The notes under the pieces were generated by a model. The model was not told the DNA's origin. It did no database searches and saw nothing but the letters and a program-made list of their open reading frames with translations. Position numbers and translations under genes: made by a program. Below, one piece after another: positions 1-64,000 of a DNA stretch of 64,000 bases (position 1 is its first letter; every line of letters begins with the position of its first letter). The DNA is taken from positions 444,723-508,722 of the forward strand of contig CBDCUX010000005.1 of the NCBI GenBank assembly GCA_965222805.1. The letters are read 5' to 3'. This DNA is from Candidatus Poribacteria bacterium. GTDB lineage: Bacteria > Poribacteria > WGA-4E > PCPOR2b.

Positions 1-2
1 CA

Positions 3-1145
3 GATGTGGAAGTGAAAGTGAAAGGGGAGCGGTTCGAGCCGCTAGAAAAAATTGCCAATTCACTCAAAGAGAAATTGTACCAGATGGATGGCGTTTATGA
101 TATAAGGGATGATTTTGTGACAGGGAAATCGGAAATCCGCCTGCGCGTTAAGGAGGATAGGGCATATCAGTACGGCTTGAATATTTTTCAAATCGCTTAC
201 AATGTCCGCAACGCCCTTGAAGGAAATATAACGACAACCTATCGCGATGCCGATGAATCAATTGATGTCGTTGTGAAATACGATTCAGATGATTTGCAAA
301 CAATCGCCAATCTTGAGGAGTTGTTGATTCCAACTCCGAACGGAACGATGGTGCCGCTCAGAGATGTGGCTGAAGCACAGGAGGAGGGTGGATATTCGGA
401 AATCCGCCGCTTTGAGAACGAGCGGGCAATTACTGTCTCCGCCGCTGTAGACAATGATAAGACCAGTGCCTTCGCGGTCAACCAAGTATTGATTCAAACT
501 TTTAAAGATATTGAATCGCTTTATCCCGGTTATCGTCTTGATTTCCGAGGTGTCTTCGACCAAATCAATGAATCATTTGGCCAACTGGCAAGGCTGTTTG
601 TCGTTGGAATTTTAATTATGTACGTTATATTAGGCGCGCAGTTCAAGTCGTTTATTCAGCCGGTCATTATCCTCTTTGCCGTGCCGTTTGGTTTCATGGG
701 TGCAATGATTGGATTGTTAATCATTGGAGCGCCGTTGAGCATGGTTGCGCTGTTCGGCACTGTTGCATTGGCGGGAATCGTTGTCAACGATTCCATTGTG
801 ATGATAGACTTCATAAACCAGTACAGGCTACGCGGTTATAACAAGTGGCGGGCAATCTTAAAAGGCGGAAGTGTTCGATTGCGTCCGATTATCTTGACCT
901 CTGTCACCACAATCTTCGGCTTAATTCCAATGGCAATCGGTTTGGGAGGTAAGTCCCCAATTTGGATGCCAATTGCGTATACAATTATCTTCGGACTTTC
1001 CGCGGCGACCCTTCTGACGTTGTTTGTCATGCCCGCTTTATATGCGATAACGACGGATATACGTGAGCTGTTCGTTAAGCGTGAGCCGGCAGCCCCACCG
1101 GTATTTGAAGACGTGCGTCTTGTTGCAGAGCGCGCGGACGATTGA
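3..1145 (+). CDS. RND efflux transporter permease (AcrB/AcrD/AcrF family), C-terminal part; the 5' end lies outside the window
   Basis: The ORF is open to the left edge. It has a periplasmic subdomain followed by C-terminal transmembrane helices (GILIMYVILGAQFKSFIQPVIILFAVPFG, ALAGIVVNDSIVMIDF, RLRPIILTSVTTIFGLIPMA), which are typical of HAE/RND pumps. Confidence 0.85.
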   Translation, partial: DVEVKVKGERFEPLEKIANSLKEKLYQMDGVYDIRDDFVTGKSEIRLRVKEDRAYQYGLNIFQIAYNVRNALEGNITTTYRDADESIDVVVKYDSDDLQTIANLEELLIPTPNGTMVPLRDVAEAQEEGGYSEIRRFENERAITVSAAVDNDKTSAFAVNQVLIQTFKDIESLYPGYRLDFRGVFDQINESFGQLARLFVVGILIMYVILGAQFKSFIQPVIILFAVPFGFMGAMIGLLIIGAPLSMVALFGTVALAGIVVNDSIVMIDFINQYRLRGYNKWRAILKGGSVRLRPIILTSVTTIFGLIPMAIGLGGKSPIWMPIAYTIIFGLSAATLLTLFVMPALYAITTDIRELFVKREPAAPPVFEDVRLVAERADD

Positions 1146-1184
1146 AACCTCAAATTTTATACATCTTTTTGAAGGGAAGTACCC

Positions 1185-2207
1185 ATGTCGAATATTAAAA
1201 CTGTTGTTACTGCTGACGAACTACGAGTGCGTCTCGACCGGCTGCCAAGGCTGTCTTTGGCAGACCTACCAACGCCGCTGCTCGACTGCCCACGCCTATC
1301 TAAAGCCTTAGATGGACCCCGCATCCTAGTGAAACGGGAAGATCAGACCGGAATGGCATTTGGCGGAAATAAAGTCCGAGAGTTCGAGTATTCCGTTGCC
1401 CCCGCCGTGGAGGAGGGATACGATGTCCTGCTGCACGGTGCCGCGTCCCAGTCCAACCAGTCGCGATTGACGGCGGCGGTTGCTGCACGGCTGGGACTGA
1501 AAGCGGTGATGGTAGGCCAGAAGGATGCTCGCGCCGAGTCGGTGAACGGAAATCTGCTGCTGACCCACCTATTTGGGGCAGAGGTCCACCTGTTGAAGAC
1601 CGCCGAAGAGAAAGCAGCGGTGGTTGAACGATTGAAATCAGAAGGATACCGGGTATACAACACCAGCAGCGACGGATACTACCTGCGAAGTGTATCTTAT
1701 GTGGACGGTTTCCTTGAACTATGGGGACAGCTTCAAGAACGAGACATCCATCCCGACGCACTCTATGTCTGCTCAGGGGTACATACCCATGTGGGATTGG
1801 CCGTTGGGGCACGAGCGTTGGGAATCCCACTGAGGATTGTAGGAATCAGCCCTAGTCCACAGGATAACGCAGCAGCGAACGCTAACCGTGCAAAAGTCGC
1901 CAACGAAGTGGCTCAGATACTTAATCTGGATCTCAATTTTTCAGGGGCCGATTTTGAGAGTTACGGGGAATATGCCGGCGACGCTTACGGCGTAGTAACG
2001 CCGGCGAGCAAAGAGGCAGTCGTCTTAGCTGCACAAACAGAGGCATTGGTACTGGATCCCGTTTATACAGGCAAGACGTTTGGGGGATTGATCGACCATA
2101 TCCGGCAAGGGCAGCTTACGGCGGATCAAACGGTGGTGTTTGTGCATACCGGCGGCACTCCTGCCCTGTTCGCCTACGGAGATGAAATCCTAGGTCCATC
2201 AAAATAA
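1185..2207 (+). CDS. PLP-dependent 1-aminocyclopropane-1-carboxylate deaminase / D-cysteine desulfhydrase family protein
   Basis: 340 aa. The motif FGGNKVREFEY matches the GGNK(x)R PLP-lysine region of this family. There is also a C-terminal VVFVHTGG motif, and the gene starts with ATG. Confidence 0.75.
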   Translation: MSNIKTVVTADELRVRLDRLPRLSLADLPTPLLDCPRLSKALDGPRILVKREDQTGMAFGGNKVREFEYSVAPAVEEGYDVLLHGAASQSNQSRLTAAVAARLGLKAVMVGQKDARAESVNGNLLLTHLFGAEVHLLKTAEEKAAVVERLKSEGYRVYNTSSDGYYLRSVSYVDGFLELWGQLQERDIHPDALYVCSGVHTHVGLAVGARALGIPLRIVGISPSPQDNAAANANRAKVANEVAQILNLDLNFSGADFESYGEYAGDAYGVVTPASKEAVVLAAQTEALVLDPVYTGKTFGGLIDHIRQGQLTADQTVVFVHTGGTPALFAYGDEILGPSK

Positions 2208-2239
2208 CTCGTAATTTCAGATAAAAGGAGGTTCCCAAC

Positions 2240-2542
2240 ATGAATGTTATCGCAGATCTATGTGTCGTACCGATCGGCGTCGGCGTGTCGGTCTCCAAAT
2301 ATGTTGCTGCATGTGAGCGTATCCTCAACGACGCGGGCTTGAAAACCAAACTACACGCCTACGGCACCAACATCGAAGGGGATTGGGATACGGTTTTCGC
2401 TGCAATTAAACAGTGTCATCAGGTTATCCATGAGATGGGAGCCCCCCGGATCAGCACAACGCTCAAGTTCGGCACACGCAACGACCGCGCGCAGACGATG
2501 GACGACAAGATCAACAGCGTTGTCCATCAACTGGAAGAATAG
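2240..2542 (+). CDS. MTH1187/YkoF-like (UPF0045) thiamine-binding family protein
   Basis: 100 aa. The sequence VIADLCVVPIGVGVSVSKYVAACERIL...LHAYGTNIEGDWD is characteristic of the family. A strong RBS (AAAGGAGG) precedes the ATG. Confidence 0.7.
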   Translation: MNVIADLCVVPIGVGVSVSKYVAACERILNDAGLKTKLHAYGTNIEGDWDTVFAAIKQCHQVIHEMGAPRISTTLKFGTRNDRAQTMDDKINSVVHQLEE

Positions 2543-2630
2543 TCATCAAATTGCTTGCCATACCTATCTGATAAAGTATATCAGGTTGAGCAAAGCGAAA
2601 TCCCGATTTATCGGGAGGAGTGGAATAGTC

Positions 2631-3947
2631 ATGGACCTGTTTGACCAGAATCTACAGCAAAATCGGAAACGATCTGGTCCCCTAGCGCACCGGATGCGTC
2701 CCGACACGCTTGACGAATTCGTGGGACAGGAACATCTATTAGCACCCGAGCAGCCTCTCTATCTTGCCATTGCAGAGGACACAGTGATGTCCTGCATCTT
2801 CTGGGGACCACCGGGCTGTGGGAAAACCACCCTAGCGCAAGTTATCGCTCACCACACCAAGGCGCACTTTGAGCATGTCAACGCTAGCACAAGCGGGGTG
2901 CCGGAGTTGCGCAAGCAGGTTGCCCAAGCTGAGGAACGTCTTAAATTTCACAGTCAACGGACCATCCTGTTCTTGGACGAAATCCACCGCTTCAATAAAG
3001 CACAACAGGACTTTCTTCTTTCTTTTGTAGAAGATGGAACGCTCGTGTTAATCGGTGCGACGACCGAAAATCCTTCCTTTGAGGTTAATGCCCCACTCCT
3101 CTCTCGAATGCAGGTGTATCCATTCCAACCACTCGAATCATCTCATATCCGTCAGTTGCTGGACCGCGCGCTCACCGACACTGAGCGGGGTCTAGGCAAA
3201 TACCGAATCTCGCTTTCGGAGGATGCGACAGACGCACTGATTCGGGTGGCTGACGGTGATGTACGCCTCGCCCTCAACGCATTGGAACTCGCCGTACAGA
3301 CCTGCAAACCTGATGAGCAACAGGTACGCCATCTAGATGCCGAAACTATTCGCAGAGCGGTGCAGAAGCGGATGTTGCGCCATGACAAATCGGGCGATGA
3401 ACACTATAACTTGATTTCTGCTTTTATCAAGAGCATGCGCGGATCTGACCCCGATGCTGCTATCTACTGGTTGGCGCGCCTGTTGGAAGCGGGTGAGGAT
3501 GCGCGCTTCATTGCACGGCGCATGGTGGTTCTCGCATCTGAGGATGTTGGAAATGCCGATCCACAGGGATTGCTAATTGCAGATGCAGCCGCCCGTGCGA
3601 TCGAATTTGTCGGGCTCCCAGAGGCACAATTGAATTTGGCGCACGCCGCCATCTATCTTGCCTGCGCCCCAAAAAGTAACGCTGCTTATCTAGCCCTACT
3701 TGCAGCACAAAAAGATGTGCGCGAAGAACCCGCCTATCCTGTGCCGCTCCACCTGCGAAATGCACCGACACAGCTAATGAAGGAACTCGGCTACGGACAG
3801 GAATACAAATACGCTCACGATTTTGAAGACCACATCGTGCAACAGGACCACCTCCCCGACGCTTTGCGCGACAAGCGATACTATGAACCCACCAACATTG
3901 AATATGAACAGCGCATCCGCGAGTATCTGGAAAAAATCAAAAAATGA
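2631..3947 (+). CDS. rarA: Replication-associated recombination protein A (AAA+ ATPase RarA/MgsA)
   Basis: [21 protein letters not shown], Walker [10 protein letters not shown], Walker [12 protein letters not shown] and the C-terminal MgsA domain ([39 protein letters not shown]) are all present. I chose the ATG at 2631 (preceded by GGGAGGAG), not the longer track ORF starting at 2430, which overlaps the upstream gene. Confidence 0.92.
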
Positions 3948-4002
3948 CCGCGTGACAAGGAATATCAACCCGCTACACACTTGAACAAGGAGAAAAATCA
4001 GA

Positions 4003-4623
4003 ATGGTAAAAGTGGAGCGATCTTACTGTGCCATGCTGTTGTCAATGATTCTTCCCGGACTCGGACAGATCTATCTACGTAAGCTGTCAAAGGGCATCAT
4101 TCTATTTATAGGCATTCTATCCTCAATGCTGCTGATCTACGCCAATTCGTTGCCCGTTACCAGTTGGCGTGATCTGACCCGGCTAGATCGACCTGAAATA
4201 GCGGTGGATGAGCAGCACGCAGAAACAGATGATCCTACCCTAGAAGACAAGGACCAGAAACAATGGCGCGGCTACCCCTTATACACCTCCGACAGAAAAT
4301 TCATGCTTCGGATTACCGCAGATTTGGAGAGCCATCTAATAGACAACACAGAGCTTTCAACGGAACTAGCGCAGGAATTTAAGAAGCGTAAAGTCCTAAT
4401 TTATAAAGGGGCAACAGTTTCAACGAAAAAGGAAGGCAATTGGTGGCTGATAACCGACCACTACCAAACATATTCCGTGAGGAAAAGCGAATATGGGCTA
4501 GACGTTTATAGCACCGCACAATGGCGATTTCGTCCCCGTTGGCAGTTCAAGATCACCGGACTAATTCAACTCTTGCTCTTTTGGGGATTCGCAGTTGTCG
4601 ACGGCTGGCTCGGACGGAGATAG
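4003..4623 (+). CDS. Hypothetical membrane protein (N-terminal LPGLGQIY-type TM hairpin, C-terminal TM helix)
   Basis: 206 aa with RBS AAGGAG. Hydrophobic segments lie at the N- and C-termini around a soluble middle region. I do not recognise a family. Confidence 0.55.
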   Translation: MVKVERSYCAMLLSMILPGLGQIYLRKLSKGIILFIGILSSMLLIYANSLPVTSWRDLTRLDRPEIAVDEQHAETDDPTLEDKDQKQWRGYPLYTSDRKFMLRITADLESHLIDNTELSTELAQEFKKRKVLIYKGATVSTKKEGNWWLITDHYQTYSVRKSEYGLDVYSTAQWRFRPRWQFKITGLIQLLLFWGFAVVDGWLGRR

Positions 4624-4664
4624 AAAAGGCAAATGAGCGTTCAACGGAAGAAATGGAGATATAA

Positions 4665-5093
4665 ATGACAGCACAAAAACAGGTTGAGGGTGCGAATCTC
4701 AACTTTTATGAGGCGATGCAAAACCTGAGCATTGACATGATGGACAGCGTATGGCTACAAGCGGATTGGGTGCAATGTATTCATCCGAACTGGGAAACTC
4801 TCACCGGCTGGGAGGAGATTCGCGTGAGTTGGGTAAATATCTTCCAGAATACACATCGAATGCACATCGAGCCTAGCGAGATCGCGATCCATGCCGATAG
4901 CCAGTTTGCTTGGGTGACGTGTGTGGAATTCATCCACACCTTTGCCGGCGGCAGGATGGGCATATCCTTTGCACAAGCAACGAATGTTTTCAAACATGAG
5001 GGTGAGGATTGGAAGATGGTGCATCACCATGCGTCCCCGTTGCCGCGAGAAGTAGCACTTTCTGGCACCGCTGCGGTGCCGTCGTTGAACTAG
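4665..5093 (+). CDS. NTF2-like / SnoaL-like (DUF4440-type) protein
   Basis: 142 aa. The pattern NLNFYEAM...WLQADWVQCIHPNWETLTGWEEI...WKMVHHHAS is typical of nuclear transport factor 2 family proteins. Confidence 0.6.
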   Translation: MTAQKQVEGANLNFYEAMQNLSIDMMDSVWLQADWVQCIHPNWETLTGWEEIRVSWVNIFQNTHRMHIEPSEIAIHADSQFAWVTCVEFIHTFAGGRMGISFAQATNVFKHEGEDWKMVHHHASPLPREVALSGTAAVPSLN

Positions 5094-5172
5094 CGTCTTG
5101 ATACAAATAGAGAAGGATTTCAGAGGATAGAAGTTTGCGGTACAATTACTTTATGTTTTAAGGAGGAAGAAT

Positions 5173-5544
5173 ATGCCGTTTATCGCTGCCGAGGAACTGC
5201 CAAAAATGGAACTATTTCCAGGCGCACTCAGTAGCATTGTTGCTGGCGAAGGTCTGATGCTGTCCTTTTTGGAGATGACCGAAGGCAGTGAAGTTCCAGA
5301 GCACAGCCATCCGCACGAACAAGCAGGCTTAGTACTGTCAGGAGAGTTGCAGTTCAGAATCGGTTCAGAGGAAAAGATTCTAAAATCCGGGGAGGCATTC
5401 ATTGTTCCGCCAAATGTAGTGCATTCAGGTGTCGTTGTAAAGGGCCCTGCACACGTCCTCGATATCTTCACCCCACCACGGGAGGACTATATCGACCAGT
5501 ACAACAAGCACACAAGCACCTCCACCCAGACCCAATGGAAATAG
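5173..5544 (+). CDS. Cupin domain protein
   Basis: 123 aa. Cupin motifs are present: EHSHPHEQAGLVLSGEL and GEAFIVPPNVVHSG. RBS is AAGGAGGA. Confidence 0.8.
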   Translation: MPFIAAEELPKMELFPGALSSIVAGEGLMLSFLEMTEGSEVPEHSHPHEQAGLVLSGELQFRIGSEEKILKSGEAFIVPPNVVHSGVVVKGPAHVLDIFTPPREDYIDQYNKHTSTSTQTQWK

Positions 5545-5609
5545 GAAGGGTGCTATGGGTAAAATAAAAAAAGAACTGGCTCAAAATATTATTCTTTGAG
5601 ACATTCAAT

Positions 5610-5674
5610 AACTAAATACAGCAGATACACTTGAGATAAACAACAAAGATCGGAAACAGCTAGATGATTTTGTT
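5610..5674 (+). repeat. Copy A of a ~65-bp dispersed intergenic repeat (AACTAAATRCAGCRGATAC..TTGAGATAAACAACARAGATC.GAAAC..CTAGAYGATTT)
   Basis: Aligns by eye at about 85% identity with 7711-7776. Confidence 0.7.
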
Positions 5675-5744
5675 GTACAGCAGTCATTCATTTTGTAGAG
5701 GCGCGGCTGTAGAAAGCGAGCAGTTTAAGGGGAAGTTAAGAGCT

Positions 5745-5895
5745 TCTGTGAGAGAGGCATCCCTGCCTCGATTATCGGCAATAGCAACAGCACCACACAT
5801 ACCTGTGGGAGAGGCATCCTTGCCTCGATTATCGGCAGTAAAAACAGCACCACACATACCTGTGGGAGAGGCATCCCTGACTCGATTATCGGTAG
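5745..5895 (+). repeat. REP-like hairpin array, 3 copies with a 57-bp period, upstream of the RAYT gene
   Basis: The unit TGTGGGAGAGGCATCCYTGCCTCGATTATCGGCA plus conserved filler ..AACAGCACCACACATACC occurs three times. The palindromic core is GAGGCA-TCCY-TGCCTC, at 5754, 5811 and 5868. Confidence 0.85.
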
Positions 5896-5926
5896 AAAGA
5901 ACCCCGGCCCACCCAAAGGAGAAACC

Positions 5927-6400
5927 GTGAACTGTTTTCCAAGTCGAGGAAGCCATCGATTACGGAAAGGACGACAATCAATATCGGGGGCATACTATTT
6001 CCTGATCGCTTCCACGTTTGATCGAAGACCGATACTCGCAAACTCTGAAGTTGTACGAATCATTTTTGAAACCTTTGAATGGCTAGAAGCTCAAGGTCGC
6101 ATCAGATGGACATGTATCATGGTCATGCCGGACCATATCCACGCCGTTATTCAACTGGGTAGAGATCAAACCTTACCAAAAGTCATGCATTCTCTCAAGA
6201 CCTTTACAGCGAGGCAGATTAACAAACAACGTGGTGAACACAGTACAGTATGGCAGGAAGGATATTATGACCACGGCATCCGGAGGGACGAATCTTTGAA
6301 CGAAATTATACGCTACTGCTATGAGAATCCAGTTAGACAAGGCCTAGTCAAACAAGCAAAGGATTATCCATATTGGCGATATAAATACAACATAGAGTAG
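5927..6400 (+). CDS. REP-associated tyrosine transposase (RAYT; IS200/IS605-like Y1 transposase family)
   Basis: 157 aa. YYFLIASTFDRRPIL, the HUH region MPDHIHAVIQL, a catalytic-Tyr region QEGYYDHGIR and ENPVRQGLV are present. REP arrays flank it on both sides. It has a GTG start. Confidence 0.85.
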   Translation: MNCFPSRGSHRLRKGRQSISGAYYFLIASTFDRRPILANSEVVRIIFETFEWLEAQGRIRWTCIMVMPDHIHAVIQLGRDQTLPKVMHSLKTFTARQINKQRGEHSTVWQEGYYDHGIRRDESLNEIIRYCYENPVRQGLVKQAKDYPYWRYKYNIE

Positions 6401-6586
6401 GAGAGGCATCCTTGCCTCGATTCTGTGGGAGGGGCATCCCTGCCCCGACTTGTGGGAGAGGCATCCCTGCCCCGATTTGTGGGAGAGGCACCCTTACCTC
6501 GATTCTGTGGAAGGGGTATCCCTGCCCCGACTTGTGGGAGAGGCATCCTTGCCTCGACTGTCGGGAAAAGGATTTCCCTCCCACAG
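6397..6586 (+). repeat. REP-like hairpin array, 6-7 tandem copies with a 27-28-bp period, starting at the RAYT stop codon
   Basis: The unit GTGGGAGRGGCATCCYTGCCYCGAYT(T) repeats at 6397, 6425, 6452, 6479, 6507 and 6534, with a degenerate copy at 6560. Each copy can fold as GRGGCA/TGCCYC with a 4-nt loop. Confidence 0.9.
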
Positions 6587-6748
6587 TATCTCTATCTCGA
6601 TTCTCATGTTATAAGGGGTTGCAGGGAGATTAGGAAGTTGCCTCACGACTTTGCTGTAAACTTAACATCATGCTGTATATCATCAGGAGCAGGAATCAAA
6701 ATATGTTGAGGAAGGGTAGAAATAAAAGAAAAACAATATGACGTCGCC

Positions 6749-7123
6749 TTGTCATTTGCTGGGGAGGATCGACACTACGCCAACAAGTTAGCCAAACTTC
6801 TTGAGGCCGGGGGATATTCCGTCTTTTATGACAAATTTGAACGGGCGCAGCTTTGGGGCAGAGACCTCTATGTTCACTTGTCATCGGTTTACAAGGACCA
6901 AGCGCACTACTGTGTCATGTTCCTGTCTGAACACTATGCCCGGAAGTTGTGGACAAAACACGAACTCCGAAATGCTCAAGCAAGGGCATTTGAGGAAAGT
7001 CAGGAGTATATTCTTTCGGTCCGTCTTGACGACACGGAGATTCCGGGAATTTTGCCGACAGTCGGATATCTTGATTTAGATTCAATGACCATCGAAGAGA
7101 TCTGCCAGATTTTAGCATCGTAG
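6749..7123 (+). CDS. TIR domain protein; the start appears disrupted (a likely frameshift separates the ATG at 6703 from the TIR frame)
   Basis: The in-frame sequence reads (Y)DVALSFAGEDRHYANKLAKLLEAGGYSVFYDKFE..LWG...CVMFLSEHYARKLWTKHELRNA...LSVRLDDTEIPG, the bacterial TIR signature including the conserved Glu. The only conventional in-frame start is TTG 6749, which falls inside the conserved first strand. An RBS-preceded ATG at 6703 lies in the +1-shifted frame and stops at 6739. Confidence 0.8.
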   Translation: MSFAGEDRHYANKLAKLLEAGGYSVFYDKFERAQLWGRDLYVHLSSVYKDQAHYCVMFLSEHYARKLWTKHELRNAQARAFEESQEYILSVRLDDTEIPGILPTVGYLDLDSMTIEEICQILAS

Positions 7124-7224
7124 GTTGGGTTGAACGGTTGAAAATGTCTCGCTATCAAGGACAGCAGCATTTCTGCCTTTCAACACCATGTTCTTACAGA
7201 TAGCGAGAGTGAAACCCAACACCC
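7119..7224 (+). repeat. Copy 1 of a ~105-nt structured dispersed repeat (nested inverted repeats)
   Basis: CGTAGGTTGGGTTGAACGGTT...CTCGCTATC...GATAGCGAG..AAACCCAACACC. It starts on the TIR stop codon. An inverted copy lies at 34383-34487. Confidence 0.7.
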
Positions 7225-7242
7225 ACAACCAATGAACCAACC

Positions 7243-7324
7243 TAGCCCCAGCAGGGTAGCATGTATATAGCAATATCCAATCCCTACACACCCAAGCCCC
7301 AGCGGGGCGACATGTGTATAGAAC
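7243..7324 (+). repeat. Two copies of the dispersed hairpin element AGCCCCAGCGGGGCGACATGTnTATAG
   Basis: The copies are at 7243-7271 (TAGCCCCAGCAGGGTAGCATGTATATAGC) and 7294-7324 (AAGCCCCAGCGGGGCGACATGTGTATAGAAC). The stem is GCCCC/GGGGC with a 3-nt loop. Confidence 0.8.
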
Positions 7325-7411
7325 GAACGAATTAACCCATCCCTTGGGTCAAGCAGCTAGTCGGCGGTAACCTAGTTTAAAATACTATCAACCCACGCAT
7401 GGAGACCCCTC

Positions 7412-7711
7412 ATGTCACAAGACCTCAACTATCAAGAGAACATCCTTAATATTCTCAAGAACCTTCAGGGAATCGAACCCCTCCGGGAACTGTTCTGGAC
7501 AGAGTTAAACTACGATCGTCAAAACGAAGGAATCTCCTACCAAAACTGGACAGACACGGCTAAAAATGCCCTCGCCGAGGAGCCAATTCTCTTTGCGACG
7601 GGCGGAACAGACAATGCCTTTGAGGTCATCTATGCCCGTCTCAACTCCGACCGTCTGCTGCTGACAGCTGAACGTCCTGTCATCTCTCGTCTCCTACAAG
7701 ACCACCCTTAA
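7412..7711 (+). pseudogene. N-terminal 99-codon stub of a type IIG restriction-modification / Eco57I-like methyltransferase family gene (tentative)
   Basis: LRELFWTELNYDR....W.......L.EEPILFATGG.DNAFEVIYARLNSDRLLLTAERPVISRLLQDHP resembles, from memory, the conserved N-terminus of proteins over 1000 aa long in this family. Here the ORF ends at a stop codon that coincides with the first bases of repeat copy B (7711). Confidence 0.45.
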
Positions 7712-7776
7712 ACTAAATGCAGCGGATACGTTTGAGATAAACAACAGAGATCAGAAACGACTAGACGATTTCGTTT
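7711..7776 (+). repeat. Copy B of the ~65-bp dispersed intergenic repeat
   Basis: Aligns with 5610-5674 and begins at the stop codon of the truncated ORF. Confidence 0.7.
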
Positions 7777-7902
7777 TTAATCCCTTCAACCTCACACAAG
7801 GGGAACGGACTGGCGTGTATGAGGCGGTTGTTCACCTTGGGGAGACATGGCTGCGGAAAACGGGCAGTTTGAAGGAGGGTTAGGGAGTGCCTCGCGACTC
7901 TA

Positions 7903-7931
7903 TTGACACATGAATAGTTGGGTGTTATGCT
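7903..7931 (+). promoter_or_regulatory. Sigma70-like promoter candidate (TTGACA-17 nt-TATGCT) inside a conserved intergenic module
   Basis: TTGACA is at 7903-7908 and TATGCT at 7926-7931, with a 17-nt spacer. The upstream 45 nt resemble 6611-6661, which precedes the TIR gene. Confidence 0.35.
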
Positions 7932-8221
7932 TGACCATATAAGTTAGCAAATCCGGGGGCACAAAATCTGGATAAAGTAAGAAAGCAGCTTCACTCGATT
8001 GAGTGCATTCTATCCACCAAAGCGTCTGATCCTGATGGGCTTTTTCGCTCTTGAAAATGAAATTGGACAAACGGATATTTGAACTGTATAATTTAATATA
8101 GAAGGAAATCTTCATTGAGGAGGAAATCACCCAACCGAAAGAAGATTAGCCTTATGATTATACAATCAAATTTCAAAGCAGCAAAGAAGGTGAGAGCCGT
8201 GGCAAAGCGTGATGCCCATAA

Positions 8222-8386
8222 GTACATAAAATTATTCGTCGTGGGATTACTAATGACCTAAATAGGCGTGAGAGGGAACACCAGCAAGAATATGGCAATA
8301 ATGTTCATATTACTAAGGTTGGGAGGGCCACAACACGAGAAGGTGCTAGAGACTGGGAAAAAGATCGAAAACGTGGTACTCCTTAG
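8222..8386 (+). pseudogene. Possible remnant of a small GIY-YIG-like nuclease/toxin-type gene (no usable start in frame)
   Basis: The frame reads KIIRRGITNDLNRREREHQQEYGNNVHITKVGRATTREGARDWEKDRKRGTP-stop. GITNDLNRR..EH resembles the GIY-YIG core. An ATG ORF at 8154 in another frame could have been the original N-terminus, joined by a frameshift at an A-run near 8226. A terminator follows. Confidence 0.25.
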
Positions 8387-8420
8387 TTGCCAGAATTCTT
8401 TTCATTTTCTACAACAAAAG

Positions 8421-8461
8421 CCCCTGAAACCCCTAACCAATTGGGTCTCAGGGGTTTTTGT
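8421..8461 (+). terminator. Rho-independent terminator candidate
   Basis: The stem CCCCTGAAACCC (8421-8432) pairs with GGGTCTCAGGGG (8443-8454) with one mismatch, followed by TTTTTGTT. Confidence 0.6.
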
Positions 8462-10029
8462 TATTGCTAAATCCCTGAGAACTATAGTGTTAGATTTTAG
8501 TAGTAGAACTGAATGCATTCACTACCATCTCATCATAGTGCTACCGAACATGATTTAATAATAATGCGATAGATCGACTAATATACTGGTTATATAATCA
8601 GGAAGGTTGAAGAATCAATTCAATGGGCTTTGGACGCATATCGTGAGAACCGAAACAAAGCTGGCCTCTTTAAGACTGTTGACCAAAGCTGGTTAGGGGA
8701 GGATCGAGAGATTCTTCTACTTCACTTCTGTAGATATATCACCACGATATGCAAAGCTATAGAGGAATGCCATGGAAAAAGTAGACTAACAACAAGGGGA
8801 ACGTTGATCGAATGAGTGAAACGATGACAATTTTGGAGGTATCAATATGAATGAGCGGCAATTTGCGGGTGCCCGGTGGTGGAAATTTGATTTTCATACT
8901 CATACACCTGCCTCGGATGACTTCAAGGACAGAGATGAGACAACACCTGAATCTTGGCTGAAAGCGTTTATGGAAAAGGAAATTGATTGCGTAGCGATTA
9001 CCGATCATAACAGCGGCGGATGGATAGATAAGTTGAAACAGAAGTTAGCAGAATTAGAGGAAAGCAAACCCTCTTGGTATCGCCTCCTGTACCTGTTCCC
9101 GGGCGTGGAAATTTCAGCAAACGGCGGTGTGCATATATTAGCGATCTTTGGATGTGATAAGAATAAGGGCGATATTGATGGGTTGCTCGGCGCGGTTGGC
9201 TATTTAGGTACAAAGGGCGAGAGCGATGCTGTAACGAACGAAAACATTACCAAAGTCGTTGATGAAATTGCAAAACGGGAGGGCATCCCTATTCCCGCGC
9301 ATGTTGATAAAAAAAAGGGGTTATTTCAGCTTTCAGGACAAACACTGGAACAAGTGTTGGAGAATGAAAACATTTACGCGATGGAGTTGCGTGACAGCGA
9401 GTGCCAGAAGCCCCCATCGTACACGGAAAAAAAGGTGGAATGGACTGAAGTTAACGGTTCCGATACTCACAGTTTCAGCGATAGCACATTTGGCACGTTT
9501 ACCTGGATTAAGATGGATGAACCCTCCATAGATGGGTTGGAACTTGCGCTGATAGACGGTAGTGCTTCTGTAAATCGAGACATAAAGACCCAAAGCAGCG
9601 TGCAGAGTTCCTTATAGAAGCGATAGAAATTAGCGAAGCAAAGTACATTGGGCGCTCCGAGCCGTTGCATTGTCAGTTCAGTCCGTTTCTCAACACGATC
9701 ATTGGTGGGCGTGGCAGCGGCAAGTCCACACTACTGGAGTTTATGCGTCTAGCTTTGCGGCGTAATAAAGACATTCCGGAGATGCTAGAAAAGGAGAACC
9801 GTCAATACTTTAGTGTAGAGGAGGAGGACAGCTTACTGACTGAGGATAGCAAAATATCGCTGATCTATTGCAAAGGCCATGTACGCTATCGTTTGAGCTG
9901 GTCGCCCAAGGTAGATGATCTCTCTTTGGAGGAGAAAAAAGATGGTGATTGGAAACCTTGTCCAGGTGAAATCAAGTCGCTTTTTCCGGTACGCATTTAT
10001 AGCCAGAAACAGATCTTTGAATTCGCTAA

Positions 10030-10916
10030 GAACCTGTTTGAAAAAGAAAAAATCTGACTCAAGAGTTCATGTTTACGTCCAATCATTGGAGCAGTGAATA
10101 CCATTCCAATGAAAGGCATAAACATGACCCGAACAACCTATCCCACGGATTTGACCGATGCCCAGTGGGACAATCTGTTCCCCTATCTGCCAAAACCTTC
10201 ACCGGTAGGTAGACCGCTCAAATGGGAGATGCGCTCAATCATCAACGCTATTTTTTATATAGTCAAATCAGGGTGTCAATGGCGAATGCTCCCGCATCAG
10301 ATGCCCCCATGGCAAACGGTCTATTCCCATTTCAGAAAATGGAAAGCCGATGGCACATGGGTGATGATTCATCAAGCACTTCATCACCAAACCCGTTGTG
10401 ATATTGGCAAAGTGCCTTCACCGACAGTCGCTATTATTGACAGCCAATCGGTCAAAACGACTGAACTGGCAGACAGTCGAGGGTTTGATGCACATAAGAA
10501 GGTCAAAGGGCGTAAACGTCATATAGTCACCGATACAATTGGCATTCCATTGCGGGTGAAGGTCACTGATGCCAATGTCAGTGATAACCAAGTCGCAATA
10601 GAGTTACTCAAAGAGGTTTTTAATTGGCACATAACGATTCAGTTAGTCTGTGCGGATGCGGGTTATCGCGGAGAATTAGGTGACTGGTTATATATGGCGC
10701 ATCAGTGTCGATTGGACATTGCGCCATCTGTTAGGCAATCAGGATTTGTAGTTATCCCCTTGCGGTGGATTGTGGAGCGCACCTTTTCTTGGTTCGCTTG
10801 GTTTCGTCGATTGACTGTGGACTATGAACGCTCCGCTGAGACTGCTGAGGCTATGATATACATTGCTTCCATTTACTTGATGCAAAACCGTATCAAATGA
10901 CTTTTAAAACAGGCTC
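10030..10916 (+). mobile_element. IS5-family insertion sequence (887 bp) with imperfect terminal inverted repeats and a TAA target duplication
   Basis: The left IR GAACCTGTTTGAAAAAG (10030-) pairs with the reverse complement of the right IR CTTTTAAAACAGGCTC (-10916). TAA is at 10027-10029 and 10917-10919. It carries a single transposase ORF. Confidence 0.85.
10124..10900 (+). CDS. IS5-family transposase (DDE)
   Basis: MTRTTYPTDLTDAQWDNLFPYLPKP..GRPLKWEMRSIINAIFYIVKSGCQWRMLP....W.TVYSHFRKWKADGTW is the canonical IS5 (IS427/ISL2-like) N-terminus. DDE region: IIDSQSVKT, ADAGY, IVERTFSWF. The start could also be 10094 or 10109. Confidence 0.9.
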   Translation: MTRTTYPTDLTDAQWDNLFPYLPKPSPVGRPLKWEMRSIINAIFYIVKSGCQWRMLPHQMPPWQTVYSHFRKWKADGTWVMIHQALHHQTRCDIGKVPSPTVAIIDSQSVKTTELADSRGFDAHKKVKGRKRHIVTDTIGIPLRVKVTDANVSDNQVAIELLKEVFNWHITIQLVCADAGYRGELGDWLYMAHQCRLDIAPSVRQSGFVVIPLRWIVERTFSWFAWFRRLTVDYERSAETAEAMIYIASIYLMQNRIK

Positions 10917-12594
10917 TAAAGATCCACGCGCACTAATCGATATTATTGATGAAGCTGCTGAGGTTGAAGCGGAGACGATTGAAGCGCAGCGCAGGAGCTT
11001 GGTCAACCAATACAAACAAATTGAGAGTGAACAACGAGAGCTGAATGAGAAAATTACCCGGGAAAATCGGCTGCGCGGTGAGTACTATGATCTGACAAGG
11101 CAGATTGAGGAAATAGAAAAATCGGCGCATGAAGTTGTACTACAAAATTACCGTAAGCGGGAGCAACAGCTAAACGAGCTTGATAGCTTGGAGAGTGAAT
11201 GGGAAGATATGGGGCAGCGTCTTGCGGAAACGCGAAAAAGTATTGCCCCGGTACATTTCAATGAGCAGCTTTTTAGTGAGCACACCGATATTTTGTCGGT
11301 TTTAAGAGAAACAAACAAGAAATGGCTGGCTATCCGCGACAAATTAAGCGCATTGGAACGGGAGGCACAGTCGGTTACCACCGACTGGTACGCTGAAAAA
11401 AATGCGGCGGACTGGATGCAGACGCTCGAGACAGATATGGAGCAGTACGAGTCATTATCCACCAAACTTGAACAGCAAGGCATAGACCCAGGCAGATATC
11501 CCCAGCTATTAACGCAACAAAAGAGCATACAAAAGGAGTTGGATCTAATTAGCGAATATCAGTTACGCGAGAAGGAGTTAGAAGCCGAAAAACGAGCGGT
11601 CTTTAAGCAGATTAAAGAAAATAGGAAAGTGTTGTCGAAAAAGAGGCGAGAATTCTTGACCAATGTTTTACAAAACAATCAAGCTGTCAGCATTGAGGTC
11701 AAACCCTTTGGTGAAGATTGGGAGGGCATAGAGGAAGATATTCGAGGTATACTGCAATGCCCGGATCGTTTCGGCAGAGATATTGCAAGCTTAAAAGATA
11801 TTTATCAGGGGAATGGGGGCAATCAGATTGAAAAACTCAAAGAAACTGTTATACGTATTCGCAGTGGAGAGCAAGCTGCCACGGATGCCCGGTTTGTTCC
11901 CCATTTGGAATCGTTGCCGCAAGAATCTATGAGCGATCTCATTTTATGGTTTCCCGGGGATGATTTGAAAGTCACCTTTGGCCGCAAGCGTCGGCCGATA
12001 GAACAAGGTTCTCCTGGACAAAGAACTGCCGCGCTATTGGCGTTTATTTTATCTTACGGTGATGAGCCCCTATTGCTGGATCAGCCTGAGGACGACTTAG
12101 ATAACGAGTTAATCTACAACTTGATTGTCGAACGATTGAGAGAAACAAAAAGCAAGCGGCAGATTATCGTCGTCACGCACAATGCCAACATTGTGGTTAA
12201 TGGTGACGCGGAAATGGTTTTGCCGCTCAAGGTCGAGAGCGGTGAAACCAAGGTACGACAGGCTGCTAGTATTCAAGAAAAAAAGATTCGGCAAGCAATA
12301 TGCGACATTCTGGAAGGTGGACAACAGGCATTTGAACAGCGTTATAAACGTATTCATCTGGGGGATTAGTGATGTTTATAATGTGCCCCGAAATCTGTAC
12401 TACCGATTAAGTCAGAAATTCGTCGAATGAATACTGATACAGAACTGAAATCCGCGGACTTCATGATAACCTGCGACAATCCGCGATTCAGACAAGTGTC
12501 GAAAAAAATCGTCATTGTAGAAAAAGTCCTTGACAGAAAATTAACCTCGTGATTACATCACCAAACTTCCAAATTGGCACAGGAGGATAAAACC

Positions 12595-13008
12595 ATGAAT
12601 GGTACAGAAAAAGTCGTCAAACATTTGGAAATGACCCAAGCCGTTATTAACCGTTTGGGGAGTAATAGTTTCTTGGTCAAAAGCTGGAGCATGACCATCA
12701 TTGTCGCAGCGATGATTTTGATTACCAGACAGAACATACAAAACCCATATTTTGTCTTGGTGCTTATTCTTCCCGCCCTCGGGTTTTGGATTCTGGACAG
12801 ATATTTTCTCAGGCAAGAGCGGTTGTTTCGACAAATATACGACGAAATCAGAGTTCAATCCGATACCGATTTCGAGATGAATCCTACGAAGCACAAAAAT
12901 AAGCCCCAATGTAGCTGGTTCTCCGCTTTCTTTTCTCTCACCCTTGTTATCTTCTACATAGTAGAGATTGCCTTCATCATCGGCGTATTTGTCATCGTCA
13001 AGACGTAA
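12595..13008 (+). CDS. Small integral membrane protein (about 3 predicted TM helices), unknown family
   Basis: 137 aa from the ATG after RBS AGGAGGA. The N-terminal amphipathic helix TEKVVKHLEMTQAVINRLGSNSF is followed by hydrophobic segments WSMTIIVAAMILI, YFVLVLILPALGFWIL and FFSLTLVIFYIVEIAFIIGVFVIV. The antisense 170-aa ORF has no features. Confidence 0.6.
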   Translation: MNGTEKVVKHLEMTQAVINRLGSNSFLVKSWSMTIIVAAMILITRQNIQNPYFVLVLILPALGFWILDRYFLRQERLFRQIYDEIRVQSDTDFEMNPTKHKNKPQCSWFSAFFSLTLVIFYIVEIAFIIGVFVIVKT

Positions 13009-13063
13009 CTTTGCCCCGATAATCTTATGGCATAGATGCATAGTAATGTCTTTAAACACAATC

Positions 13064-13528
13064 ATGAATAAAAAAAAGACAATATATCTGGCAAACCCCT
13101 ACGGCTTCTCAGAGCAACAGCGAGAAACCCTATTACCCGCTCTCATTAAAGCATTGGAAGCAGTTGGCTTAGAAGTATGGGAGCCGTTTGAACGCAATAA
13201 TCAAGACAGATTATCCTCCGGCTGGGCGTATCGACTGGGACAAAAGGACAAGCAGGATGTATTCGACGCGGACGGGATTTTTGCTGTCGTGAACGGAGTA
13301 CCACCAGACGAAGGAGTCATGATTGAGCTAGGGATAGCGATAGCGCTAGGTAAGCCCACCTTCCTATTTCGGGACGACTTTCGACGTGCCGCCGATAGCG
13401 ATGAATACCCACTCAACCTGATGATTTTCACAGGCTTACCCCAACTCGAATGGGAACGTTACTACTACACATCGATCAATGACATCCCATCGCCCGATAA
13501 AGCACTGGTAGCTTGGGCTAAAGAATAA
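13064..13528 (+). CDS. Nucleoside 2-deoxyribosyltransferase family protein
   Basis: MNKKKTIYLANPYGFSE...ADGIFAVVNG.PPDEGVMIELGIAIALGKPTFLF is the classic NDT-fold pattern with the conserved Glu. The start could also be ATG 13046. Confidence 0.8.
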   Translation: MNKKKTIYLANPYGFSEQQRETLLPALIKALEAVGLEVWEPFERNNQDRLSSGWAYRLGQKDKQDVFDADGIFAVVNGVPPDEGVMIELGIAIALGKPTFLFRDDFRRAADSDEYPLNLMIFTGLPQLEWERYYYTSINDIPSPDKALVAWAKE

Positions 13529-13569
13529 AAGACGAAAAACGGACAGTCGATCCGATAACGCAGCCGATA

Positions 13570-16500
13570 TTAAAACTGAACCCCCGCAAAGAACCCCGGC
13601 CAAACGCGAACGGTCGTATCACCGCTTTGGTATACGTGCTCAAATCCATATCCAAAATCCGAGGTGTCCCGTTTATCCGAGACGAGGAAGTTGAGCGAAA
13701 GACCACCGAAGACGCTGAACCATTTGTGCCGCTCCCAGCCAAACCCAAGCCGCACTTTATTCAGGATGGTACGTTCATCAGACCACCAAGTGTCCTCCTC
13801 CGCCTCATCGGTATAAGTCACTCCGCGCGTAATAAAGTCAACGTTCAGAAAAAATTGTTGCCTGAGTGGAATATGTCCACCGATACCAAACCCAGACGAC
13901 CATCTGCCCAAATCGCCGTGTGGGTAACTGCCAACCATCAATAGACTATAAACGTGTCGGCTACCGAGGCGGACCCCAAGGTTTGCAGCCTCCGTATCGC
14001 TACCCCACAATTGCAGGTGCAGCGGGTTATCCTTAACAAAGCTGATTAATCCGAGCGGGACGCCGGACATCCGTCCGGAGACATTGAGAAGCCCAATCTG
14101 CGCCGTTCTCACATGCCCAGCGATATTAAGAAGTCCAATCTGTGTGTCAATATCACCATGCGCAATATTGACCGCACTAATCTGTGTGCTGGTGCCTCGG
14201 GTATCTGCCTCTTGGCCCCAACCAAGCGCGATATTAGTGGCTGCGCTGATTTGCGTCCCCTCCAAATTCCCGGCGATGTTGACCCCGGCTGCGATTTGTA
14301 GGCCCTGACTTAACACATTTCGCCCAACAAGATTTAGCCCGGAGCTAATCTGTAATCCCTGAAGGTTGCCACCTGCAAAATTACCCCCGCCAGCGGATTG
14401 AAAGCCCCGGACATTTCTACCGGTGGCGTTGAGTCCTGCCGCCATTTGGAAGCCGTTGAGGTCCCTGCCGCTGACGTTGAAACCACCCGAGGCTTGGAAA
14501 CCCTCCACATCTCTACCGACAGCGTTGAGTCCGCCTGAGATCTGAAGACCATCTACATCCCTACCAACGATATTGCCGACCCCGGCAAGTTGCGCACCCC
14601 GCGCTTCGATCCCCTTCATGTTCAAAATTCCACCCAATTCGATGCCATCCAACTTCGTATGATAGCCTGCAATGATGTTGATGGAAAGGTTCGTTGTAAT
14701 ATTGCGGTTAGGATCTTGAAACCCGGCGGTGCTTATCCACGGAATCAGTGAAATCGTCATAGGCAGATACAAATCGTTACCTTTTGCGGTTACCGGTGTA
14801 ACACCATCGCCCTTTTCTGACGGAGGAAACGGCACCAAGCCGGGGGTAGGTTGAGGCTGCGAAACATTGGTAACTTGGGGAGGTAGTCCTTCATTGTTGA
14901 TCACCGCGGGATCAATGCCTTGGTTGTTCAGGAGTGATATATATTTCCCGTTATAAAAAACACGAGGTGTAATCTGCTGCGGATAGTGTTGCTCTTCGGA
15001 CAGATAGGAATGCCACTCCTCAATGCCGCGTGTCACATAATCCAATAGTCCCAACACTGTGACAGTCCCATCGGCCCCCGCTGCGCCCCGGTCTTGGTGG
15101 TCACCGCGCAACCCTTTGAGCAAGAAGTAGGTAAACAACCCATGTTTGAGTCGCGGTACTTCAGGTGCCCACTGATTGCTGTCACACGCAGTGAAGATAA
15201 TATTGCTCTCTTCACTATAACGCGACAGCCCTGCAACAAAATATTCCTTCGGTGCTACGCGACACGCATCAACAATGACAAAGCGGTGTTTCGCGTTTGC
15301 GCTGTTGAGAACCGCAAACAGGTCTTCGAGGCTCAGCCCGTTGTCCACGAGTGGATCGGTGACATCCATCGGCAGAAAGTAGCCTGTTCCATCAACATCC
15401 TCTCCATGTCCGGAGAGATAAACAGTCAGCAGGTCTACCGCTTCAAGTTGGGCGTGTCGTTGGAGCTGCTCAATTACATTCGCCTTCGTCGGTTGAATGA
15501 GGCTATCGGGTGTCATCAACGTCACATTGACTCCTGCGTCTTGGAACACCTGCGCGACCGCTTTGGCATCATCGGCGGCATATTTGAGGGATTGGAAGGG
15601 GGACGGATAGGCATCCACGCCGATAACAATCGCCCAATGCCGGATGTTGACACCGCTCGCAGCACCAAGCTGGAAATTGCCACCCCCAGCGAGAGCTAGC
15701 GCCCGTCGACCCACCTCTATCATCTGCCCTTTTATCGTCGTGAGGGTTAATGTTTCGTCTTGCTGTGCCATCAAGTCGGTAGAGAAAAACACCTCATCGA
15801 AGCGATTCTCTGGACCCTCAAGGACAGGCTGCCACGCCAGATCCCACTGTCTATGATCGTTCTGAACGTGCTGAACAAGTTGTCGATACGTCAGTCCATC
15901 GGACCCTTGCCCCCCAATCGCCCCATTTGCAGGATTTTGCAACCGGGAAAACACCCGTCGATAGAGGGAATAGGTCATCGCGCTGATAGGTAGATAGGTT
16001 TTACCAATCGGGATGCGCAGTTCATGGACGACCTGGTTGTAGGCAGAAGCCGCTAACAGCAGTGCAAAGTCGGCGGATTCGTCTAAGATGTCCTCCGTAT
16101 GGCTCACGGTCTGGGTAGGTCGAACGACAACCGTTGGAGTATCCGTCGCCGGCGTGCCTTTGGGTCGCCCTAGACGAATCTCTCGGAGTATGTCGCCGGA
16201 GTAGCATGTGTCGATAATGCAGGAGACCTGTTGCGTCGGCAGCTCTTGGAGTAAAATGTTGAGCTCATCATCAAGGAGGTAGGTCCTCGGTGATGCCAGA
16301 TCTGCGTCCACAGGCAACAGCACTTCGTCGTTCCTGTCCGGGTAGCGTCCTTTCGCTTCATCCCCCGGAAAAGTTCCGAGTTTGTCAATAATCTGTGTCC
16401 CATGCCCACTAAAATAAAAAAGCAGGCTATCGGAAGGGGTCAGGCGTCGGCTGAGTTCCCGGAATCTACGCTGAATCTGCGCCTTGTTCGGATTGGTCAG

Positions 16501-16722
16501 GATATGCATCTGTTCCTGTGTGATACCCTGTGCCGAGAGAACCGCTTCCATCAGCTTCAAGTCGTTTGGCGGAGCCTCCAACTGCAAATTTGGATTTTCA
16601 TAGTCCCAAACTCCCACAAGGATGGCGTGTTGCTCGGCGTGGATAAGCTGCGAAAACATTAAGAAAAAGCTACAGACCAACAGTATCCATCGAACCGTTG
16701 ACCCCAACCTATTTTGAACCAT
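13570..16722 (-). CDS. Secreted tandem-caspase (two peptidase C14 domains) protein with a 16-aa G-x-Q repeat region and a C-terminal beta-barrel-like domain
   Basis: - Signal peptide MVQNRLGSTVRWILLVCSFFLMFSQLIHA.
- Domain 1: HAILVGVWDY...FYFSGHGTQ...CIIDTCYSG.
- Domain 2: WAIVIGVDAY...VYLSGHGED...FVIVDACR. The His/Cys dyads are intact in both domains.
- A Pro-rich linker, then about 10 repeats such as GLQISGGLNAVGRDVE.
- The protein ends ...VWPGFFAGVQF (C-terminal aromatic residue, OMP-like).
- ATG 16722 has a GGAG RBS and overlaps the upstream stop by 14 nt. Confidence 0.85.
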   Translation of the reverse strand: MVQNRLGSTVRWILLVCSFFLMFSQLIHAEQHAILVGVWDYENPNLQLEAPPNDLKLMEAVLSAQGITQEQMHILTNPNKAQIQRRFRELSRRLTPSDSLLFYFSGHGTQIIDKLGTFPGDEAKGRYPDRNDEVLLPVDADLASPRTYLLDDELNILLQELPTQQVSCIIDTCYSGDILREIRLGRPKGTPATDTPTVVVRPTQTVSHTEDILDESADFALLLAASAYNQVVHELRIPIGKTYLPISAMTYSLYRRVFSRLQNPANGAIGGQGSDGLTYRQLVQHVQNDHRQWDLAWQPVLEGPENRFDEVFFSTDLMAQQDETLTLTTIKGQMIEVGRRALALAGGGNFQLGAASGVNIRHWAIVIGVDAYPSPFQSLKYAADDAKAVAQVFQDAGVNVTLMTPDSLIQPTKANVIEQLQRHAQLEAVDLLTVYLSGHGEDVDGTGYFLPMDVTDPLVDNGLSLEDLFAVLNSANAKHRFVIVDACRVAPKEYFVAGLSRYSEESNIIFTACDSNQWAPEVPRLKHGLFTYFLLKGLRGDHQDRGAAGADGTVTVLGLLDYVTRGIEEWHSYLSEEQHYPQQITPRVFYNGKYISLLNNQGIDPAVINNEGLPPQVTNVSQPQPTPGLVPFPPSEKGDGVTPVTAKGNDLYLPMTISLIPWISTAGFQDPNRNITTNLSINIIAGYHTKLDGIELGGILNMKGIEARGAQLAGVGNIVGRDVDGLQISGGLNAVGRDVEGFQASGGFNVSGRDLNGFQMAAGLNATGRNVRGFQSAGGGNFAGGNLQGLQISSGLNLVGRNVLSQGLQIAAGVNIAGNLEGTQISAATNIALGWGQEADTRGTSTQISAVNIAHGDIDTQIGLLNIAGHVRTAQIGLLNVSGRMSGVPLGLISFVKDNPLHLQLWGSDTEAANLGVRLGSRHVYSLLMVGSYPHGDLGRWSSGFGIGGHIPLRQQFFLNVDFITRGVTYTDEAEEDTWWSDERTILNKVRLGFGWERHKWFSVFGGLSLNFLVSDKRDTSDFGYGFEHVYQSGDTTVRVWPGFFAGVQF
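14045..14660 (-). repeat. In-frame 48-nt periodic coding repeat (G-[LF]-Q-x-[AS]-G-G-x-N-x-x-G-R-[DN]-V-x)
   Basis: Consecutive 16-aa units are visible in the translation (GAQLAGVGNIVGRDVD, GLQISGGLNAVGRDVE, GFQASGGFNVSGRDLN, GFQMAAGLNATGRNVR ...). They resemble surface-repeat (LA_2272-like) proteins. Confidence 0.7.
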
Positions 16723-17380
16723 TCTGCGCTCCTTTTGTAAAATTTTCCAACAGATCTGAAAAACGTTGGCGTTCAAGCGATAACTTCTCTACCATCGCAT
16801 CGCGCTCGGCGACGGGCAGTTCCCCCAATTTGAGTCGAGATTGGTACAGTTCGACCAGTTTGGCGCACATCGCAAAGTCTTCGGGATGCATCTTCAAAAA
16901 CGTTTCGACCGTTTCAATTGAGGCGGTGAGTTGTCCTGCGTCCGTCGATTCGGGCACAATGAGAAATTCCAACATCCCCTCCGCTGAGAGAGGTGGGGTG
17001 ATGCGTCCTGTAGTTTCACTTCCCTTTTGAGCACCCCATTCTACCGACGGGGTGAGCGGCGAAAAAGTTGCCATAACGAAAAGCAACAGCCCCACCACAC
17101 CGATAGCAGACGGCGCCCATACCGGCACCGGCGTTTTCAATTTTTCGCGTATTTCCAACCAGAGGGAACGGTGCCGAATGGGCAGAAATGGCGGTGCCGT
17201 CGCCGAAATAGAATCAGTCCGAACAGCACCCCCAAAATTTTTTAGTGATTTCTCTGTCTCTTGCAAAATTCTATATTTCCGTTCACACTCTTCGCAGCCA
17301 AGGAGGTGTTCCCGAATCTGAGGGGACAACTCCTCACCAATGGAGCGGAGCAGCTTTTCTTGTACTCGATTACATTTCAT
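16709..17380 (-). CDS. Anti-sigma factor (zf-HC2 type), single-pass membrane protein
   Basis: MKCNRVQEKLL...IREHLLGCEECERKY is the zf-HC2 motif. The TM helix is VWAPSAIGVVGLLLFVMATF. RBS AAGGAGG precedes ATG 17380. Confidence 0.8.
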   Translation of the reverse strand: MKCNRVQEKLLRSIGEELSPQIREHLLGCEECERKYRILQETEKSLKNFGGAVRTDSISATAPPFLPIRHRSLWLEIREKLKTPVPVWAPSAIGVVGLLLFVMATFSPLTPSVEWGAQKGSETTGRITPPLSAEGMLEFLIVPESTDAGQLTASIETVETFLKMHPEDFAMCAKLVELYQSRLKLGELPVAERDAMVEKLSLERQRFSDLLENFTKGAQNGSK

Positions 17381-17427
17381 TTTTTTCAGCCTCCTTTTCA
17401 ACGATGAACTTCGCAACGAGCGAGGTG

Positions 17428-19977
17428 TCAAAATTCAACCGTTAGACCAATATAGGGGATACGCGGGAATTGCTCTGCTTCAAAGATTTCAGGTTCTTCG
17501 ATTTCGACCTCTTCACCTTGGACTTCGAGTGGCGCATCCGGGGTAAAGACGAATTTCACGGTATTTTTCCGGTTATAGACGTTCAGAATATCGAGGAACC
17601 CACCTACTCGCAATCCCATAAAGTCGAATTTGTAACTCACCCGGAAATCCAATTTGTGATACGGGGGCAGTTCAGCCGTGACGGATTCATCAACACTCGC
17701 CAAAAGCGGGTTCAATCCGCGTGTCAGTGGGTCTTGAATGAGCACGATAGAGCTGATTGGCACTTCGGATGTTCCGTTCAAATATTGCCACTTCGCGCCA
17801 ATCTCAAACTTGGGCGTGAAGTTGTAGTTGGCGACAACGCTAACAATATTCGTGTTATCAAAGAAATAGGGCTGATAGGAACTCTCAGGATTCTCGCGTC
17901 GCTCAGCGTGTGTGTAGGCATACGAAATCCAGCCGAAGAATTTATCTGGCACGCGGTGCCGCAGGAACGCCTCTGCACCGCTAACATACGCAGTGCCCTG
18001 ATTAAGATAATTCGCTATCTCATCTGCTGTGACCAATTTCTGCATGTCCTTGTAATAGGTAGCAAACTTGAATTCTGTTCGAGACGAAAGTTCGTGTTCT
18101 AGTTCCATGATATAGTGCCGTGCGAGGCTTGATTCCAATGCAGAGTTTCCGTTCTCCGATAGTATCTGATGTGGTTGCGGGCTCTGTTCATAATGTCCAT
18201 ACGCGAACCGGAGGTTGGAACCACTCGGCAGCGCAAAACTTAGGCTTCCCCTCGGTTGAATAGAAAACTGCCCTGTCAAATCCAGATAATCCAACCGAAG
18301 GCCCAGCGCGCCAGATAGAAAGGGCAACGGGTCATATCGCCCCTGTAAGTAGCCCTCAGCGCGAAGGAAATCGTGACCGAATTCGTAGTGACTTTCTTCA
18401 ATACCGACTAACTCCTGTTGCTGTTCATACACAACGGTTTCTCCTACCACCTCTCCATCTTCATCAACGATTGGGGTAACCGTTTCTACACGGTCCGCGC
18501 TCCCTTCAAATTGTGGGATCCTGCTGTCCTCGAAACTGTTGGCAGGACTGAAGGAAAGAAGGAATCCTGTTTCCAATGCCGCAGGCGCACTTTGATTACT
18601 AGTATCGTCAGGACGTAGATTTAATCGGTAGGACACGTCTTCCCTCAACGTATAGACCGGAACCCTGATATTTATGTCGTAGTGCCCGTAGTCTACCTCA
18701 GAGATAAGCTCTCCATCCGAATCAAATTCATACGACTCAGTGATGGGTGCTTCAAAGTTGATAGTGAGGAAATTAAAGGAACGGGTAAGCGAGAGTTGGG
18801 AGGTAAAATTTTCAGTGAAATTTGAACGGAGATGGATCCCTTGCGCGTTAAACCCATTTTTGAAAAAGGCGGAGATGTGTGCGCCTTCAAACATCTGTGT
18901 TTCTTCTTCCACTTGACCTCCCTCTACTTCTGTAACTTCCGTAGCCTCCACAGATGTCGTTTCCTCAACACGGAAATGATCGGTTGCAGCAAAGGTGTTG
19001 AGCGTCAGGTGATGTTTTTCACCGAGAGGATGGGCAAATTTGAGTTGATAATCTGAAAAGTAGGGAAACTGCTGTCCATCAATGAACCGTCCAACGATGA
19101 GATCGATGTAGCTCCGTCGTCCGGCAATAGACACGTATCCCTCATCCCCAAGTCTGCGCTCAAGCATCCCTTCGGAGTAGAGGATATTCAGGTTAAATTT
19201 GCCGCTCGTCCGCTTCTCTAGGCTATCGCGCGAGTGGATGTCTAGCACCGCCTGCGAATCTAACCCAAATTCCGCACCGTATCCGCCGGCATAAATGTCA
19301 ATTTTCTCAATGACTTCCGAACTGACGGTTGAGAGGAGGCCACCCCAGTGAAACGGATATCCAAGTGGTGTCCGGTCAAAATAGTAAAGGTTAGAGCCCG
19401 GCTCACTTCCACGGATATAGAGAATGCCGAAGTAGTCATTGGGGACACCGATGCTCGGAAGCGTCGTCAACCCTTTGAGGGCATCGTTACCAACGCCGGG
19501 GATGCGTCTCAGTTCGCTCCCCCGGATATCCTTTCGGCTAATTGTTGGTGGGAGACGTTCCCCTTCAACAATAACCTCTTCTAGCATGAGCACCTCACCG
19601 AGGTACAACGTTACTTGGGTGGTATGACCTGCACTTACCTCTATATCAGCTTCCGTAGGAGTGCTGTACGTTGCGTGGGTTATTGACATAGTGTAGGTTC
19701 CTGGGACGATTTTTATAAACCAGAATTTCCCTTCCGCATCGGTTATTTGGCGTTCATCCGTTCCGAGAATATGGACTTCTGCACCGACCACGGGTGCGTT
19801 GGTGCTTCCATCATAGACGGTGCCTTCAATCGTCCCGGTTTGGGATAGTGCTGCGAGTGGCAGCACAAGAACTAGTAGCATAGGGACAAAGAACAGATAC
19901 AAATTCACTGTCCATCTCAACAAAAAATATTTCACTATTATGTCTTTCAATCTATCCTTTCTGTTCTCTTTTGGCAT
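17428..19977 (-). CDS. TonB-dependent receptor-like outer membrane protein with an N-terminal carboxypeptidase-regulatory-like domain
   Basis: GTIEGTVYDGSTNAPVVGAEVHILGTDERQITDAEGKFWF..PGTYTM is a CarboxypepD_reg domain. The plug region is RIPGVGNDALKGLTTLPSIG...YIRGSEP. A long beta-barrel ends in ...PYIGLTVEF. The start overlaps the sigma gene stop (TGATG). Confidence 0.85.
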   Translation of the reverse strand: MPKENRKDRLKDIIVKYFLLRWTVNLYLFFVPMLLVLVLPLAALSQTGTIEGTVYDGSTNAPVVGAEVHILGTDERQITDAEGKFWFIKIVPGTYTMSITHATYSTPTEADIEVSAGHTTQVTLYLGEVLMLEEVIVEGERLPPTISRKDIRGSELRRIPGVGNDALKGLTTLPSIGVPNDYFGILYIRGSEPGSNLYYFDRTPLGYPFHWGGLLSTVSSEVIEKIDIYAGGYGAEFGLDSQAVLDIHSRDSLEKRTSGKFNLNILYSEGMLERRLGDEGYVSIAGRRSYIDLIVGRFIDGQQFPYFSDYQLKFAHPLGEKHHLTLNTFAATDHFRVEETTSVEATEVTEVEGGQVEEETQMFEGAHISAFFKNGFNAQGIHLRSNFTENFTSQLSLTRSFNFLTINFEAPITESYEFDSDGELISEVDYGHYDINIRVPVYTLREDVSYRLNLRPDDTSNQSAPAALETGFLLSFSPANSFEDSRIPQFEGSADRVETVTPIVDEDGEVVGETVVYEQQQELVGIEESHYEFGHDFLRAEGYLQGRYDPLPFLSGALGLRLDYLDLTGQFSIQPRGSLSFALPSGSNLRFAYGHYEQSPQPHQILSENGNSALESSLARHYIMELEHELSSRTEFKFATYYKDMQKLVTADEIANYLNQGTAYVSGAEAFLRHRVPDKFFGWISYAYTHAERRENPESSYQPYFFDNTNIVSVVANYNFTPKFEIGAKWQYLNGTSEVPISSIVLIQDPLTRGLNPLLASVDESVTAELPPYHKLDFRVSYKFDFMGLRVGGFLDILNVYNRKNTVKFVFTPDAPLEVQGEEVEIEEPEIFEAEQFPRIPYIGLTVEF

Positions 19978-20522
19978 CAATACTCATTATCGACGAAATA
20001 GGGAGCCAAGCGTGTTGCGAGCTGTTCTCTCGCGTGATATAGACGGCTTTTAACCGTTCCTTTTCTAATGCCGAGCTTTGTCACAATTTTCTTCACCGAG
20101 AGCTCCTCAATGTAGAACAACCAAATCACCTGTTGATGAATCAAAGGAAGTTCCGAGATTGCGTCCCGAACAACCGCCATTCTCTCTTGAAAGAGAAGAT
20201 CCGTCTCTGGTGCACGAGAATCCGATAGTATCTGCCCAATCCCAAAATTTTCGTCGTCGAGACTGCCAAGCGCACGTCTGGCAGCAGAGCCTTCACGACG
20301 TGACCAGTTCCGAACCACATTTTTCGCGATCCGATGAACCCACGCCAGAAACGCCGTTTCGGATTCGTCCGTGACCTGCTCTAGGTTTTGATGCGCGATC
20401 AGGACGACTTCGCTGCTGATATCCCTGCGGTCTTCGGGCTGACTGTGCTTATAGTAGACGCGACAGAGTTCCGCAATGAACTGCGCGATCTGGGAGTGAT
20501 ATTTTCCGATATCCCTTGCCAC
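19977..20522 (-). CDS. ECF-type RNA polymerase sigma-70 factor
   Basis: Region 2 (FLAWVHRIAKNVVRNWSRRE) and region 4 HTH (LSVKKIVTKLGIRKGTVKSRLYHAREQL) are present. GTG start with RBS GGTAGGAGG. Confidence 0.85.
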   Translation of the reverse strand: MARDIGKYHSQIAQFIAELCRVYYKHSQPEDRRDISSEVVLIAHQNLEQVTDESETAFLAWVHRIAKNVVRNWSRREGSAARRALGSLDDENFGIGQILSDSRAPETDLLFQERMAVVRDAISELPLIHQQVIWLFYIEELSVKKIVTKLGIRKGTVKSRLYHAREQLATRLAPYFVDNEY

Positions 20523-20734
20523 AATGTCCTCCTACCCCTTTTAGTGTTGGGTGGGTTGGAAAGGTTCACTAGGTCCCGTTTATATTTTAACGAAGCCAGA
20601 TAAAACCCATTGTCAAACGAAATTCACTTAGCGTATCAACCACACGCAATTTATGGTGAACTAGAGAAATAAGTAGACATTTACCAATAACTCCGACCCT
20701 AGCGAAGTTTCCAAAGTCCCCCTGAACCCCTCAA

Positions 20735-20800
20735 CCCCCCTGCCCCCTTATCAAGGGGAGTCCCCTTGTCAGGGGAGTTGGGGGATTTAGGGGGTTGGCT
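20735..20800. repeat. Cluster of short GC-rich hairpins (CCCCTTATCAAGGGG, CTCCCCTTGTCAGGGGAG, GGGGGATTTAGGGGG)
   Basis: The palindromes are visible directly. They lie just outside the left end of the IS at 20821. Confidence 0.6.
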
Positions 20801-20820
20801 GTGCATTGGAAGTGTCTAAG

Positions 20821-21936
20821 TAATTGAGGGGTGCTCATAATTGCTATAGAGTCAGGATAACGGTTATAATCTAATCTAACCTTCAAGAAAGAGAGGATTA
20901 TAACATGGGTTATCCTGACAGTGATTATTATATCACGTTTTTGTTTGAACAGCTTGAAACTTTCAACACCTCCGTCGCGTCGGCGTTGACACCGACTCTC
21001 GGACGCCCTAAGTCGTATACAGACGACTGTCTGATTGTGCTTTTCGCCGTCCTGACACTCAAGGGTATCTATTGCTTTAAGGCACAACACAGATGGTTGG
21101 AGATACACGTGCCGGGGGTGCCACGGTTCAATCTACAAACTGTACCCTCTCGTGCGACGCTGGCACGCCGGTACAAACAACTTGCTTGTCGGCTTGAGGC
21201 GTTCATTGAGTTTTTAGGTGATGTTGGTATGACTTTGATTGCCGATGCGTCTTTGGAGGTGGTTTACCAAGATAAAAGTCTGTTTAAGGCAAAAGGTCCG
21301 GTCTGGCATCAGAAAGACAAAAAGGCCAATCGCATTCCAACGGGACTGCGTGCCGTTGATACAGACGCGAGTTGGTCTGTCAGTAAGTACCATGGCTGGG
21401 TTTATGGCTATGGACTGCATCTAACGGTCACCCAACAGGGAGTGCCTTTGATGAGTGCCGTTGATACTGCGTGTGTGAGTGAGAAAGCAATACTTGACCA
21501 ACAAGTCAACAAAATGCTTGCACAAAATGTCGGATATATCGTCGCCGATGCCGGTTACACTGACCTCAAGCGAACCGAGAAACTGGCAAACGAAGGATTG
21601 TTGCTTATCACCCCGGTGATAGGTGCCAAGCGACCTCAAGCCCAGCGGTATGTCGAAACTATTAACCAATCAACACTGTTGCATACCTATCAGCAGAAGC
21701 GCAACGTCGCCATTGAACCGATATTTGAATTGCTCAAGCAACTGCTATCGACACATACCAACCACAAACAGCTACCGGTCTGTGGCAAACCGAATGTGGT
21801 CACGTTTTTGATGCTCGGTGTAGTTTTGCTTCAGGTGGCAATGTTGGTCAATTCTATTTGGGGACTCCCGCTGAGAAATGTCACACATGTCATCGCTGTA
21901 TTTCGATAATTTGATTTATGAGCACCCCTCAAATAA
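20821..21936 (+). mobile_element. IS element (IS4/IS5-superfamily DDE transposase) with ~17-20-bp terminal inverted repeats
   Basis: TAATTGAGGGGTGCTCATAA (20821-20840) pairs with TTATGAGCACCCCTCAAATAA (21916-21936). The core TTGAGGGGTGCTCATAA matches perfectly. Confidence 0.8.
20905..21909 (+). CDS. DDE transposase (IS4/IS5 superfamily)
   Basis: 334 aa with VADAGYTD, YQQKRNVAIEPIFELLK (a YREK-like signature) and DASWSVSKYHGWVYGYGLH. Confidence 0.8.
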   Translation: MGYPDSDYYITFLFEQLETFNTSVASALTPTLGRPKSYTDDCLIVLFAVLTLKGIYCFKAQHRWLEIHVPGVPRFNLQTVPSRATLARRYKQLACRLEAFIEFLGDVGMTLIADASLEVVYQDKSLFKAKGPVWHQKDKKANRIPTGLRAVDTDASWSVSKYHGWVYGYGLHLTVTQQGVPLMSAVDTACVSEKAILDQQVNKMLAQNVGYIVADAGYTDLKRTEKLANEGLLLITPVIGAKRPQAQRYVETINQSTLLHTYQQKRNVAIEPIFELLKQLLSTHTNHKQLPVCGKPNVVTFLMLGVVLLQVAMLVNSIWGLPLRNVTHVIAVFR

Positions 21937-22236
21937 TTGAGGGGTGTGCATGATTATTGTCTGAATCACGGATTCAGCAGATTACACAGAAAACACGGAT
22001 AAGCAAACAAAGCAGCCACCGAGCCGGCGTACCTTCAGCAAACCAAATACCCAAAAAACCCAACGACCCGACGGATATCTTCGCTCCAGAGGATCGATAT
22101 GTCTATAGAATGCCGATACAGTCAATGCCCGCGCTCCAGCGGAGCGCAATGTATATATACAGCTAATAGGATTAATCTTCTCAAATTATGCGATTATGAC
22201 CAAGATATCTACGTATGCACACCCCTCAAGTAATTA
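21934..22236. mobile_element. MITE-like non-autonomous element (~300 bp) whose termini match the adjacent IS
   Basis: TAATTGAGGGGTGTGCATG (21934-) pairs with ATGCACACCCCTCAAGTAATTA (-22236). The 15-bp inverted core TTGAGGGGTGTGCAT is perfect and is related to the IS termini. No credible ORF lies inside, but the interior holds copies of the hairpin repeat family. Confidence 0.65.
22082..22163 (+). repeat. Two variant copies of the hairpin-CATGT-TATAG repeat family
   Basis: GCTCCAGAGGATCGATATGTCTATAG at 22082-22108 and GCGCTCCAGCGGAGCGCAATGTATATATACAGC at 22131-22163. Confidence 0.6.
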
Positions 22237-22635
22237 TAAAATCTACCATAAATACCACAGTTAGCTTGGATCATGCAAACGGTATTGTGCAGAAAGCCGA
22301 GTTTTTCGGATAGCGCTTTCTTCAAGTAACTGTGCACTTGTTTCTGATATGAGTTGCAATCTTAAAAAGGTGTCACCCCCACAAAGAGATTGTCGAAACT
22401 ATACCACACCGCCGTCGCAAAAATGCCACAATAGCCACTTTTCTTCGGTAAAGTTACTCTCCCGACAGATGTGAAGTTTTTCATGGCGTCCCACCCGAAC
22501 TTATGATAACATCTCAAGAAACACACCAGTCGGTCAGATACGTTAAAAAGGGGGCGGTAAGAATAGACACTTTCAGGTCGGAATACCCGATCTGCCAGAT
22601 GCAAATACTTATTCATTAACGGAAGGAGCAGAGAA

Positions 22636-23793
22636 ATGCTTGCGGGAATGGGAGAGATAAAAGTGACCGCCGACGGCAAGTTCGTCCGAACGGTTCCGGC
22701 AGAGTTTATTCCAGTGCCATTCGGCAGAGGTTCGCCCATCGGTACGACGGGTAACGGGATTCTTTACGCCGCATTTGCGACAGAAGGTCCCGGGCTCGAA
22801 AGCACCCTATTGAGTTCTACGGACGGTGGACGCAGTTGGGCGGAGAAGCGACTCGATTGGTGGCAGTTTTTCAACCACACTGTCGGGCGGGATTCGATGG
22901 AGTTCCGCTTTTGGGACAATCGCTGGGCAATGCGCAATCAATCGTTCGGGGTTCTAAAAAACGGGGCACTGTTGTGGGCATTTGAGCAGGACGCAGCGGA
23001 CCTAGAAAAGGAGTGCTATGTCATCCGCAGCGAAGATGGCGGAGAAACGTGGGAAGGTCCCATGAAACTCGACAAGTCACCCTTTTCATCTGTCGGGAAC
23101 TGCTCAAATAGAATGACCGAACTTCCGGACGGCACAATCCTCTGGCCCCAACGACTCGGCTGTCACGTGGCTGAGTGGGAAAAACGAAGAAACGAATTTG
23201 AGAACTCCGGACAGCTTTTGACCGCTGCCGACTTCAGCAACAGTTACGTTTTCAGGTCAACGGACGAAGGTCATACATGGGGCGATAGAACACCTTTGCC
23301 GGATTGGTCTTTTGAAACAACCCTGCTTAGGCTTCACTCCGGGAGGCTTATCGCAGCCATACGATACCAACCGCTTATCGAATTGGATACACCACTGTCT
23401 AAGTTTGGCAAGCGCGTATTTCTCGCCGATTCGGAGGACAATGGGCGGACGTGGATCAACTTTCGACCCGTTAGACGGACACCAGATGGAGAATCAGACC
23501 TAGCACTAGGAGAGTGTCATGGCGAACTGTCCCAGTTGTCCAATGGAACCCTCGTCCTGACGCACGACCATCGTTACCCCTACGAGCAGCAGCAGGTCCT
23601 TGCCCGTGTCAGCCATGATCAAGGCAACACATGGACCCCGGAGATCTACCATTTGACGCGCCCCGGAGGTAGCGTTTTAGGTTCACACGAAAAAGGCGTT
23701 GGCAGCGGCTACGCCTCCAGCGTCGTCCTTGAAGATGACACCATCGTGACCATGACCGGCGCAGGCACATGCATCCGCTGGAAAGTCGAGTGA
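22636..23793 (+). CDS. BNR/Asp-box repeat protein (sialidase / exo-alpha-sialidase-like beta-propeller)
   Basis: Five Asp-box motifs are present: SSTDGGRSW, RSEDGGETW, RSTDEGHTW, DSEDNGRTW and SHDQGNTW. Confidence 0.8.
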   Translation: MLAGMGEIKVTADGKFVRTVPAEFIPVPFGRGSPIGTTGNGILYAAFATEGPGLESTLLSSTDGGRSWAEKRLDWWQFFNHTVGRDSMEFRFWDNRWAMRNQSFGVLKNGALLWAFEQDAADLEKECYVIRSEDGGETWEGPMKLDKSPFSSVGNCSNRMTELPDGTILWPQRLGCHVAEWEKRRNEFENSGQLLTAADFSNSYVFRSTDEGHTWGDRTPLPDWSFETTLLRLHSGRLIAAIRYQPLIELDTPLSKFGKRVFLADSEDNGRTWINFRPVRRTPDGESDLALGECHGELSQLSNGTLVLTHDHRYPYEQQQVLARVSHDQGNTWTPEIYHLTRPGGSVLGSHEKGVGSGYASSVVLEDDTIVTMTGAGTCIRWKVE

Positions 23794-23815
23794 AATAGTA
23801 ATATAACCCAAGTTG

Positions 23816-25202
23816 CTAGTAGTACTAAAGTTAGTACAATTTGATAGTAATTCATGCAGCGTTATCAAGAGTCTGTTGAATATCGGGCGAGTATGTATCT
23901 TTGTCGTTTGTCTGCGAAAATAATCTTCCCTCCATAAAGGCGCATAGATACTGAACCATCAACCCGCGTGTCAATTTAGTGGGTCGATACCAGTCAATGC
24001 CTAATTCCCAGCATACCTGCTCGACTGTTATGGACCTGCCAGTGGCACAAGTAGCATTGAATATCAATTGTGTGATGCAACTCGCCACGAAACTGAGTTG
24101 TACCAATCGATTGATGCTTTTCCGCGATTTGACTCGATACTTGTCAAACCCGAAGTGTTGCTTGGTGTCCCGAAAAGCAGTCTCAATCAACCATCGTTGC
24201 CGATAGTATCGAACTATCTGACATAGGTCAAGTGTCAAGTCAGTGGTGTAGACACAGAAATATCGAAACGGCTTTGATTTTTTAGGTCGGGTTCGCATCA
24301 CCACCAATCGCACTTGAGTAGGACACATTTTGGTCCGCACGACCTTAGATGCGACTGAACACCGTTTGTTGTCAATATCAATCGCTTTATACCGAAGATG
24401 CCGAAGATGGATGCGTTTACCGTATGTCTTTGGGCGTCCGGGTTTAGGTCGCTTGCAGACCGTGGGTAACAGATAAAAGACCGCATTGGACTTGGCGCGA
24501 CACAAGATATGATGTCCTGCGTTAAGGACGGCTTCAAACACTTTCCGTCTATTGAACCCCCGGTCAAAGATAATCAGTCCGGGCGGGATTTGGGAGCAAA
24601 TCCGCTTGAGAACCGACCCACTGTTGTCCCGATGGGTCTTTGGACATATCAGGTTCACCCACACCGGAAATAGAATCGTCTCTGTAACGGTGGTACAAAG
24701 CAACCCCAACGCGCCAAACTGATGACCAAAGTGGAACTTCGATTGATTAGTATTGCGCTTTCGGTAGCGATGATTTCTGAAGAAATGGAGTCCAAATTGC
24801 TTCTCCCCGGTCTTTACCGCTCGGGTCTCGTCGTAAACGTAGACCCAGTTGTCAAACCAACCTTGCAGCAACTTAATCAGATGTTGAGCAACCGCATCGG
24901 CGTCCCATTTGCCACGGGAGAGGAACTTCACCAATGAACCGTAACCGACCTTCGGGCGAACCGCTTGATAGATGCCCGTCAACGTCGCACGATGGCGGTG
25001 CGTGATAAGACCGACGATGAAGGTACAAAACAACGCGAAGTTTTGACGGTTGAATAATGGACGAAATTGCGTTAAAATATCAACGAGGCAGAAAATGACG
25101 GGCATGATAACTCTCCTTTCAAAATTGTGATGGATTTCTGAAAGGATACCCGCTTTTCTGCCTTTTTTCACCCTAAAATTGTACTAACTTTAGTAGTAGT
25201 AG
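23816..25202 (-). mobile_element. IS4-family insertion sequence (~1.39 kb) with ~29-bp terminal inverted repeats
   Basis: CTAGTAGTACTAAAGTTAGTACAATTTG (23816-23843) pairs with the reverse complement of AAAATTGTACTAACTTTAGTAGTAGTAG (25175-25202). Confidence 0.8.
23852..25105 (-). CDS. IS4-family DDE transposase
   Basis: VYDETRAVKTG, IIFDRGFN and the exact Y-x2-R-x3-E-x6-K signature YRQRWLIETAFRDTK are present. ATG 25105 follows RBS AGGAG. Confidence 0.85.
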   Translation of the reverse strand: MPVIFCLVDILTQFRPLFNRQNFALFCTFIVGLITHRHRATLTGIYQAVRPKVGYGSLVKFLSRGKWDADAVAQHLIKLLQGWFDNWVYVYDETRAVKTGEKQFGLHFFRNHRYRKRNTNQSKFHFGHQFGALGLLCTTVTETILFPVWVNLICPKTHRDNSGSVLKRICSQIPPGLIIFDRGFNRRKVFEAVLNAGHHILCRAKSNAVFYLLPTVCKRPKPGRPKTYGKRIHLRHLRYKAIDIDNKRCSVASKVVRTKMCPTQVRLVVMRTRPKKSKPFRYFCVYTTDLTLDLCQIVRYYRQRWLIETAFRDTKQHFGFDKYRVKSRKSINRLVQLSFVASCITQLIFNATCATGRSITVEQVCWELGIDWYRPTKLTRGLMVQYLCAFMEGRLFSQTNDKDTYSPDIQQTLDNAA

Positions 25203-25259
25203 GCATATTGCTTTGAATCCCGATCTTATCGGGGCTCCGTGTAACCTGCACACATGCTC

Positions 25260-25368
25260 GTAGGTTGGGCATCTTGCCCGACCCTTAGCCCCAGCGGGGC
25301 GGCATGTTTATAGAAGAACATCGACAAACCAATTACCCCAAGCCCCAGCGGGGCGACATGTGCTGCAT
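25260..25368 (+). repeat. REP-like hairpin (GGTTGGGCATCTTGCCCGACC) followed by two copies of AGCCCCAGCGGGGCGRCATGT
   Basis: The REP-like hairpin at 25260-25284 is related to the RAYT-flanking REPs. The hairpin copies are at 25285-25316 and 25340-25368. Confidence 0.75.
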
Positions 25369-25536
25369 TGGGGTGATACACGATATATCAAGAAAATCAT
25401 TGCTTGTCGTTCAGCACCCTAATCTTAATAAATGTGGTTGTTTTTAGTAGGCGTCGAGTATGCAAACTCGACCTACGGACTAACTAGCAACCTGCGTTAA
25501 TATAAATTACCACAAGGTAGAGGGAAAGAAAAACGA

Positions 25537-26433
25537 ATGGGTATAACAATACAAGATAGAGTCATCGACGCACATATTCACGTTTGGACAGACGACTTTG
25601 AAAGTTATCCACTGGCACCCGGTTTCGATCCAAGCGATCTGTGGCTACCTTCTTTCGCCCCGGCACATCATTTCGAGTACAGCCGTTCGGTCGGCAAAGT
25701 CCGGATCAACCTCGTCCAGATGACTTGGTACGGTCTGGACCACAGTTACATTATAGACCTGATTGCCAATGACCCGGACACCTTTGTGGGCACGGGCATC
25801 GTGCCAGCAGTAACGGATGTGTCGCTTGCTAGTCCAGATAAAACGATGGTCGCCTTATCCCATCGGGGGATCTACGCCTTCCGCGTACGTGGCGGCAAAA
25901 GCGCACGTATGCCGATAGGCGATGTCACACGGTGGCTCGACTATCCGGGGTATGAGGCGATGTTTGCAGCGGGGGCAGCGCACAACCTCGCCTTGAGTTT
26001 CCTCATGGGGCTCGACGATCTACCGGATTTGGATCGAATGTGCACCCGTTTCCCCGAAACCCCTGTGATTCTGGATCATGTCTGCGGAGTGAGGATACGA
26101 GACGGGATCTTCCCCGAAGAAGACATTAAAACGCTCTGCGATATGGCAAAATACAAACGCGTGATGGTCAAGCTTGGTCCCTTTCAAGCGTTGGGGGATG
26201 GCAAGGCTCCGTATCTGGATCTCTTGCCGTTAATTCGACGGGTGGTAGACGCCTTTGGTCCAGAGCGGTGTATGTGGGAAAGCGACAGCGGAGGTCCCGT
26301 GGTAATGAACAATCCACATAACGATTTCCCCGCGGCTATCGCACTCATCAACGAACACGCCGACTTTTTAAGCGATTCGGACAAAGAGCAGATCCTTTTC
26401 AGGACAGCGGATGATTTCTTCTTCAATCGTTGA
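25537..26433 (+). CDS. Amidohydrolase-2 family metal-dependent hydrolase (lactonase/decarboxylase type)
   Basis: VIDAHIHVW at the N-terminus, ILDHVCG and WESDSGG are typical of TIM-barrel amidohydrolase 2 family members. Confidence 0.75.
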   Translation: MGITIQDRVIDAHIHVWTDDFESYPLAPGFDPSDLWLPSFAPAHHFEYSRSVGKVRINLVQMTWYGLDHSYIIDLIANDPDTFVGTGIVPAVTDVSLASPDKTMVALSHRGIYAFRVRGGKSARMPIGDVTRWLDYPGYEAMFAAGAAHNLALSFLMGLDDLPDLDRMCTRFPETPVILDHVCGVRIRDGIFPEEDIKTLCDMAKYKRVMVKLGPFQALGDGKAPYLDLLPLIRRVVDAFGPERCMWESDSGGPVVMNNPHNDFPAAIALINEHADFLSDSDKEQILFRTADDFFFNR

Positions 26434-26547
26434 AGTGTATCAAGGAGAATAACCCTCGACAGGGTCAGTATTTTCTGTTACACTCAACATCAAAGATTTG
26501 TTAAACTTGATATTATCTGTTTTAATCATCACACATAGGAAACTAGG

Positions 26548-27799
26548 ATGAAAATCACTGATATTGAACTTACTTACCTAGACGTTCCGTTTACACCACA
26601 CACAAATGAACACATGCAGTATTGGCTGCCCCATTGGCACATTGTCCAGATCTGCAAAATTACCCTCGACAACGGCGTGGTCGGCTGGGGCGAAACCATT
26701 CCCAACTACACTTGGGCGCAGGTATCCGATGATATTGAAGAACAGATTGTGGGGCGAGGCTGGCGACCTATTGTGGGAGGACGGTTTGGGCGCCGGCGTC
26801 CAAATCGCACTCTTCGACGCAGTGGGCAAATCGTTGAACACACCCGCCTATCGCCTTCTAGGCACGAAAGTCCGAGAATGGTGCCCGCTCTCTTGGTGGG
26901 CGATGGACATGCCTCCGAAGGATTGGGCACAACAGTGTGTGGATGCGGCGGAGCAGGGCTATATGTCCTCCAAGCTCAAAGCACGGACATGGTACGACCT
27001 ACACGCAGCCATTTCAGCCATCATCAACGATGTCCCCTCGCAGTTCAAACTGGATCTGGACTTCAACGCTACCTTGGCGAATGCAGCCAACGCGGTCGAG
27101 TTTCTCAAAACCCTCGAACGGTATGAACAGGTCGCTATGATTGAAAGCCCGATTCCACAGGGCGATGTCGCCGGGAACAAACAGATTCGGCAACGTATCA
27201 ATCGACCGGTGGCAATGCACTACGGTTCCCCGCCCATCTTGACCACGCTGCACGAAGATATAGCAGATAGCTTCGTTATTTGTGCCGGCGCGCATCATCT
27301 GCTGAAACAGGCAACCGTTTGCGAAGAAGCGAACAAACCCTTCTGGTTGCAACTCGTCGGCACCGGTATCACCACAACATGGGCAGCCCACCTCGGTGCC
27401 GTTTGTGCCCAAGCCAAGTGGCCCGCGATTACCTGTATGAACATTTGGGAGAGCCAACTTATCACAGAACCGATAGAGCTGCGCGGCGGTTTCTACCGTG
27501 TGCCGGAAAAGCCGGGCATCGGCGTAGAGGTCGACGGTGAAGCCATACAGAAATACAAGGTGGACTACTCCTTTGTAGATACACCCCGTCATGTCTATCG
27601 CTATTCCCGCGCAAGCGGAGAAGCCACCTACTACGGTTGTAACAAACAGGACCTCCACACGGTCTATCCGAACGACGCCATGCCAACTTGCGAGGCCGGA
27701 TCCAATCTGGAAGTCGTTTCCGACGACGGAAGTGATGCGTTCAAGGATCTCTATGACGCCGTGCAGGGCGGTAGCACTGTGCGACGGTTAGAGGAATGA
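26548..27799 (+). pseudogene. Enolase-superfamily enzyme (mandelate racemase / muconate lactonizing family) with an apparent frameshift at a G-run
   Basis: The N-terminal capping domain MKITDIELTYLDVPF...GVVGWGET...IEEQIVG is in frame 1. The rest, GEAGDLLWEDGLGAGVQIALFDAVGKSLNTPAYRLLG...LDLDFN...IESP..., is in frame 2. The switch falls near GTGGGGC at 26749-26755. Confidence 0.75.
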
Positions 27800-27812
27800 A
27801 GGAGTCTAAAAT

Positions 27813-28700
27813 ATGGCAAAAGCGGAAAATCGATATGTCAATCCCTACAGAGTCATGCTAGGGGAGTGCACCCGAAAGGAGATCCGGGAAGCGTTGCAGC
27901 GTGGGGAATTAAAAGCCGCCATCATCCCCATCGGCGCGATCGAGCAGCACAATGAACATCTGAGCCTAGATTTAGATATTGTCCTGTCCACGTTCATATC
28001 ACAGCAGGCTGCCTTGCAACTCTACCCCCAAGTCACTGTCGCTCCGCCTTGTCCGGTGGGCTACTCCCCGTACCACATGGCGCGGAAGGGTACGTTGACG
28101 CTGCGTAAGGAGACGTTGCAAGCATATATCTTCGATGTCGCGCAGAGCCTGAAAACTCACGGTATTCGTACGATTCTGGTCGTCAACGGTCATGGCGGTA
28201 ACCACGGATTGCTTCGGGATGTGCTGCCCGCATGGCGGCGAGAATTGGGGATCACGATGGATGAGGAGTCTTATTGGATAGGACTCACGGCTGAGGACAA
28301 AGAAACCATCCTCCAAGGCTACCGGGATCTGAGAGACAGCAAACTGGATACGGTGGCGCGACAAACTGCGTTGAACCATGCTTCAGAGGATGAGACATCT
28401 GTGATGCTAGCAGCGTACCCGCAACGGGTGCGCGCTTTCACAATGGAGGCATACGACGCTGCCAACTTGGACTACGCCCATAATCTCTCCCCCGAAGTCG
28501 AGGCGTATCTCGAACCCTTCTCCAAAGAGGGTTGGCCCCAAGGTGGACCGAACCCTGAAAACCCGCGTGACCGCGCCCGCCAAGAGAACGCTCTACTCGC
28601 CACCGTCGAAAAAGGTGAAGCACTTATCGCCATCCACACCCAATACGTCGCCAACAAGTTGCAGAAAATGATCGACGCAACAGAGAAAGGGCTCCCCTAG
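27813..28700 (+). CDS. Creatininase family amidohydrolase
   Basis: IIPIGAIEQHNEHLSLDLD and ILVVNGHGGN are hallmark creatininase-family motifs. Confidence 0.8.
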   Translation: MAKAENRYVNPYRVMLGECTRKEIREALQRGELKAAIIPIGAIEQHNEHLSLDLDIVLSTFISQQAALQLYPQVTVAPPCPVGYSPYHMARKGTLTLRKETLQAYIFDVAQSLKTHGIRTILVVNGHGGNHGLLRDVLPAWRRELGITMDEESYWIGLTAEDKETILQGYRDLRDSKLDTVARQTALNHASEDETSVMLAAYPQRVRAFTMEAYDAANLDYAHNLSPEVEAYLEPFSKEGWPQGGPNPENPRDRARQENALLATVEKGEALIAIHTQYVANKLQKMIDATEKGLP

Positions 28701-28735
28701 CACCCCTCGCCCGAATAAAAATTGTGAGGCAAACA

Positions 28736-29626
28736 ATGAGATATCGAACGATGGGAAAAACGGGCTGGCAGGTCAGTGAAGTCAGCCTCGGTGGCGCGTA
28801 CCTGATGGGAAATGACCCCCAACGTGCCCAAGAAAGTACGGACGAAGTGTTGAGACATGCACTCGAATTAGGGATCAACTACATCGACACCGCCCCACTT
28901 TACGGCAAGAGCGAGGAACTGTTGGGTGGTGCCCTTGAAGGCGTAGCGGAACACTTCTACGTTGCCACTAAAGTCGGTTATGATCCCCCGAACTTTGACT
29001 ACCGCCGAGACAGTGTCCTTTGGAGCATCGAACGAAGCCTGCAGCGAATGCGCATCCCAAAATTGGCAACAGCACAGATCCATGAGGTCAACATGGCGGG
29101 ATGGGAACGAATCACAGAACCGGGCGGAACACTCGAAGGCTTGAGAGAAGCGCAGAAACGCGGACTCTGCGAAAGAATCGGGATTACGGGCAGAGCCATC
29201 CCGCTATTGGCAAAACTCGCAGAAACTGGAGAATTTGACACGATGCTGGTATACCACGACTACCACCCTTGCTCGCAGAGGGCAGCGAAAGCGGTTATTC
29301 CGTCTGCCGCCGCTCACGATATGGGGGTTGTTGTCGCCACACCGTTAGCGGGACTGTTGTTCGCCGACGAACCCCGACGATCAGAGGCGGTCGCAGCGAT
29401 ATCAGATGAAGCGGAAGGGGAACGCGTCCAGCGCGTTCTCGACCGACTTCAGGACGTACCGGGGACGCTCGCACAGAATGCTTTCCAATACATCCTCGCG
29501 GATCCGAGGGTAACGACCGTTTCCAGCGGCGCAGCCAATATCGCTGAACTAGAGGATGTTGCCCAAGCGTCGGAAATGGGGACCCTGCCGTCGTCCCTGT
29601 GCCAAGAGTTGAATGGGATTACATAA
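28736..29626 (+). CDS. Aldo/keto reductase
   Basis: MRYRTMGKTGWQVSEVSLGG, INYIDTAPLYG and the C-terminal PRVTTVSSGAANIAELED are present. ATG 28736 follows GAGG; the track's longer start is 28724. Confidence 0.85.
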   Translation: MRYRTMGKTGWQVSEVSLGGAYLMGNDPQRAQESTDEVLRHALELGINYIDTAPLYGKSEELLGGALEGVAEHFYVATKVGYDPPNFDYRRDSVLWSIERSLQRMRIPKLATAQIHEVNMAGWERITEPGGTLEGLREAQKRGLCERIGITGRAIPLLAKLAETGEFDTMLVYHDYHPCSQRAAKAVIPSAAAHDMGVVVATPLAGLLFADEPRRSEAVAAISDEAEGERVQRVLDRLQDVPGTLAQNAFQYILADPRVTTVSSGAANIAELEDVAQASEMGTLPSSLCQELNGIT

Positions 29627-29807
29627 TATTCACACCAATAATTTCCACCGAAGTCCAACACTTTTTTGTCCGCCCTACAGTGGAACTGTGCTATAATTTT
29701 GGCAAATTGTTCCTAAAAGAATTGTAAAGACAGATAAAGCAACCTGCTGATACCAAGCAAACATTTTAAATCGATCAATAGATCTATCCCATAAGGAAAC
29801 ATGCTCT

Positions 29808-32800
29808 ATGCCTAAGCGCAATTTCTTCCCCACTTTGGTTGGGACTTGCAAGCAACAGCGGCATCTTATCACATTCATTTGCCTATTAATATTCATCGTA
29901 TGTTCTCAAACTGTATACCCCCAACAGCAGATAGCTATAGACGCCTACGCTATATTAGAACAAAGCTGCCTTATCTGCCATGGACCTGACGGTGCTTATA
30001 AAGAAACACTCCTGATTGACCACAATACACTTATCAATAACGGAACTGTTGTGCCGGGAAATCCTGATGCCTCCGAACTGTATAACCGGCTCATAACCAC
30101 TGATGCAGCCAAACGGATGCCACTCCTACAACCCCAACTGCCCGCTCAGTCGATTAACACAATCCGTAACTGGATATTAGCCGGTGCCCCCGATTGGGCG
30201 ACAGTGGCTACAACCGATGGCGACTTCATCTCTCCCGGTGAAGTGCTCAATACCATTGAAACTCACCTGATGTCACTCGCGCCGTTTGACCGTGCATTTG
30301 CCCGTTACTTCACAATGACACATCTCTATAACGCAGGCGAGACGGCGCAAATACTTCAAGAGTACCGCAAGGGACTGTCCAAATTGGTCAACAGCCTCTC
30401 ATGGAAGGTTACAGTCACCAACCCACACCCCATTGACCCACAAGGGACAATCTTCTACATCGACCTGCGACACTATGAGTGGGATGTCAATGATGCTTGG
30501 GGGCAGATAGAAGCGGCATATCCCTATCATATCTCGTTTGAGGCACCCACACAGACCGCCTTACGGAACCAGCTGGGACGGCTACAGGGGGAGATGAAGA
30601 GTAGTATACCATCGGTTCATATCGACTGGTTTCTTGCAAACGCATCTTTACCCCCACTATACCACGAACTGCTTTTTTTACCATTGACGGTTGGGGAGTT
30701 AGAGACTCGGTTAGAGGTTGATGTAGTCCGTAATCTCAACAATGCACCGGGGATTGATGTTTGGCGGGCGGGTTTCAACAATTCCGGTGTCTCCAATAAC
30801 AACAGAATGGTAGAACGGCATGCCTCTCGATATGGTGCGTATTGGAAAAGCTACGACTTTGCAGGCAGTGTTGGCACACAGAACATCTTCACCCACCCCC
30901 TCAATTTCACCCATGATGGCGGGGAGGTCATCTTCAATCTGCCTAACGGGTTACAAGCCTACTACTTAGTCAATGCAACCGGTTCTCGGTTGGATGCAGC
31001 ACCGATAAACATTGTTTCCAACCCCGCGGCGAGTGACCCGACGGTACGGAATGGACTCTCCTGTTTCGGTTGCCACACAGAGGGAATGAAGACATTTGAG
31101 GACCAAGTCCGTTCAGTGATAGAGAGTAATACCACCCCCGCTTATGACAAGGCACAAGCACTGAGACTGTACGTCGAACAGTCAAAGATGGATGCACTTG
31201 TGAGTGAAGACATGGAGATATACAAAGAGGCACTGGAAGCGACGGGGGGTGCGGTTGATGACATTGAACCAATTTCCCGTTTCCATGAGGTGTTTCAGGG
31301 ACCTGTGGATGCTGCATACGCAGCTGCGGTGGTTGGGTTAGAGACTGAAGTCTTCTTGGAGAAGATTCGAGAGAATATAGGATTACAGAATATAGGCTTG
31401 CTGGTATTAGACAGTGCCAATGGGAGTATGAAACGGGACACATGGACATCAAGTTTTTCTGACATACTTTTTGCGTTGGACTTCCCAAAGTTAGTTGACA
31501 AGCCGCCTGTTGTGCCGGAACCGGACAGGCTACCGGGTACGTTTGTTCATATCCCTGACACAAACCTGCGGGCCGCAATTGCGGAGGAGCTGGGTAAAAG
31601 CCCCAATGCCCCGATTACTGTGGCAGAGATGGAAGGATTGAAAAAACTTGAGCTGCAGAGTAGGGGTATCCAAGATTTGACGGGGCTTCAGTTTGCAACA
31701 AATATGGACAGGTTAGTTCTTGCCCCTTGGGGAGAGGAAGGTAATCAAGTATCTGACCTGTCGCCGATTGCAGAATTAGTCAACCTAAAGGTTTTAGATC
31801 TCTTTGGTAACAATGTTTCCGACCTGTCACCACTTGCAGGATTAATCAATTTAGAATGGCTGACTTTTGAGCGTAACAACGTCTCCGACCTATTGCCCCT
31901 TGCAGGACTGATCAACTTGAGATTTTTAGGATTTTCCAAGGGCAATGTATCCGACCTATCGCCCCTTGCAGGACTAATCAACTTGGAGGGTTTAAAGTTT
32001 CATGATGGCAACGTATCTGACCTATCGCCTCTCGCAGGATTAGTCAACCTGAAAAGGGTTGACTCATGGAACAGTCCTTTATCTGATTTATCACCTCTAG
32101 CAGGATTAACAAAACTGGAGAAGATTGATTTTTGCCACGGAGATATATCAGATCTTACGCCTCTGGCGGGATTAACAGGTTTGAAAGAACTGTATTTTGT
32201 TGCCAACGAGATCTCGGATATATCTCCGCTTGCAGGGTTAGCCGGGTTAACCCGTCTGAATCTTGAAAGCAACAACATACCGGACATCTCCCCGCTTGCG
32301 GGGTTAACCAACTTGAAATGGGTAAATGTCGCTAAAAACAAAATTCCCGACTTTTCGCCTTTGAGCGGGTTACGCGAGAATATAAAACTCGTTTGGCACA
32401 GCAATCCGGGGTTCCCCACAGAAGCACCGAAAATAGAGGGACCGTGGCTATGGGTCGTGTTACCGGGTACAGTAGGTGAAGTCCTAGACAGTACCGATTT
32501 ATTATCAGAAACAAGTGGAGGCACGGTGACAGAAGCGGAGATTGCCACCCATGGGGCAACAGAGGGAGGTTCTGTCGGCAGTAGCGTATGGACCTCCCAC
32601 AGCCTCCCGTCTGCAGGCGGAAATAACATTGAAGATATGCTGAAAAGCGTCATCCGTGATGGAACCATCTACGGCTCTGTATCCCTGTATTCCCCACAGG
32701 AACAGAACACAACGATGTACGTCGGCGGCGATCGCGGGGTAAGAGTCTGGCTCAACGGGACCTTGATTTACGAACGTCTCAAACGCCAGTGGGCAGACAA

Positions 32801-33947
32801 TTACACCGACTTTTTCCCGGTCACGCTTGAGCAGGGAAGAAATGTTCTGTTAGTTGCGGTTCACACCGTGGGTAACGGCTTTTTTGGGTTTGAACCGGGC
32901 ACCGAATATACAGTGTCAATGGGCGTTGGGTACGCTTTTTCCCGGACACCAATCCATACGGGCGATACCTTCACCCTCGATATCCGCGCGGAAAATATCA
33001 CCGACTTGGCGGGGTGGCAATTTGATATCGCCTTCGACCCTACCATCCTTGAAGCCGTCAATGTGAGTGAAGGTGACTTCCTGAAGATAGACGGTGGCTC
33101 GACCTTCTTTCAGGGTGGCAGTATTGATAACGCAGCGGGTAAAATCACGGGACTCAGTGCGGCGAAATTGTCCACCCAAGGTGTGAGCGGCACTGGGGTT
33201 CTGGTTCAAGTGCGGTTCAAGGCGAAATCGAGAGGTGAAACAGAGTTGGCGCTGCAGAAATTCCAGTTCGGCTCCGCCACCGGTGATAGTATCCCTGCAG
33301 GACCGCATGAAGTCCGCATCGTTGTGGAGGAACGACTTGCTACCGGGGACGTGAACCGAGATGGTGTTGTCAGTATTCTGGATCTGATTCTCGTCGCACA
33401 GCAGTTGGGGAAAAGAGTACCTGCAGGCTCGGCAGTGGATGTCAACGGTGACGGTATTGTTAGTATCCTCGACCTTATCCGTGTGGCACAGGGGATTGCC
33501 GGATCACCTGCTGCACCTATGGCTAGAACAGACAGTGTAGATGCTGCGATGATAGAAGCGTGGATAGCGCAGGCACAGCTGGAAGACGATGGCTCGCTTG
33601 CTTTCAAAGAGGGTATTGAGAATCTTCAGAACCTGCTAGCCTCCTTGATTCCTGAAGAGACTGCGTTATTGGCAAATTATCCCAACCCGTTTAACCCGGA
33701 GACATGGATACCGTATCAATTAGCAGAGTCAGCAGAGGTAAAATTGACCATCTATGACATGAGCGGGAAGTTAGTTCGACGTTTAACGGTTGGGCATCAG
33801 GCAGCGGGTATGTATCGGAGTCGAAGCCGTGCGGTGTATTGGGACGGACGGAATCAACTCGGAGAGTCTGTCGCCAGTGGTCTCTATTTTTATACGCTGT
33901 CAGCAGGAGAGTTCACAGCAACGCGACGGATGCTGATACTCAAGTAA
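29808..33947 (+). CDS. Giant secreted multidomain protein: c-type cytochrome motifs, an LRR array, a cohesin-like domain, a dockerin pair and a C-terminal FlgD-Ig/T9SS-like sorting domain
   Basis: - Signal/TM segment LITFICLLIFIVCS.
- CxxCH motifs CLICH and CFGCH.
- About 11 LRRs of 22 aa (NVSDLSPLAGLINLEWL...).
- Cohesin-like FTLDIRAENITDLAGWQFDIAFDPTILEAVNVSEGDFL.
- Dockerin GDVNRDGVVSILDL...VDVNGDGIVSILDL.
- C-terminus LLANYPNPFNPETWIPYQL...VKLTIYDMSGKLVRRL...GLYFYTL. Confidence 0.85.
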   Translation: MPKRNFFPTLVGTCKQQRHLITFICLLIFIVCSQTVYPQQQIAIDAYAILEQSCLICHGPDGAYKETLLIDHNTLINNGTVVPGNPDASELYNRLITTDAAKRMPLLQPQLPAQSINTIRNWILAGAPDWATVATTDGDFISPGEVLNTIETHLMSLAPFDRAFARYFTMTHLYNAGETAQILQEYRKGLSKLVNSLSWKVTVTNPHPIDPQGTIFYIDLRHYEWDVNDAWGQIEAAYPYHISFEAPTQTALRNQLGRLQGEMKSSIPSVHIDWFLANASLPPLYHELLFLPLTVGELETRLEVDVVRNLNNAPGIDVWRAGFNNSGVSNNNRMVERHASRYGAYWKSYDFAGSVGTQNIFTHPLNFTHDGGEVIFNLPNGLQAYYLVNATGSRLDAAPINIVSNPAASDPTVRNGLSCFGCHTEGMKTFEDQVRSVIESNTTPAYDKAQALRLYVEQSKMDALVSEDMEIYKEALEATGGAVDDIEPISRFHEVFQGPVDAAYAAAVVGLETEVFLEKIRENIGLQNIGLLVLDSANGSMKRDTWTSSFSDILFALDFPKLVDKPPVVPEPDRLPGTFVHIPDTNLRAAIAEELGKSPNAPITVAEMEGLKKLELQSRGIQDLTGLQFATNMDRLVLAPWGEEGNQVSDLSPIAELVNLKVLDLFGNNVSDLSPLAGLINLEWLTFERNNVSDLLPLAGLINLRFLGFSKGNVSDLSPLAGLINLEGLKFHDGNVSDLSPLAGLVNLKRVDSWNSPLSDLSPLAGLTKLEKIDFCHGDISDLTPLAGLTGLKELYFVANEISDISPLAGLAGLTRLNLESNNIPDISPLAGLTNLKWVNVAKNKIPDFSPLSGLRENIKLVWHSNPGFPTEAPKIEGPWLWVVLPGTVGEVLDSTDLLSETSGGTVTEAEIATHGATEGGSVGSSVWTSHSLPSAGGNNIEDMLKSVIRDGTIYGSVSLYSPQEQNTTMYVGGDRGVRVWLNGTLIYERLKRQWADNYTDFFPVTLEQGRNVLLVAVHTVGNGFFGFEPGTEYTVSMGVGYAFSRTPIHTGDTFTLDIRAENITDLAGWQFDIAFDPTILEAVNVSEGDFLKIDGGSTFFQGGSIDNAAGKITGLSAAKLSTQGVSGTGVLVQVRFKAKSRGETELALQKFQFGSATGDSIPAGPHEVRIVVEERLATGDVNRDGVVSILDLILVAQQLGKRVPAGSAVDVNGDGIVSILDLIRVAQGIAGSPAAPMARTDSVDAAMIEAWIAQAQLEDDGSLAFKEGIENLQNLLASLIPEETALLANYPNPFNPETWIPYQLAESAEVKLTIYDMSGKLVRRLTVGHQAAGMYRSRSRAVYWDGRNQLGESVASGLYFYTLSAGEFTATRRMLILK
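31745..32370 (+). repeat. 66-nt periodic coding repeat (leucine-rich repeats, internalin-like)
   Basis: The units GTnTCCGACCTnTCnCCnCTTGCAGGAnTnATCAAnTTn recur at the nucleotide level. Confidence 0.8.
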
Positions 33948-34051
33948 AGTTTGCTCTACTTTAGCCGTATTATATTAAACCAATGGTGCTAGTTTGCAGC
34001 TGTTGATAACGTGATGCGTGAAACGTGAAAATCATTGGTTCATCGGTTCAT

Positions 34052-34080
34052 TTAGCCCCAGAGGGGCGACATGTCTATAG
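34052..34080 (+). repeat. Copy of AGCCCCAGRGGGGCGACATGTCTATAG hairpin element
   Basis: TTAGCCCCAGAGGGGCGACATGTCTATAG. Confidence 0.75.
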
Positions 34081-34185
34081 TACACGGATAAACAAATACC
34101 CTTGGGATTTTTTAGGAGTTACACACTTCAGTCCGTAGGGCTATTTAGTTTTCTATTTCTTAACCGATTTCGGAATGACCCGAAT

Positions 34186-34216
34186 CCGTAGGCGGGGCAT
34201 CTTGCCCCGCCGTAGC
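34186..34216. repeat. REP-like GC hairpin related to the RAYT-flanking REPs
   Basis: CCGTAGGCGGGGCATCTTGCCCCGCCGTAGCC has the stem GGCGGGGCA/TGCCCCGCC around a TCT loop. Compare GGGAGGGGCATCCCTGCCCCGAC at 6427. Confidence 0.7.
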
Positions 34217-34349
34217 CACGACCAGGAAATCGAGCTACGGGAGAATTAAATGACTCTACTTCAGTCTGTAGTTGAACGGAACCGATGAAAAATGATACGG
34301 ATAACAAGTGGGGTGGAGGCGTGATTCCGGTTGAAAGCTCACAAGTCCA

Positions 34350-34487
34350 GTGAAACCCAACATTTGACCGGTGACGGATTAAGATGTTGGGTTTTACTCC
34401 CTCTATCTACAAGACGGTGGTATTGAAAGGCAGCACATCTACTGTCATTGATAGGAACTCGGCTTTAACCGTTCAACCCAACCTACG
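34350..34487 (-). repeat. Copy 2 (inverted) of the ~105-nt structured repeat, plus an extra 11-bp-stem hairpin
   Basis: The reverse complement of 34383-34487 aligns with 7119-7224 (CGTAGGTTGGGTTGAACGGTT...AAACCCAACA). AAACCCAACAT..ATGTTGGGTTT forms a further hairpin at 34353-34395. Confidence 0.7.
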
Positions 34488-34519
34488 ATACTGAAGTAAC
34501 GAAAGGAGGGCGGCTCATT

Positions 34520-35239
34520 ATGAGCATCGAAAGAACGGCAAAGAAAGAAGTTCGTGCACAACCGACAGTGCACACCGAGAGTGTTCCACCACTGAAGCAC
34601 GGCGACCGGCTGACGCGGGACGAATTTGAGCGGCGCTATGAGGCGATGCCCCATCTAAAAAAGGCGGAACGGATTGAAGGAGTTGTGTACATGCCCTCAC
34701 CTGTACGAATAGATATTCATGGCAGACCCCACGCTCAAATTATGGCATGGTTAGGAGCGTATTGGATAGCAACACCCGGTGTTGATTTGGCGGATAACAG
34801 CACGGTCTATCTCGATGCCAATAACGACCCCCAACCCGATGCGCTGCTACGGATAGAATCTGCACAGGGAGGACGTTCCCGAATTATTGACACAGGGTAT
34901 GTAAAGGGACCACCGGAATTAATCGTCGAAATCGCTGGCACCAGTGCGGACTACGATTTGCAGGACAAGCTTGAGGTTTACCAGCGGTGTGGCGTGCAGG
35001 AGTACATTGTGTGGCAGACGCAGGAGAAACATCTTGACTGGTTTCAGCTTGTCAATGAGGAGTATGTGGCACTTGCCCCCAATGCGGAGGGAATCATTGA
35101 GAGTCAAATCTTTCCCGGTTTGCGCTTGGCGGTGGCAGCACTATTGGCAGGAGACCGGGAAAAGGTCTCATCGGAACTACAGGCAGGGCTACAAACCGCC
35201 GCTCATGCAGCACTTATCGAACGGCTAGCGAAAACATAA
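34520..35239 (+). CDS. Uma2-family (DUF820) putative endonuclease
   Basis: LTRDEFERRYEAMP...ERIEGVVYMPSP...PDALL...PELIVEIAGTSADYDLQDKLEVYQRCGVQEYIVW is the typical Uma2 pattern. Confidence 0.8.
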   Translation: MSIERTAKKEVRAQPTVHTESVPPLKHGDRLTRDEFERRYEAMPHLKKAERIEGVVYMPSPVRIDIHGRPHAQIMAWLGAYWIATPGVDLADNSTVYLDANNDPQPDALLRIESAQGGRSRIIDTGYVKGPPELIVEIAGTSADYDLQDKLEVYQRCGVQEYIVWQTQEKHLDWFQLVNEEYVALAPNAEGIIESQIFPGLRLAVAALLAGDREKVSSELQAGLQTAAHAALIERLAKT

Positions 35240-35356
35240 TGTCGGCACTCCACTAAATTCAAAGTTTTCTCAGAAAGGTTAGCCGAACCCTTGGAGTTCG
35301 GGCAACTCCGCTCATTCTAACGAATTGGGCAACATTCGAAGTGAAAGGAACACCTT

Positions 35357-37024
35357 ATGCAAAACCACGACATCCGCATCCAGTTAGATCTCAAAATCCC
35401 CATGCGCGATGGTGTCCGGCTCTACGGTGCCTTGTACCGCCCCTCTACAGGCGATAAGTTTCCCGTGCTCCTTATCAGATCCCCCTACAGCACCCAACAC
35501 CCGCGTTATGTGGATTGGGCGGTGCGTTTCGCACAAAGTGGCTACGCAGTGGTGATGCAGGACTCCCGTGGACGCTACGATTCGGAGGGGGTGTGGCGAC
35601 CATACATCGACGAAACCAACGATGGCTACGACACACAACAGTGGCTGGGTGCCCAACCGTGGTGCGACGGAAATATCGGAACCTTCGGTGTTTCCTATCC
35701 CGGATTTACACAGATTCTGCCAGCGGCTCTCCGGAGTCCTTACGTCAAGGGGCTCGTCCCGATCGCCAACCAAGAAGACAATTACGGTCACATGCGGTAT
35801 AACGGCGTCCTGCAGCTCCAGAACGCCATGAACTTCATCTGGCTTGGTGACCGCACAAACCAGAACGCACCGAGAGATCTCATTGATTGGGAGGAGGTCT
35901 ACCGGCGGCTGCCGCTGATTTCCGCCCTTGATAACATCGGCGATCGTCCATTCTATCGAGAGGTGATTCGACACAACGCCTTTGACGATTTCTGGAAATC
36001 CTACAGCATGAAGTATAGGTACGCTGAAGTCGAAACGCCTGCATATTTTATCACCGGATGGTACGATAACCTCGTTCACGAAGGCTTCAAGTGTTTCACC
36101 GGTTGGAGGACACACGCCCGGACGCCGGAAGCCAGAAACCAGACAAAACTGCTGGTGGGTCCATGGACACATTCCGGAATCGGCAGTGCCGAACCGTACG
36201 GTGATATCGATTTTGGACCAAACGCAGCGATGGATATTCCGGGAGCTCATCTGCGTTGGTATGATCAACGGCTAAAAGGAATTGACACCGGCATCGACGC
36301 CGAACCGCCCATCCGAATCTTCGTCATGGGAGAAAACGTCTGGCGTGATGAGCATGAATGGCCCCCAGCACGAACACGATACACCAAGTTTTACCTACAT
36401 AGCGGCGGACGAGCAAACTCCCTCCACGGCAACGGTGAACTAACGGTTCAACCCCCACAGGATGAGCCAATAGATTCCTTCGCCTACGATCCCGAAAATC
36501 CCGTCCCCACCGTGGGCGGCCAGAGCATGTTTATTGATAACACCGGTCCCAAGGACCGGCGATCTGTGGAACGCAGAGATGATGTATTGGTCTATTCAAC
36601 ACCCCCGCTCACCGAGGATCTGGAAGTTACAGGACAGATTGAATTGACACTCTATGCTGCCTCTAGTGCACCCGATACCGACTTCACCGCGACGCTTGTT
36701 GATGTCCATCCGGGAGGGAAAGCGATTAATATCTGCGAAGGCATTGTGCGAGCACGATTCCGCGAGTCCTATGAAGAGCCAACGTTGATTGAACCCGATG
36801 CTATCTATGGGTACCAGATTGTACTCTGGGAGACAAGCAACCTTTTCAAGGCGGGGCATCAAATTCGCGTCGAAGTTTCTAGCAGTAACTTCCCGCGCTT
36901 TGACCGGAACCAGAACACCGGTCACACACCGGGGGTGGACGCCGAAATGCAGGTAGCACACCAAACAATCTATCACAACGCACAACATCCCTCTCATATC
37001 ACATTACCGGTGATCCCAAGATGA
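35357..37024 (+). CDS. CocE/NonD family hydrolase (X-Pro dipeptidyl-peptidase S15-like)
   Basis: PMRDGVRLYGALYRP, PVLLIRSPY, NIGTFGVSYPGF (nucleophile elbow) and C-terminal jelly-roll motifs are present. The antisense 294-aa ORF is rejected. Confidence 0.85.
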   Translation: MQNHDIRIQLDLKIPMRDGVRLYGALYRPSTGDKFPVLLIRSPYSTQHPRYVDWAVRFAQSGYAVVMQDSRGRYDSEGVWRPYIDETNDGYDTQQWLGAQPWCDGNIGTFGVSYPGFTQILPAALRSPYVKGLVPIANQEDNYGHMRYNGVLQLQNAMNFIWLGDRTNQNAPRDLIDWEEVYRRLPLISALDNIGDRPFYREVIRHNAFDDFWKSYSMKYRYAEVETPAYFITGWYDNLVHEGFKCFTGWRTHARTPEARNQTKLLVGPWTHSGIGSAEPYGDIDFGPNAAMDIPGAHLRWYDQRLKGIDTGIDAEPPIRIFVMGENVWRDEHEWPPARTRYTKFYLHSGGRANSLHGNGELTVQPPQDEPIDSFAYDPENPVPTVGGQSMFIDNTGPKDRRSVERRDDVLVYSTPPLTEDLEVTGQIELTLYAASSAPDTDFTATLVDVHPGGKAINICEGIVRARFRESYEEPTLIEPDAIYGYQIVLWETSNLFKAGHQIRVEVSSSNFPRFDRNQNTGHTPGVDAEMQVAHQTIYHNAQHPSHITLPVIPR

Positions 37025-39123
37025 CGACCAACCAGAACACATTGCGAATTGGTGCGGATGTCGGAGGCACCTTCACTGATGTCGTCCTAATCAACGCTAG
37101 CGGAAACCTCTGGACCCACAAAGTCCCCTCAACACCACCTAACTTCGAGCAAGCGGTACTGAACGCAATCGAGCATCTGCTGCGCACAACCGATGCCGCG
37201 GGAACAACCGTCAGCGAAGTCGCGCACGGCACGACGGTAGCAACCAATGCCGTTTTGGAGAAACGTGGCGCGAAAACCGCGCTGATCACCACCAAAGGCT
37301 TCCGAGATGTTCTTGAACTGAGGCGCATTCGTGCCCCCCAGATGTACGACCTGTTCTTTGAAAAGCCTCAAACACTTGTCGATCGCTACCTGCGCTTTGA
37401 AATCACAGAACGCATCTCTGCGTCCGGCGAGGTGCTAATCCCACTAGCGGAGTCAGAACTGTGGCATCTCAAAGAAGAGTTAGAGAAAGAGGAGGTTGAA
37501 TCTATAGCGGTCTGTACTCTCCACGCCTACGCCTTCCCGCAGCACGAAAACGCTATCGGCGACTTCCTGAGATCGCACCTGCCAGCTATCCCGGTCTCTC
37601 TCTCATCTGAAGTCCTGCCCGAACGTAAAGAGTACGAACGCACCGCCACCACTGTCGTCAATGCTTACGTCCGTCCCGTTATGCAGCACTATTTGAACGC
37701 AATGCGTAGCGGCTTGGGGACGATGGGAATTGAAGCGCCGCTGCTGATGATGCAATCAGCGGGCGGCTTAACGCCAGAGGCAGACGCTGCACGGCTGCCG
37801 GTCTTTGTCTTGGAATCAGGACCCGCTGCCGGTGTGCTAGCGGCCGGATTCACGGCACAACGGCTGGGAATAGATAACCTAATTACACTCGATATGGGAG
37901 GTACCACCGCTAAAGCCTCCATGATTGAAAACAGTGCAGTGGCTTACAGTTCAGAATACGAGGTTGGTGCTTCGATTTCGATGGGAAATCGACTGGTCGG
38001 CGGGGGTGGAGAACTCATTCGTGCTCCGAGTATTGACATCGCTGAAGTCGGATCCGGCGGCGGCAGCATCGCATATCTCGATGGTGCGGGAGGCTTACGC
38101 GTCGGGCCCCGTAGTGCAGGCGCGGTGCCGGGACCTGCTTGTTATCAACGCGGCGGTGTCGAACCGACCGTCACCGATGCCAATGTAGTGTTAGGTTACA
38201 TTCGGCCCGGAGAGTTGGCTGATGGAGAGGTCAGCATTGATATTGAAGCCGCACAACGAGCGATACACGACCAAATCGCCGTACCCCTCGGAATGGACCT
38301 GCTTCAAGCGGCGGAGGGGATTCACCGGATTGCCAATGCTCGCACTATGCGGGCACTACGCGCTGTTTCCACCGAGCGCGGACGCGATCCACGGGAGTTT
38401 GTCCTGATGGCTTTTGGTGGCTCTGGCCCAATTCACGCAGCGGGACTGGCAAATGAACTTTTGATTCGTCAGATTATCGTGCCGCCGCTGCCCGGTCTAT
38501 TTAGCACCTTGGGCTTACTCTTTTCCGGTGTCGAGCATCACGATGTCCGCAGCTGTCTGCTCTCCGGCGAAACACTTGATGCAAGAACCTTGGAACAGAT
38601 TAAGGCGGAGATGCAGCACAATATGCTCGCCCAATTCGAGGCCGAAGGCTATCCCGCCAATCAAGTGACGCTGAGCTGCAGCGTTGACATACGTTTTAAG
38701 GGGCAAGCCTCAGAGATACGCATTGCAGTAACAGATGAGAGCTTCACCGAAACGACGGTGCAGACACTCTACGCAACCTTTGAGACAGAACACGAACGAC
38801 TGTATGGACACAAATCTGATCCCGATAACCCGGTCGAGGTCGTGGCAGTCCGATTGATCGGGCAGGCAGGCATACGTGGGCAACAGGGCGTGCTTAATCC
38901 GGCGGAACGTCTTGGGGAGCGTGCATTGAGTCGAGAGGCTTATTTCGGTGCATCATGGGGAACAATCGATACCCCCGTCATCTCACGCCACGGTTTGGGA
39001 GAGGAAGGCACAACTGGTCCCTTGCTCATTGATGAATACGATTCAACCATCGTTGTTCCACCTGACTATCGCGGACATCTGGATAGAGACGGAAATATTC
39101 TTATGAACCCCGTAACTGAGTGA
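37021..39123 (+). CDS. Hydantoinase/oxoprolinase family protein (HyuA-type, A subunit)
   Basis: IGADVGGTFTDVVL, AHGTTVATNAVLE.RGAKTALITTKGFRDVLE.RR and DMGGTTAK are present. It overlaps the upstream gene by ATGA. Confidence 0.85.
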   Translation: MTTNQNTLRIGADVGGTFTDVVLINASGNLWTHKVPSTPPNFEQAVLNAIEHLLRTTDAAGTTVSEVAHGTTVATNAVLEKRGAKTALITTKGFRDVLELRRIRAPQMYDLFFEKPQTLVDRYLRFEITERISASGEVLIPLAESELWHLKEELEKEEVESIAVCTLHAYAFPQHENAIGDFLRSHLPAIPVSLSSEVLPERKEYERTATTVVNAYVRPVMQHYLNAMRSGLGTMGIEAPLLMMQSAGGLTPEADAARLPVFVLESGPAAGVLAAGFTAQRLGIDNLITLDMGGTTAKASMIENSAVAYSSEYEVGASISMGNRLVGGGGELIRAPSIDIAEVGSGGGSIAYLDGAGGLRVGPRSAGAVPGPACYQRGGVEPTVTDANVVLGYIRPGELADGEVSIDIEAAQRAIHDQIAVPLGMDLLQAAEGIHRIANARTMRALRAVSTERGRDPREFVLMAFGGSGPIHAAGLANELLIRQIIVPPLPGLFSTLGLLFSGVEHHDVRSCLLSGETLDARTLEQIKAEMQHNMLAQFEAEGYPANQVTLSCSVDIRFKGQASEIRIAVTDESFTETTVQTLYATFETEHERLYGHKSDPDNPVEVVAVRLIGQAGIRGQQGVLNPAERLGERALSREAYFGASWGTIDTPVISRHGLGEEGTTGPLLIDEYDSTIVVPPDYRGHLDRDGNILMNPVTE

Positions 39124-39287
39124 TATGGAATCGTTGTACATTGAGTTTATTGGTCTAATAACTTTTGATGCAAATTGGTGAGGATGTTGTTGCCACATCG
39201 TTCAAGGATTCATTGGTTCAGAAGTTCATTCGTTCATTGTCCTGTTTTCTGGTCTTCACGCTTCACCTTTCACGTACGGAGGCATTT

Positions 39288-39833
39288 ATGCAAATCAAAA
39301 TTAGCCAAGCAGCCCTCACCCTCGTACAAGGAGATATTACAAAGGAACAGGTTGATGCGATTGTCAACGCTGCCAACGAGCAACTCATGGGCGGTGGCGG
39401 TGTTGACGGCGCTATTCACCGTGCCGGGGGACCGGCAATTATGGCGGAATGTAACGAAATCCGTGCCGAACAGGGCGGTTGTCCAACGGGGAGTGCAGTC
39501 ATCACGACGGGCGGAAATCTCCCCGCGAAGCAGGTCATCCATACCGTGGGACCGATCTGGCGGGGCGGAAATGCCGGCGAACCCAACCTCCTCGCCAGTT
39601 GTTACCGGGAGAGCTTAAGTCTAGCGCTAGAACACAGCATCAAGACAGTTGCGTTCCCATCGATCAGCACGGGCATCTACGGTTACCCGATTGACAAAGC
39701 AGCCACCGCCGCCCTCAATGCGGTGAAGGAATTTCTAGAAGGACATGACCAAATCGAAGAGGTGCGTTTCGTCCTCTTTGACGATGTGACCTATGCCGGT
39801 TATGAGAACGCGCTCTCGGAGATGAATGCGTAG
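39288..39833 (+). CDS. Macro domain protein (O-acetyl-ADP-ribose deacetylase, YmdB-like)
   Basis: [36 protein letters not shown] and [13 protein letters not shown] are present. ATG 39288 follows GGAGG. Confidence 0.88.
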
Positions 39834-39853
39834 CGCATGTCAGGCCTCATTCT

Positions 39854-40921
39854 ATGTCAAATCAAAAACTCCCCTTATTCCCAACCACCGTTGTGGGCAG
39901 CATGCCACGATCCGATTTTGTCCGCGATCTACTTGCACTAGAAAATGAGCCCCAACGATCTGAAGCCGAAACGCAAAAAGAGATGGACGCCGCCGTGCGA
40001 TACATCATCGCAGTACAGGAAGCCGCTGGGATCGACATCATCTCCGATGGTGAGTGGCGGCGGCGCTCCTATATCGGCGTGATTGCAGACATCGCAAGCG
40101 GATTCGAGCTGAGTATGCACGACGGGCTGCACTGGACAACCGCTGTTAATAAAATACGCCCCAAGCAACCGGGGGCTATCGCGGCAGAGGCAGTATTCCT
40201 GGGGCAGCACACCGATCGATTGACAAAGATATGTCTCCCATCTCCATATCTATTGGGACAGCGGATGTGGGACCCTGAAAAATCGCGGGATGCCTACCCG
40301 ACACGTGAGTCATTCATGTATGATCTCGTCGATATTCTGCGAAATGAGCTTATCGCGGTCAGAGATGCTGGGGCGACAGTCGCCCAGTTTGACGACCCAC
40401 ATCTGTGCCTCTTTGTCGATGAATCCGTCAGAGCGAGCTATGAAAATCCTGAACGCGAGATAGATTTGTGCGTCGATCTGCTGAATCAGATTATTGATGG
40501 TGTTGACGGGATTGAGATTGCCATCCACCTCTGCCGCCGCAATAAAGGGCGTGACGGCTGGGTTGGTGAAGGGGGATATGAGCCGATCTTGCCCTACCTA
40601 AAACGGCTCAAAGTCGATCAGTACCTGATGGAGTTCACGATTCCAGTTGCCGGCGACCTAGCAGTGTTGAAGGAGATCCCCGAAGATAAAACCGTTGGTC
40701 TCGGATGCGTCGATTGTCGAGCCGAACATATTGACACGCCTGAAGAGATTGTTGCACGGGTTGAAAGCGCACTTCGGCACCTGCCCCCTGAACGTATTAC
40801 CCTGAATCCAGACTGCGGATTTGCGCCCGGCAGTGCCGCAGAAATTCCTATCGACGAGGCATACCAGAAGCTCAAAAACGAAGCGAAAGCAGCAGAAATT
40901 CTTCGAGAAAGGTACGGATAG
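39854..40921 (+). CDS. Cobalamin-independent methionine synthase catalytic-domain (MetE C-terminal-like) family protein
   Basis: FPTTVVGSMPR, ISDGEWRR, FDDPHL and PDCGF are Meth_synt_2-type motifs. At 355 aa it is the stand-alone short form. Confidence 0.7.
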   Translation: MSNQKLPLFPTTVVGSMPRSDFVRDLLALENEPQRSEAETQKEMDAAVRYIIAVQEAAGIDIISDGEWRRRSYIGVIADIASGFELSMHDGLHWTTAVNKIRPKQPGAIAAEAVFLGQHTDRLTKICLPSPYLLGQRMWDPEKSRDAYPTRESFMYDLVDILRNELIAVRDAGATVAQFDDPHLCLFVDESVRASYENPEREIDLCVDLLNQIIDGVDGIEIAIHLCRRNKGRDGWVGEGGYEPILPYLKRLKVDQYLMEFTIPVAGDLAVLKEIPEDKTVGLGCVDCRAEHIDTPEEIVARVESALRHLPPERITLNPDCGFAPGSAAEIPIDEAYQKLKNEAKAAEILRERYG

Positions 40922-40934
40922 CGAAAACGCGATT

Positions 40935-42137
40935 ATGCAGAATTTACCAGAGCAACCGTTTACACGGCGATCGCTCATCCTGCCGATCTATTTCCCTGCC
41001 TTTCTACTTTCCGTCGGCGGTGGCCTCCTCATCCCAATCTTCCCTGAGTACGCAAAATCTTTTAATCCCTCTTACAGCCTGATGGGGTTAGTCCTTGGTA
41101 TGCAAGGCGTCGGTGTATTGATTGCGGATGTACCTGCCGGCATCTTAATTGAACGAACGGGCCGCAAATCGTCGATGCTAATCGGAGCCGCCGTGGTGGG
41201 ATTATCTACTGTCGGTGTCGGCCTTGCCCATACCGTCCTCGAACTGCTTATCTACCAACTTATCGCGGGAGTCGGCAGCGCCCTATGGACCATTGCCCGA
41301 TATACCTATTTGACGGATGCCGTCCCAGTCGCTGAACGTGGCAGATCGCTCGCAATGTTTGGAGGAGTGAGTCGAATCGGCACTTTTTTAGGACCTGCTA
41401 TGGGTGGCTTCATTGGTAAACATTACGGCTTGAGTGCGCCGTTCTTTGCCTGCGCAGCGATTATGGGGGTCAACTTCCTGTTCTGCCTGCTCTTCATCCA
41501 CGAAACAAAACGCCCCTCAGTAGTAGGCCCCCGTCGATTGCACCTGAAACAGTTCATCGACATATTGAAGGCACACTACCGCGCGTTACTCACGGCTGGA
41601 TTGGGACAGATTTGCGTCCAAACCCTCCGAGCGGGACGCCGGATTATTATCATTCTTTATGGACGCGATGTCATAGGGCTAGACCGTCAGACAGTGGGGT
41701 TAATCTTCAGTCTCTCCTCATTTATCGATATGGTCATGTTTCCGGTGGCGGGATTTATTATGGATCGGTTTGGCAGGAAATACGCCATCGTTCCCTGTTT
41801 CTTCATTTTCGCAACAGGAATGGCGATGGTGCCCTTTACAGGCAGCTACCTATCCTTATTGATTGCAGGCATTGTGATGGGACTGGGTAACGGACTCGGT
41901 TCGGGCACAATGATGACAACAGGAGCTGATCTTGCCCCACGCGAGGGTACAGGCGAGTTCCTTGCGGTCTGGCGACTCATCGGTGATGTCGGTCACGCAA
42001 CAGGTCCTTGGATTGTCGGTGAGATTGCAGATGTATCGGGATTGGGGCTCTCCGCTGTCGCTCTAGCAGGGGTCGGGTATATGGCAGTAGCGATTTTTCT
42101 CTGGTTGGTGCCGGAAACCTCACGGCAACGCAAATAA
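40935..42137 (+). CDS. MFS transporter
   Basis: About 12 hydrophobic segments. The MFS loop motif is G.L.ERTGRK, and a second half-repeat is DRFGRK. Confidence 0.8.
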   Translation: MQNLPEQPFTRRSLILPIYFPAFLLSVGGGLLIPIFPEYAKSFNPSYSLMGLVLGMQGVGVLIADVPAGILIERTGRKSSMLIGAAVVGLSTVGVGLAHTVLELLIYQLIAGVGSALWTIARYTYLTDAVPVAERGRSLAMFGGVSRIGTFLGPAMGGFIGKHYGLSAPFFACAAIMGVNFLFCLLFIHETKRPSVVGPRRLHLKQFIDILKAHYRALLTAGLGQICVQTLRAGRRIIIILYGRDVIGLDRQTVGLIFSLSSFIDMVMFPVAGFIMDRFGRKYAIVPCFFIFATGMAMVPFTGSYLSLLIAGIVMGLGNGLGSGTMMTTGADLAPREGTGEFLAVWRLIGDVGHATGPWIVGEIADVSGLGLSAVALAGVGYMAVAIFLWLVPETSRQRK

Positions 42138-42153
42138 AACAATGCGCTGCCAT

Positions 42154-43722
42154 TTATTCATCAGTGCCCATCATGAAGTCCGACACTCGTTCTCCGATAA
42201 CCATAGTAGTCACGTTGGTATTCGCACGGATACAGTCGGGCATAATCGAAGCATCTGCCACCCGCAGCCCTTCGACTCCGTAGACTTTACCGTACTGATC
42301 AACCACAGCCATTGGATCGGAGTCGGGCCCCATCTTGCAGGTCGATGAAATATGGTGACTGGTAGCCACTTGGCGCAGAAGCCATTCGTCCAAGGCTTTG
42401 TCCGTTGCCAAATCAGCGTCCGTCGGTGCAAGCCGTTCCGCGACCAACGCTTTGAAGGCATCGTGTTCAAGTAAATCAATGAGGATACGCACAGACTCGC
42501 GCAGTCGTTCGCGGTCAAAGGACTCCGTCAGGTAGTTATAATCTAAGGCGGGTTGTTGATGCGGATCGGAAGACGTGAGCCGAATTTCGCCCGCACCGAC
42601 AGCAAGATATATACAAGCGGCAATGTGAAATCCTAAAGGCACCGAGTCGGATTCGACAAGATAGCCCTCCTCGGTGGCAAAAGCGGTTGGGAGGAGAAAC
42701 ATGTCATTGCGAAGATCAGAACCCTGCGCCGTGTATCGGAGCCCAATTTGAAGCCGTGGCTCTGTGCCATCGGGCAGAAATTCCTCCTTTACCCTCAACG
42801 TCACCGACACCTGCGGATGATCTCTCAGATTCTGCCCAACACCCGGTAGGTGGTGCACCAAGGGGATGCCAACTGCCTTAAGATGATCAGCGGGCCCAAT
42901 ACCCGAAAGCATGAGGATATGCGGCGAACCGATAGAGCCACCACATAAAACGACTTCCTCACCATAGACATCGGACATCTCGCCGCCGCTCTCGACCCGG
43001 ACACCAACAGCCCGTTTACCCTCAAAGAGGAGACGGTGTACCAAGCAGTCCGCTTTAATGGTAAGGTTCAACCGATGACGCGCAGGATTTAGGTAGCCAA
43101 TCGCCGTGCTCCAGCGGATGCCGTCCGGATTGTTGAGTGCGAGCGTACCCACACCCGTAGAGTCCGGGTCGTTGTGGTCGGGGCAATCCGGATAGCCAGC
43201 ATCCCGACTAGCGTCGTAGAAAGCCGCCTGTTCAGGATTCAACTCCTCGTATGTATGCCGCCGAGCACGAATGGGCCCCGCGTTCCCGTGATAGGAATCA
43301 CTATAGTCGGGATCTGCCTCATTCCTCCGAAAGCAAGGCAGCAATTCCTCGTAACTCCACTTGTCGTTACCCAAGGATGCCCAAGTATCATAGTCTTCAG
43401 GCACACCGCGGAGGAAAATCTGCGCGTTCACCGCACTTGAGCCGCCAATTATCTTACCTCGTGGAACAAACATGGTGGGGGCACTGTCGGTGGCACGGGC
43501 GGTGTAGCCCCAACCAAATTTGGTCGGACGACCAAAGGCGCGCGCCCAGATATTGCGGTCTTGGCCATAACCGTACTTGATTTCCTCTGGAAGTTGATCA
43601 AACTCTGGAAAGTCGGGACCCGCCTCCAGTAACAGGACAGATCTGCCCGGATCCTCGGAGAGTCGGGTCGCAAGTATCGCCCCAGCTGCCCCCGCTCCGA
43701 CGATGATTGTGTCGTATTGCAT
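42154..43722 (-). CDS. GMC family oxidoreductase (choline dehydrogenase-like)
   Basis: YDTIIVGAGAAGA is the FAD-binding fold motif. GGSSAVNAQIF and the C-terminal HISSTCKMG are also present. ATG 43722 follows GAGGAGGA. Confidence 0.88.
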   Translation of the reverse strand: MQYDTIIVGAGAAGAILATRLSEDPGRSVLLLEAGPDFPEFDQLPEEIKYGYGQDRNIWARAFGRPTKFGWGYTARATDSAPTMFVPRGKIIGGSSAVNAQIFLRGVPEDYDTWASLGNDKWSYEELLPCFRRNEADPDYSDSYHGNAGPIRARRHTYEELNPEQAAFYDASRDAGYPDCPDHNDPDSTGVGTLALNNPDGIRWSTAIGYLNPARHRLNLTIKADCLVHRLLFEGKRAVGVRVESGGEMSDVYGEEVVLCGGSIGSPHILMLSGIGPADHLKAVGIPLVHHLPGVGQNLRDHPQVSVTLRVKEEFLPDGTEPRLQIGLRYTAQGSDLRNDMFLLPTAFATEEGYLVESDSVPLGFHIAACIYLAVGAGEIRLTSSDPHQQPALDYNYLTESFDRERLRESVRILIDLLEHDAFKALVAERLAPTDADLATDKALDEWLLRQVATSHHISSTCKMGPDSDPMAVVDQYGKVYGVEGLRVADASIMPDCIRANTNVTTMVIGERVSDFMMGTDE

Positions 43723-43776
43723 TGTCATCCTCCTCAACAGAATTTGCTCTTAGAAGGCTGCTCTCTTAGCAGTGTA

Positions 43777-44658
43777 CTAGCACTCAGCCAAGGGACCACG
43801 CGTTTCCATTGCCATCGAGATCCGCTCGCTTCTGCCTCGCTCACTATCACAATGATAGAAGCGGACAGCACCATGGAAACGATCCACCCACTCAACGAGA
43901 TCCAACTCCACCTCCGCCGCCTGTCCCGGTACAAAAGGTTTACGAAAATAAATCGTGATCTCGCGGAACCGCAGCCGCCCAGCATCTCCGCCAACCTTGT
44001 GATACAGAAGTGCTAGGTAATCCTGCGCTTGGTTCATATACACACTCGTATTAATGTGACGGTAGATATCGGACCGGTCCATGTGGAAAACCAACGGCAG
44101 CCTGTCATGGAAGGATTGTCCATCGGCGGGTGCCCGGCAGCGGTATGACTCAATATCCCGGCTGACCAGATCCCTTTCGGTCACTTCGTGCTCCTTCAGA
44201 AACTTTAGCGCCTCCGGCACGTCGGTTGGTCTATGTTGACCCGGGGGAGCAAGTGGACGGGTTAGTGCCATCCAAAATTCAGCGCGTCCAACTTGCGGGT
44301 GAGAGTCGGCGTCTTTGTTGAACAATTCGCAGTTCATCGCCAGATGACCGCGCTTCAAGGTCCCGTTCTCGTCCCGTGTTGTCACCAGTCGTAACCGTGT
44401 TTCCTGCCGCAGCTTCGTCCCCAATGGACAGTGCACGCCGAAGGTCTCAAATCTCAGGATGTTATTAAGCGGAACGACCCCGTCGCCGCGTTTGGCATTA
44501 GGATTCCAGTGGGGACTGAGGGTACTGTGAATACCGGGACCGATTGTGCGACTCAGACTGGCTGTAATCAGCTCAGAATCCATATTGAGCATCCGCCACT
44601 CAACAACCTCGTCCGTAGTACCCTCTAGGAAATCCTGTGAACCCTTTTTCCGTGACAT
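43777..44658 (-). CDS. Hypothetical protein, possibly a double-hotdog thioesterase-like fold
   Basis: 293 aa from ATG 44658. The acyl-thioesterase-like resemblance is weak (YRHINTSVYMNQAQDY...). The assignment rests mostly on context next to BKACE. Confidence 0.35.
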   Translation of the reverse strand: MSRKKGSQDFLEGTTDEVVEWRMLNMDSELITASLSRTIGPGIHSTLSPHWNPNAKRGDGVVPLNNILRFETFGVHCPLGTKLRQETRLRLVTTRDENGTLKRGHLAMNCELFNKDADSHPQVGRAEFWMALTRPLAPPGQHRPTDVPEALKFLKEHEVTERDLVSRDIESYRCRAPADGQSFHDRLPLVFHMDRSDIYRHINTSVYMNQAQDYLALLYHKVGGDAGRLRFREITIYFRKPFVPGQAAEVELDLVEWVDRFHGAVRFYHCDSERGRSERISMAMETRGPLAEC

Positions 44659-44828
44659 CAGGTGAATCAACCTCTTTCTATGAGCGCAACCGTTCAGGTC
44701 CAAAACAAAGAGGAGGGAAAGATGGAAGGGCGGAAGGCCGGGAGTTTCCAATCTTCCAAACTTCCATTCGTTTATCTTCCAATCCCCCAATCTTCACACC
44801 TGAACGTTGACCTATGCACCAACCCCAA

Positions 44829-45650
44829 TCATATCCCAAGAATTTGACGGGCATCGCTAGGAGTGGCAACTTCGCCTTGTAGCTGCTCAACCAAATTTAC
44901 AGCGACCTCGACCATCTGGGCGTTACTTTTCAGCAGAACCCCTCTTCGGAGATAGATATTGTCTTCAAAGCCGACGCGAATATGACCCCCTAGAATGATG
45001 CCCATCGTAATCATCGGCAACTGTGTTCGACCAACACCCATAACGGACCAAGGGATACCGGGTGGCAGCAGGTTCTTCATGAACAGTAAATTATCCGGCG
45101 TCGCTTCGATACCCCAACCTGCCCCCATGCACAATTGGACAAACGGTGGATCCTCAAACAGTTCTTCGTTAATTAAATGCAGTGCCTGCCGCATGTGTCC
45201 GGCATCAAAGACCTCGATTTCGGGTTTGACACCCTGCTCGCGCATCCGTTGGGCTGCAGCTCGCCCCCACTCCGGCGGATTGAGAAACATCCAGTCTCCA
45301 AAGTTCATTGAGCCGACATCAAGGGAACAGATCTCCGGTTTTAGCGTAACAGGTTCAAGGCGTTCCTCAATGATGTTTTTTCCGGGTATATTCCCTCCGC
45401 TCGTTGTGAGATTGATCAGGATGTCGCACTCTTGGCGAATCCGATCCACAACCTCTGCGAAGAGCTCAAGCCTTGAACATACGATCCCCGTTTCGGGGTC
45501 GCGCACATGGATGTGTGTGATTGCCGCACCGGCTCGACTGCACTCAATCGCGGCTTGTGCAATATCCTTGGGCGTATACGGCACGGCAGGATTCATCTCC
45601 TTGGTGGGTCCCGATCCCACCACCGCCACCGAGATAATTGTTTTTGCCAT
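44829..45650 (-). CDS. 3-keto-5-aminohexanoate cleavage enzyme family (BKACE / DUF849)
   Basis: [53 protein letters not shown] is the canonical BKACE N-terminus. ATG 45650 follows GGAGGA. The antisense 249-aa ORF is rejected. Confidence 0.85.
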
Positions 45651-46841
45651 AATCGGTTCCTCCAAAACATTGTGTAGAAGTCTTGAATACAATACCTCCA
45701 TACAGATTATGATTCCTTTAATAGTCTATCAATCTCCTCCTTGATGTGTCCCTGAACCGTCTGAACGAACTGCTCCGTGTTCATTCCCTCAAGTCGGGTT
45801 TCAAGTCCATGGGAGCCAAATCCAAACACGATACTATCCGTTGCATGGGCTTCTGGGTCATCAAAGTGGCGGGGTGTGGTTCCTCGTAGGGCGCTTGGGA
45901 GGTCATCTCCCTCCGTGCGGTATATGATAGGGTTTGCAAGAATAACCACCGGTAAATCGACCCCCATCTCCTCATGGGAGACTGCGGGATAACGCTTCAC
46001 TTGCATGTCACCCAATATCACAACGTCTTTCAATTCAGGTGCCCAAGTTGTCACCCGGTAAGTCTGTCCTGGCACAACCCACTCCTGTAGCTCCTGTCTT
46101 CTCGCAACGTATTCATGCCATTTCATCAGTTCCGGGAAATGCTCCGCGGGAAGGGAGCTCTCATCTTGGTATCTGGCAACGTTGCCTTCGGCACGGAGGT
46201 CGTTGAATACAGCGAACCAATGGGCATAGCCTCGGAGACCGCGGGAAAGTTGCATGACATCGTTATTTGGCGGTGCATGGGATGCGTCAACAATTACAAT
46301 ATGGGGCATCCCCTCACCAATCTCTCTGACGAATTCCCTCGGAAAAGCAGCGGGAACACTCAGTCTCGTAGAAGTACCGGAGCGGACGCGGTCATACCTG
46401 AGCGTGAACCCCTCTTTGAGATAAGCCTCAATAGGCTCGACAACCCACTGCCGCCCGTAACGATCATTACCCACCACCACGATATGCCTGCTGGTACGCG
46501 TGCGGAACCCTCTCAAAAATTTGAGAAACTCTGTTGCTTCGTATGCAGTTCGACCGACTTCTGCGAGGTGTTGTTCGCTTAAAAGGGATTCATCTGCGGC
46601 AACCGGCGGCAGCTCTTCAAGTTGGTTGAATAATTGGTACAGCTCTTCGTTCGATTTCGGCTGCGGGTATCGATTCTGGAGCTGATAGGTCAGCGGTTCC
46701 AAAACGCGCGTGTACTCGTAAGCGAATCGCCTAAATTCCAAATCCCGCTGCAAAATGTTGTTTATGTCGAATTGCCCGTTCCGTGTGTCCGCTCTGTACC
46801 GGTCAAGTTCGGCGAGAAGAGAGTCAAAATCCGAATCCTTT

Positions 46842-47887
46842 TAGGAGTTACGCAGTTGGGTTTAAGGTATAAATGGGTTTAGCAAGATAGGCACGCACGG
46901 CCTCTCTGATAATGTTGGTTTTCGCCTCAAACCAACTGATACCCTTAGAAAAACAATGTCTCTCCAAACGGAGAAAGGCGCGTAGTGCCAATCCAATATG
47001 ATTCCGTTGTGCCACTGCCTTGCGTGCGAAACACCGTTCGACACCCACAAATTGCTTGATACCTCGATGATACACTTCAATTGACCAGGATAACTCAGCA
47101 TACTTCAGACGATACAAGTCGTTCATCGACAGGTCACTACTTGCCCAGTATTCAATGTTGCCGTGTGGAGAAACTATCTTGAACACTTTAATCAGACCGT
47201 ACCCCTTCAGATGAACGATGGTGCCGGTTTCGCTTATGGGTAACTCTTTTATCGGTCGGTTGCCCTGTTTATCCAAATTGACTTGGCGATTCGACTTCAA
47301 CTGAGTCAACCAATGCCATTGATACTGTCGAATCGTCTTGAGATTCTTTAAGCTACTGTACCAACTGTCAAACACGACGCACTGGGGTGTAAACCCCTTT
47401 TGATGCGCGGTTGAAATTAGTGATTGAAAATGGTCATTTTTGCTCAAGTTATCCTGTTGTTTATTATAGAGACGGTAATCACACGGAATCTGGCGGTCAC
47501 CATCGGTCCACATCAGCGTTATCAGGTTAATCCCCGAGACCACTTGTTTATGTTTACCAGACCAATGGCGGGTGACCAGTTCCATCTGTTGGGCATACGG
47601 TTTATCCAGGGTGGAGTCGTCTATGACCAAAATCCCTTGGTCTTTTTTGACATAAGGAGTTGCCTCTGTCCACAACGCTTCTGAATTGGGAGGTAGCCGA
47701 TACAGCAACCGATTCAATGAGTCATGCGCCGGCGGATTATCGTCTGGCGGTTGCACGCGGGCTGCCTCAGTACAACTGTAGGTGCTTGGTGTCGCTATCA
47801 CAAAGTTGATGTAGTCATATTCGGTGCATTTGGCTGGATTCATAGACACTATTATAAACTATTTTTTACTCAACTGCGTAACTCCTA
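46842..47887 (-). mobile_element. IS element (IS4/IS701-like), 1046 bp, perfect 17-bp terminal inverted repeats and a 6-bp TSD
   Basis: TAGGAGTTACGCAGTTG (46842-46858) pairs with CAACTGCGTAACTCCTA (47871-47887). The direct repeat TCCTTT is at 46836-46841 and 47888-47893. Confidence 0.9.
46848..47849 (-). CDS. DDE transposase (IS4/IS701-like)
   Basis: 333 aa with VIDDSTLDKPY, VVFDSWYSS and SWSIEVYHRGIKQ. The start may be ATG 47843. Confidence 0.85.
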   Translation of the reverse strand: MSMNPAKCTEYDYINFVIATPSTYSCTEAARVQPPDDNPPAHDSLNRLLYRLPPNSEALWTEATPYVKKDQGILVIDDSTLDKPYAQQMELVTRHWSGKHKQVVSGINLITLMWTDGDRQIPCDYRLYNKQQDNLSKNDHFQSLISTAHQKGFTPQCVVFDSWYSSLKNLKTIRQYQWHWLTQLKSNRQVNLDKQGNRPIKELPISETGTIVHLKGYGLIKVFKIVSPHGNIEYWASSDLSMNDLYRLKYAELSWSIEVYHRGIKQFVGVERCFARKAVAQRNHIGLALRAFLRLERHCFSKGISWFEAKTNIIREAVRAYLAKPIYTLNPTA

Positions 47888-48789
47888 TCCTTTAATAAAA
47901 AATTAATAAGCGGTGGGGTTAATATCGTGCCGTCGTGATTTGTCTTGTGGTATTTGCCCAACCACTGCTCTAATTTCTCAAAGCGGCTTAGCACCTCCGC
48001 CTTCGGGAAGTTTTTCAGGAAAAGTTCAACCTGTTCCACATCAAGCGCGACATGAAAACGCTGTATCAGATTGAAACGGTGCATGCCAATGATAATGCCC
48101 GTCAATCCCAAAATATCGATTGACTTAAAGATATCTATATACCTGTCGAAGATGACCTTCTCATCAATCTGGCTATCCCCTTCGGTCTCACGCAGATGGT
48201 TGAGCAAGCGTTTTTTCGCGGTGAGTAGCCGCGCCGGTATCCTACGTCCTTGGCGTGCGGTTAGGTCTCCTTGCAGAATCCGTTGGTACCAATGTTCAGA
48301 CACCGCTGCTGCTATCTCACTGTATGGCTGGAACGGTCGGAGCCGCTCCATCTCTGCTGCGAAAGCGGTTGCACGAAGGATTACCCGACGCTTTCCTCGC
48401 ATTGAGAGTGTATCCAACTCCTGTCGGACAGGATCTGGGAAACTCGGTCTGTATTTCAGATATGTTTTCAGGAACGGTCCTGCCTTTTTTGGCGCATGGG
48501 CGTAAGCAGCGTGGACAAGTGCGCGGATTGAGTCAAGAACCTCCTTGGGATTTTTGGACTCCTTATCGGATATAGCGATGACCTGCTCAACTACTTCAGC
48601 GAAATTACTGTCCGCCAATAGGAATTGTCGCCACGCCGAATCCACCGTTTCATGGACAACCGTTGACAGTAGAGCGTAGCTTGCGTGCTCATAGTAGCCA
48701 ATCTCACGTTCATACCGAAGCAATTCTGCTAGCGGTTCCCCTATGTCTCCCCACGGAATTTCCTGCTTTTCGGTTGACGCCATCCTTTC

Positions 48790-49668
48790 TTACTCCTCCG
48801 ACTCCGCAAGCAACCCCCGTAAATGTTTGACTGCTAGCCCAATGGCTTCGGCGTAACCACACTGATTGCCCTGGTCCTCCAAAACAATCGACATATTCCC
48901 GTTGAAATTTACTTTCTTGAGAATAGCAATTATACGTCTATAATCGAGTAACTCCTCTTGACCGCTATCAACCTTATAGATCTTGGCACGCACGTATGAG
49001 GCGTAGGGTGCGGTCTGTTCCATGTATTTGTAGATATTCTCGCTTGAATCGGAGGTCTCTTCCCTGCTTGTCGGTGCGCCGCGCCATCTACCTGTGTCCA
49101 AGATGAAGGTGAAGTTCTCACGGTCAACGTCGTTCAGGATGCGGAGGATATCATCGCTCGTCGGTTCCGCAGCAGGTGGATGGTTGTGAAGACCGATAAG
49201 GATACCTTTCTCAGCTGCATAATCGGAGACCGCTTGGAAACTGGAGATTATCCCTGACCACACCGCCTCACGGTTCTCTGTCCCGTCAGGCACCCCTCCG
49301 CCGAATAGACGGATCAGTGGAGCGCCCATGAAGACGGCAACATCCACAGCTCGTTTGACTTCATCGATCCGCCGCTGTAACTCTTCCGGTGATAGCGACG
49401 CGCCAACCACACTCCCATTCGGCAATTGGGCGGTACTGACAAACCCACTACCGGCTCCTATGAAACCTATCGGCAAACCATATTTGTGGCACAGAATCTT
49501 GACCCTGCGAAGATACGCCGGTTCTAGAGAACGAAATCCCCTATCGAGTTGAAAATCAATGATATCGAGCCTCAACGTGTGAATTAAATCAATCATTGTC
49601 TCAATATCTATCCACCCGCCCGGATTATCTCTGTCCTTTACCAAGCTATTACAACCGAGTTTAATCAT
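48790..49668 (-). CDS. Sugar phosphate isomerase/epimerase (xylose isomerase-like TIM barrel)
   Basis: 292 aa. GCNS at the N-terminus, GAPLIRLFGG and LIGLHNH are AP_endonuc_2-type motifs. Confidence 0.75.
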   Translation of the reverse strand: MIKLGCNSLVKDRDNPGGWIDIETMIDLIHTLRLDIIDFQLDRGFRSLEPAYLRRVKILCHKYGLPIGFIGAGSGFVSTAQLPNGSVVGASLSPEELQRRIDEVKRAVDVAVFMGAPLIRLFGGGVPDGTENREAVWSGIISSFQAVSDYAAEKGILIGLHNHPPAAEPTSDDILRILNDVDRENFTFILDTGRWRGAPTSREETSDSSENIYKYMEQTAPYASYVRAKIYKVDSGQEELLDYRRIIAILKKVNFNGNMSIVLEDQGNQCGYAEAIGLAVKHLRGLLAESEE

Positions 49669-50075
49669 GGGTTCTCCCTCACCACGCTAATTTGATAGCC
49701 CAATCATACATGAACCATCGAAAGAAAGTCAACGAAATAAAGGATAGAACAGCGGAGTTACTACCTGTCGTGAGCGATCGGACGATTCTTTCCCCGTGCC
49801 AGAGGCAACTCCATGGGACCTCTTCTTCTCAACAACGTCCCGCTCCTAATCAAACTAAGAAATCAATGCAACCATAAAACCATCGTTGTCGTCTACACAG
49901 ATAGGAGTGTTGCGTACAAGCAACTCCACCTCCACGGACACACCGCGGCACTCGTCTCAGTCAACCCAAACTACGCCCCAATCATGGTTGCAGAGGAGAT
50001 GATAATAATCGGGCAGGTGATAAAGATCGAACGGAACTTGGTGGAGAATTGGCAGCCGTAGGGGAGGTGGTGTTA

Positions 50076-50495
50076 ATGAATACCACAGTGAAACAGATTT
50101 TGGGCATGTGTTTCTTGGTCGGTATTTTCTTAATTGCGGTAAACCATTCTCTTTTCGACGCGTTCGCGCTATCTCTATGTGCCGGTGGCTTTGTTTGGAT
50201 TGTCTTTGATCGACGAATAGAAAATCTCAGAATGCGGGTGGCAATCTTGGAGCGCGGTGGGAGTACCTTTCGGGAATCAGTGGAAGGGTTATACAGGAGC
50301 GAGACGGTCATTCAGGAATCAATGGGGGGACTCAGTAGTAGAATAGATTCTCTGCATGAATCGGTGGACACCCTGCATGAATCGGTGGATAAGATAAGTA
50401 GGAGGGTTGATTGTCACAGTGAGTGGTTCCAATCGCTGCAGGAGGATAGATTCCCAGCGTTGAATGACGATCGCCCTTGGACAGACAACCATTAA
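50076..50495 (+). CDS. Hypothetical membrane protein with a short internal tandem repeat (SLHESVDTLHESVDK)
   Basis: Two N-terminal TM segments (ILGMCFLVGIFLIAV, LCAGGFVWIVF). RBS GGGGAGGTGG precedes ATG 50076. Confidence 0.5.
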   Translation: MNTTVKQILGMCFLVGIFLIAVNHSLFDAFALSLCAGGFVWIVFDRRIENLRMRVAILERGGSTFRESVEGLYRSETVIQESMGGLSSRIDSLHESVDTLHESVDKISRRVDCHSEWFQSLQEDRFPALNDDRPWTDNH

Positions 50496-50584
50496 AAGGC
50501 ACACGGTGGATCTCTGGCGACCATTAGGTCTTTATCAGTCAACACATAATGACAGTTTAAGCGAATAAGAAAGACGGTTTAGTA

Positions 50585-51179
50585 ATGGCTAAGAAAAAGA
50601 GGAAAAATAAACAGAATAGAGCAGGAATAAGCGAAAATAAATTCATTCTTATAATGCCCGGGATGTTGATGTCTGCCAAAACGCTTATTCAGAAAAGTAG
50701 CTCAGAATTTAAGAATCGGGATGCGAAAGCACCTGGCACTTGGGTTACTGCTGTTATTATAAGTGCTCAGTGCGCCGAACTGCTGTTAAAATACTAAAGT
50801 AGAGCAAGAAGGACACATTCTTAATAGATCAACCCACGATTTGTACCATTTGTATAGAATATTGAATACCGAGTCCAAAACAGCAATAGAGGAGGAATTC
50901 AAAGGTCAATCATCAATGCCCTCCCCGCTGGATGGTTGGGAAAGTGCAGAATCTGTATTTCAGAAGGCACGCACAGCTTGTACGAATTGGCGCTTTGCCG
51001 TACAACATAATGATGTACCATTAACCGACCTTCATTCTTTGTACAGGGCGGCGGTAAGTGTATATAAGACCATTCCTATTTTGCAATCTGGTCTAATCTT
51101 GGAGTCTAAGTTGAATGTAACAGAGGTAACAGATCCGGAAACTAGAGATCGTGTTTTTAATTTCGTAAAAAGCCAGTAA
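50585..51179 (+). pseudogene. HEPN-like protein, frameshifted (track ORFs 50585-50797 and 50841-51179)
   Basis: ...ISAQCAELLLKY-stop in one frame continues as KVEQEGHILNRSTHDLYHLYRIL... in the next. The joined sequence ELLLKYKVEQEGHILNRSTHDL resembles the HEPN helix/RxxxxH region. The frame change is at an A-rich run at 50787-50800. Confidence 0.4.
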
Positions 51180-51224
51180 CGCAACGATAAGTATCTCAAC
51201 TTTCGGATTGGGAGTATCTCAGCT

Positions 51225-51699
51225 ATGGAAAAACAAGCAGGCATCTACGCACGCTATAGCCCCGGCAGGGACCGAGACCAGAACTCGACGGTAGAAGCTC
51301 AAGTCGCCATGTGCCGTGAGAAGGTGCAGCGCGATAGATTTGAGATAGATTCTAATCACATCTGCGTTGACCGAGGTATCTCTGGTGCAAGTGTAGTGCG
51401 GGCAGGATTTCAGGCAATGCTTGCCGCCATCAAGGCGGGGGATTTCCCGGAGATCCTGTATGCCAAGGCTGACAAACGGTTGTTCCAAAACGAGCGCGAA
51501 GCAGGAAGCCGAAGTCCAAATCCGTGTCCATTTTCAACCCTTCCCAAAGCTCCCCGACAGCCACACCTTCCCGACGGAGCTCCTCCAAGCACTCGATTCC
51601 CCAGAAATACAAAAAGCCGTGGTCAGGGGATTGATTGATGAGATCGTAGCCCATCCGACAACGGCTTTGGAGATTCAATGCAGTTTTTCAAACTTGTAA
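51225..51699 (+). pseudogene. Serine recombinase remnant: N-terminal catalytic ~90 aa fused out of frame to the last ~55 codons (internal deletion)
   Basis: AGIYARYSPGRDRDQNSTVEAQ (catalytic Ser region) ...DRGISGASVVRAGFQAML...DKRLFQNERE is followed, after a frame change near 51495-51510, by EVQIRVHFQPFPKLPDSHTFPTELLQALDSPEIQKAVVRGLIDEIVAHPTTALEIQCSF-stop. Confidence 0.7.
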
Positions 51700-52128
51700 T
51701 AGCACTAGGGCGTATCAACCCGAAACCAAGTTTGAACAGACGATCTTCCAGCTCGTTCCTCCGCCGCGGGGTGGGTATCGTAAGCCCGTGCTATCTGCTA
51801 CTGTTTTTTTAATTTAGTCATTGCTGACCGAGAGGACATCAAAGCCCCTTACGACACTGTCCGCCGCTATATCCACGACTGGAGATAGAAATGACCACAC
51901 CGCGAACAACATTCGTGCTTGCCGTTGTGCAGATAGCGCAATAGTGTTGGACAGATAAAATAAGACGATATTGATCGGGCGCGGGTCTTCGTCGATAGGG
52001 GCCAACCGTGTAAGGAACGGGTTGGCGCGTTAGTGGTCTACAAATTGCGTGTCAGGTTATGTAGGTGTCGACAACCTGTCATAGTAATACGTGATGCGAA
52101 GTTCTGCTCAACGACAAGGAGGAAGATC

Positions 52129-52920
52129 ATGTTATTTCAACGTACTGTTTTGGGGGTAACTGCGATTGCTCTTTTGTGTGGAAGTGGCTGTATGTTTGCC
52201 AAGGATGCGCCCGTAAATGAATCTGAGACTGCAAAGCGTATTGCAGCCGAAATTACAGGGCTTGATACGCTTGCTAATGTTCGGATTACCACTGATCCGG
52301 TTACGATTGCAGAGGCTGATGACGATACGCCGTGGTTTCTCGCCAAAAAGTTGTTGATAAATCGTCCGCTTTGGAAAGTTTCTTATGAAGTTGACGCGCT
52401 GGTGCATTCCAATAAGGTCAATCCACATATTCGTGGCTTTGATGTTTATGTTGATGTTTCTACGGGACAAGTGCTTAAAATTGGATCGCGTGATGATCCG
52501 AATATGCCTGAACAGTATCGAACGGGTATTCGGGTGTCAAGAAAAAAGATTGCTTCTTTTTTGAATGACGATATGTATGTGATTCAAGATCGGTTGCCTC
52601 TCTCCACGCCTACATTTAAGTTTGCAGATATGATCAAGATGAGGGGTGCTATCGCTCGGCATTATGAGTGCTATTATTTTCTTTGCCAGCAGCACCCCAT
52701 GGATGGAGGACAGATCATCTCTGCGTGGTTGGTTATTCTTTATGGCACGGAGCCCATTCAGGCTTCTGGTGGTCCTAATCCCAAGCGTAATCCTAGGCAT
52801 TATACCCTTGCTGAGAAGTATCGTCGGACTTTTGAGATACGCATGCCGATTCTGGTAAGGACGTGGGGGTTAGAATGTTTGCGGTCAGGACGAATGATGA
52901 CACCTTTGATTAAAAGGTAA
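52129..52920 (+). CDS. Hypothetical lipoprotein
   Basis: A lipobox-like signal is present (VTAIALLCGSGC). RBS AAGGAGGA precedes ATG 52129. There is a possible PepSY-like segment (VYVDVSTGQVLKI). Confidence 0.55.
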   Translation: MLFQRTVLGVTAIALLCGSGCMFAKDAPVNESETAKRIAAEITGLDTLANVRITTDPVTIAEADDDTPWFLAKKLLINRPLWKVSYEVDALVHSNKVNPHIRGFDVYVDVSTGQVLKIGSRDDPNMPEQYRTGIRVSRKKIASFLNDDMYVIQDRLPLSTPTFKFADMIKMRGAIARHYECYYFLCQQHPMDGGQIISAWLVILYGTEPIQASGGPNPKRNPRHYTLAEKYRRTFEIRMPILVRTWGLECLRSGRMMTPLIKR

Positions 52921-52934
52921 AGGAGGAATCTAAA

Positions 52935-53645
52935 ATGAAATCGAGTAGGCTTCCAGTATTGGCAGGCGTTGTTCTGTTTGTTATGTGTTTGTCGGATGCG
53001 TTTGGCTGGGATTCAGAATATAGACAGGGGTTTGCCCGGTCACATTTCGTTGAACGTAGCAACCTAATTGTTGTGGGTCAGGTTATCGAGATGGAGTATG
53101 TCACTCGTGAGAACATTCAGGGTAGGTATACAACAGATATTACTGTTGCTGTTGATCAAACAATCAAAGGTAAGCCTAACATTAGTAAAACCCGTGTAAA
53201 GTTTATGATTCGAGGAGGTAGACGGCTTATTGACATGAGTGTTCCTAAGTTTGCTTTAGGTGAGAAAGTATTGCTCTTTATGACGAACTCTGACAAAGGC
53301 TATTATGTAAACTACCCATATGATAAGCTCCGCCCGTATCGCGCTGCGTATGGCAAGCGATTAATCAGAGATGATAAGGTGTCATTGGTCTATGCGATGA
53401 AGAACGATAAATTAAAGTCGGTTCGGATGCCGTTGGATTTAGCGGTTCAACTGTCCAAAGCAGCGATTAAGGATAAAGATGCGGTGGTTGAGTTGGAGAA
53501 AGATATTAAAGATGCGATTGCGCAGCGCACTAGCTCTGACACCAACTTGTCTCAAACGCTCGTCGATCGATTCATGGAAGAAGCAAAGGAGATTGTAGAT
53601 AAAAATACGGAACCTGAAAATCAAGAATCTCAAAGCCAAGATTAG
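52935..53645 (+). CDS. Secreted hypothetical protein, paralog 1 of a tandem pair
   Basis: Signal peptide MKSSRLPVLAGVVLFVMCLSDAFG. It shares blocks with the next ORF (TTDIT, KGxPN, RVKFMIxGG, ERVLLF) and an almost identical C-terminal tail, IVDKNTEPENQESQSQD. Confidence 0.65.
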   Translation: MKSSRLPVLAGVVLFVMCLSDAFGWDSEYRQGFARSHFVERSNLIVVGQVIEMEYVTRENIQGRYTTDITVAVDQTIKGKPNISKTRVKFMIRGGRRLIDMSVPKFALGEKVLLFMTNSDKGYYVNYPYDKLRPYRAAYGKRLIRDDKVSLVYAMKNDKLKSVRMPLDLAVQLSKAAIKDKDAVVELEKDIKDAIAQRTSSDTNLSQTLVDRFMEEAKEIVDKNTEPENQESQSQD

Positions 53646-53690
53646 GGCGGAGAGCGCGGGGACTTTACGGAACAAGATGGGGAATCTAAA

Positions 53691-54428
53691 ATGAAATCGA
53701 GTAGGGTTGCAGTATTGACAGGCGTTGTCCTGTTTGTTATGTGTTTGTCTGATGCTTTTGGGTGGGATGCAGAATATAAACAGGGGTTTGCTCTTTCGGA
53801 AATGATTAAAGCAAGCGATTTAGTTGTCGTGGGTCGTGTTGCGGCAAAAGAATATGTGTATCGTGCGAATATCCGTTCTAAATTTACAACGGATATTACT
53901 ATCAATGTAGATACCATCCTCAAAGGATCTCCGAATGCAGGCAAAAACCGCGTGAAGTTTATGATTCATGGCGGGAAAGGTGTTAGTCCAAGAACAGGCC
54001 AGTCAGTGCAGGTGATAAGTACAAGTGCCCCTAAATTTACGATAGGCGAACGTGTGTTGCTGTTTCTTTATTATTCTAAAAGCGTGGTTTTTAGACATTA
54101 TCCGTATAATCGGCTTCGTTTGCATCGGCAGGAGGCCGGTAAAAATGTAATCAAAGACGATCAGGTCGGTCTATTATTTCCATTAGACGACAACTCATTA
54201 AGGCTTGTGAAAATGCCGATTAATTTAGTTGTCCCACTCTCTAAAGCTGCGGTTAAAGATGAAGACAGGATGATTCTATTAGAGGACGAGATTAAAGATG
54301 CGCTTCAGGAACAATCTGAGAAGAAGCTGTTGTCTCAAGGTCTTGTCGATCGACTCAAGAACGAAGCGGAAGAGATTGTAGATAGAAACACGGAAACCGA
54401 AAACCAAGAATCTCAAAGCCAAGATTGA
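53691..54428 (+). CDS. Secreted hypothetical protein, paralog 2 of a tandem pair
   Basis: MKSSRVAVLTGVVLFVMCLSDAFG; the tail is IVDRNTETENQESQSQD. Confidence 0.65.
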   Translation: MKSSRVAVLTGVVLFVMCLSDAFGWDAEYKQGFALSEMIKASDLVVVGRVAAKEYVYRANIRSKFTTDITINVDTILKGSPNAGKNRVKFMIHGGKGVSPRTGQSVQVISTSAPKFTIGERVLLFLYYSKSVVFRHYPYNRLRLHRQEAGKNVIKDDQVGLLFPLDDNSLRLVKMPINLVVPLSKAAVKDEDRMILLEDEIKDALQEQSEKKLLSQGLVDRLKNEAEEIVDRNTETENQESQSQD

Positions 54429-54588
54429 AGTATTGTTTCAAAAATAGGACTGAACCTGCTGTGAGGAATGGAATCTGATAGTCCAAGGAGAAAAAAGTTG
54501 TTAATTGACTCGATCCGTTTATGGAATAATTTTGCCGCAATCCAGTAATCGTCGGGTCCTAACCCTCAATGGACTATGATCAGGTTGA

Positions 54589-54825
54589 GCGGCTCACCGA
54601 TGGGTTTGCGGAGGGCGTCTTGCCTGCCGCGGTCGTGAGGCCGAGATCCACCGCTACACGCACCCCCTCCCAAAGCTCCCCGACATTACCACCTTCCGCG
54701 AGGAACTCATCCAAGTGCTAGACAACCCTGAAATTCAAAAAACCGCCATCAGCGGACTGATCGACGAGGTCACAGACTATCCGACAGCGGCTTTATATAT
54801 GCAGCGTAGCTTTTCAACTCAATAG
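54589..54825 (+). pseudogene. Second serine-recombinase 3'-end remnant (no start), paralogous to 51530-51699
   Basis: The frame reads ...REAEIHRYTHPLPKLPDITTFREELIQVLDNPEIQKTAISGLIDEVTDYPTAALYMQRSFSTQ-stop. The nucleotide similarity continues past the stop (TAGCACTA..CGTATCAA.CC). Confidence 0.6.
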
Positions 54826-55124
54826 CACTACACCGTATCAAACCCCGGTTTGAGAGATTGCGACAACACCCGCTGATTCTCAATCCTACTGTAAATTTCT
54901 ATTCTTGACTTTGTCCTTCTGATTCGACTACAATAATCAAGTCTTTAACTCGACGAAGCACAGCTAGATGGTCCACTCGATTCGATAACACGTCCATTAC
55001 TTTGGCATCGTTAGACCGGGTGGCACGTGTAATGAGAAAACAACTCAGAATTGAACTCGCCTAGCGAGCCGTCAGATTGACTAGCAGCGTCCGGTGTTAA
55101 ACCAGGATCATAGAGGTACAAATT

Positions 55125-56540
55125 ATGACGACCAAAAACGCCAAGGTCGAGGAGCCTCTGAAAATAGGTGAGCGGAAACAGCTTTTCGTAGATGATTACA
55201 TCGTTGCCGAGACATCAAACGTCGCTCGTCGGCTGGGAAAAGTTACGAAGGAAGCCCAACCGCTCATGGTGCCCAATGAGCGGGAATATCCCCTCTACTT
55301 TGGCGTCTATTCAACCGTGCTGCGAGACGATGGCAAATTCAAGATGTGGTATCTGGCGACAAACACGCCCGACTACGACATCGGATATGCCGAATCCGAA
55401 GATGGCATCCAGTGGAAACGGCTGAACGTGGGGAAGGACGGTAGGGGTAACTTCGTCTTTCGAGGACACGGTTTCAGTTGTTTTATCGACCCGAATGAGA
55501 AAGACCCGAATCACAGGTACAAGGGAGCATACGGTCCCACCGGTCGATGGGAAAAAAGTCAGAAGGCGATTCATCTCGCCCATTCTCCAGACGGCATCCA
55601 TTGGACTGCCTATAACAACGGAAAGCCTGTATTGTCCCGCACCTCGATCCCTCATCCCCAAATCGAAGGACGAAGTTACATCACTGCATCGGACACGCAT
55701 AATCAGATGAACTGGGACAGCGATGCGAAAGTGTACCGGATCTTCACCCGCGATATTTACGCCGGACCCGTTGAGGGAGATGGCCGGAAGATAAGTCGCG
55801 GCAGCCGCACCATGACCAATCCTGACGTGAAAGCGGACCCAACAGGGTGGACACTGATTCAAAGCTGGGAGTTCGACCGCGAGGGAGCTTCAGAATACAA
55901 ACGGCGGCAAATTTATGCACTGACAGACTGGATGTACCAGGGCGTTCACTTCGGCCTGATGAGCGTGCTACGGACCGGGGGCTTAATTGATTGTTATATC
56001 GGCACGAGCCGTGATGCTTCTCATTGGGACTTAAGTTGGGTCTATGCGGGCGAACCGTTCATTCCCCCTGGTCCGAAAGACAGTTTCGATGCGGCGGGAG
56101 CGTTTCCCTTCTCGCAGATTGTGACGTGGAAAGACCGCCATTGGCTGTACTACGGAGCAATGGATAAAGGCCATAAAGACTTAGAAAATCGGATGTCAAT
56201 TGGGCTAGCGACCTTGCGGCTGGACAGATTCATGTCTTTGGAAGCTAGCTCAACTTCGGGCATGGTCACGACCAAACCATTCAAACTGGAAGGCAGTCAA
56301 CTTGAGCTCAACACTGATACTTCTCAAGGACAGATTTCCGTAGAGGTCCTGGACGCAGCGGGCCGGCAGATTCCCGGTTTCGCCAAAGCGGCATGCCAAG
56401 ATATCAAAGGCATGGACGAACTACAACTACAGCCCAGATGGGCAAATCATGCCGACCTGTCACCTTTAACTGGGAAAACAATACGTCTGAAGTTCGATCT
56501 ACAAAACGCTCATCTATACGCTTTTAAGGTCAATTCTTGA
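55125..56540 (+). CDS. Predicted beta-propeller glycoside-hydrolase-like protein (GH43/32/130-like fold, family uncertain)
   Basis: LFVDDYIVAE...KFKMWYLA...IGYAESEDGIQWKR...HLAHSPDGIHW... These recurring W/DG blade motifs are typical of 5-bladed propeller hydrolases. Confidence 0.45.
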   Translation: MTTKNAKVEEPLKIGERKQLFVDDYIVAETSNVARRLGKVTKEAQPLMVPNEREYPLYFGVYSTVLRDDGKFKMWYLATNTPDYDIGYAESEDGIQWKRLNVGKDGRGNFVFRGHGFSCFIDPNEKDPNHRYKGAYGPTGRWEKSQKAIHLAHSPDGIHWTAYNNGKPVLSRTSIPHPQIEGRSYITASDTHNQMNWDSDAKVYRIFTRDIYAGPVEGDGRKISRGSRTMTNPDVKADPTGWTLIQSWEFDREGASEYKRRQIYALTDWMYQGVHFGLMSVLRTGGLIDCYIGTSRDASHWDLSWVYAGEPFIPPGPKDSFDAAGAFPFSQIVTWKDRHWLYYGAMDKGHKDLENRMSIGLATLRLDRFMSLEASSTSGMVTTKPFKLEGSQLELNTDTSQGQISVEVLDAAGRQIPGFAKAACQDIKGMDELQLQPRWANHADLSPLTGKTIRLKFDLQNAHLYAFKVNS

Positions 56541-56698
56541 CATTGGTCGCGGGTGCCTTGGTAAGTCGTTGAATGCCCAAAGCCAATACCAGAAACGGTT
56601 GTGCAAGACACCGGACTGGTTGAGCTTCGATTATAGCACAACAGTCTTGGTATCTTGAAGCTAACGCAGGTCTTTCAATCCGCAATTTGAGGAGCAGC

Positions 56699-57529
56699 AT
56701 GTCGAAAGAGAAATACAACCAACTCATCAATGAAGGGTTCTGCATCGTTGAAAATATCCTGAGCGATACACTACTCGACCGACTTCGGAGTGTAACAGAC
56801 CGGCTCTGCGAAAACATGACGGAGGAACACAAAAGATATTTTCGCTCTCAAGGAAGCGCGTTCAGAACTTACGAGGACCCGGTTTTTGCAGAACTGATTT
56901 CGTGGCAGCTGTCGCTTGATGCGCTGAAATCAATGGGGTTCGAGGATTCAACCTTTACCAGTGGGTATATCCTCAGCAAGCCGCCGCACAGTCCACCGCT
57001 ATTTTGGCACTATGACTGGTTTGGTTGGGCGGATCCAAGTACCTACGACCCACGACCCCAGCAAGTCTTTTTTATGTACTACCTGACCGACACCACGCCC
57101 CATAACGGTTGTCTTCGCGCGATTCCGGGGTCGCATTACAAGCACAATCCACTCCACGATTTAATCGTGGAACCACATGCCGGTGAGATTTCAGCGGCAA
57201 AGAACCTAAACCGCCCTGAATTTTCGATGCGCCCCGACGAAATTGATGTCCCGGTCAAAGCGGGTGACCTACTGATTGGTGATTCACGCTTGCTGCACGC
57301 TTCGTACGCGAACAACTCCGACGAACGCCGCACAGTCATTACACTCTGGTTCCAGCCCGATTTTTGCGATTTGCCGGAGCGTATCAAAGCACAGCTGGCT
57401 AGCAAGACACATCCTATCCCCGAAGATTGGTCCCCAGAGGCACAGGAAATGGTTCGCCGTCTGAACCCAAAATACGATGGCGACGCTGAGCCGTATGGAC
57501 GGATTTTGTATCAGCGAGAGCAGGACTAG
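56699..57529 (+). CDS. Phytanoyl-CoA dioxygenase (PhyH) family Fe(II)/2-oxoglutarate oxygenase, paralog 1
   Basis: GFCIVENILS, WHYDW (HxD region), GCLRAIPGSH and LLHASYAN are present. ATG 56699 follows GAGGAG. Confidence 0.8.
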   Translation: MSKEKYNQLINEGFCIVENILSDTLLDRLRSVTDRLCENMTEEHKRYFRSQGSAFRTYEDPVFAELISWQLSLDALKSMGFEDSTFTSGYILSKPPHSPPLFWHYDWFGWADPSTYDPRPQQVFFMYYLTDTTPHNGCLRAIPGSHYKHNPLHDLIVEPHAGEISAAKNLNRPEFSMRPDEIDVPVKAGDLLIGDSRLLHASYANNSDERRTVITLWFQPDFCDLPERIKAQLASKTHPIPEDWSPEAQEMVRRLNPKYDGDAEPYGRILYQREQD

Positions 57530-57579
57530 AAGTAAATATAAACCCCATTGTTGATTTTCCATAGAAGGAGGTTATCCGA

Positions 57580-58521
57580 ATGACACCTGAGAAGATATTG
57601 TCCCACGAACCGGAGGCACTCACTCAAGAGCAACGCCAATTCTACTTTGATAACGGATACCTGCTCGTTGAAAGCATTGTGCCGCAGGATTGGGTCGAAC
57701 GTCTGATCGACGTTACAGATGAAATGGTGCAGCGCAGCCGGTCCTTGAACAAATCTGACATGGTGTTCGACCTAGAACCGGGGCACACGGCGGACAATCC
57801 GCGCCTACGCCGCCTGACCAGTCCGGTCGAACATCACCCGACCTACTGGGAGTTTGCGTCGCAGTCAATTATCGTCGATGTGGCAGCAGATCTGGTGGGA
57901 CCGGACGTGAAGTTCCATCATTCAAAATTGAATTTCAAATGGGCAGAAGGCGGCGAGGAGGTCAAGTGGCATCAAGACATCACCTATTGGCCCCACACCA
58001 ACTATAGTCCGCTCACAATCGGCGTTTATCTTCATGATGTGGACGATGACCAGGGGCCCCTTGGTGCCATCCCTGGAAGTCATAAGGGCGAACTTTTCAA
58101 TCAATACAATGCCAGCAATCAATGGGTCGGCTGCCTCAGCGACCAAGACGCCAAAAGCATTGATACGACCAATGTCCACTATCTGAAGGGACCTGCTGGG
58201 TCTATCACGATCCACAACTGCCGTGTGATTCATGGCTCCAAACCGAACCTTTCCGACCAAGGGCGGCCCCTATTGTTGAACGTCTATTCGTCAGCCGATG
58301 CCTTCACCTATACCGCCAATCCGTTACCCAGTCGATATGAAGGCGCCATTGTCCGGGGCAAACCGGCACGCTGGGCGCATCACGATGACCGTCCGTGCCT
58401 AGTGCCTCCAGACTGGTCGGGGGGTTATACGTCGCTGTACGCATTGCAGCAGCAAGAAGAGTGGGATGAAGACCAACTGGAAACTGTTGCAAAGCAAACA
58501 GCAGAAATTCACAGAAAGTAA
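57580..58521 (+). CDS. PhyH family dioxygenase, paralog 2
   Basis: FYFDNGYLLVESIV, VKWHQDITYW, GPLGAIPGSHKG and HNCRVIHGSKPN. Confidence 0.85.
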   Translation: MTPEKILSHEPEALTQEQRQFYFDNGYLLVESIVPQDWVERLIDVTDEMVQRSRSLNKSDMVFDLEPGHTADNPRLRRLTSPVEHHPTYWEFASQSIIVDVAADLVGPDVKFHHSKLNFKWAEGGEEVKWHQDITYWPHTNYSPLTIGVYLHDVDDDQGPLGAIPGSHKGELFNQYNASNQWVGCLSDQDAKSIDTTNVHYLKGPAGSITIHNCRVIHGSKPNLSDQGRPLLLNVYSSADAFTYTANPLPSRYEGAIVRGKPARWAHHDDRPCLVPPDWSGGYTSLYALQQQEEWDEDQLETVAKQTAEIHRK

Positions 58522-58543
58522 TGAAATCGGTAAAGTGGATACC

Positions 58544-59707
58544 ATGACAACACCCACAGACACGAAAGAGATTCAGGATAAAGGTTATATCATTGTGCGC
58601 GACTGTGTGCCACCGCAGCAACTTGAGTCGCTACGGACGCATTGCGAGCAGATGCTTGAACGGCATAAGCGGTGGTGGGCGGATAATCGCAAACCGGACG
58701 AGCCTCCGGGCGGCGAGTGGGAGTCTGGTCCGCAGCCACGGGTGTTATTTGATCGAGTGACCGACCCAGAGGCGGCAGACGCAGTAGAATTCGTGTTTCA
58801 TGAGAATACATACGGAATCAGCAAGAGGGTAATGCAGGCAGAGGAAGTAGCGCCGCTGCAATTCGGCATGTTCTGCAACCCACGGGTAGATCACGGTCCC
58901 TGGGACTGGCACCGCGATATCCGGTCGTGGCGCGAGGGACCGTTGGAGGGGTTATTCACGGATTCTCTAGCGAATCCTCCGGCATATACGCAGTGGAACA
59001 TTGCACTGTATGACGATAACGTACTGTGGGCGGTTCCCGGCAGCCACAGACGTTTTAATACTGAGGCAGAAAACCGGCAGCTATTCAAAAGCGAACATGC
59101 CCCGTTGGAGAGCGGCATCCCAATCGAGTTGAAGGCAGGTGATGGCGTCGTATACCTGAACGCAATCCTTCACTGGGGCAGCAATTACAGTACGAAGCTG
59201 CGTCGGACCTTGCAGTATACCTACCGTGCTTTTGGCAACGGTATATACCCGCACGCGCACTCCTTCGTTTGGCAACCGGAGTTGATTGATAGGTTGCCAG
59301 CGCATCTGGCAGTTAAATTTGAACATTTCCTCGAACTGGAACGGGACGAACTCGCCTTGATTGAACGCATTTTCCGCACGATTATTGGATTGGACGAAGG
59401 AGGATTCCGTCAGGCGTTGGCTGAGCTACACCCGGGCATTGAAGGTCGAATGACCTGCCTCGTACTGTTGTCTAAGCGGGCGAAGAACATACGCCATCAT
59501 CCGCGCGAGCCAATGTCCGATCGCTTCACGGAGTCGGAGCGAAAACTGCTGTGGCAGCGGTTCCGCCCGTTGGATAGCGCACTCCAGACCGATTCGCCTC
59601 AACTCGTGCCCGGCTTCCAGAATAAGGAGCCAACCCCTTATATCTTCAACGAGATGCCCGCTTTCGACATCGACGACTTTGTAGCGAGTTGGACCAACCC
59701 GTGCTGA
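58544..59707 (+). CDS. PhyH-like dioxygenase, paralog 3 (divergent, longer C-terminus)
   Basis: KGYIIVRDCVP, WDWHRDI, LWAVPGSHRR and AILHWGSNY. I chose ATG 58544 rather than the track start 58466, which overlaps the upstream gene. Confidence 0.7.
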   Translation: MTTPTDTKEIQDKGYIIVRDCVPPQQLESLRTHCEQMLERHKRWWADNRKPDEPPGGEWESGPQPRVLFDRVTDPEAADAVEFVFHENTYGISKRVMQAEEVAPLQFGMFCNPRVDHGPWDWHRDIRSWREGPLEGLFTDSLANPPAYTQWNIALYDDNVLWAVPGSHRRFNTEAENRQLFKSEHAPLESGIPIELKAGDGVVYLNAILHWGSNYSTKLRRTLQYTYRAFGNGIYPHAHSFVWQPELIDRLPAHLAVKFEHFLELERDELALIERIFRTIIGLDEGGFRQALAELHPGIEGRMTCLVLLSKRAKNIRHHPREPMSDRFTESERKLLWQRFRPLDSALQTDSPQLVPGFQNKEPTPYIFNEMPAFDIDDFVASWTNPC

Positions 59708-59833
59708 TTGGAGGAGCATCTGCGGCTGAAAAGTGGAAGATATGAGAATTATTTCCGTCAAATTGGTTAAGTAAAAATTGTCAAAAAAAGCAGCTTTCAT
59801 TAAGACTAAAACCCCTAAGGAGCCATAGACACC

Positions 59834-60841
59834 ATGCCAGCAACAGAAGAAGTTCAAGCGATCGAAAAGCTAATGACGGGTAGAGACCTCATCTCGGAAC
59901 AACTCAAAAAAGTAATTGTGGGTCAAGAAGCAGCAATCGATCAGATCCTGATGGCATTCTTCGCAGGTGGTCACTGCTTGCTTGAAGGTGTACCCGGCCT
60001 TGCCAAAACCTTGATGATTAAGACACTCGCCCAAATTCTCAACCTCCAGTTTAAGCGAATTCAGTTTACGCCGGACCTGATGCCTGCCGATATTACCGGC
60101 ACAGATGTTTTGGAAGAGGAACGCTCCACCGGTCATCGAGAGATCCGTTTTATCCCAGGTCCTATATTCGCCAACATCTTGCTTGCCGATGAAATCAATC
60201 GAACCCCACCCAAAACCCAAGCTGCATTACTCGAAGCGATGCAGGAATATCATGTCACAGCGGGTGGCACTATGTATAATTTGGAACAACCGTTCTTCGT
60301 CCTTGCAACACAAAATCCGATTGAGCAGGAAGGTACGTATCCACTGCCAGAGGCACAATTAGACCGTTTCATGTTTAAGATTGTGATTGACTATCCGAGC
60401 GAGGAAGAGGAGGTCGCGATTGTTTCTTCGACGACAAGCGTTGATGAACCCGAACTAGAAATTGTACTTTCTGGCGAGGATATTATAATGCTACATCAGA
60501 TTGTCCGGAGGGTTTCAGCCGCTGATAACGTTGTGCAGTATGCAGTTAAACTAGCCCGGGCAACCCGTCCCAAAAGCAAAGATGCCCCAGATTTCATCCA
60601 GCAGTGGGTCAGGTGGGGTGCAGGTCCACGGGCGGGACAGTACCTCATCCTTGGCGCGAAAGCACGGGGAATTCTACGGGGACGTGTGAATGCATCCATA
60701 GAAGACGTTAAATCAGTGGCGAACGCTGTGCTCCGGCATCGCGTCCTTACCAATTTTCACGCCGAAGCTGAGGGCGTTGATTCCGATGCTGTAATCACCC
60801 GATTGTTGGACACAGTCCAAGAACCTGCCGTACAGATGTAG
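59834..60841 (+). CDS. MoxR-family AAA+ ATPase
   Basis: [56 protein letters not shown] and [22 protein letters not shown]. Confidence 0.9.
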
Positions 60842-60923
60842 CCGATTGTGGGAAACATTATCTGGAATATCTCGTTAATTTTGGGGCAGCATAAAAAACT
60901 TAATAAAAAATCAAGAAAAGTGC

Positions 60924-60952
60924 TTGACATTCAGCGATCCGTTTGGTATAAT
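60924..60952 (+). promoter_or_regulatory. Consensus sigma70 promoter (TTGACA-17 nt-TATAAT) upstream of rpsL
   Basis: TTGACA at 60924-60929 and TATAAT at 60947-60952, with a 17-nt spacer. Confidence 0.7.
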
Positions 60953-61075
60953 CCGTCCTTTGACGCTAACTTTGATTTCCGCCTTGAATTAGGTGGAAAA
61001 AGGGGAGGAATTTATAGTTCCAAAACACTTTGCCGTGTTTTTCACAGTTACTTCGTTATAGCGGACAACTTTGTG

Positions 61076-61101
61076 AGCCCCCATGGTGGGGCTTTATTTA
61101 T
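61076..61101 (+). terminator. Terminator/attenuator-like hairpin inside the rpsL leader
   Basis: AGCCCC(CATGGT)GGGGCT is followed by TTTATTTAT, 32 nt upstream of the rpsL ATG and about 125 nt downstream of the promoter. Confidence 0.4.
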
Positions 61102-61132
61102 GCCTGCACATCACTAGTCAGTCGAGGTCAAT

Positions 61133-61504
61133 ATGCCAACAATTAATCAGCTAGTCAGAAAATCTCGTAAAAGAACAAGCAAGAAAAGCAAATCTCCTGT
61201 CTTGGAAAGTTGCCCCCAACGGCGGGGCATCTGTTTACAGGTCAGGACAATAACACCTAAGAAACCGAATTCGGCGCTTCGCAAGGTTGCTCGTGTCCGT
61301 TTTACAAATGGTCAGGAGGCCACCTGTTATATCCCCGGCATAGATCATAACCTTCAAGAACACTCGGTTGTACTCGTGCGAGGTGGAAGAGTCAAGGATT
61401 TGCCCAACGTTAGATATCATATTGTCCGAGGTACACTTGATACAGCGGGTGTTGAGAATCGACGGCAGGCAAGGTCAAAATATGGTGCAAAGAGTGCCAG
61501 CTAG
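61133..61504 (+). CDS. rpsL: 30S ribosomal protein S12
   Basis: [11 protein letters not shown]......[30 protein letters not shown] is highly conserved S12 sequence. Confidence 0.98.
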
Positions 61505-61515
61505 AGGAGGAAGGT

Positions 61516-61986
61516 ATGCCACGCCGCGCAGAGGTTGTTAAACGGGACGTACTCCCAGACCCAAAATATAACAGCAAACTGGTTGCGAAATTTATTAACT
61601 TCTTAATGGGTAATGGAAAGAAGAGTGTTGCTCGAGCAATTCTATATAATAGTATAGACATTGTTGAGAAACGCGCCGACCAAGATGGGCTTACAGCTTT
61701 CCAAGAAGCAATTAATAACGTTAAGCCGGTTCTTGAAATTCGGTCTCGGCGTGTTGGCGGTGCAACCTACCAAGTGCCAGTTGATGTCAAGGCAGAACGT
61801 CGCACAACATTGGCACTCCGCTGGATTATTCAATCTGCAAGAGAACGCGGAGAGAAAACAATGGCAGAGCGGTTAGCCGGAGAATTATTAGATGCCGCTA
61901 GGAATGACGGGGCTTCAATCCGCAGAAAACTTGATCAACACCGGATGGCGGAGGCAAACCGAGCGTTTGCACATTATCGTTGGTAA
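61516..61986 (+). CDS. rpsG: 30S ribosomal protein S7
   Basis: [35 protein letters not shown]...[11 protein letters not shown]...RR..LALRW. Confidence 0.98.
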
Positions 61987-62043
61987 GCTGAGCGCAGTAA
62001 AGTCCTGATTTACTAGGGCAGGAAGTTTTAGGAAATAGGAAAA

Positions 62044-64000
62044 ATGAGAGCCAAAAAACACAATCAAATGACCGCTGAACACCGGCGTTCCATAGAGCAG
62101 CGCCGATTTTCACTGACCCATACACGCAACATCGGCATCATGGCACATATTGATGCAGGCAAGACAACTGTAACTGAACGGATATTGTACTATACAGGCA
62201 AAGTGCATCGTATGGGTGAGGTCGACGATGGCACCACGACAATGGATTGGATGGCGCAGGAACAGGAACGAGGTATTACCATCACCGCTGCCGCAACAAC
62301 GTGCCAATGGGATGGATATGGAATCAACATCATCGATACCCCCGGACATATCGATTTTACGGTTGAGGTTGAAAGATCGCTGCGAATCCTTGATGGGGCT
62401 GTCGCTGTTTTCTGTGCAGTTGGCGGCGTAGAACCTCAGTCGGAAACGGTCTGGAGACAAGCAGATAAATATCAGGTGCCACGTATCGCGCTTGTCAATA
62501 AAATGGATCGAACCGGCGCAGACTTTTTCCGAACGGTCGAAATGATGGTTGAGCGACTTGGTGCCGTAGCGGTACCAATTCAACTGCCGATTGGCTCCGC
62601 CGAAAGATTTAGCGGCATCGTTGACTTGGTTTCGCTGAAAGGTCTCTCATGGGACGACTCCAGTTTCGGATCTATAGTGCTTGATACAGATATTCCAGAT
62701 GAAATGATGGGAAGTGTTCTGGAATATCGGGAACAGATGTTGGAAACAATTGCCGAATGTGACGATGACTTGTTAGCTAAATATATCGATGGAATTGAGT
62801 TGTCCGAAGAAGAGATTAAAGCGGGTTTGAGGAACGCAACGTTAAGTGGAAAAATTGTTCCCGTCTTGTGCGGCACGGCCCTCAAGAACAAAGGTGTACA
62901 GCCGTTATTAGATGCAGTGGTTGACTATCTGCCCTCCCCAATAGATGTACCGCCAGTAACTGGCTTCAACCCAGAGATGGAAAAGGAAGAAATACGCTTA
63001 GCAAACGATGATGAGCCTTTTTCTGCGTTAGCTTTCAAAATTACAACCGATCCGCACGTTGGCAAGCTGACATTCCTTCGTGTTTACTCCGGTGTTCTGG
63101 CTAAAGGGATGACCATATACAACAGCACACACCGCAAATTTGAAAGGATCGGGAGATTGATGCAGCTGCACGCAAACAAGCGTGAGGAACGTCAAGCTAT
63201 TTATGCGGGTGATATCGCCGCCATCATTGGCTTCAAATCCGTGACGACCGGCGAGACCGTTTGCGATCCGAATGCTCCAATTGTTCTGGAGTCGATGGCA
63301 TTCCCATCTCCAGTGATGTCCATCGCTATCGAGCCTCAAACAAAGTCGGACATCGAAAAGATGAACGTAGCACTATCAAAGTTGGCTGAGGAAGATCCAA
63401 CTTTTAAGGTTCATCAGGACTCAGAAACAGGACAAACACTCCTGTCCGGCATGGGAGAGTTGCATTTGGAGATAATCGTGGATCGGTTGGTTCGCGAATT
63501 TAAAGTTTCAGCCGAGATTGGCCAACCTCAAGTTTCGTATCGTGAGACTATCCAGCACTCTGCAACAGCCGACGAACGTTTTATTCGGCAATCCGGTGGG
63601 CGCGGTCAATACGGACATGTGGTTATCGAAATTTACCCCTTAGAACAAGGAGCTGGTTTTGAATTCGTCAATGACATAAAGGGAGGGGCTATTCCTCAAG
63701 AATATATATCCTCGGTCCGTAAGGGGCTTGAGGAAGGAATGACCGCCGGGATTTTAGGAAGTTATCCTCTCGTTGACTTAGGTGTGCGATTGTATGATGG
63801 TTCTTATCATGCCGTTGATTCTTCAGAGATCGCATTTTCGAACGCCGCTCGGATTGCCTTCAAAGAGGCAGTGAAACGCGCAAGTCCGACGCTGCTTGAA
63901 CCAATCATGGAGATCGAAGTTATTGCTCCGGAAGACTATTTGGGAAAGGTAATGGGGGATTTAAATGCGCGTCGCGCACAAATTCTCCAGACGGATATGC
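62044..64000 (+). CDS. fusA: Elongation factor G (partial; the 3' end lies outside the window); not listed in the supplied ORF track
   Basis: Translating from ATG 62044 gives ...[65 protein letters not shown]...[25 protein letters not shown]. The frame stays open to position 64000. An alternative start is ATG 62068. Confidence 0.95.

Follow-up and report, generated by a model that had tools for sequence, protein, structure and literature searches.

Positions 8847 to 12523 of the 64-kb stretch of Poribacteria DNA analysed here (the window) very probably hold the wreck of a trlF-trlG module: trlG has been deleted, and its neighbour trlF has suffered both a 4-nt frameshift and the insertion of an IS5-family element, leaving the gene dead. 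This is a case of the ordinary decay of an already known defence module. The original prediction had the gene "killed twice", by a frameshift and by an insertion sequence; both of these lesions stand, but the tally does not, since the partner gene trlG is deleted from the window and there are therefore three lesions, not two. The features concerned are the following.

8847..9617, + strand: fragment 1 of a trlF/ppl-like pseudogene, with its native start and a complete PHP domain (ORF list, conserved residues, AlphaFold, Foldseek)
9581..9587, + strand: lesion that shifts the frame, 4 nt net being lost from the linker that joins PHP domain and ATPase (eight homologous DNAs, 48 proteins)
9581..10029, + strand: fragment 2, where the ABC/SMC-type ATPase head begins; contains Walker A GGRGSGKST and Q-loop SQK (Pfam AAA_23)
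10027..10029, no strand: left copy of the TAA target-site duplication, 3 bp (sequence)
10030..10916, + strand: IS5-family insertion sequence, 887 bp (inverted repeats, transposase profile, ends matched to two other copies)
10917..10919, no strand: right copy of the TAA target-site duplication (sequence)
10920..12369, + strand: fragment 3, the coiled-coil arm and C-terminal half of the ATPase head (Pfam AAA_21, SMC_N)
12372..12377, + strand: remnant of the trlG start, ATG TTT, its first two codons (alignment with loci L001, L023, L003 and L007)
12378..12523, + strand: sequence replacing trlG (about 90% identical to what Poribacteria locus L002 has at this position)

The ORFs 8847-9617, 9665-10057 and 10897-12369 are pieces of a single gene of about 878 codons. 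Once repaired, this ORF has no internal stops and can be aligned over its whole length with intact homologues of 877-879 aa (81% identity), much as had been foreseen for a gene of about 877 codons; the PHP and ATPase motifs listed at that time (FDFHTHT, DHNS, GGRGSGKST, SPGQR, LLLDQPEDDLD and VVTHNAN) are every one found in the repaired translation. Fragment 1 has a GGAGG 8 nt upstream of its native start, and its PHP domain takes up residues 1-245, as far as base 9581, after which 11 residues are read out of frame before a stop. Fragment 2 lies in frame -1 relative to fragment 1, and its mechanically delimited ORF (9665-10057) extends 28 nt inside the IS. Fragment 3 carries the signature SPGQR, Walker B LLLDQPE, D-loop DDLD and H-loop THN; its mechanical ORF takes an ATG at 10897 in the right end of the IS, overlapping the transposase stop (ATGA, 10897-10900). 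There is thus no uninterrupted reading frame for trlF in the window, which has lost 4 nt net at about 9581-9587 and gained the 887-bp IS at 10030-10916. An annotation should join the three ORFs into a single TrlF/Ppl-family defence pseudogene and label the 887-bp element an IS5-family IS.

The profile searches that had been proposed for the repaired ORF gave full-length matches to Ppl and TrlF models: PADLOC Ppl (PDLC02208) matches residues 7-873 with E 2.4e-145, and NCBIfam TrlF_fam_ATP (NF045780) matches residues 8-874 with 588 bits against a cut-off of 350. Homologues on enterobacterial plasmids, 41% identical, carry the annotation "TrlF family AAA-like ATPase". The Ppl/TrlF assignment originally proposed therefore holds for the family but not for the narrow Ppl equivalog, as the NCBIfam model "anti-phage protein Ppl" (NF042955) is missed at 576.9 bits against a cut-off of 1000. 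The window gene belongs to the TrlF/Ppl family but does not qualify as an equivalog of E. coli Ppl. The PHP metal-binding set, invariant or near-invariant, is kept (H17, H19, D25, H54, E88, H96, H152, D206 and H208). Pfam PF02811 (PHP) itself reaches only E 0.055, and the PHP fold comes from the model: AlphaFold gives window residues 1-245 a pLDDT of 86.6 and a pTM of 0.87, and a Foldseek search of the PDB with this model places PHP-family structures on top (2anu, E 2.6e-9; EndoQ, TM 0.68), with 3e38, RNase AM and Pol III PHP also matching. The ATPase head is complete (Walker A, Q-loop, signature, Walker B, D-loop and H-loop) and is split by the coiled coil. Pfam recognizes AAA_21, SMC_N and AAA_23 in the repaired protein, the best PDB match by sequence is Rad50, and the fold of a modelled 81%-identical homologue matches MukB, Smc, JetC, RecN, Rad50 and LmuB; there are also weak PADLOC matches to LmuB, AriA and GajA. 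No Ppl/TrlF structure was found in the PDB copies by either sequence or fold search.

The junction of the first two fragments had been described as a 1-nt frame change near 9570-9590. The position and the net effect on the frame were right, but not the size: each of the eight homologous DNAs has 4 additional nt at this site (window GACATAAA----GACCC), and the segment S241-P249 has 9 residues in the repaired window protein as against 10 in its 48 closest relatives. The same shortage of one residue was seen against the 15 relatives of the first comparison. The alignment sets the gap after 9586, its placement being ambiguous within 9581-9587. Judged from these alignments, the lesion is a net 4-nt deletion, or a 3-nt and a 1-nt deletion, not a single-base change. 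Beside it, N250K alters a near-invariant Asn, the sole differing column among 167 conserved ones.

The element that separates fragments 2 and 3 has terminal inverted repeats (IRL 10030-10045, IRR 10901-10916) that agree at 14 of 16 positions, and the inverted-repeat search gave 2 matches against a chance expectation of 0.03. Its transposase ORF (10124-10900) encodes 258 aa from an ATG, the longest ORF beginning with GTG at 10094, and belongs to the IS5-family DDE transposases (NF033580, 231 bits against a cut-off of 110; Pfam DUF4096 and DDE_Tnp_1). The element, which looks intact, sits at a TAA in codon 395. Removal of the IS with one TAA gives ...IFEFAKDPRALI..., gapless against 15 intact homologues (...IFELAKNPRALI...), so that both the predicted 887-bp element, with its imperfect repeats and its TAA on either flank, and the predicted restoration of the frame by its excision were confirmed. 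When the window is aligned with L001, a syntenic locus, the DNA homology stops exactly at 10032 and picks up again exactly at 10916, and the site is empty in the orthologous syntenic Poribacteria loci L001, L023 and L002. Two further copies on other Poribacteria contigs, located via the protein collection, lose similarity exactly at 10030 and 10916; one, in L086, is flanked by a TTA/TTA duplication and the other reads ...GGCTC and then TAA. BLAST found no further copy in the rest of the window or in 80 related loci. Relatives of the transposase in Poribacteria, 258 aa long and 87-90% identical, form clusters of up to 761 member sequences; at this level of identity they come only from Poribacteria and ENA sponge assemblies, and a metagenome scan with the transposase returned relatives at no more than 48% identity. 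In the grouping of ISfinder, the element presumably falls in the IS1031-like group of the IS5 family. Members of this group are about 850-950 bp long, make a 3-bp TNA duplication, have GAG/GAA ends and contain one ORF; the window element is similar in its 887 bp, single 258-aa transposase, GAACC/GAGCC ends and TAA duplication (TTA in another copy). It is a lineage-specific isoform.

The third lesion concerns the partner gene. Among 80 species-representative loci, the best 80 of at least 475 related ones, 72 have a TrlG-like gene 5-28 nt downstream of trlF, encoding a protein with Schlafen AlbA_2 and HATPase_c_4 domains; the trlF-trlG pair is also annotated on Pseudomonas savastanoi plasmid pPsv48B and on a Burkholderia thailandensis plasmid. 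In this clade trlF is normally one half of a two-gene trlF-trlG module. Starting 2 nt past the trlF stop, the window still matches the trlG start of L001, L023, L003 and L007 and then diverges, and tblastn (E<=10) detected no TrlG-like coding sequence anywhere across the 64 kb. Locus L002, which shares the replacement sequence, is also without trlG and also has an IS-broken trlF.

Three other explanations of these fragments have to be weighed against a dead module. It is very unlikely that an error of sequencing or of the consensus produced the frameshift, or a chimeric assembly the IS junctions, and that the true gene is intact. A MAG consensus can contain indels, and exact look-up found no other record, in any other assembly, of the products of ORF 10897-12369, of ORF 8847-9617 or of the 258-aa transposase. 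When related MAGs were searched for uninterrupted alleles, as had been suggested, the three syntenic loci supplied the empty IS site but no intact allele above 81% identity turned up in a collection of 5.8 billion proteins; the lesions are therefore without independent confirmation. Against an artefact, however, the IS is flanked by the two halves of one gene, ordered and in the same orientation, with a 3-bp duplication and exact in-frame restoration, and these flanks are collinear with three orthologous loci, whereas a mis-join at a repeat would connect unrelated loci. Moreover, a 4-nt indel in a non-homopolymer context (GACATAAAGACCC) is atypical of sequencing error, and the deletion of the partner gene recurs in the independent assembly L002. 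The sponge population may also contain an uninterrupted allele.

Somewhat less likely again is a remodelled locus whose pieces are still in use, with a free, unregulated PHP nuclease of 256 aa and a 490-aa C-terminal piece started from the ATG at the IS end. The frameshift does fall within a low-confidence linker (pLDDT <50, residues 240-252 of the homologue model), so that the 256-aa ORF stops just where the two domains are joined, ORF1 retains its native start and ribosome-binding site, and the ATGA overlap at 10897-10900 sets fragment 3 in frame with the IS-borne ATG. Such an in-frame ATG is nevertheless a 1-in-3 coincidence; the middle piece, which bears Walker A, is without a credible start codon, and an ABC ATPase head requires its two halves to be on the same chain or to have a defined partner. 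No such split occurs in any of the 77 intact relatives, the two sister MAGs are broken at quite different residues (~120 and ~624), and dN/dS reveals no new regime. Programmed frameshifting at 9581-9587, which would restore the frame and leave the IS as the only lesion, has a barely perceptible chance of being right. It would need a shift of -1, and a CCCAAAG is present in the region, but the register of this heptamer, read from the sequence, is wrong for the upstream frame; 77 of 77 intact relatives use one frame here, the 48 closest all have one extra residue, and the gene would in any event remain split by the IS. Register and the comparison with relatives together led us to reject it.

The gene died recently, as its dN/dS equals that of the intact relatives (0.21-0.24 in pairs containing the window versus 0.23 for the intact pair L001-L023). 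The frameshift and the IS insertion are the recent lesions, since the frame is otherwise clean, 166 of the 167 family-conserved residues are kept in the window protein and dN/dS is as in intact orthologues. An excess of private substitutions was considered as a sign of decay and found unconvincing (15 in the window protein versus 9-12 in similarly isolated intact sequences), dN/dS showing none. The deletion of trlG is probably the oldest of the three lesions, as its junction is common to the window and L002. This priority of the trlG loss relies on one shared junction, recombination between lineages could give the same one, and the pairwise dS values are star-like. Besides the trlG deletion, which left the first two codons, the module thus bears the net loss of 4 nt that shifted the frame between PHP domain and ATPase, and the 887-bp element that entered the TAA of codon 395 and duplicated it. 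The gene cannot give a full-length protein; at most, the locus could yield the PHP domain on its own (256 aa) along with fragments that do not function.

As for what has been lost, an intact TrlF begins with a metal-dependent nuclease of the PHP type and continues as a Rad50/SMC-like ABC ATPase into which a coiled coil is inserted. Reportedly, Ppl was described by Gao et al. in 2020 as a single-gene anti-phage system of E. coli. The accounts of Xu et al. (Mol Cell 2026;86:180) given in PMC12904381 and PMC13434339 present E. coli Ppl as an NTP-inhibited 3'-5' ssDNA exonuclease that is activated by phage-driven NTP depletion together with exposed 3'-OH DNA ends. By homology, an intact copy of the window gene may likewise have been a 3'-5' ssDNA exonuclease restrained by bound NTPs, which phage infection would release by depleting NTPs and exposing 3'-OH DNA ends. 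In both proteins a single chain of about 880 aa joins a PHP nuclease to a P-loop/SMC-like NTPase, and the catalytic motifs of both domains are all conserved in the window protein. They differ in that Ppl acts alone whereas 90% of the window gene's closest relatives adjoin a TrlG-like gene, and in that the window protein, at 577 bits, stays below the NF042955 cut-off of 1000. The mechanism proposed here is transferred from E. coli Ppl across that narrow NCBIfam cut-off. Lamassu LmuB, Wadjet JetC and Rad50-Mre11 also combine an ATPase head with a coiled coil, but their nuclease is separate; that of TrlF, a PHP domain, is attached in cis to the N-terminal end, and partners of the kleisin, KITE or Mre11 type are absent.

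The closer parallel in gene order is the temperature-restriction locus of Photorhabdus laumondii, a trlR-trlF-trlG operon (Hapeshi et al. 2020, PMC7554251). Its TrlG is an AlbA_2/HATPase_c_4 protein, often mislabelled RecG; the restriction of growth at 36 °C was traced to trlG and not to trlF, the link with phage defence was not made, and the locus takes IS insertions under selection (PMC7554251, Table 1). The relatives of the window gene keep the same trlF-then-trlG order, with a TrlF match of 588 versus 350 bits, and IS insertions occur in both loci. Unlike the Photorhabdus operon, the window copy is a pseudogene with its trlG deleted. A search for a trlR-like small ORF ahead of trlF gave no candidate: across the 80 loci no small upstream ORF is conserved, and none resembles the small gene that precedes trlF in B. 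thailandensis.

Two other Poribacteria MAGs that are without trlG have independent IS insertions in trlF, these sister copies being broken at residues ~120 and ~624. By raw counts over the 80 species-representative loci, trlF is disrupted in 0 of 72 with an adjacent trlG versus 2 of 8 without it (Fisher p = 0.009); with the window added, the latter figure becomes 3 of 9 (Fisher p = 0.001, again raw counts). All three disrupted copies are from Poribacteria, with a different IS in each. Close relatives thus almost always have a TrlG-like partner and the broken copies all lack one, which suggests a dependency in a family treated as single-gene. Perhaps the Ppl-type nuclease is here half of a TrlF-TrlG module, so that loss of TrlG would render TrlF dispensable or harmful and lead to its repeated knock-out, an idea that we put forward tentatively and regard as rather unlikely. 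If it were true, TrlG would have a regulatory or antidote-like role, and the temperature restriction of Photorhabdus would be linked to autoimmunity of a Ppl-type defence system.

The position of the locus on this chromosome of a sponge symbiont is conserved and defence-rich, the flanking genes being collinear with those of Poribacteria MAG OZ244825.1 at 72-94% identity. Promoter and terminator scans and base composition gave nothing informative, the GC content of the 8-13 kb region being slightly below that of its flanks. The locus is a further example of defence-island turnover in a sponge symbiont. A neighbouring type IIG restriction-modification gene likewise survives only as a stump, and the cargo of the downstream slot differs from one related genome to the next.

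The three forward-strand ORFs that the original prediction had taken for pieces of one gene are all present, and the DNA is as it described.

Pieces and lesions of the trlF/ppl-like pseudogene (window positions)
8847-9617, forward strand: first piece (ORF1)
9665-10057, forward strand: second piece
10027-10029 and 10917-10919: TAA target duplication, on both sides of the insertion sequence
10030-10916: insertion sequence (IS), 887 bases, starting GAACCTGTTTGAAAAA and finishing with the reverse complement of GAGCCTGTTTTAAAAG; ends match at 14/16
10897-12369, forward strand: third piece

Deleting the IS with one TAA and reading base 9581 twice gives a repaired ORF of 877 codons with no internal stops, in which all the predicted motifs are found. 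Its protein matches the PADLOC Ppl model (PDLC02208) over residues 7-873 (E 2.4e-145), as well as Pfam AAA_21, SMC_N and AAA_23. The predicted Ppl/TrlF assignment holds at the level of the TrlF family (NCBIfam TrlF_fam_ATP, NF045780: 588 bits, cut-off 350), but the protein is not a Ppl equivalog, since it fails Ppl_antiphage (NF042955) with 577 bits against a cut-off of 1000. Because the Pfam PHP match was weak (PF02811, E 0.055), the fold was tested directly: a model of residues 1-245 (pLDDT 86.6, pTM 0.87) had as its best PDB matches the PHP phosphoesterase TM0559 (E 2.6e-9), BVU_3505, endonuclease Q (TM 0.68), RNase AM and the Pol III alpha PHP domain. A full-length model of the homologue P0001 (pLDDT 78) matches, in head and coiled coil, MukB, Smc, JetC, RecN, Rad50 and Lamassu LmuB; a sequence search of the PDB likewise put Rad50 first. 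Profiles and models thus agree with the proposed PHP plus SMC-like ATPase architecture. The alignment of 77 intact relatives (39-80% identity) has 167 columns with conservation of 95% or more. In the repaired protein 166 of these are unchanged, the nine PHP metal ligands and every ABC motif among them; the sole departure is N250K, which adjoins the deletion described below.

The element that interrupts the gene encodes an IS5-family DDE transposase (NF033580, 231 bits, cut-off 110; Pfam DUF4096 and DDE_Tnp_1). A degenerate pattern of its ends occurs in the window at those two sites only, against 0.03 expected by chance. Across the excision point, the alignment with 15 intact homologues (873-880 aa, at most 81% identical) is gap-free (IFEFAKDPRALI versus IFELAKNPRALI). 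The DNA alignment with L001, the syntenic Poribacteria locus, covers 8732-10032 and resumes at 10916-12377, and the related loci L023 and L002 break at the same place; the insertion site is thus seen empty in orthologous loci. The nearest transposases are poribacterial (258 aa, 87-90% identity), and their clusters hold as many as 761 sequences. In two further copies of the IS the similarity likewise begins at 10030 and ends at 10916, one being flanked by TTA/TTA and the other ending ...GGCTC|TAA, so the element is discrete, multi-copy and duplicates TNA. These features fit the IS1031 group of the IS5 family, to which it may belong. The predicted IS5 insertion with its TAA duplication is borne out.

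The frameshift is also real; its size, predicted as 1 nt, needs revision. Each of the eight homologous DNAs with an alignment across 9540-9630 has 4 nt more than the window (GACATAAA----GACCC). In the protein, the stretch delimited by the conserved residues Ser241 and Pro249 counts 10 residues in all of the 48 closest relatives and 9 in the minimal repair. With four nucleotides fewer in the DNA and one residue fewer in the protein, the lesion is a net loss of 4 nt, which may also have come about as separate deletions of 3 nt and 1 nt, and the ancestral TrlF was probably 878 aa long. It lies in the linker joining the two domains (pLDDT below 50 at residues 240-252 in the model of an 81%-identical homologue), in a context with no homopolymer. 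Programmed -1 frameshifting could be imagined at a nearby CCCAAAG, but this is out of register for slippage from the upstream frame and every intact relative encodes the region in a single frame; we therefore reject it. The window cannot encode full-length TrlF, and the gene is dead. ORF1 might still yield a free PHP domain, and the right end of the IS contributes an ATG that shares bases with the transposase stop codon (10897-10900, ATGA) and lies in the frame of the final 490 trlF codons, a possible translationally coupled hybrid ORF. This ATG is also found in other copies of the IS, and we regard both products as incidental.

A further loss, new relative to the original prediction, concerns the missing partner gene trlG. 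TrlF owes its name to trlR-trlF-trlG, the temperature-restriction locus of Photorhabdus laumondii, whose TrlG was formerly mis-annotated as RecG (PMC7554251). In L001, a 407-aa gene (10640-11863) that encodes a Schlafen AlbA_2 domain and a HATPase_c_4 ("recG C-terminal") domain starts 2 nt after the intact homologue. In 72 of the best 80 of 475 related loci, tblastn places a TrlG-like gene (about 400 aa) on the same strand as the trlF homologue and 5-28 nt downstream of it. The pair is also annotated on P. savastanoi pPsv48B and a B. thailandensis plasmid; C. freundii pBKPC18-1 has a solo TrlF. The "single-gene" Ppl family may thus be mostly a two-gene module. No TrlG-like sequence was found by tblastn anywhere in the 64-kb window. 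Two bases past the trlF stop, however, stands ATG TTT, as at the trlG starts of L001, L023, L003 and L007, followed by about 150 nt common only to L002 (90% identity, same position). This start remnant and shared junction indicate that trlG was deleted, probably, as the junction sequence suggests, in the common ancestor of the window and L002 loci. The predicted verdict of a gene killed twice stands for both lesions, but its single-gene view does not, the module partner having been lost too; with this and the corrections of deletion size and family level, the prediction's observation is confirmed and its interpretation supported.

As for timing, Nei-Gojobori dN/dS is 0.21-0.24 for window pairs and 0.23 for the intact pair L001-L023, and private substitutions in the window protein show no clear excess. 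This similarity implies purifying selection through most of the gene's history and, should the junction be shared by descent, for a time after trlG loss as well. Both the IS insertion and the 4-nt deletion are recent.

Among the 80 related loci, trlF is split only in L002 and L045, both poribacterial and both without an adjacent trlG. L002 (OZ242315.1) carries an IS at 6429-8006, near trlF residue 120, with a 477-aa DDE_Tnp_1_4 transposase and a flanking TATTTA duplication; L045 (CBDCTK010000002.1) has one at 9867-10912, near residue 624, with a 339-aa DDE_5 transposase and perfect 17-nt inverted repeats. Disruption is seen in 0/72 loci with trlG versus 2/8 without (Fisher p = 0.009), or 3/9 once the window is added (p = 0.001), in a small sample uncorrected for phylogeny. 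As intact solo trlF genes also exist (L004, L014, L021), the association is suggestive only; a possible trlF-trlG dependency is the one lead worth pursuing. In L002 the 3' part of a trlG-like gene survives 9 kb upstream, adjoining a 29-nt repeat.

The primary source for the Ppl mechanism is Xu et al. 2026, as cited in PMC12904381 and PMC13434339: E. coli Ppl is reportedly inhibited when NTPs occupy the PHP and NTPase domains, and it senses 3'-OH ends from phage homing endonucleases. It is countered by phage Bas63 gp130 (PMC11482910). This analysis establishes the domain architecture, catalytic residues, lesions and partner loss; by homology with E. coli Ppl, the intact ancestor would degrade phage DNA once infection lowers NTP pools. 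The window gene is an ordinary case: it adds one more inactivated gene to a family already known, and the element that broke it is of a known kind too.

The trlF pseudogene lies in a decaying defence hot spot.

Neighbours of the trlF pseudogene (window positions)
5927-6400: IS200-like Y1 (RAYT-type) transposase, 87% identical to one in L002
6749-7123, forward strand: lone TIR_2 domain ORF, 124 aa (Pfam 4e-17; PADLOC PDC-S66 8e-12)
7412-7711: type IIG restriction-modification stump, 99-aa ORF, N-terminus of a 1212-aa Eco57I/MmeI-type gene
12574-13008, forward strand: PDC-M50A-like predicted membrane protein, 144 aa (end-to-end match to this PADLOC candidate system component, E 7.7e-38)
13060-13528: nucleoside 2-deoxyribosyltransferase gene, directly after the preceding
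13570-16776, reverse strand: caspase-domain protein, 1068 aa, two Peptidase_C14 domains, repeat-rich C-terminal half

The flanking genes (PLP-dependent enzyme, MgsA, DUF5683, SnoaL, cupin, nucleoside deoxyribosyltransferase, caspase-domain protein, TonB receptor) are collinear with and 72-94% identical to those of L001 (Poribacteria MAG OZ244825.1), which places trlF at a conserved position on a Poribacteria chromosome. The caspase protein is syntenic in L001 (82% identity; PADLOC "caspase" model E 5e-34). The type IIG gene is intact in L023 (2278-5916) and fragmentary in L001 (6639-7226 and 7272-7625); in the window about 3.2 kb is missing, with a related stretch also noted at 7782-8526, so this stump is a second dead defence gene. 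The TIR_2 ORF has no counterpart at the equivalent position in L001 or L023. Short repeats at 5664-5930 and 6348-6650, translating as GEASLPRLS-like units, border the Y1 transposase, and L002 has copies downstream of trlF too. What fills the slot between trlF and the nucleoside 2-deoxyribosyltransferase gene varies from one related genome to the next: L001 and L023 have trlG there, L002 an AAA ATPase and a 209-aa gene.

Of 475 genomic relatives, the best are nearly all from MAGs of sponge symbionts, which span several phyla (Poribacteria, Caldilineaceae, Spongiihabitans, Poriferihabitaceae, Nitrospirales and others). At 45-80% identity (L001-L046) the sources are almost exclusively sponge-associated MAGs (Poribacteria, Chloroflexota, Gammaproteobacteria, Nitrospirota, Nitrospinota, Bdellovibrionota, Alphaproteobacteria), at 44% or less other habitats. 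This suggests a trlF clade exchanged among sponge symbionts, an impression to which database composition may contribute. Full-length homologues (41% identical; RefSeq "TrlF family AAA-like ATPase") occur on enterobacterial plasmids, where trlF may also be disrupted: in the two best plasmid matches, CP085522.1 (E. coli) and CP146542.1 (K. michiganensis), it lies in four and two pieces respectively, unannotated or split as "hypothetical proteins".

Follow-up and report, generated by a model that had tools for sequence, protein, structure and literature searches.

What is an outer membrane protein with two caspase-type protease domains doing in an operon with an ECF sigma factor and its anti-sigma factor? 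We addressed this question in a 64-kb stretch of Candidatus Poribacteria DNA (64,000 nucleotides, here called the window), where four co-directional open reading frames (ORFs) on the minus strand are arranged in the order sigma factor, transporter, anti-sigma factor, and caspase protein (Table 1). Re-reading of the ORFs confirmed a real operon, with the genes and junctions as the first-pass annotation had described them: the transporter ATG and the sigma TGA have one base in common (TGATG), 47 nt separate the transporter stop from the anti-sigma ATG, and from its ATG onward the caspase gene overlaps the anti-sigma gene by 14 nt, up to the last base of the TAG, an arrangement also present at 10 of the 14 Poribacteria loci inspected. 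The sigma gene has a GTG start with a GGAGG ribosome-binding site, and AAGGAGG stands ahead of the anti-sigma ATG. Longer TTG-initiated ORFs are available for the caspase gene (13570-16776) and the anti-sigma gene (16709-17431); since ribosome-binding sites precede the ATG starts, these (at 16722 and 17380, respectively) are likely the ones used. Terminator-like sites in the region do not exceed chance in total number, and it is by its position alone that the hairpin behind the caspase gene is suggestive.

Table 1. Position of the operon and of its component features in the window
Feature	Position	Strand	Basis or remark
ECF-type promoter motif, TGAACC-N15-ACACTAAA	20540..20568	-	ends ~18 nt upstream of sigma GTG
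ECF (group 4) sigma-70 family sigma factor, 181 aa	19977..20522	-	profile matches
TonB-dependent transporter, Oar subclass, 849 aa	17428..19977	-	profile matches and architecture
Transmembrane zinc-type (ZAS) anti-sigma factor, 223 aa	16709..17380	-	family zf-HC2 matches and invariant motif
Caspase gene, product of 1050 aa	13570..16722	-	
Signal peptide, residues 1-29, junction between LIHA and EQ	16636..16722	-	predicted from translation
C14 domain 1, ~ residues 30-330, metacaspase-like, dyad H107/C173 with D171	15733..16635	-	Peptidase_C14
C14 domain 2, ~ residues 361-590, dyad H439/C487 with D485	14953..15642	-	best Pfam stretch 379-561
Pro-rich linker, ~ residues 600-650, ...PPQVTNVSQPQPTPGLVPFPPSEKGDGVTP...	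14773..14925	-	sequence reading
Beta-solenoid, ~12-15 coils, 16-aa G-x-Q-x-x-G-x-x-N repeats (LA_2272-type)	14038..14772	-	spacing and AlphaFold
8-stranded outer membrane beta-barrel anchor, ~ residues 896-1050, ends GVQF	13573..14037	-	AlphaFold and Foldseek
Terminator-like hairpin, then TTTTT	13540..13554	-	16 nt past caspase stop

A search for an ECF-type promoter upstream of position 20522 was successful both in the window and at 22 Poribacteria loci, across which the motif reads TGAACC-N15-ACACTAA. It is the sole match in the window (0.02 expected), each of the 22 loci holds exactly one match just upstream of the sigma gene, and it stands out as conserved blocks in an upstream alignment whose flanking sequence is divergent. 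This motif is presumed to be the autoregulated promoter of the operon. The sigma factor itself was identified by profile search (Sigma70_r2, E 9.5e-7; Sigma70_r4_2, E 1.8e-11; TIGR02937 sigma70-ECF, 68.1 bits, cutoff 42.9) and is 59-87% identical among the Poribacteria loci.

The product of the last gene matches Peptidase_C14 in two stretches (E 2.8e-35), and the two complete C14 domains with intact His-Cys dyads noted in the first-pass annotation are thereby upheld. Domain 1 alone gives E 6.8e-17 and aligns with yeast Yca1 (7qp0; E 2.7e-7) over SGHG, PVD, and DxCxSG, its dyad lying in FSGHG and DTCYSG, while that of domain 2 lies in LSGHG and VDACR. None of the 25 full-length orthologues departs from the motifs of both dyads, from the His, Cys, and Asp of domain 2, or from the C-terminal GVQF. 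Orthocaspases cleave after basic residues (PMC6426788), and because an Asp stands two residues before the catalytic Cys, cleavage after Arg/Lys is predicted for this protein. The single caspase of two relatives (P0129 and P0135) aligns collinearly with domain 2 and not with domain 1; judged from these alignments, the family's ancestral caspase domain is domain 2, and domain 1 is a Poribacteria-specific addition.

The translation also bears out the signal peptide, with a junction conserved among orthologues (AEQ(H/Y)A(I/L)L(V/I)GVW), and the Pro-rich linker. G-x-Q occurs at residues 709, 725, 741, 757, 773, 789, 807, and 822 with degenerate copies on either side, making the earlier count of about 10 repeats of 16 aa a fair one, and the AlphaFold model shows, at pLDDT above 90, 4- and 7-residue strands in alternation that recur every 16 residues. 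Homologues match NF047436 LA_2272_repeat (up to E 1e-11 to 1e-12); the window protein did not reach the threshold of that model. An OMP-like C-terminus ending in Phe had been noted as well, and the terminal Phe is found in 25 of 25 full-length orthologues behind a modeled barrel of eight long strands (pLDDT 92) with short connections, the predicted periplasmic turns, and long ones, the predicted extracellular loops. Foldseek returned only outer membrane barrels as neighbors, with weak E-values (best 3e-3, none below E 1e-3) and a best target-normalised TM of 0.45-0.59 to 8-stranded OmpX, NspA, OmpW, and a designed barrel. Because strand counting on the predicted model gives an 8-stranded anchor, the N-terminal caspases should face the periplasm and not the cell surface, and the earlier description of a surface-anchored caspase is thus unlikely. 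The NCBI name of the repeat family, "surface repeat-containing," runs against this orientation.

The anti-sigma factor comprises N-terminal helices with H25-x3-C29-x2-C32, a transmembrane (TM) helix at about residues 89-106, a juxtamembrane linker (residues 107-143) that is conserved yet predicted to be disordered and contains an invariant K119-G120 and LEFLIVP, and a three-helix bundle (residues 148-221) closing the periplasmic part, in an AlphaFold model with an overall pLDDT of only 64. The window protein had no significant Pfam match (zf-HC2, E=2.1); the ZAS assignment is made not on its own Pfam score but because 23 of 31 family members match zf-HC2 (best E 3.8e-6) and the H-x3-C-x2-C motif is invariant. 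This family was found only among close relatives (at least 50% identical).

Conservation of the gene order in related genomes was borne out by 27 Candidatus Poribacteria loci. Outside the phylum, each of 10 sampled loci of single-caspase relatives encodes a TM protein of 253-277 aa immediately upstream, with a 4-nt overlap between the two genes at 7 of the 10. For 7 loci (6 proteins), the Pfam-scanned sequence extends far enough to show what precedes the TM protein, and an ECF sigma factor is encoded upstream of it in every case. The triad is present in the complete genomes of Stigmatella aurantiaca and Vulgatibacter incomptus. The caspase-OMP family exceeds 4000 proteins, with organism-named members all Myxococcota or delta-/proteobacterial MAG, and around a relative of the anchor module that lacks a caspase there is neither a sigma nor an anti-sigma gene (n=1). 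On these genomic comparisons, the conserved core is the sigma/anti-sigma/caspase-OMP triad, which recurs without the transporter outside Poribacteria, including in cultured Myxococcota; the cassette is unique neither to this genome nor to its phylum, and its single-caspase version is common in Myxococcota. The anti-sigma families inside and outside Poribacteria have no detectable homology (hhalign probability 6%), and both carry an invariant K-G shortly past the TM helix. This pair, invariant in two families without detectable homology and located within the conserved disordered linker in Poribacteria, makes the anti-sigma factor a candidate caspase substrate. In the non-Poribacteria family, 4 of 6 members show a weak likeness to DUF4384 in the periplasmic domain (best E 0.0044); orthocaspases frequently have DUF4384 as a fusion partner (PMC8283722).

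We tentatively favor, with somewhat less than even confidence, an envelope module in which an outer membrane-tethered periplasmic C14 protease cuts the anti-sigma factor and thereby releases a sigma factor acting on its own operon promoter. The 8-stranded barrel would lie in the outer membrane and have its two ends on the periplasmic side, and the solenoid rod and Pro-rich linker would keep both protease domains periplasmic and within reach of the inner membrane. Upon a signal, the protease would cut the conserved disordered juxtamembrane linker, probably within the Lys-Gly pair, on the C-terminal side of its invariant Lys, a site proposed because C14 enzymes with an Asp two residues before the Cys cleave after basic residues. 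Intramembrane proteolysis would then free the sigma factor, and expression of the whole operon would rise in a positive feedback. Poribacteria would have gained the Oar-class transporter (sometimes with a small lipoprotein) and the second, metacaspase-like protease domain, with the transporter most likely supplying or gating the signal or carrying a product across the outer membrane.

The logic of this proposal is that of the E. coli sigma-E pathway, in which RseA undergoes regulated intramembrane proteolysis by a periplasmic site-1 cut (DegS) and a site-2 cut (RseP) in response to outer membrane status. DegS is an inner membrane-anchored serine protease encoded outside the rpoE operon, whereas the candidate here is an outer membrane-anchored cysteine protease translationally coupled to the anti-sigma factor. 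In Myxococcus xanthus, the ZAS anti-sigma factor DdvA carries a periplasmic TPR-CHAT caspase-fold domain with proposed self-cleavage before RseP (PMC11506125). Both systems have an ECF sigma factor held by a zinc-type single-pass anti-sigma factor, a caspase-fold protease with a His-Cys dyad that is periplasmic (here by prediction), and a flexible juxtamembrane linker as the proposed site-1 target ahead of RseP. They differ in that the protease here is a separate, outer membrane-anchored polypeptide, C14 rather than CHAT and tandem in Poribacteria, the periplasmic part of the anti-sigma factor is a small helical bundle without TPR, and no controlled defense island is apparent. In the type III-E CRISPR "Craspase," the CHAT protease Csx29 (TPR-CHAT) cleaves the anti-sigma-like Csx30 and frees the ECF sigma factor CASP-sigma (PMC10028731). 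In both cases, an ECF sigma factor and its inhibitor have a genetic link to a clan-CD (caspase-fold) protease, with inhibitor cleavage activating sigma (proposed here) and sigma binding motifs in the own locus; Craspase, in contrast, is cytoplasmic, RNA-guided, and without membrane components, and uses another protease family and inhibitor.

The proposed cleavage has a serious competitor, which we regard as possible although not probable: the sigma/anti-sigma pair may sense another cue (thiol/redox stress, perceived at the zinc site, or envelope stress in general), with the transporter and the outer membrane caspase as its regulon, the latter a stress-induced periplasmic protease for envelope turnover or remodelling that leaves the anti-sigma factor untouched. 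Many ECF operons have target genes downstream, the operon as a whole has a single sigma-type promoter motif, the ZAS motif is invariant, and co-transcription with translational coupling fits equally well if the protease is a sigma output. The K-G pair could also be structural, given that the myxobacterial K-G opens the folded DUF4384-like domain, and without some restraint, activation of the operon by the protease it encodes would lead to runaway feedback. What a mere output leaves unexplained is the translational coupling of the caspase gene to the anti-sigma gene in two phyla and with two unrelated anti-sigma families, the fact that conservation in the periplasmic region of the anti-sigma factor is highest in an unstructured linker containing an invariant Lys, and the weak resemblance of the myxobacterial anti-sigma domain to a type that is elsewhere caspase-fused.

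An anti-phage or programmed-cell-death role, with an envelope-sensing sigma/anti-sigma pair switching on a caspase to bring about cell death or arrest, appears unlikely. The PADLOC "caspase" model is matched (E 5e-34), while no other component of the operon matches PADLOC. A further point in favor is the likeness of the caspase domain to EACC1-associated caspases. The protein shares the p20-type fold, the His-Cys dyad, and the Asp two residues before the Cys with bacterial orthocaspases/metacaspases and EACC-associated caspases (PMC6426788, PMC8195603), and EACC2-caspase systems adjoin and are coupled to ECF sigma genes (PMC8195603). Unlike these caspases, however, it has a signal peptide, an LA_2272-type solenoid, an 8-stranded outer membrane barrel, and tandem domains; it lacks an EACC domain, and the NF047832 score of its domain 2, 116 bits, stays under the cutoff of 140. 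DdvS/DdvA controls a defense island (PMC11506125), and an IS-disrupted Ppl defense gene lies ~1.2 kb from the operon, but this neighbor is not conserved beside it, the Stigmatella and Vulgatibacter triads are located amid housekeeping genes (rpsD, dnaN, argB, and argC) and not in defense islands, and the protease, instead of being cytoplasmic, is exported and anchored in a membrane.

The transporter bears on another doubtful reading, slightly less likely still, namely cell-surface signaling of the FecI/FecR/FecA kind, in which a receptor ligand would act on the anti-sigma factor with the caspase as a downstream effector. The cluster resembles that system in combining an ECF sigma factor, a transmembrane anti-sigma factor, and a TonB-dependent outer membrane protein; almost all Poribacteria loci have the transporter linked to their sigma and anti-sigma genes, and ExbB-ExbD-TonB directly follows the triad in one non-Poribacteria lineage. 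The transporter consists of a signal peptide, a CarboxypepD_reg N-terminal extension (E 7.7e-16), a TonB-box-like LEEVIVEGER, a plug (Plug, E 4.3e-5), and a 22-strand-type barrel (TonB_dep_Rec_b-barrel, E 5.2e-14) with a C-terminal Phe. As the first-pass annotation had remarked, there is no recognisable signaling extension: the profile search found no STN domain in the transporter, Pfam searches found no FecR domain in the anti-sigma factor, and the cell-surface signaling framing is therefore not borne out. The gene order also differs, and there is an extra protease gene. The transporter is, moreover, dispensable to the core. It is missing from the cassettes of L021 and L024, displaced from between sigma and anti-sigma in L023, and not present in 10 of 10 cassettes sampled outside Poribacteria; at divergent loci, it is 36-38% identical, against 54-77% for the other three genes, with the architecture and TonB-box-like motif retained. 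For these reasons, the locus comparisons place it outside the conserved core as a Poribacteria addition. Its CarboxypepD_reg, plug, and barrel architecture is the already described Oar subclass, and M. xanthus Oar is required for secretion of the protease PopC (PMC6434023). The placement is by domain architecture only; a genetic tie to a protease exists in both cases, while Oar itself is not in a sigma/anti-sigma operon.

Cleavage of sponge proteins by a double caspase on the symbiont surface, or released via the Oar-like transporter, is very improbable. In its favor are the sponge-symbiont lifestyle of the source organism, the likeness of the added domain 1 to eukaryotic-type metacaspases, the ability of Oar-class transporters to export a protease (PMC6434023), and the NCBI label "surface" for the repeat family. 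Against it, the barrel topology puts the N-terminal domains in the periplasm, and Myxococcota living free in soil have this protein family and the triad in abundance.

The novelty claimed for the system holds in part. A literature search found no published description of a sigma/anti-sigma/caspase-OMP cassette, whereas links between caspase-fold proteases and ECF sigma/anti-sigma pairs are already known from DdvA, Craspase/Csx30, ECF54, and EACC2 systems. With anti-sigma cleavage by the outer membrane-tethered caspase as the reading we tentatively favor, the triad, which is widespread and unstudied in myxobacteria, offers a testable regulatory role for bacterial caspases.

The four genes that the first-pass annotation had read as one operon were all found, co-directional, on the minus strand at the positions it had assigned (table below). 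For the anti-sigma and caspase genes the ORF finder also gives longer TTG-initiated versions, and the ATG starts were preferred because each has a ribosome-binding site and is conserved in relatives. More than 120 close relatives of the caspase protein were found, and its gene was located in 27 loci (26 from genomes named Candidatus Poribacteria, one from an unclassified MAG), in most of which sigma, transporter, anti-sigma and caspase genes are collinear. The synteny that the annotation had proposed to look for across related genomes is thus present, as is a conserved motif upstream of position 20522, where it had proposed to search for an ECF-type promoter.

Features of the operon, its surroundings and related loci (window positions unless a locus is named)
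Feature	Position	Strand	Description
Sigma gene	19977-20522	minus	GTG start with GGAGG in front
Transporter gene	17428-19977	minus	ATG and sigma TGA share one base (TGATG)
Anti-sigma gene	16709-17380	minus	ATG preceded by RBS, 47 nt past transporter stop
Anti-sigma segment PPLSAEGMLEFLIVP	~16952-16996		residues 129-143
Caspase gene	13570-16722	minus	anti-sigma TAG reaches 14 nt into it
Caspase protein			1050 residues; signal peptide, C14, C14, Pro-rich linker, G-x-Q repeats, GVQF end
Hairpin, then T5	16 nt past caspase stop		terminator-like
Nucleoside 2-deoxyribosyltransferase gene	13067-13528	plus	PF05014, E 4e-25; convergent, end 41 nt from caspase stop
Repeat run	20700-20830		G-rich and C-rich
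IS200-like Y1 transposase and two DDE transposases	5927-6400, 20905-21909, 23852-25171		
Ppl, split	8847-12369	plus	N-terminal part 8847-9617 (PADLOC E 8.7e-49), C-terminal ATPase part 10897-12369 (E 1.2e-56)
IS4/5-family transposase gene	10094-10900		between the two Ppl parts
Lipoprotein gene (MKHQALLLVISCMTLSIVLGGC...)	L002 6007-6605 (example)		L002-L006, L008-L011, L013, L025
exbB-exbD-tonB	L029 7688-9476; L030 7304-9092		directly after the trio

In the Poribacteria loci, the regions upstream of sigma, otherwise unalignable, share TGAACC(T)TTT...N...ACACT(A/T)AA, whose distance to the sigma start is constant. The form TGAACC-N15-ACACTAA occurs once in the 64-kb window (0.02 expected), and the motif is found once per locus in 22 loci, each time directly upstream of sigma, which argues for a putative ECF-type promoter with a GAAC-type -35 and, given one motif per locus in a fixed place, for a single, putatively autoregulated transcript. 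The surrounding region is rich in mobile elements; one of the transposases begins about 380 nt upstream of sigma, and the repeat run lies between this transposase and the promoter motif, with similar sequence upstream of sigma in another Poribacteria locus (L020). On the other side, most of the closer loci likewise have the nucleoside 2-deoxyribosyltransferase gene after the caspase gene; at 87-95% identity it is better kept than the operon.

By its domains, the first gene product is an ECF (group 4) sigma factor, with Sigma70_r2 and Sigma70_r4_2 as its only Pfam regions and a score of 68.1 bits against the cutoff of 42.9 for the curated ECF superfamily model TIGR02937; the specific ECF subgroup models all remained below cutoff. 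The transporter has a signal-peptide-like N-terminus followed by CarboxypepD_reg, Plug and TonB-dependent barrel domains, an architecture that places it in the Oar subclass of TonB-dependent transporters, which stands apart from signalling transducers (Gomez-Santos et al., PMC6434023). A TonB-box-like EEVIVEGER precedes the plug, with PEVPVTAER in divergent orthologues. In these divergent loci (L012, L016-L019, L022, L027), the transporter is just 36-38% identical to that of the window with its architecture retained, while identities are higher for sigma (63-77%), anti-sigma (54-62%) and caspase (62-74%); this fast divergence could stem from diversifying selection on a surface that binds a ligand or partner.

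The anti-sigma gene shares the operon of sigma in all loci. Its product taken alone has no significant Pfam match (zf-HC2 at E 2.1), and 23 of the 31 members of its family match zf-HC2 (best E 3.8e-6) with an invariant H-x3-C-x2-C (H25, C29, C32), so that its N-terminal domain assigns it by sequence to the class I zinc-binding (ZAS) transmembrane type. Members of this family turned up only among relatives of 50% identity or more, and a profile search against solved structures was empty even at E 10. The AlphaFold model, of modest confidence, comprises N-terminal helices, one transmembrane helix (89-106), a low-confidence stretch (107-143) and, modelled with confidence at the C-terminus, a three-helix bundle. 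Within that stretch, the segment PPLSAEGMLEFLIVP is near-invariant across all Poribacteria anti-sigmas, yet the monomer model gives it very low confidence; it resembles a docking motif whose folding would depend on a partner.

Gene content varies among the Poribacteria loci. Sigma directly adjoins anti-sigma in L021, L024 and L023, with the transporter missing between them; L023 has a plug-less barrel upstream of sigma, and L021 two ordinary transporters further upstream. L024 (10001-14618; contig CAXXCS010000002.1) and L021 are a pair of trio copies from the same genome. One of the two has its caspase gene broken after residue 356 by about 1.4 kb with two ORFs (182 and 247 aa), probably an insertion sequence. 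In 12 of the 24 loci inspected, an additional lipoprotein of about 115 aa, with no Pfam match, is encoded between sigma and transporter; its gene is missing from the window, where sigma and transporter genes overlap.

The C-terminal module of the caspase protein allowed the comparison to be extended outside the phylum. An exhaustive search with residues 641-1050 returned 4634 cluster representatives, making this module a large family, and all eight of the long representatives scanned carry a single caspase domain with the same solenoid and barrel. This single caspase is collinear with domain 2, the second C14 domain of the Poribacteria protein, which marks the N-terminal domain 1 as a lineage-specific addition. 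A profile search found more than 4000 single-caspase proteins, the named ones nearly all from Myxococcota and every one annotated as 'caspase family protein.' At all ten non-Poribacteria loci sampled (nine single-caspase proteins), a gene of 253-277 aa lies directly upstream of the caspase gene, overlapping it by 4 nt at seven, and an ECF sigma precedes that gene at 7/7 loci (6 proteins) where the Pfam-scanned sequence extends far enough; the transporter is absent from all ten cassettes. The trio is present in the complete genomes of Stigmatella aurantiaca DW4/3-1 and Vulgatibacter incomptus, among housekeeping genes. The upstream proteins form one family: the N-terminus resembles an anti-sigma, a single hydrophobic segment is interpreted as a transmembrane helix, and a periplasmic domain weakly matches DUF4384 (4/6, best E 0.0044), the fifth commonest accessory domain fused to cyanobacterial orthocaspases (PMC8283722). 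A shared origin with the Poribacteria anti-sigmas was considered and dropped: BLASTP was empty and hhalign gave a probability of 6%, so the two families are treated as non-homologous or diverged beyond recognition. In the one informative context, a caspase-less LA_2272/barrel relative had neither sigma nor anti-sigma nearby. Since the trio recurs with a single caspase and without the transporter, the conserved unit is sigma, anti-sigma and outer membrane (OM)-anchored caspase, which Poribacteria have embellished with the transporter, the lipoprotein and a further caspase domain. We hold this anatomical and evolutionary description with high confidence. In one non-Poribacteria lineage, represented by two near-identical metagenome contigs (L029 and L030), exbB-exbD-tonB directly follows the trio, which hints that TonB energy transduction is tied to the module even where the cassette has no transporter gene.

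The peptidase-C14 assignment and the two intact His-Cys dyads held up in profile searches. PF00656 matches two stretches of the protein at 122.5 bits against a cutoff of 21.4 (domain 1 alone, 62.4 bits). Domain 1 is metacaspase-like (yeast Yca1 match, E 2.7e-7) with the dyad H107/C173, domain 2 has H439/C487, and the dyads lie in canonical SGHG and DxC motifs. All 25 orthologues compared keep both dyads, the Asp at Cys-2 of both domains and the terminal Phe. The Asp at Cys-2 predicts, by analogy with metacaspases and orthocaspases in which enzymes with the D-x-C signature cleave after basic residues (PMC6426788), that both domains cut after Arg/Lys. An EACC1-associated caspase (NF047832) was ruled out at 116.2 bits against a cutoff of 140, with the EACC domain not detected.

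Residues 610-1050 (441 residues) match no Pfam family, and the fold of the anchor was therefore taken from an AlphaFold model built on an alignment of 49 of the C-terminal representatives. The model is all-beta and confident (pLDDT 92, pTM 0.76): about 250 residues of alternating 4- and 7-residue strands form a solenoid with a 16-residue period, the spacing of the G-x-Q repeats, and eight long strands follow. Its Foldseek neighbours in the PDB are outer-membrane barrels throughout, the best target-normalised TM scores (0.45-0.59) being those of the 8-stranded OmpX, NspA and OmpW and a designed barrel, with no statistically strong match among them. The window protein reaches model NF047437 at E 0.0022, far under cutoff, and does not match the LA_2272 repeat model NF047436, which homologues of its C-terminus (phmmer E 1e-86 to 4e-58) match at up to E 4e-12. 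A classical 12-stranded autotransporter (type Va) was rejected given the approximately eight modelled strands and the lack of a Pfam match in residues 610-1050; EspP ranks 34th among the Foldseek neighbours (TM 0.27). In the modelled barrel, long connections (14 and 13-20 residues) at odd positions alternate with short ones (2-4) at even positions, as expected if strand 1 comes in from the periplasm. With eight strands, both barrel ends would be periplasmic, so that solenoid, linker and both caspase domains would reach into the periplasm. We thus infer from the model that the caspase domains face the periplasm, which contradicts the surface anchoring proposed earlier.

In the mechanism that we favour, a periplasmic protease, tethered to the OM by a rod of about 12-15 coils plus some 50 residues of flexible linker, and probably able with these to reach towards the inner membrane, would cleave the anti-sigma; cleavage would set off intramembrane proteolysis, free sigma and raise operon expression. 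The case for the anti-sigma as substrate is circumstantial, though several lines converge. In two separate phyla it is specifically an anti-sigma gene to which the caspase gene is coupled, even though the two kinds of anti-sigma are unrelated. Each anti-sigma family keeps an invariant Lys-Gly shortly after the membrane helix, which in Poribacteria sits in the best-conserved yet predicted-unstructured part, and both C14 domains bear the signature of basic-residue cutters. The full sequence of events, from cleavage by the tethered caspase to sigma release and an operon boost, is offered as a tentative proposal that falls somewhat short of probable. More doubtful is the broader proposition that the triad constitutes an unrecognised, phylum-spanning class of ECF activation, with an OM-tethered caspase as the site-1 protease of an inner-membrane anti-sigma.

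The chief alternative is that the protease is a mere output of the sigma factor, a reading that we consider rather unlikely while taking it seriously. A role in defence or cell death is improbable: a generic PADLOC caspase match and a nearby IS-disrupted Ppl gene would favour it, but the remaining operon genes lack any defence signature, export takes the protease out of the cytoplasm, and housekeeping genes surround the myxobacterial trios. Assignment to a defence system was rejected, as PADLOC matches the generic caspase model alone and the genuine Ppl match belongs to the neighbouring disrupted genes, probably an anti-phage defence gene inactivated by an insertion sequence. Canonical (FecIRA-type) cell-surface signalling, the interpretation of the first-pass annotation, would agree with the linkage of the transporter in most Poribacteria loci. 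However, the STN signalling domain (PF07660) is absent from the transporter, no FecR-family match (FecR/DUF4880/DUF4974) was found in the window anti-sigma or in 31 family members, and the transporter is missing between the genes in three Poribacteria loci and from the ten cassettes outside the phylum, which leaves this reading quite improbable. The observation behind that annotation stands and its interpretation does so in part, the C14 domains and the putative promoter being retained and the cell-surface signalling and surface anchoring given up. A host-directed surface protease is at odds with the predicted topology and with the abundance of the family in free-living bacteria, and is highly improbable.

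Caspase-fold proteases have been connected with ECF sigmas in several systems: a periplasmic TPR-CHAT domain of DdvA is proposed to self-cleave a juxtamembrane linker (PMC11506125), Csx29 cleaves Csx30 and thereby frees CASP-sigma (PMC10028731), CHAT proteins occur near ECF54 sigmas (PMC8999054), and EACC2-caspase systems adjoin ECF sigmas (PMC8195603). The logic of the present cassette is close to these in joining a caspase-fold protease to an ECF sigma/anti-sigma pair, whereas the separate OM anchor (LA_2272/8-strand) and C14 in place of CHAT chemistry are new, as are, in Poribacteria alone, the tandem protease and the Oar-class transporter. Literature searches on bacterial caspases, orthocaspases, ECF/anti-sigma systems, Myxococcus and Poribacteria turned up no account of the cassette (the supplements of the ECF classification paper aside).

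To our knowledge, few natural substrates of bacterial caspase homologues are known, and most of these proteins are annotated merely as 'caspase family protein.' A large uncharacterised subfamily of more than 4000 proteins, including those of cultured, genetically tractable myxobacteria, now gains a specific and testable partner in the anti-sigma encoded directly upstream, usually by an overlapping gene, in which a candidate cleavage site is indicated. If the protease does trigger sigma release, it would be a new kind of site-1 protease in regulated intramembrane proteolysis and a second, CRISPR-independent example of caspase-fold proteases controlling ECF sigma factors. The triad would then report the state of the outer membrane or envelope geometry, and bacterial C14 'orthocaspases' would acquire a defined physiological substrate and a signalling role. 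In Poribacteria, an Oar-type TonB-dependent transporter would additionally gate the switch or be fed by it. For these sponge symbionts, the extra metacaspase domain and the transporter mark a lineage-specific elaboration of an envelope signalling device.
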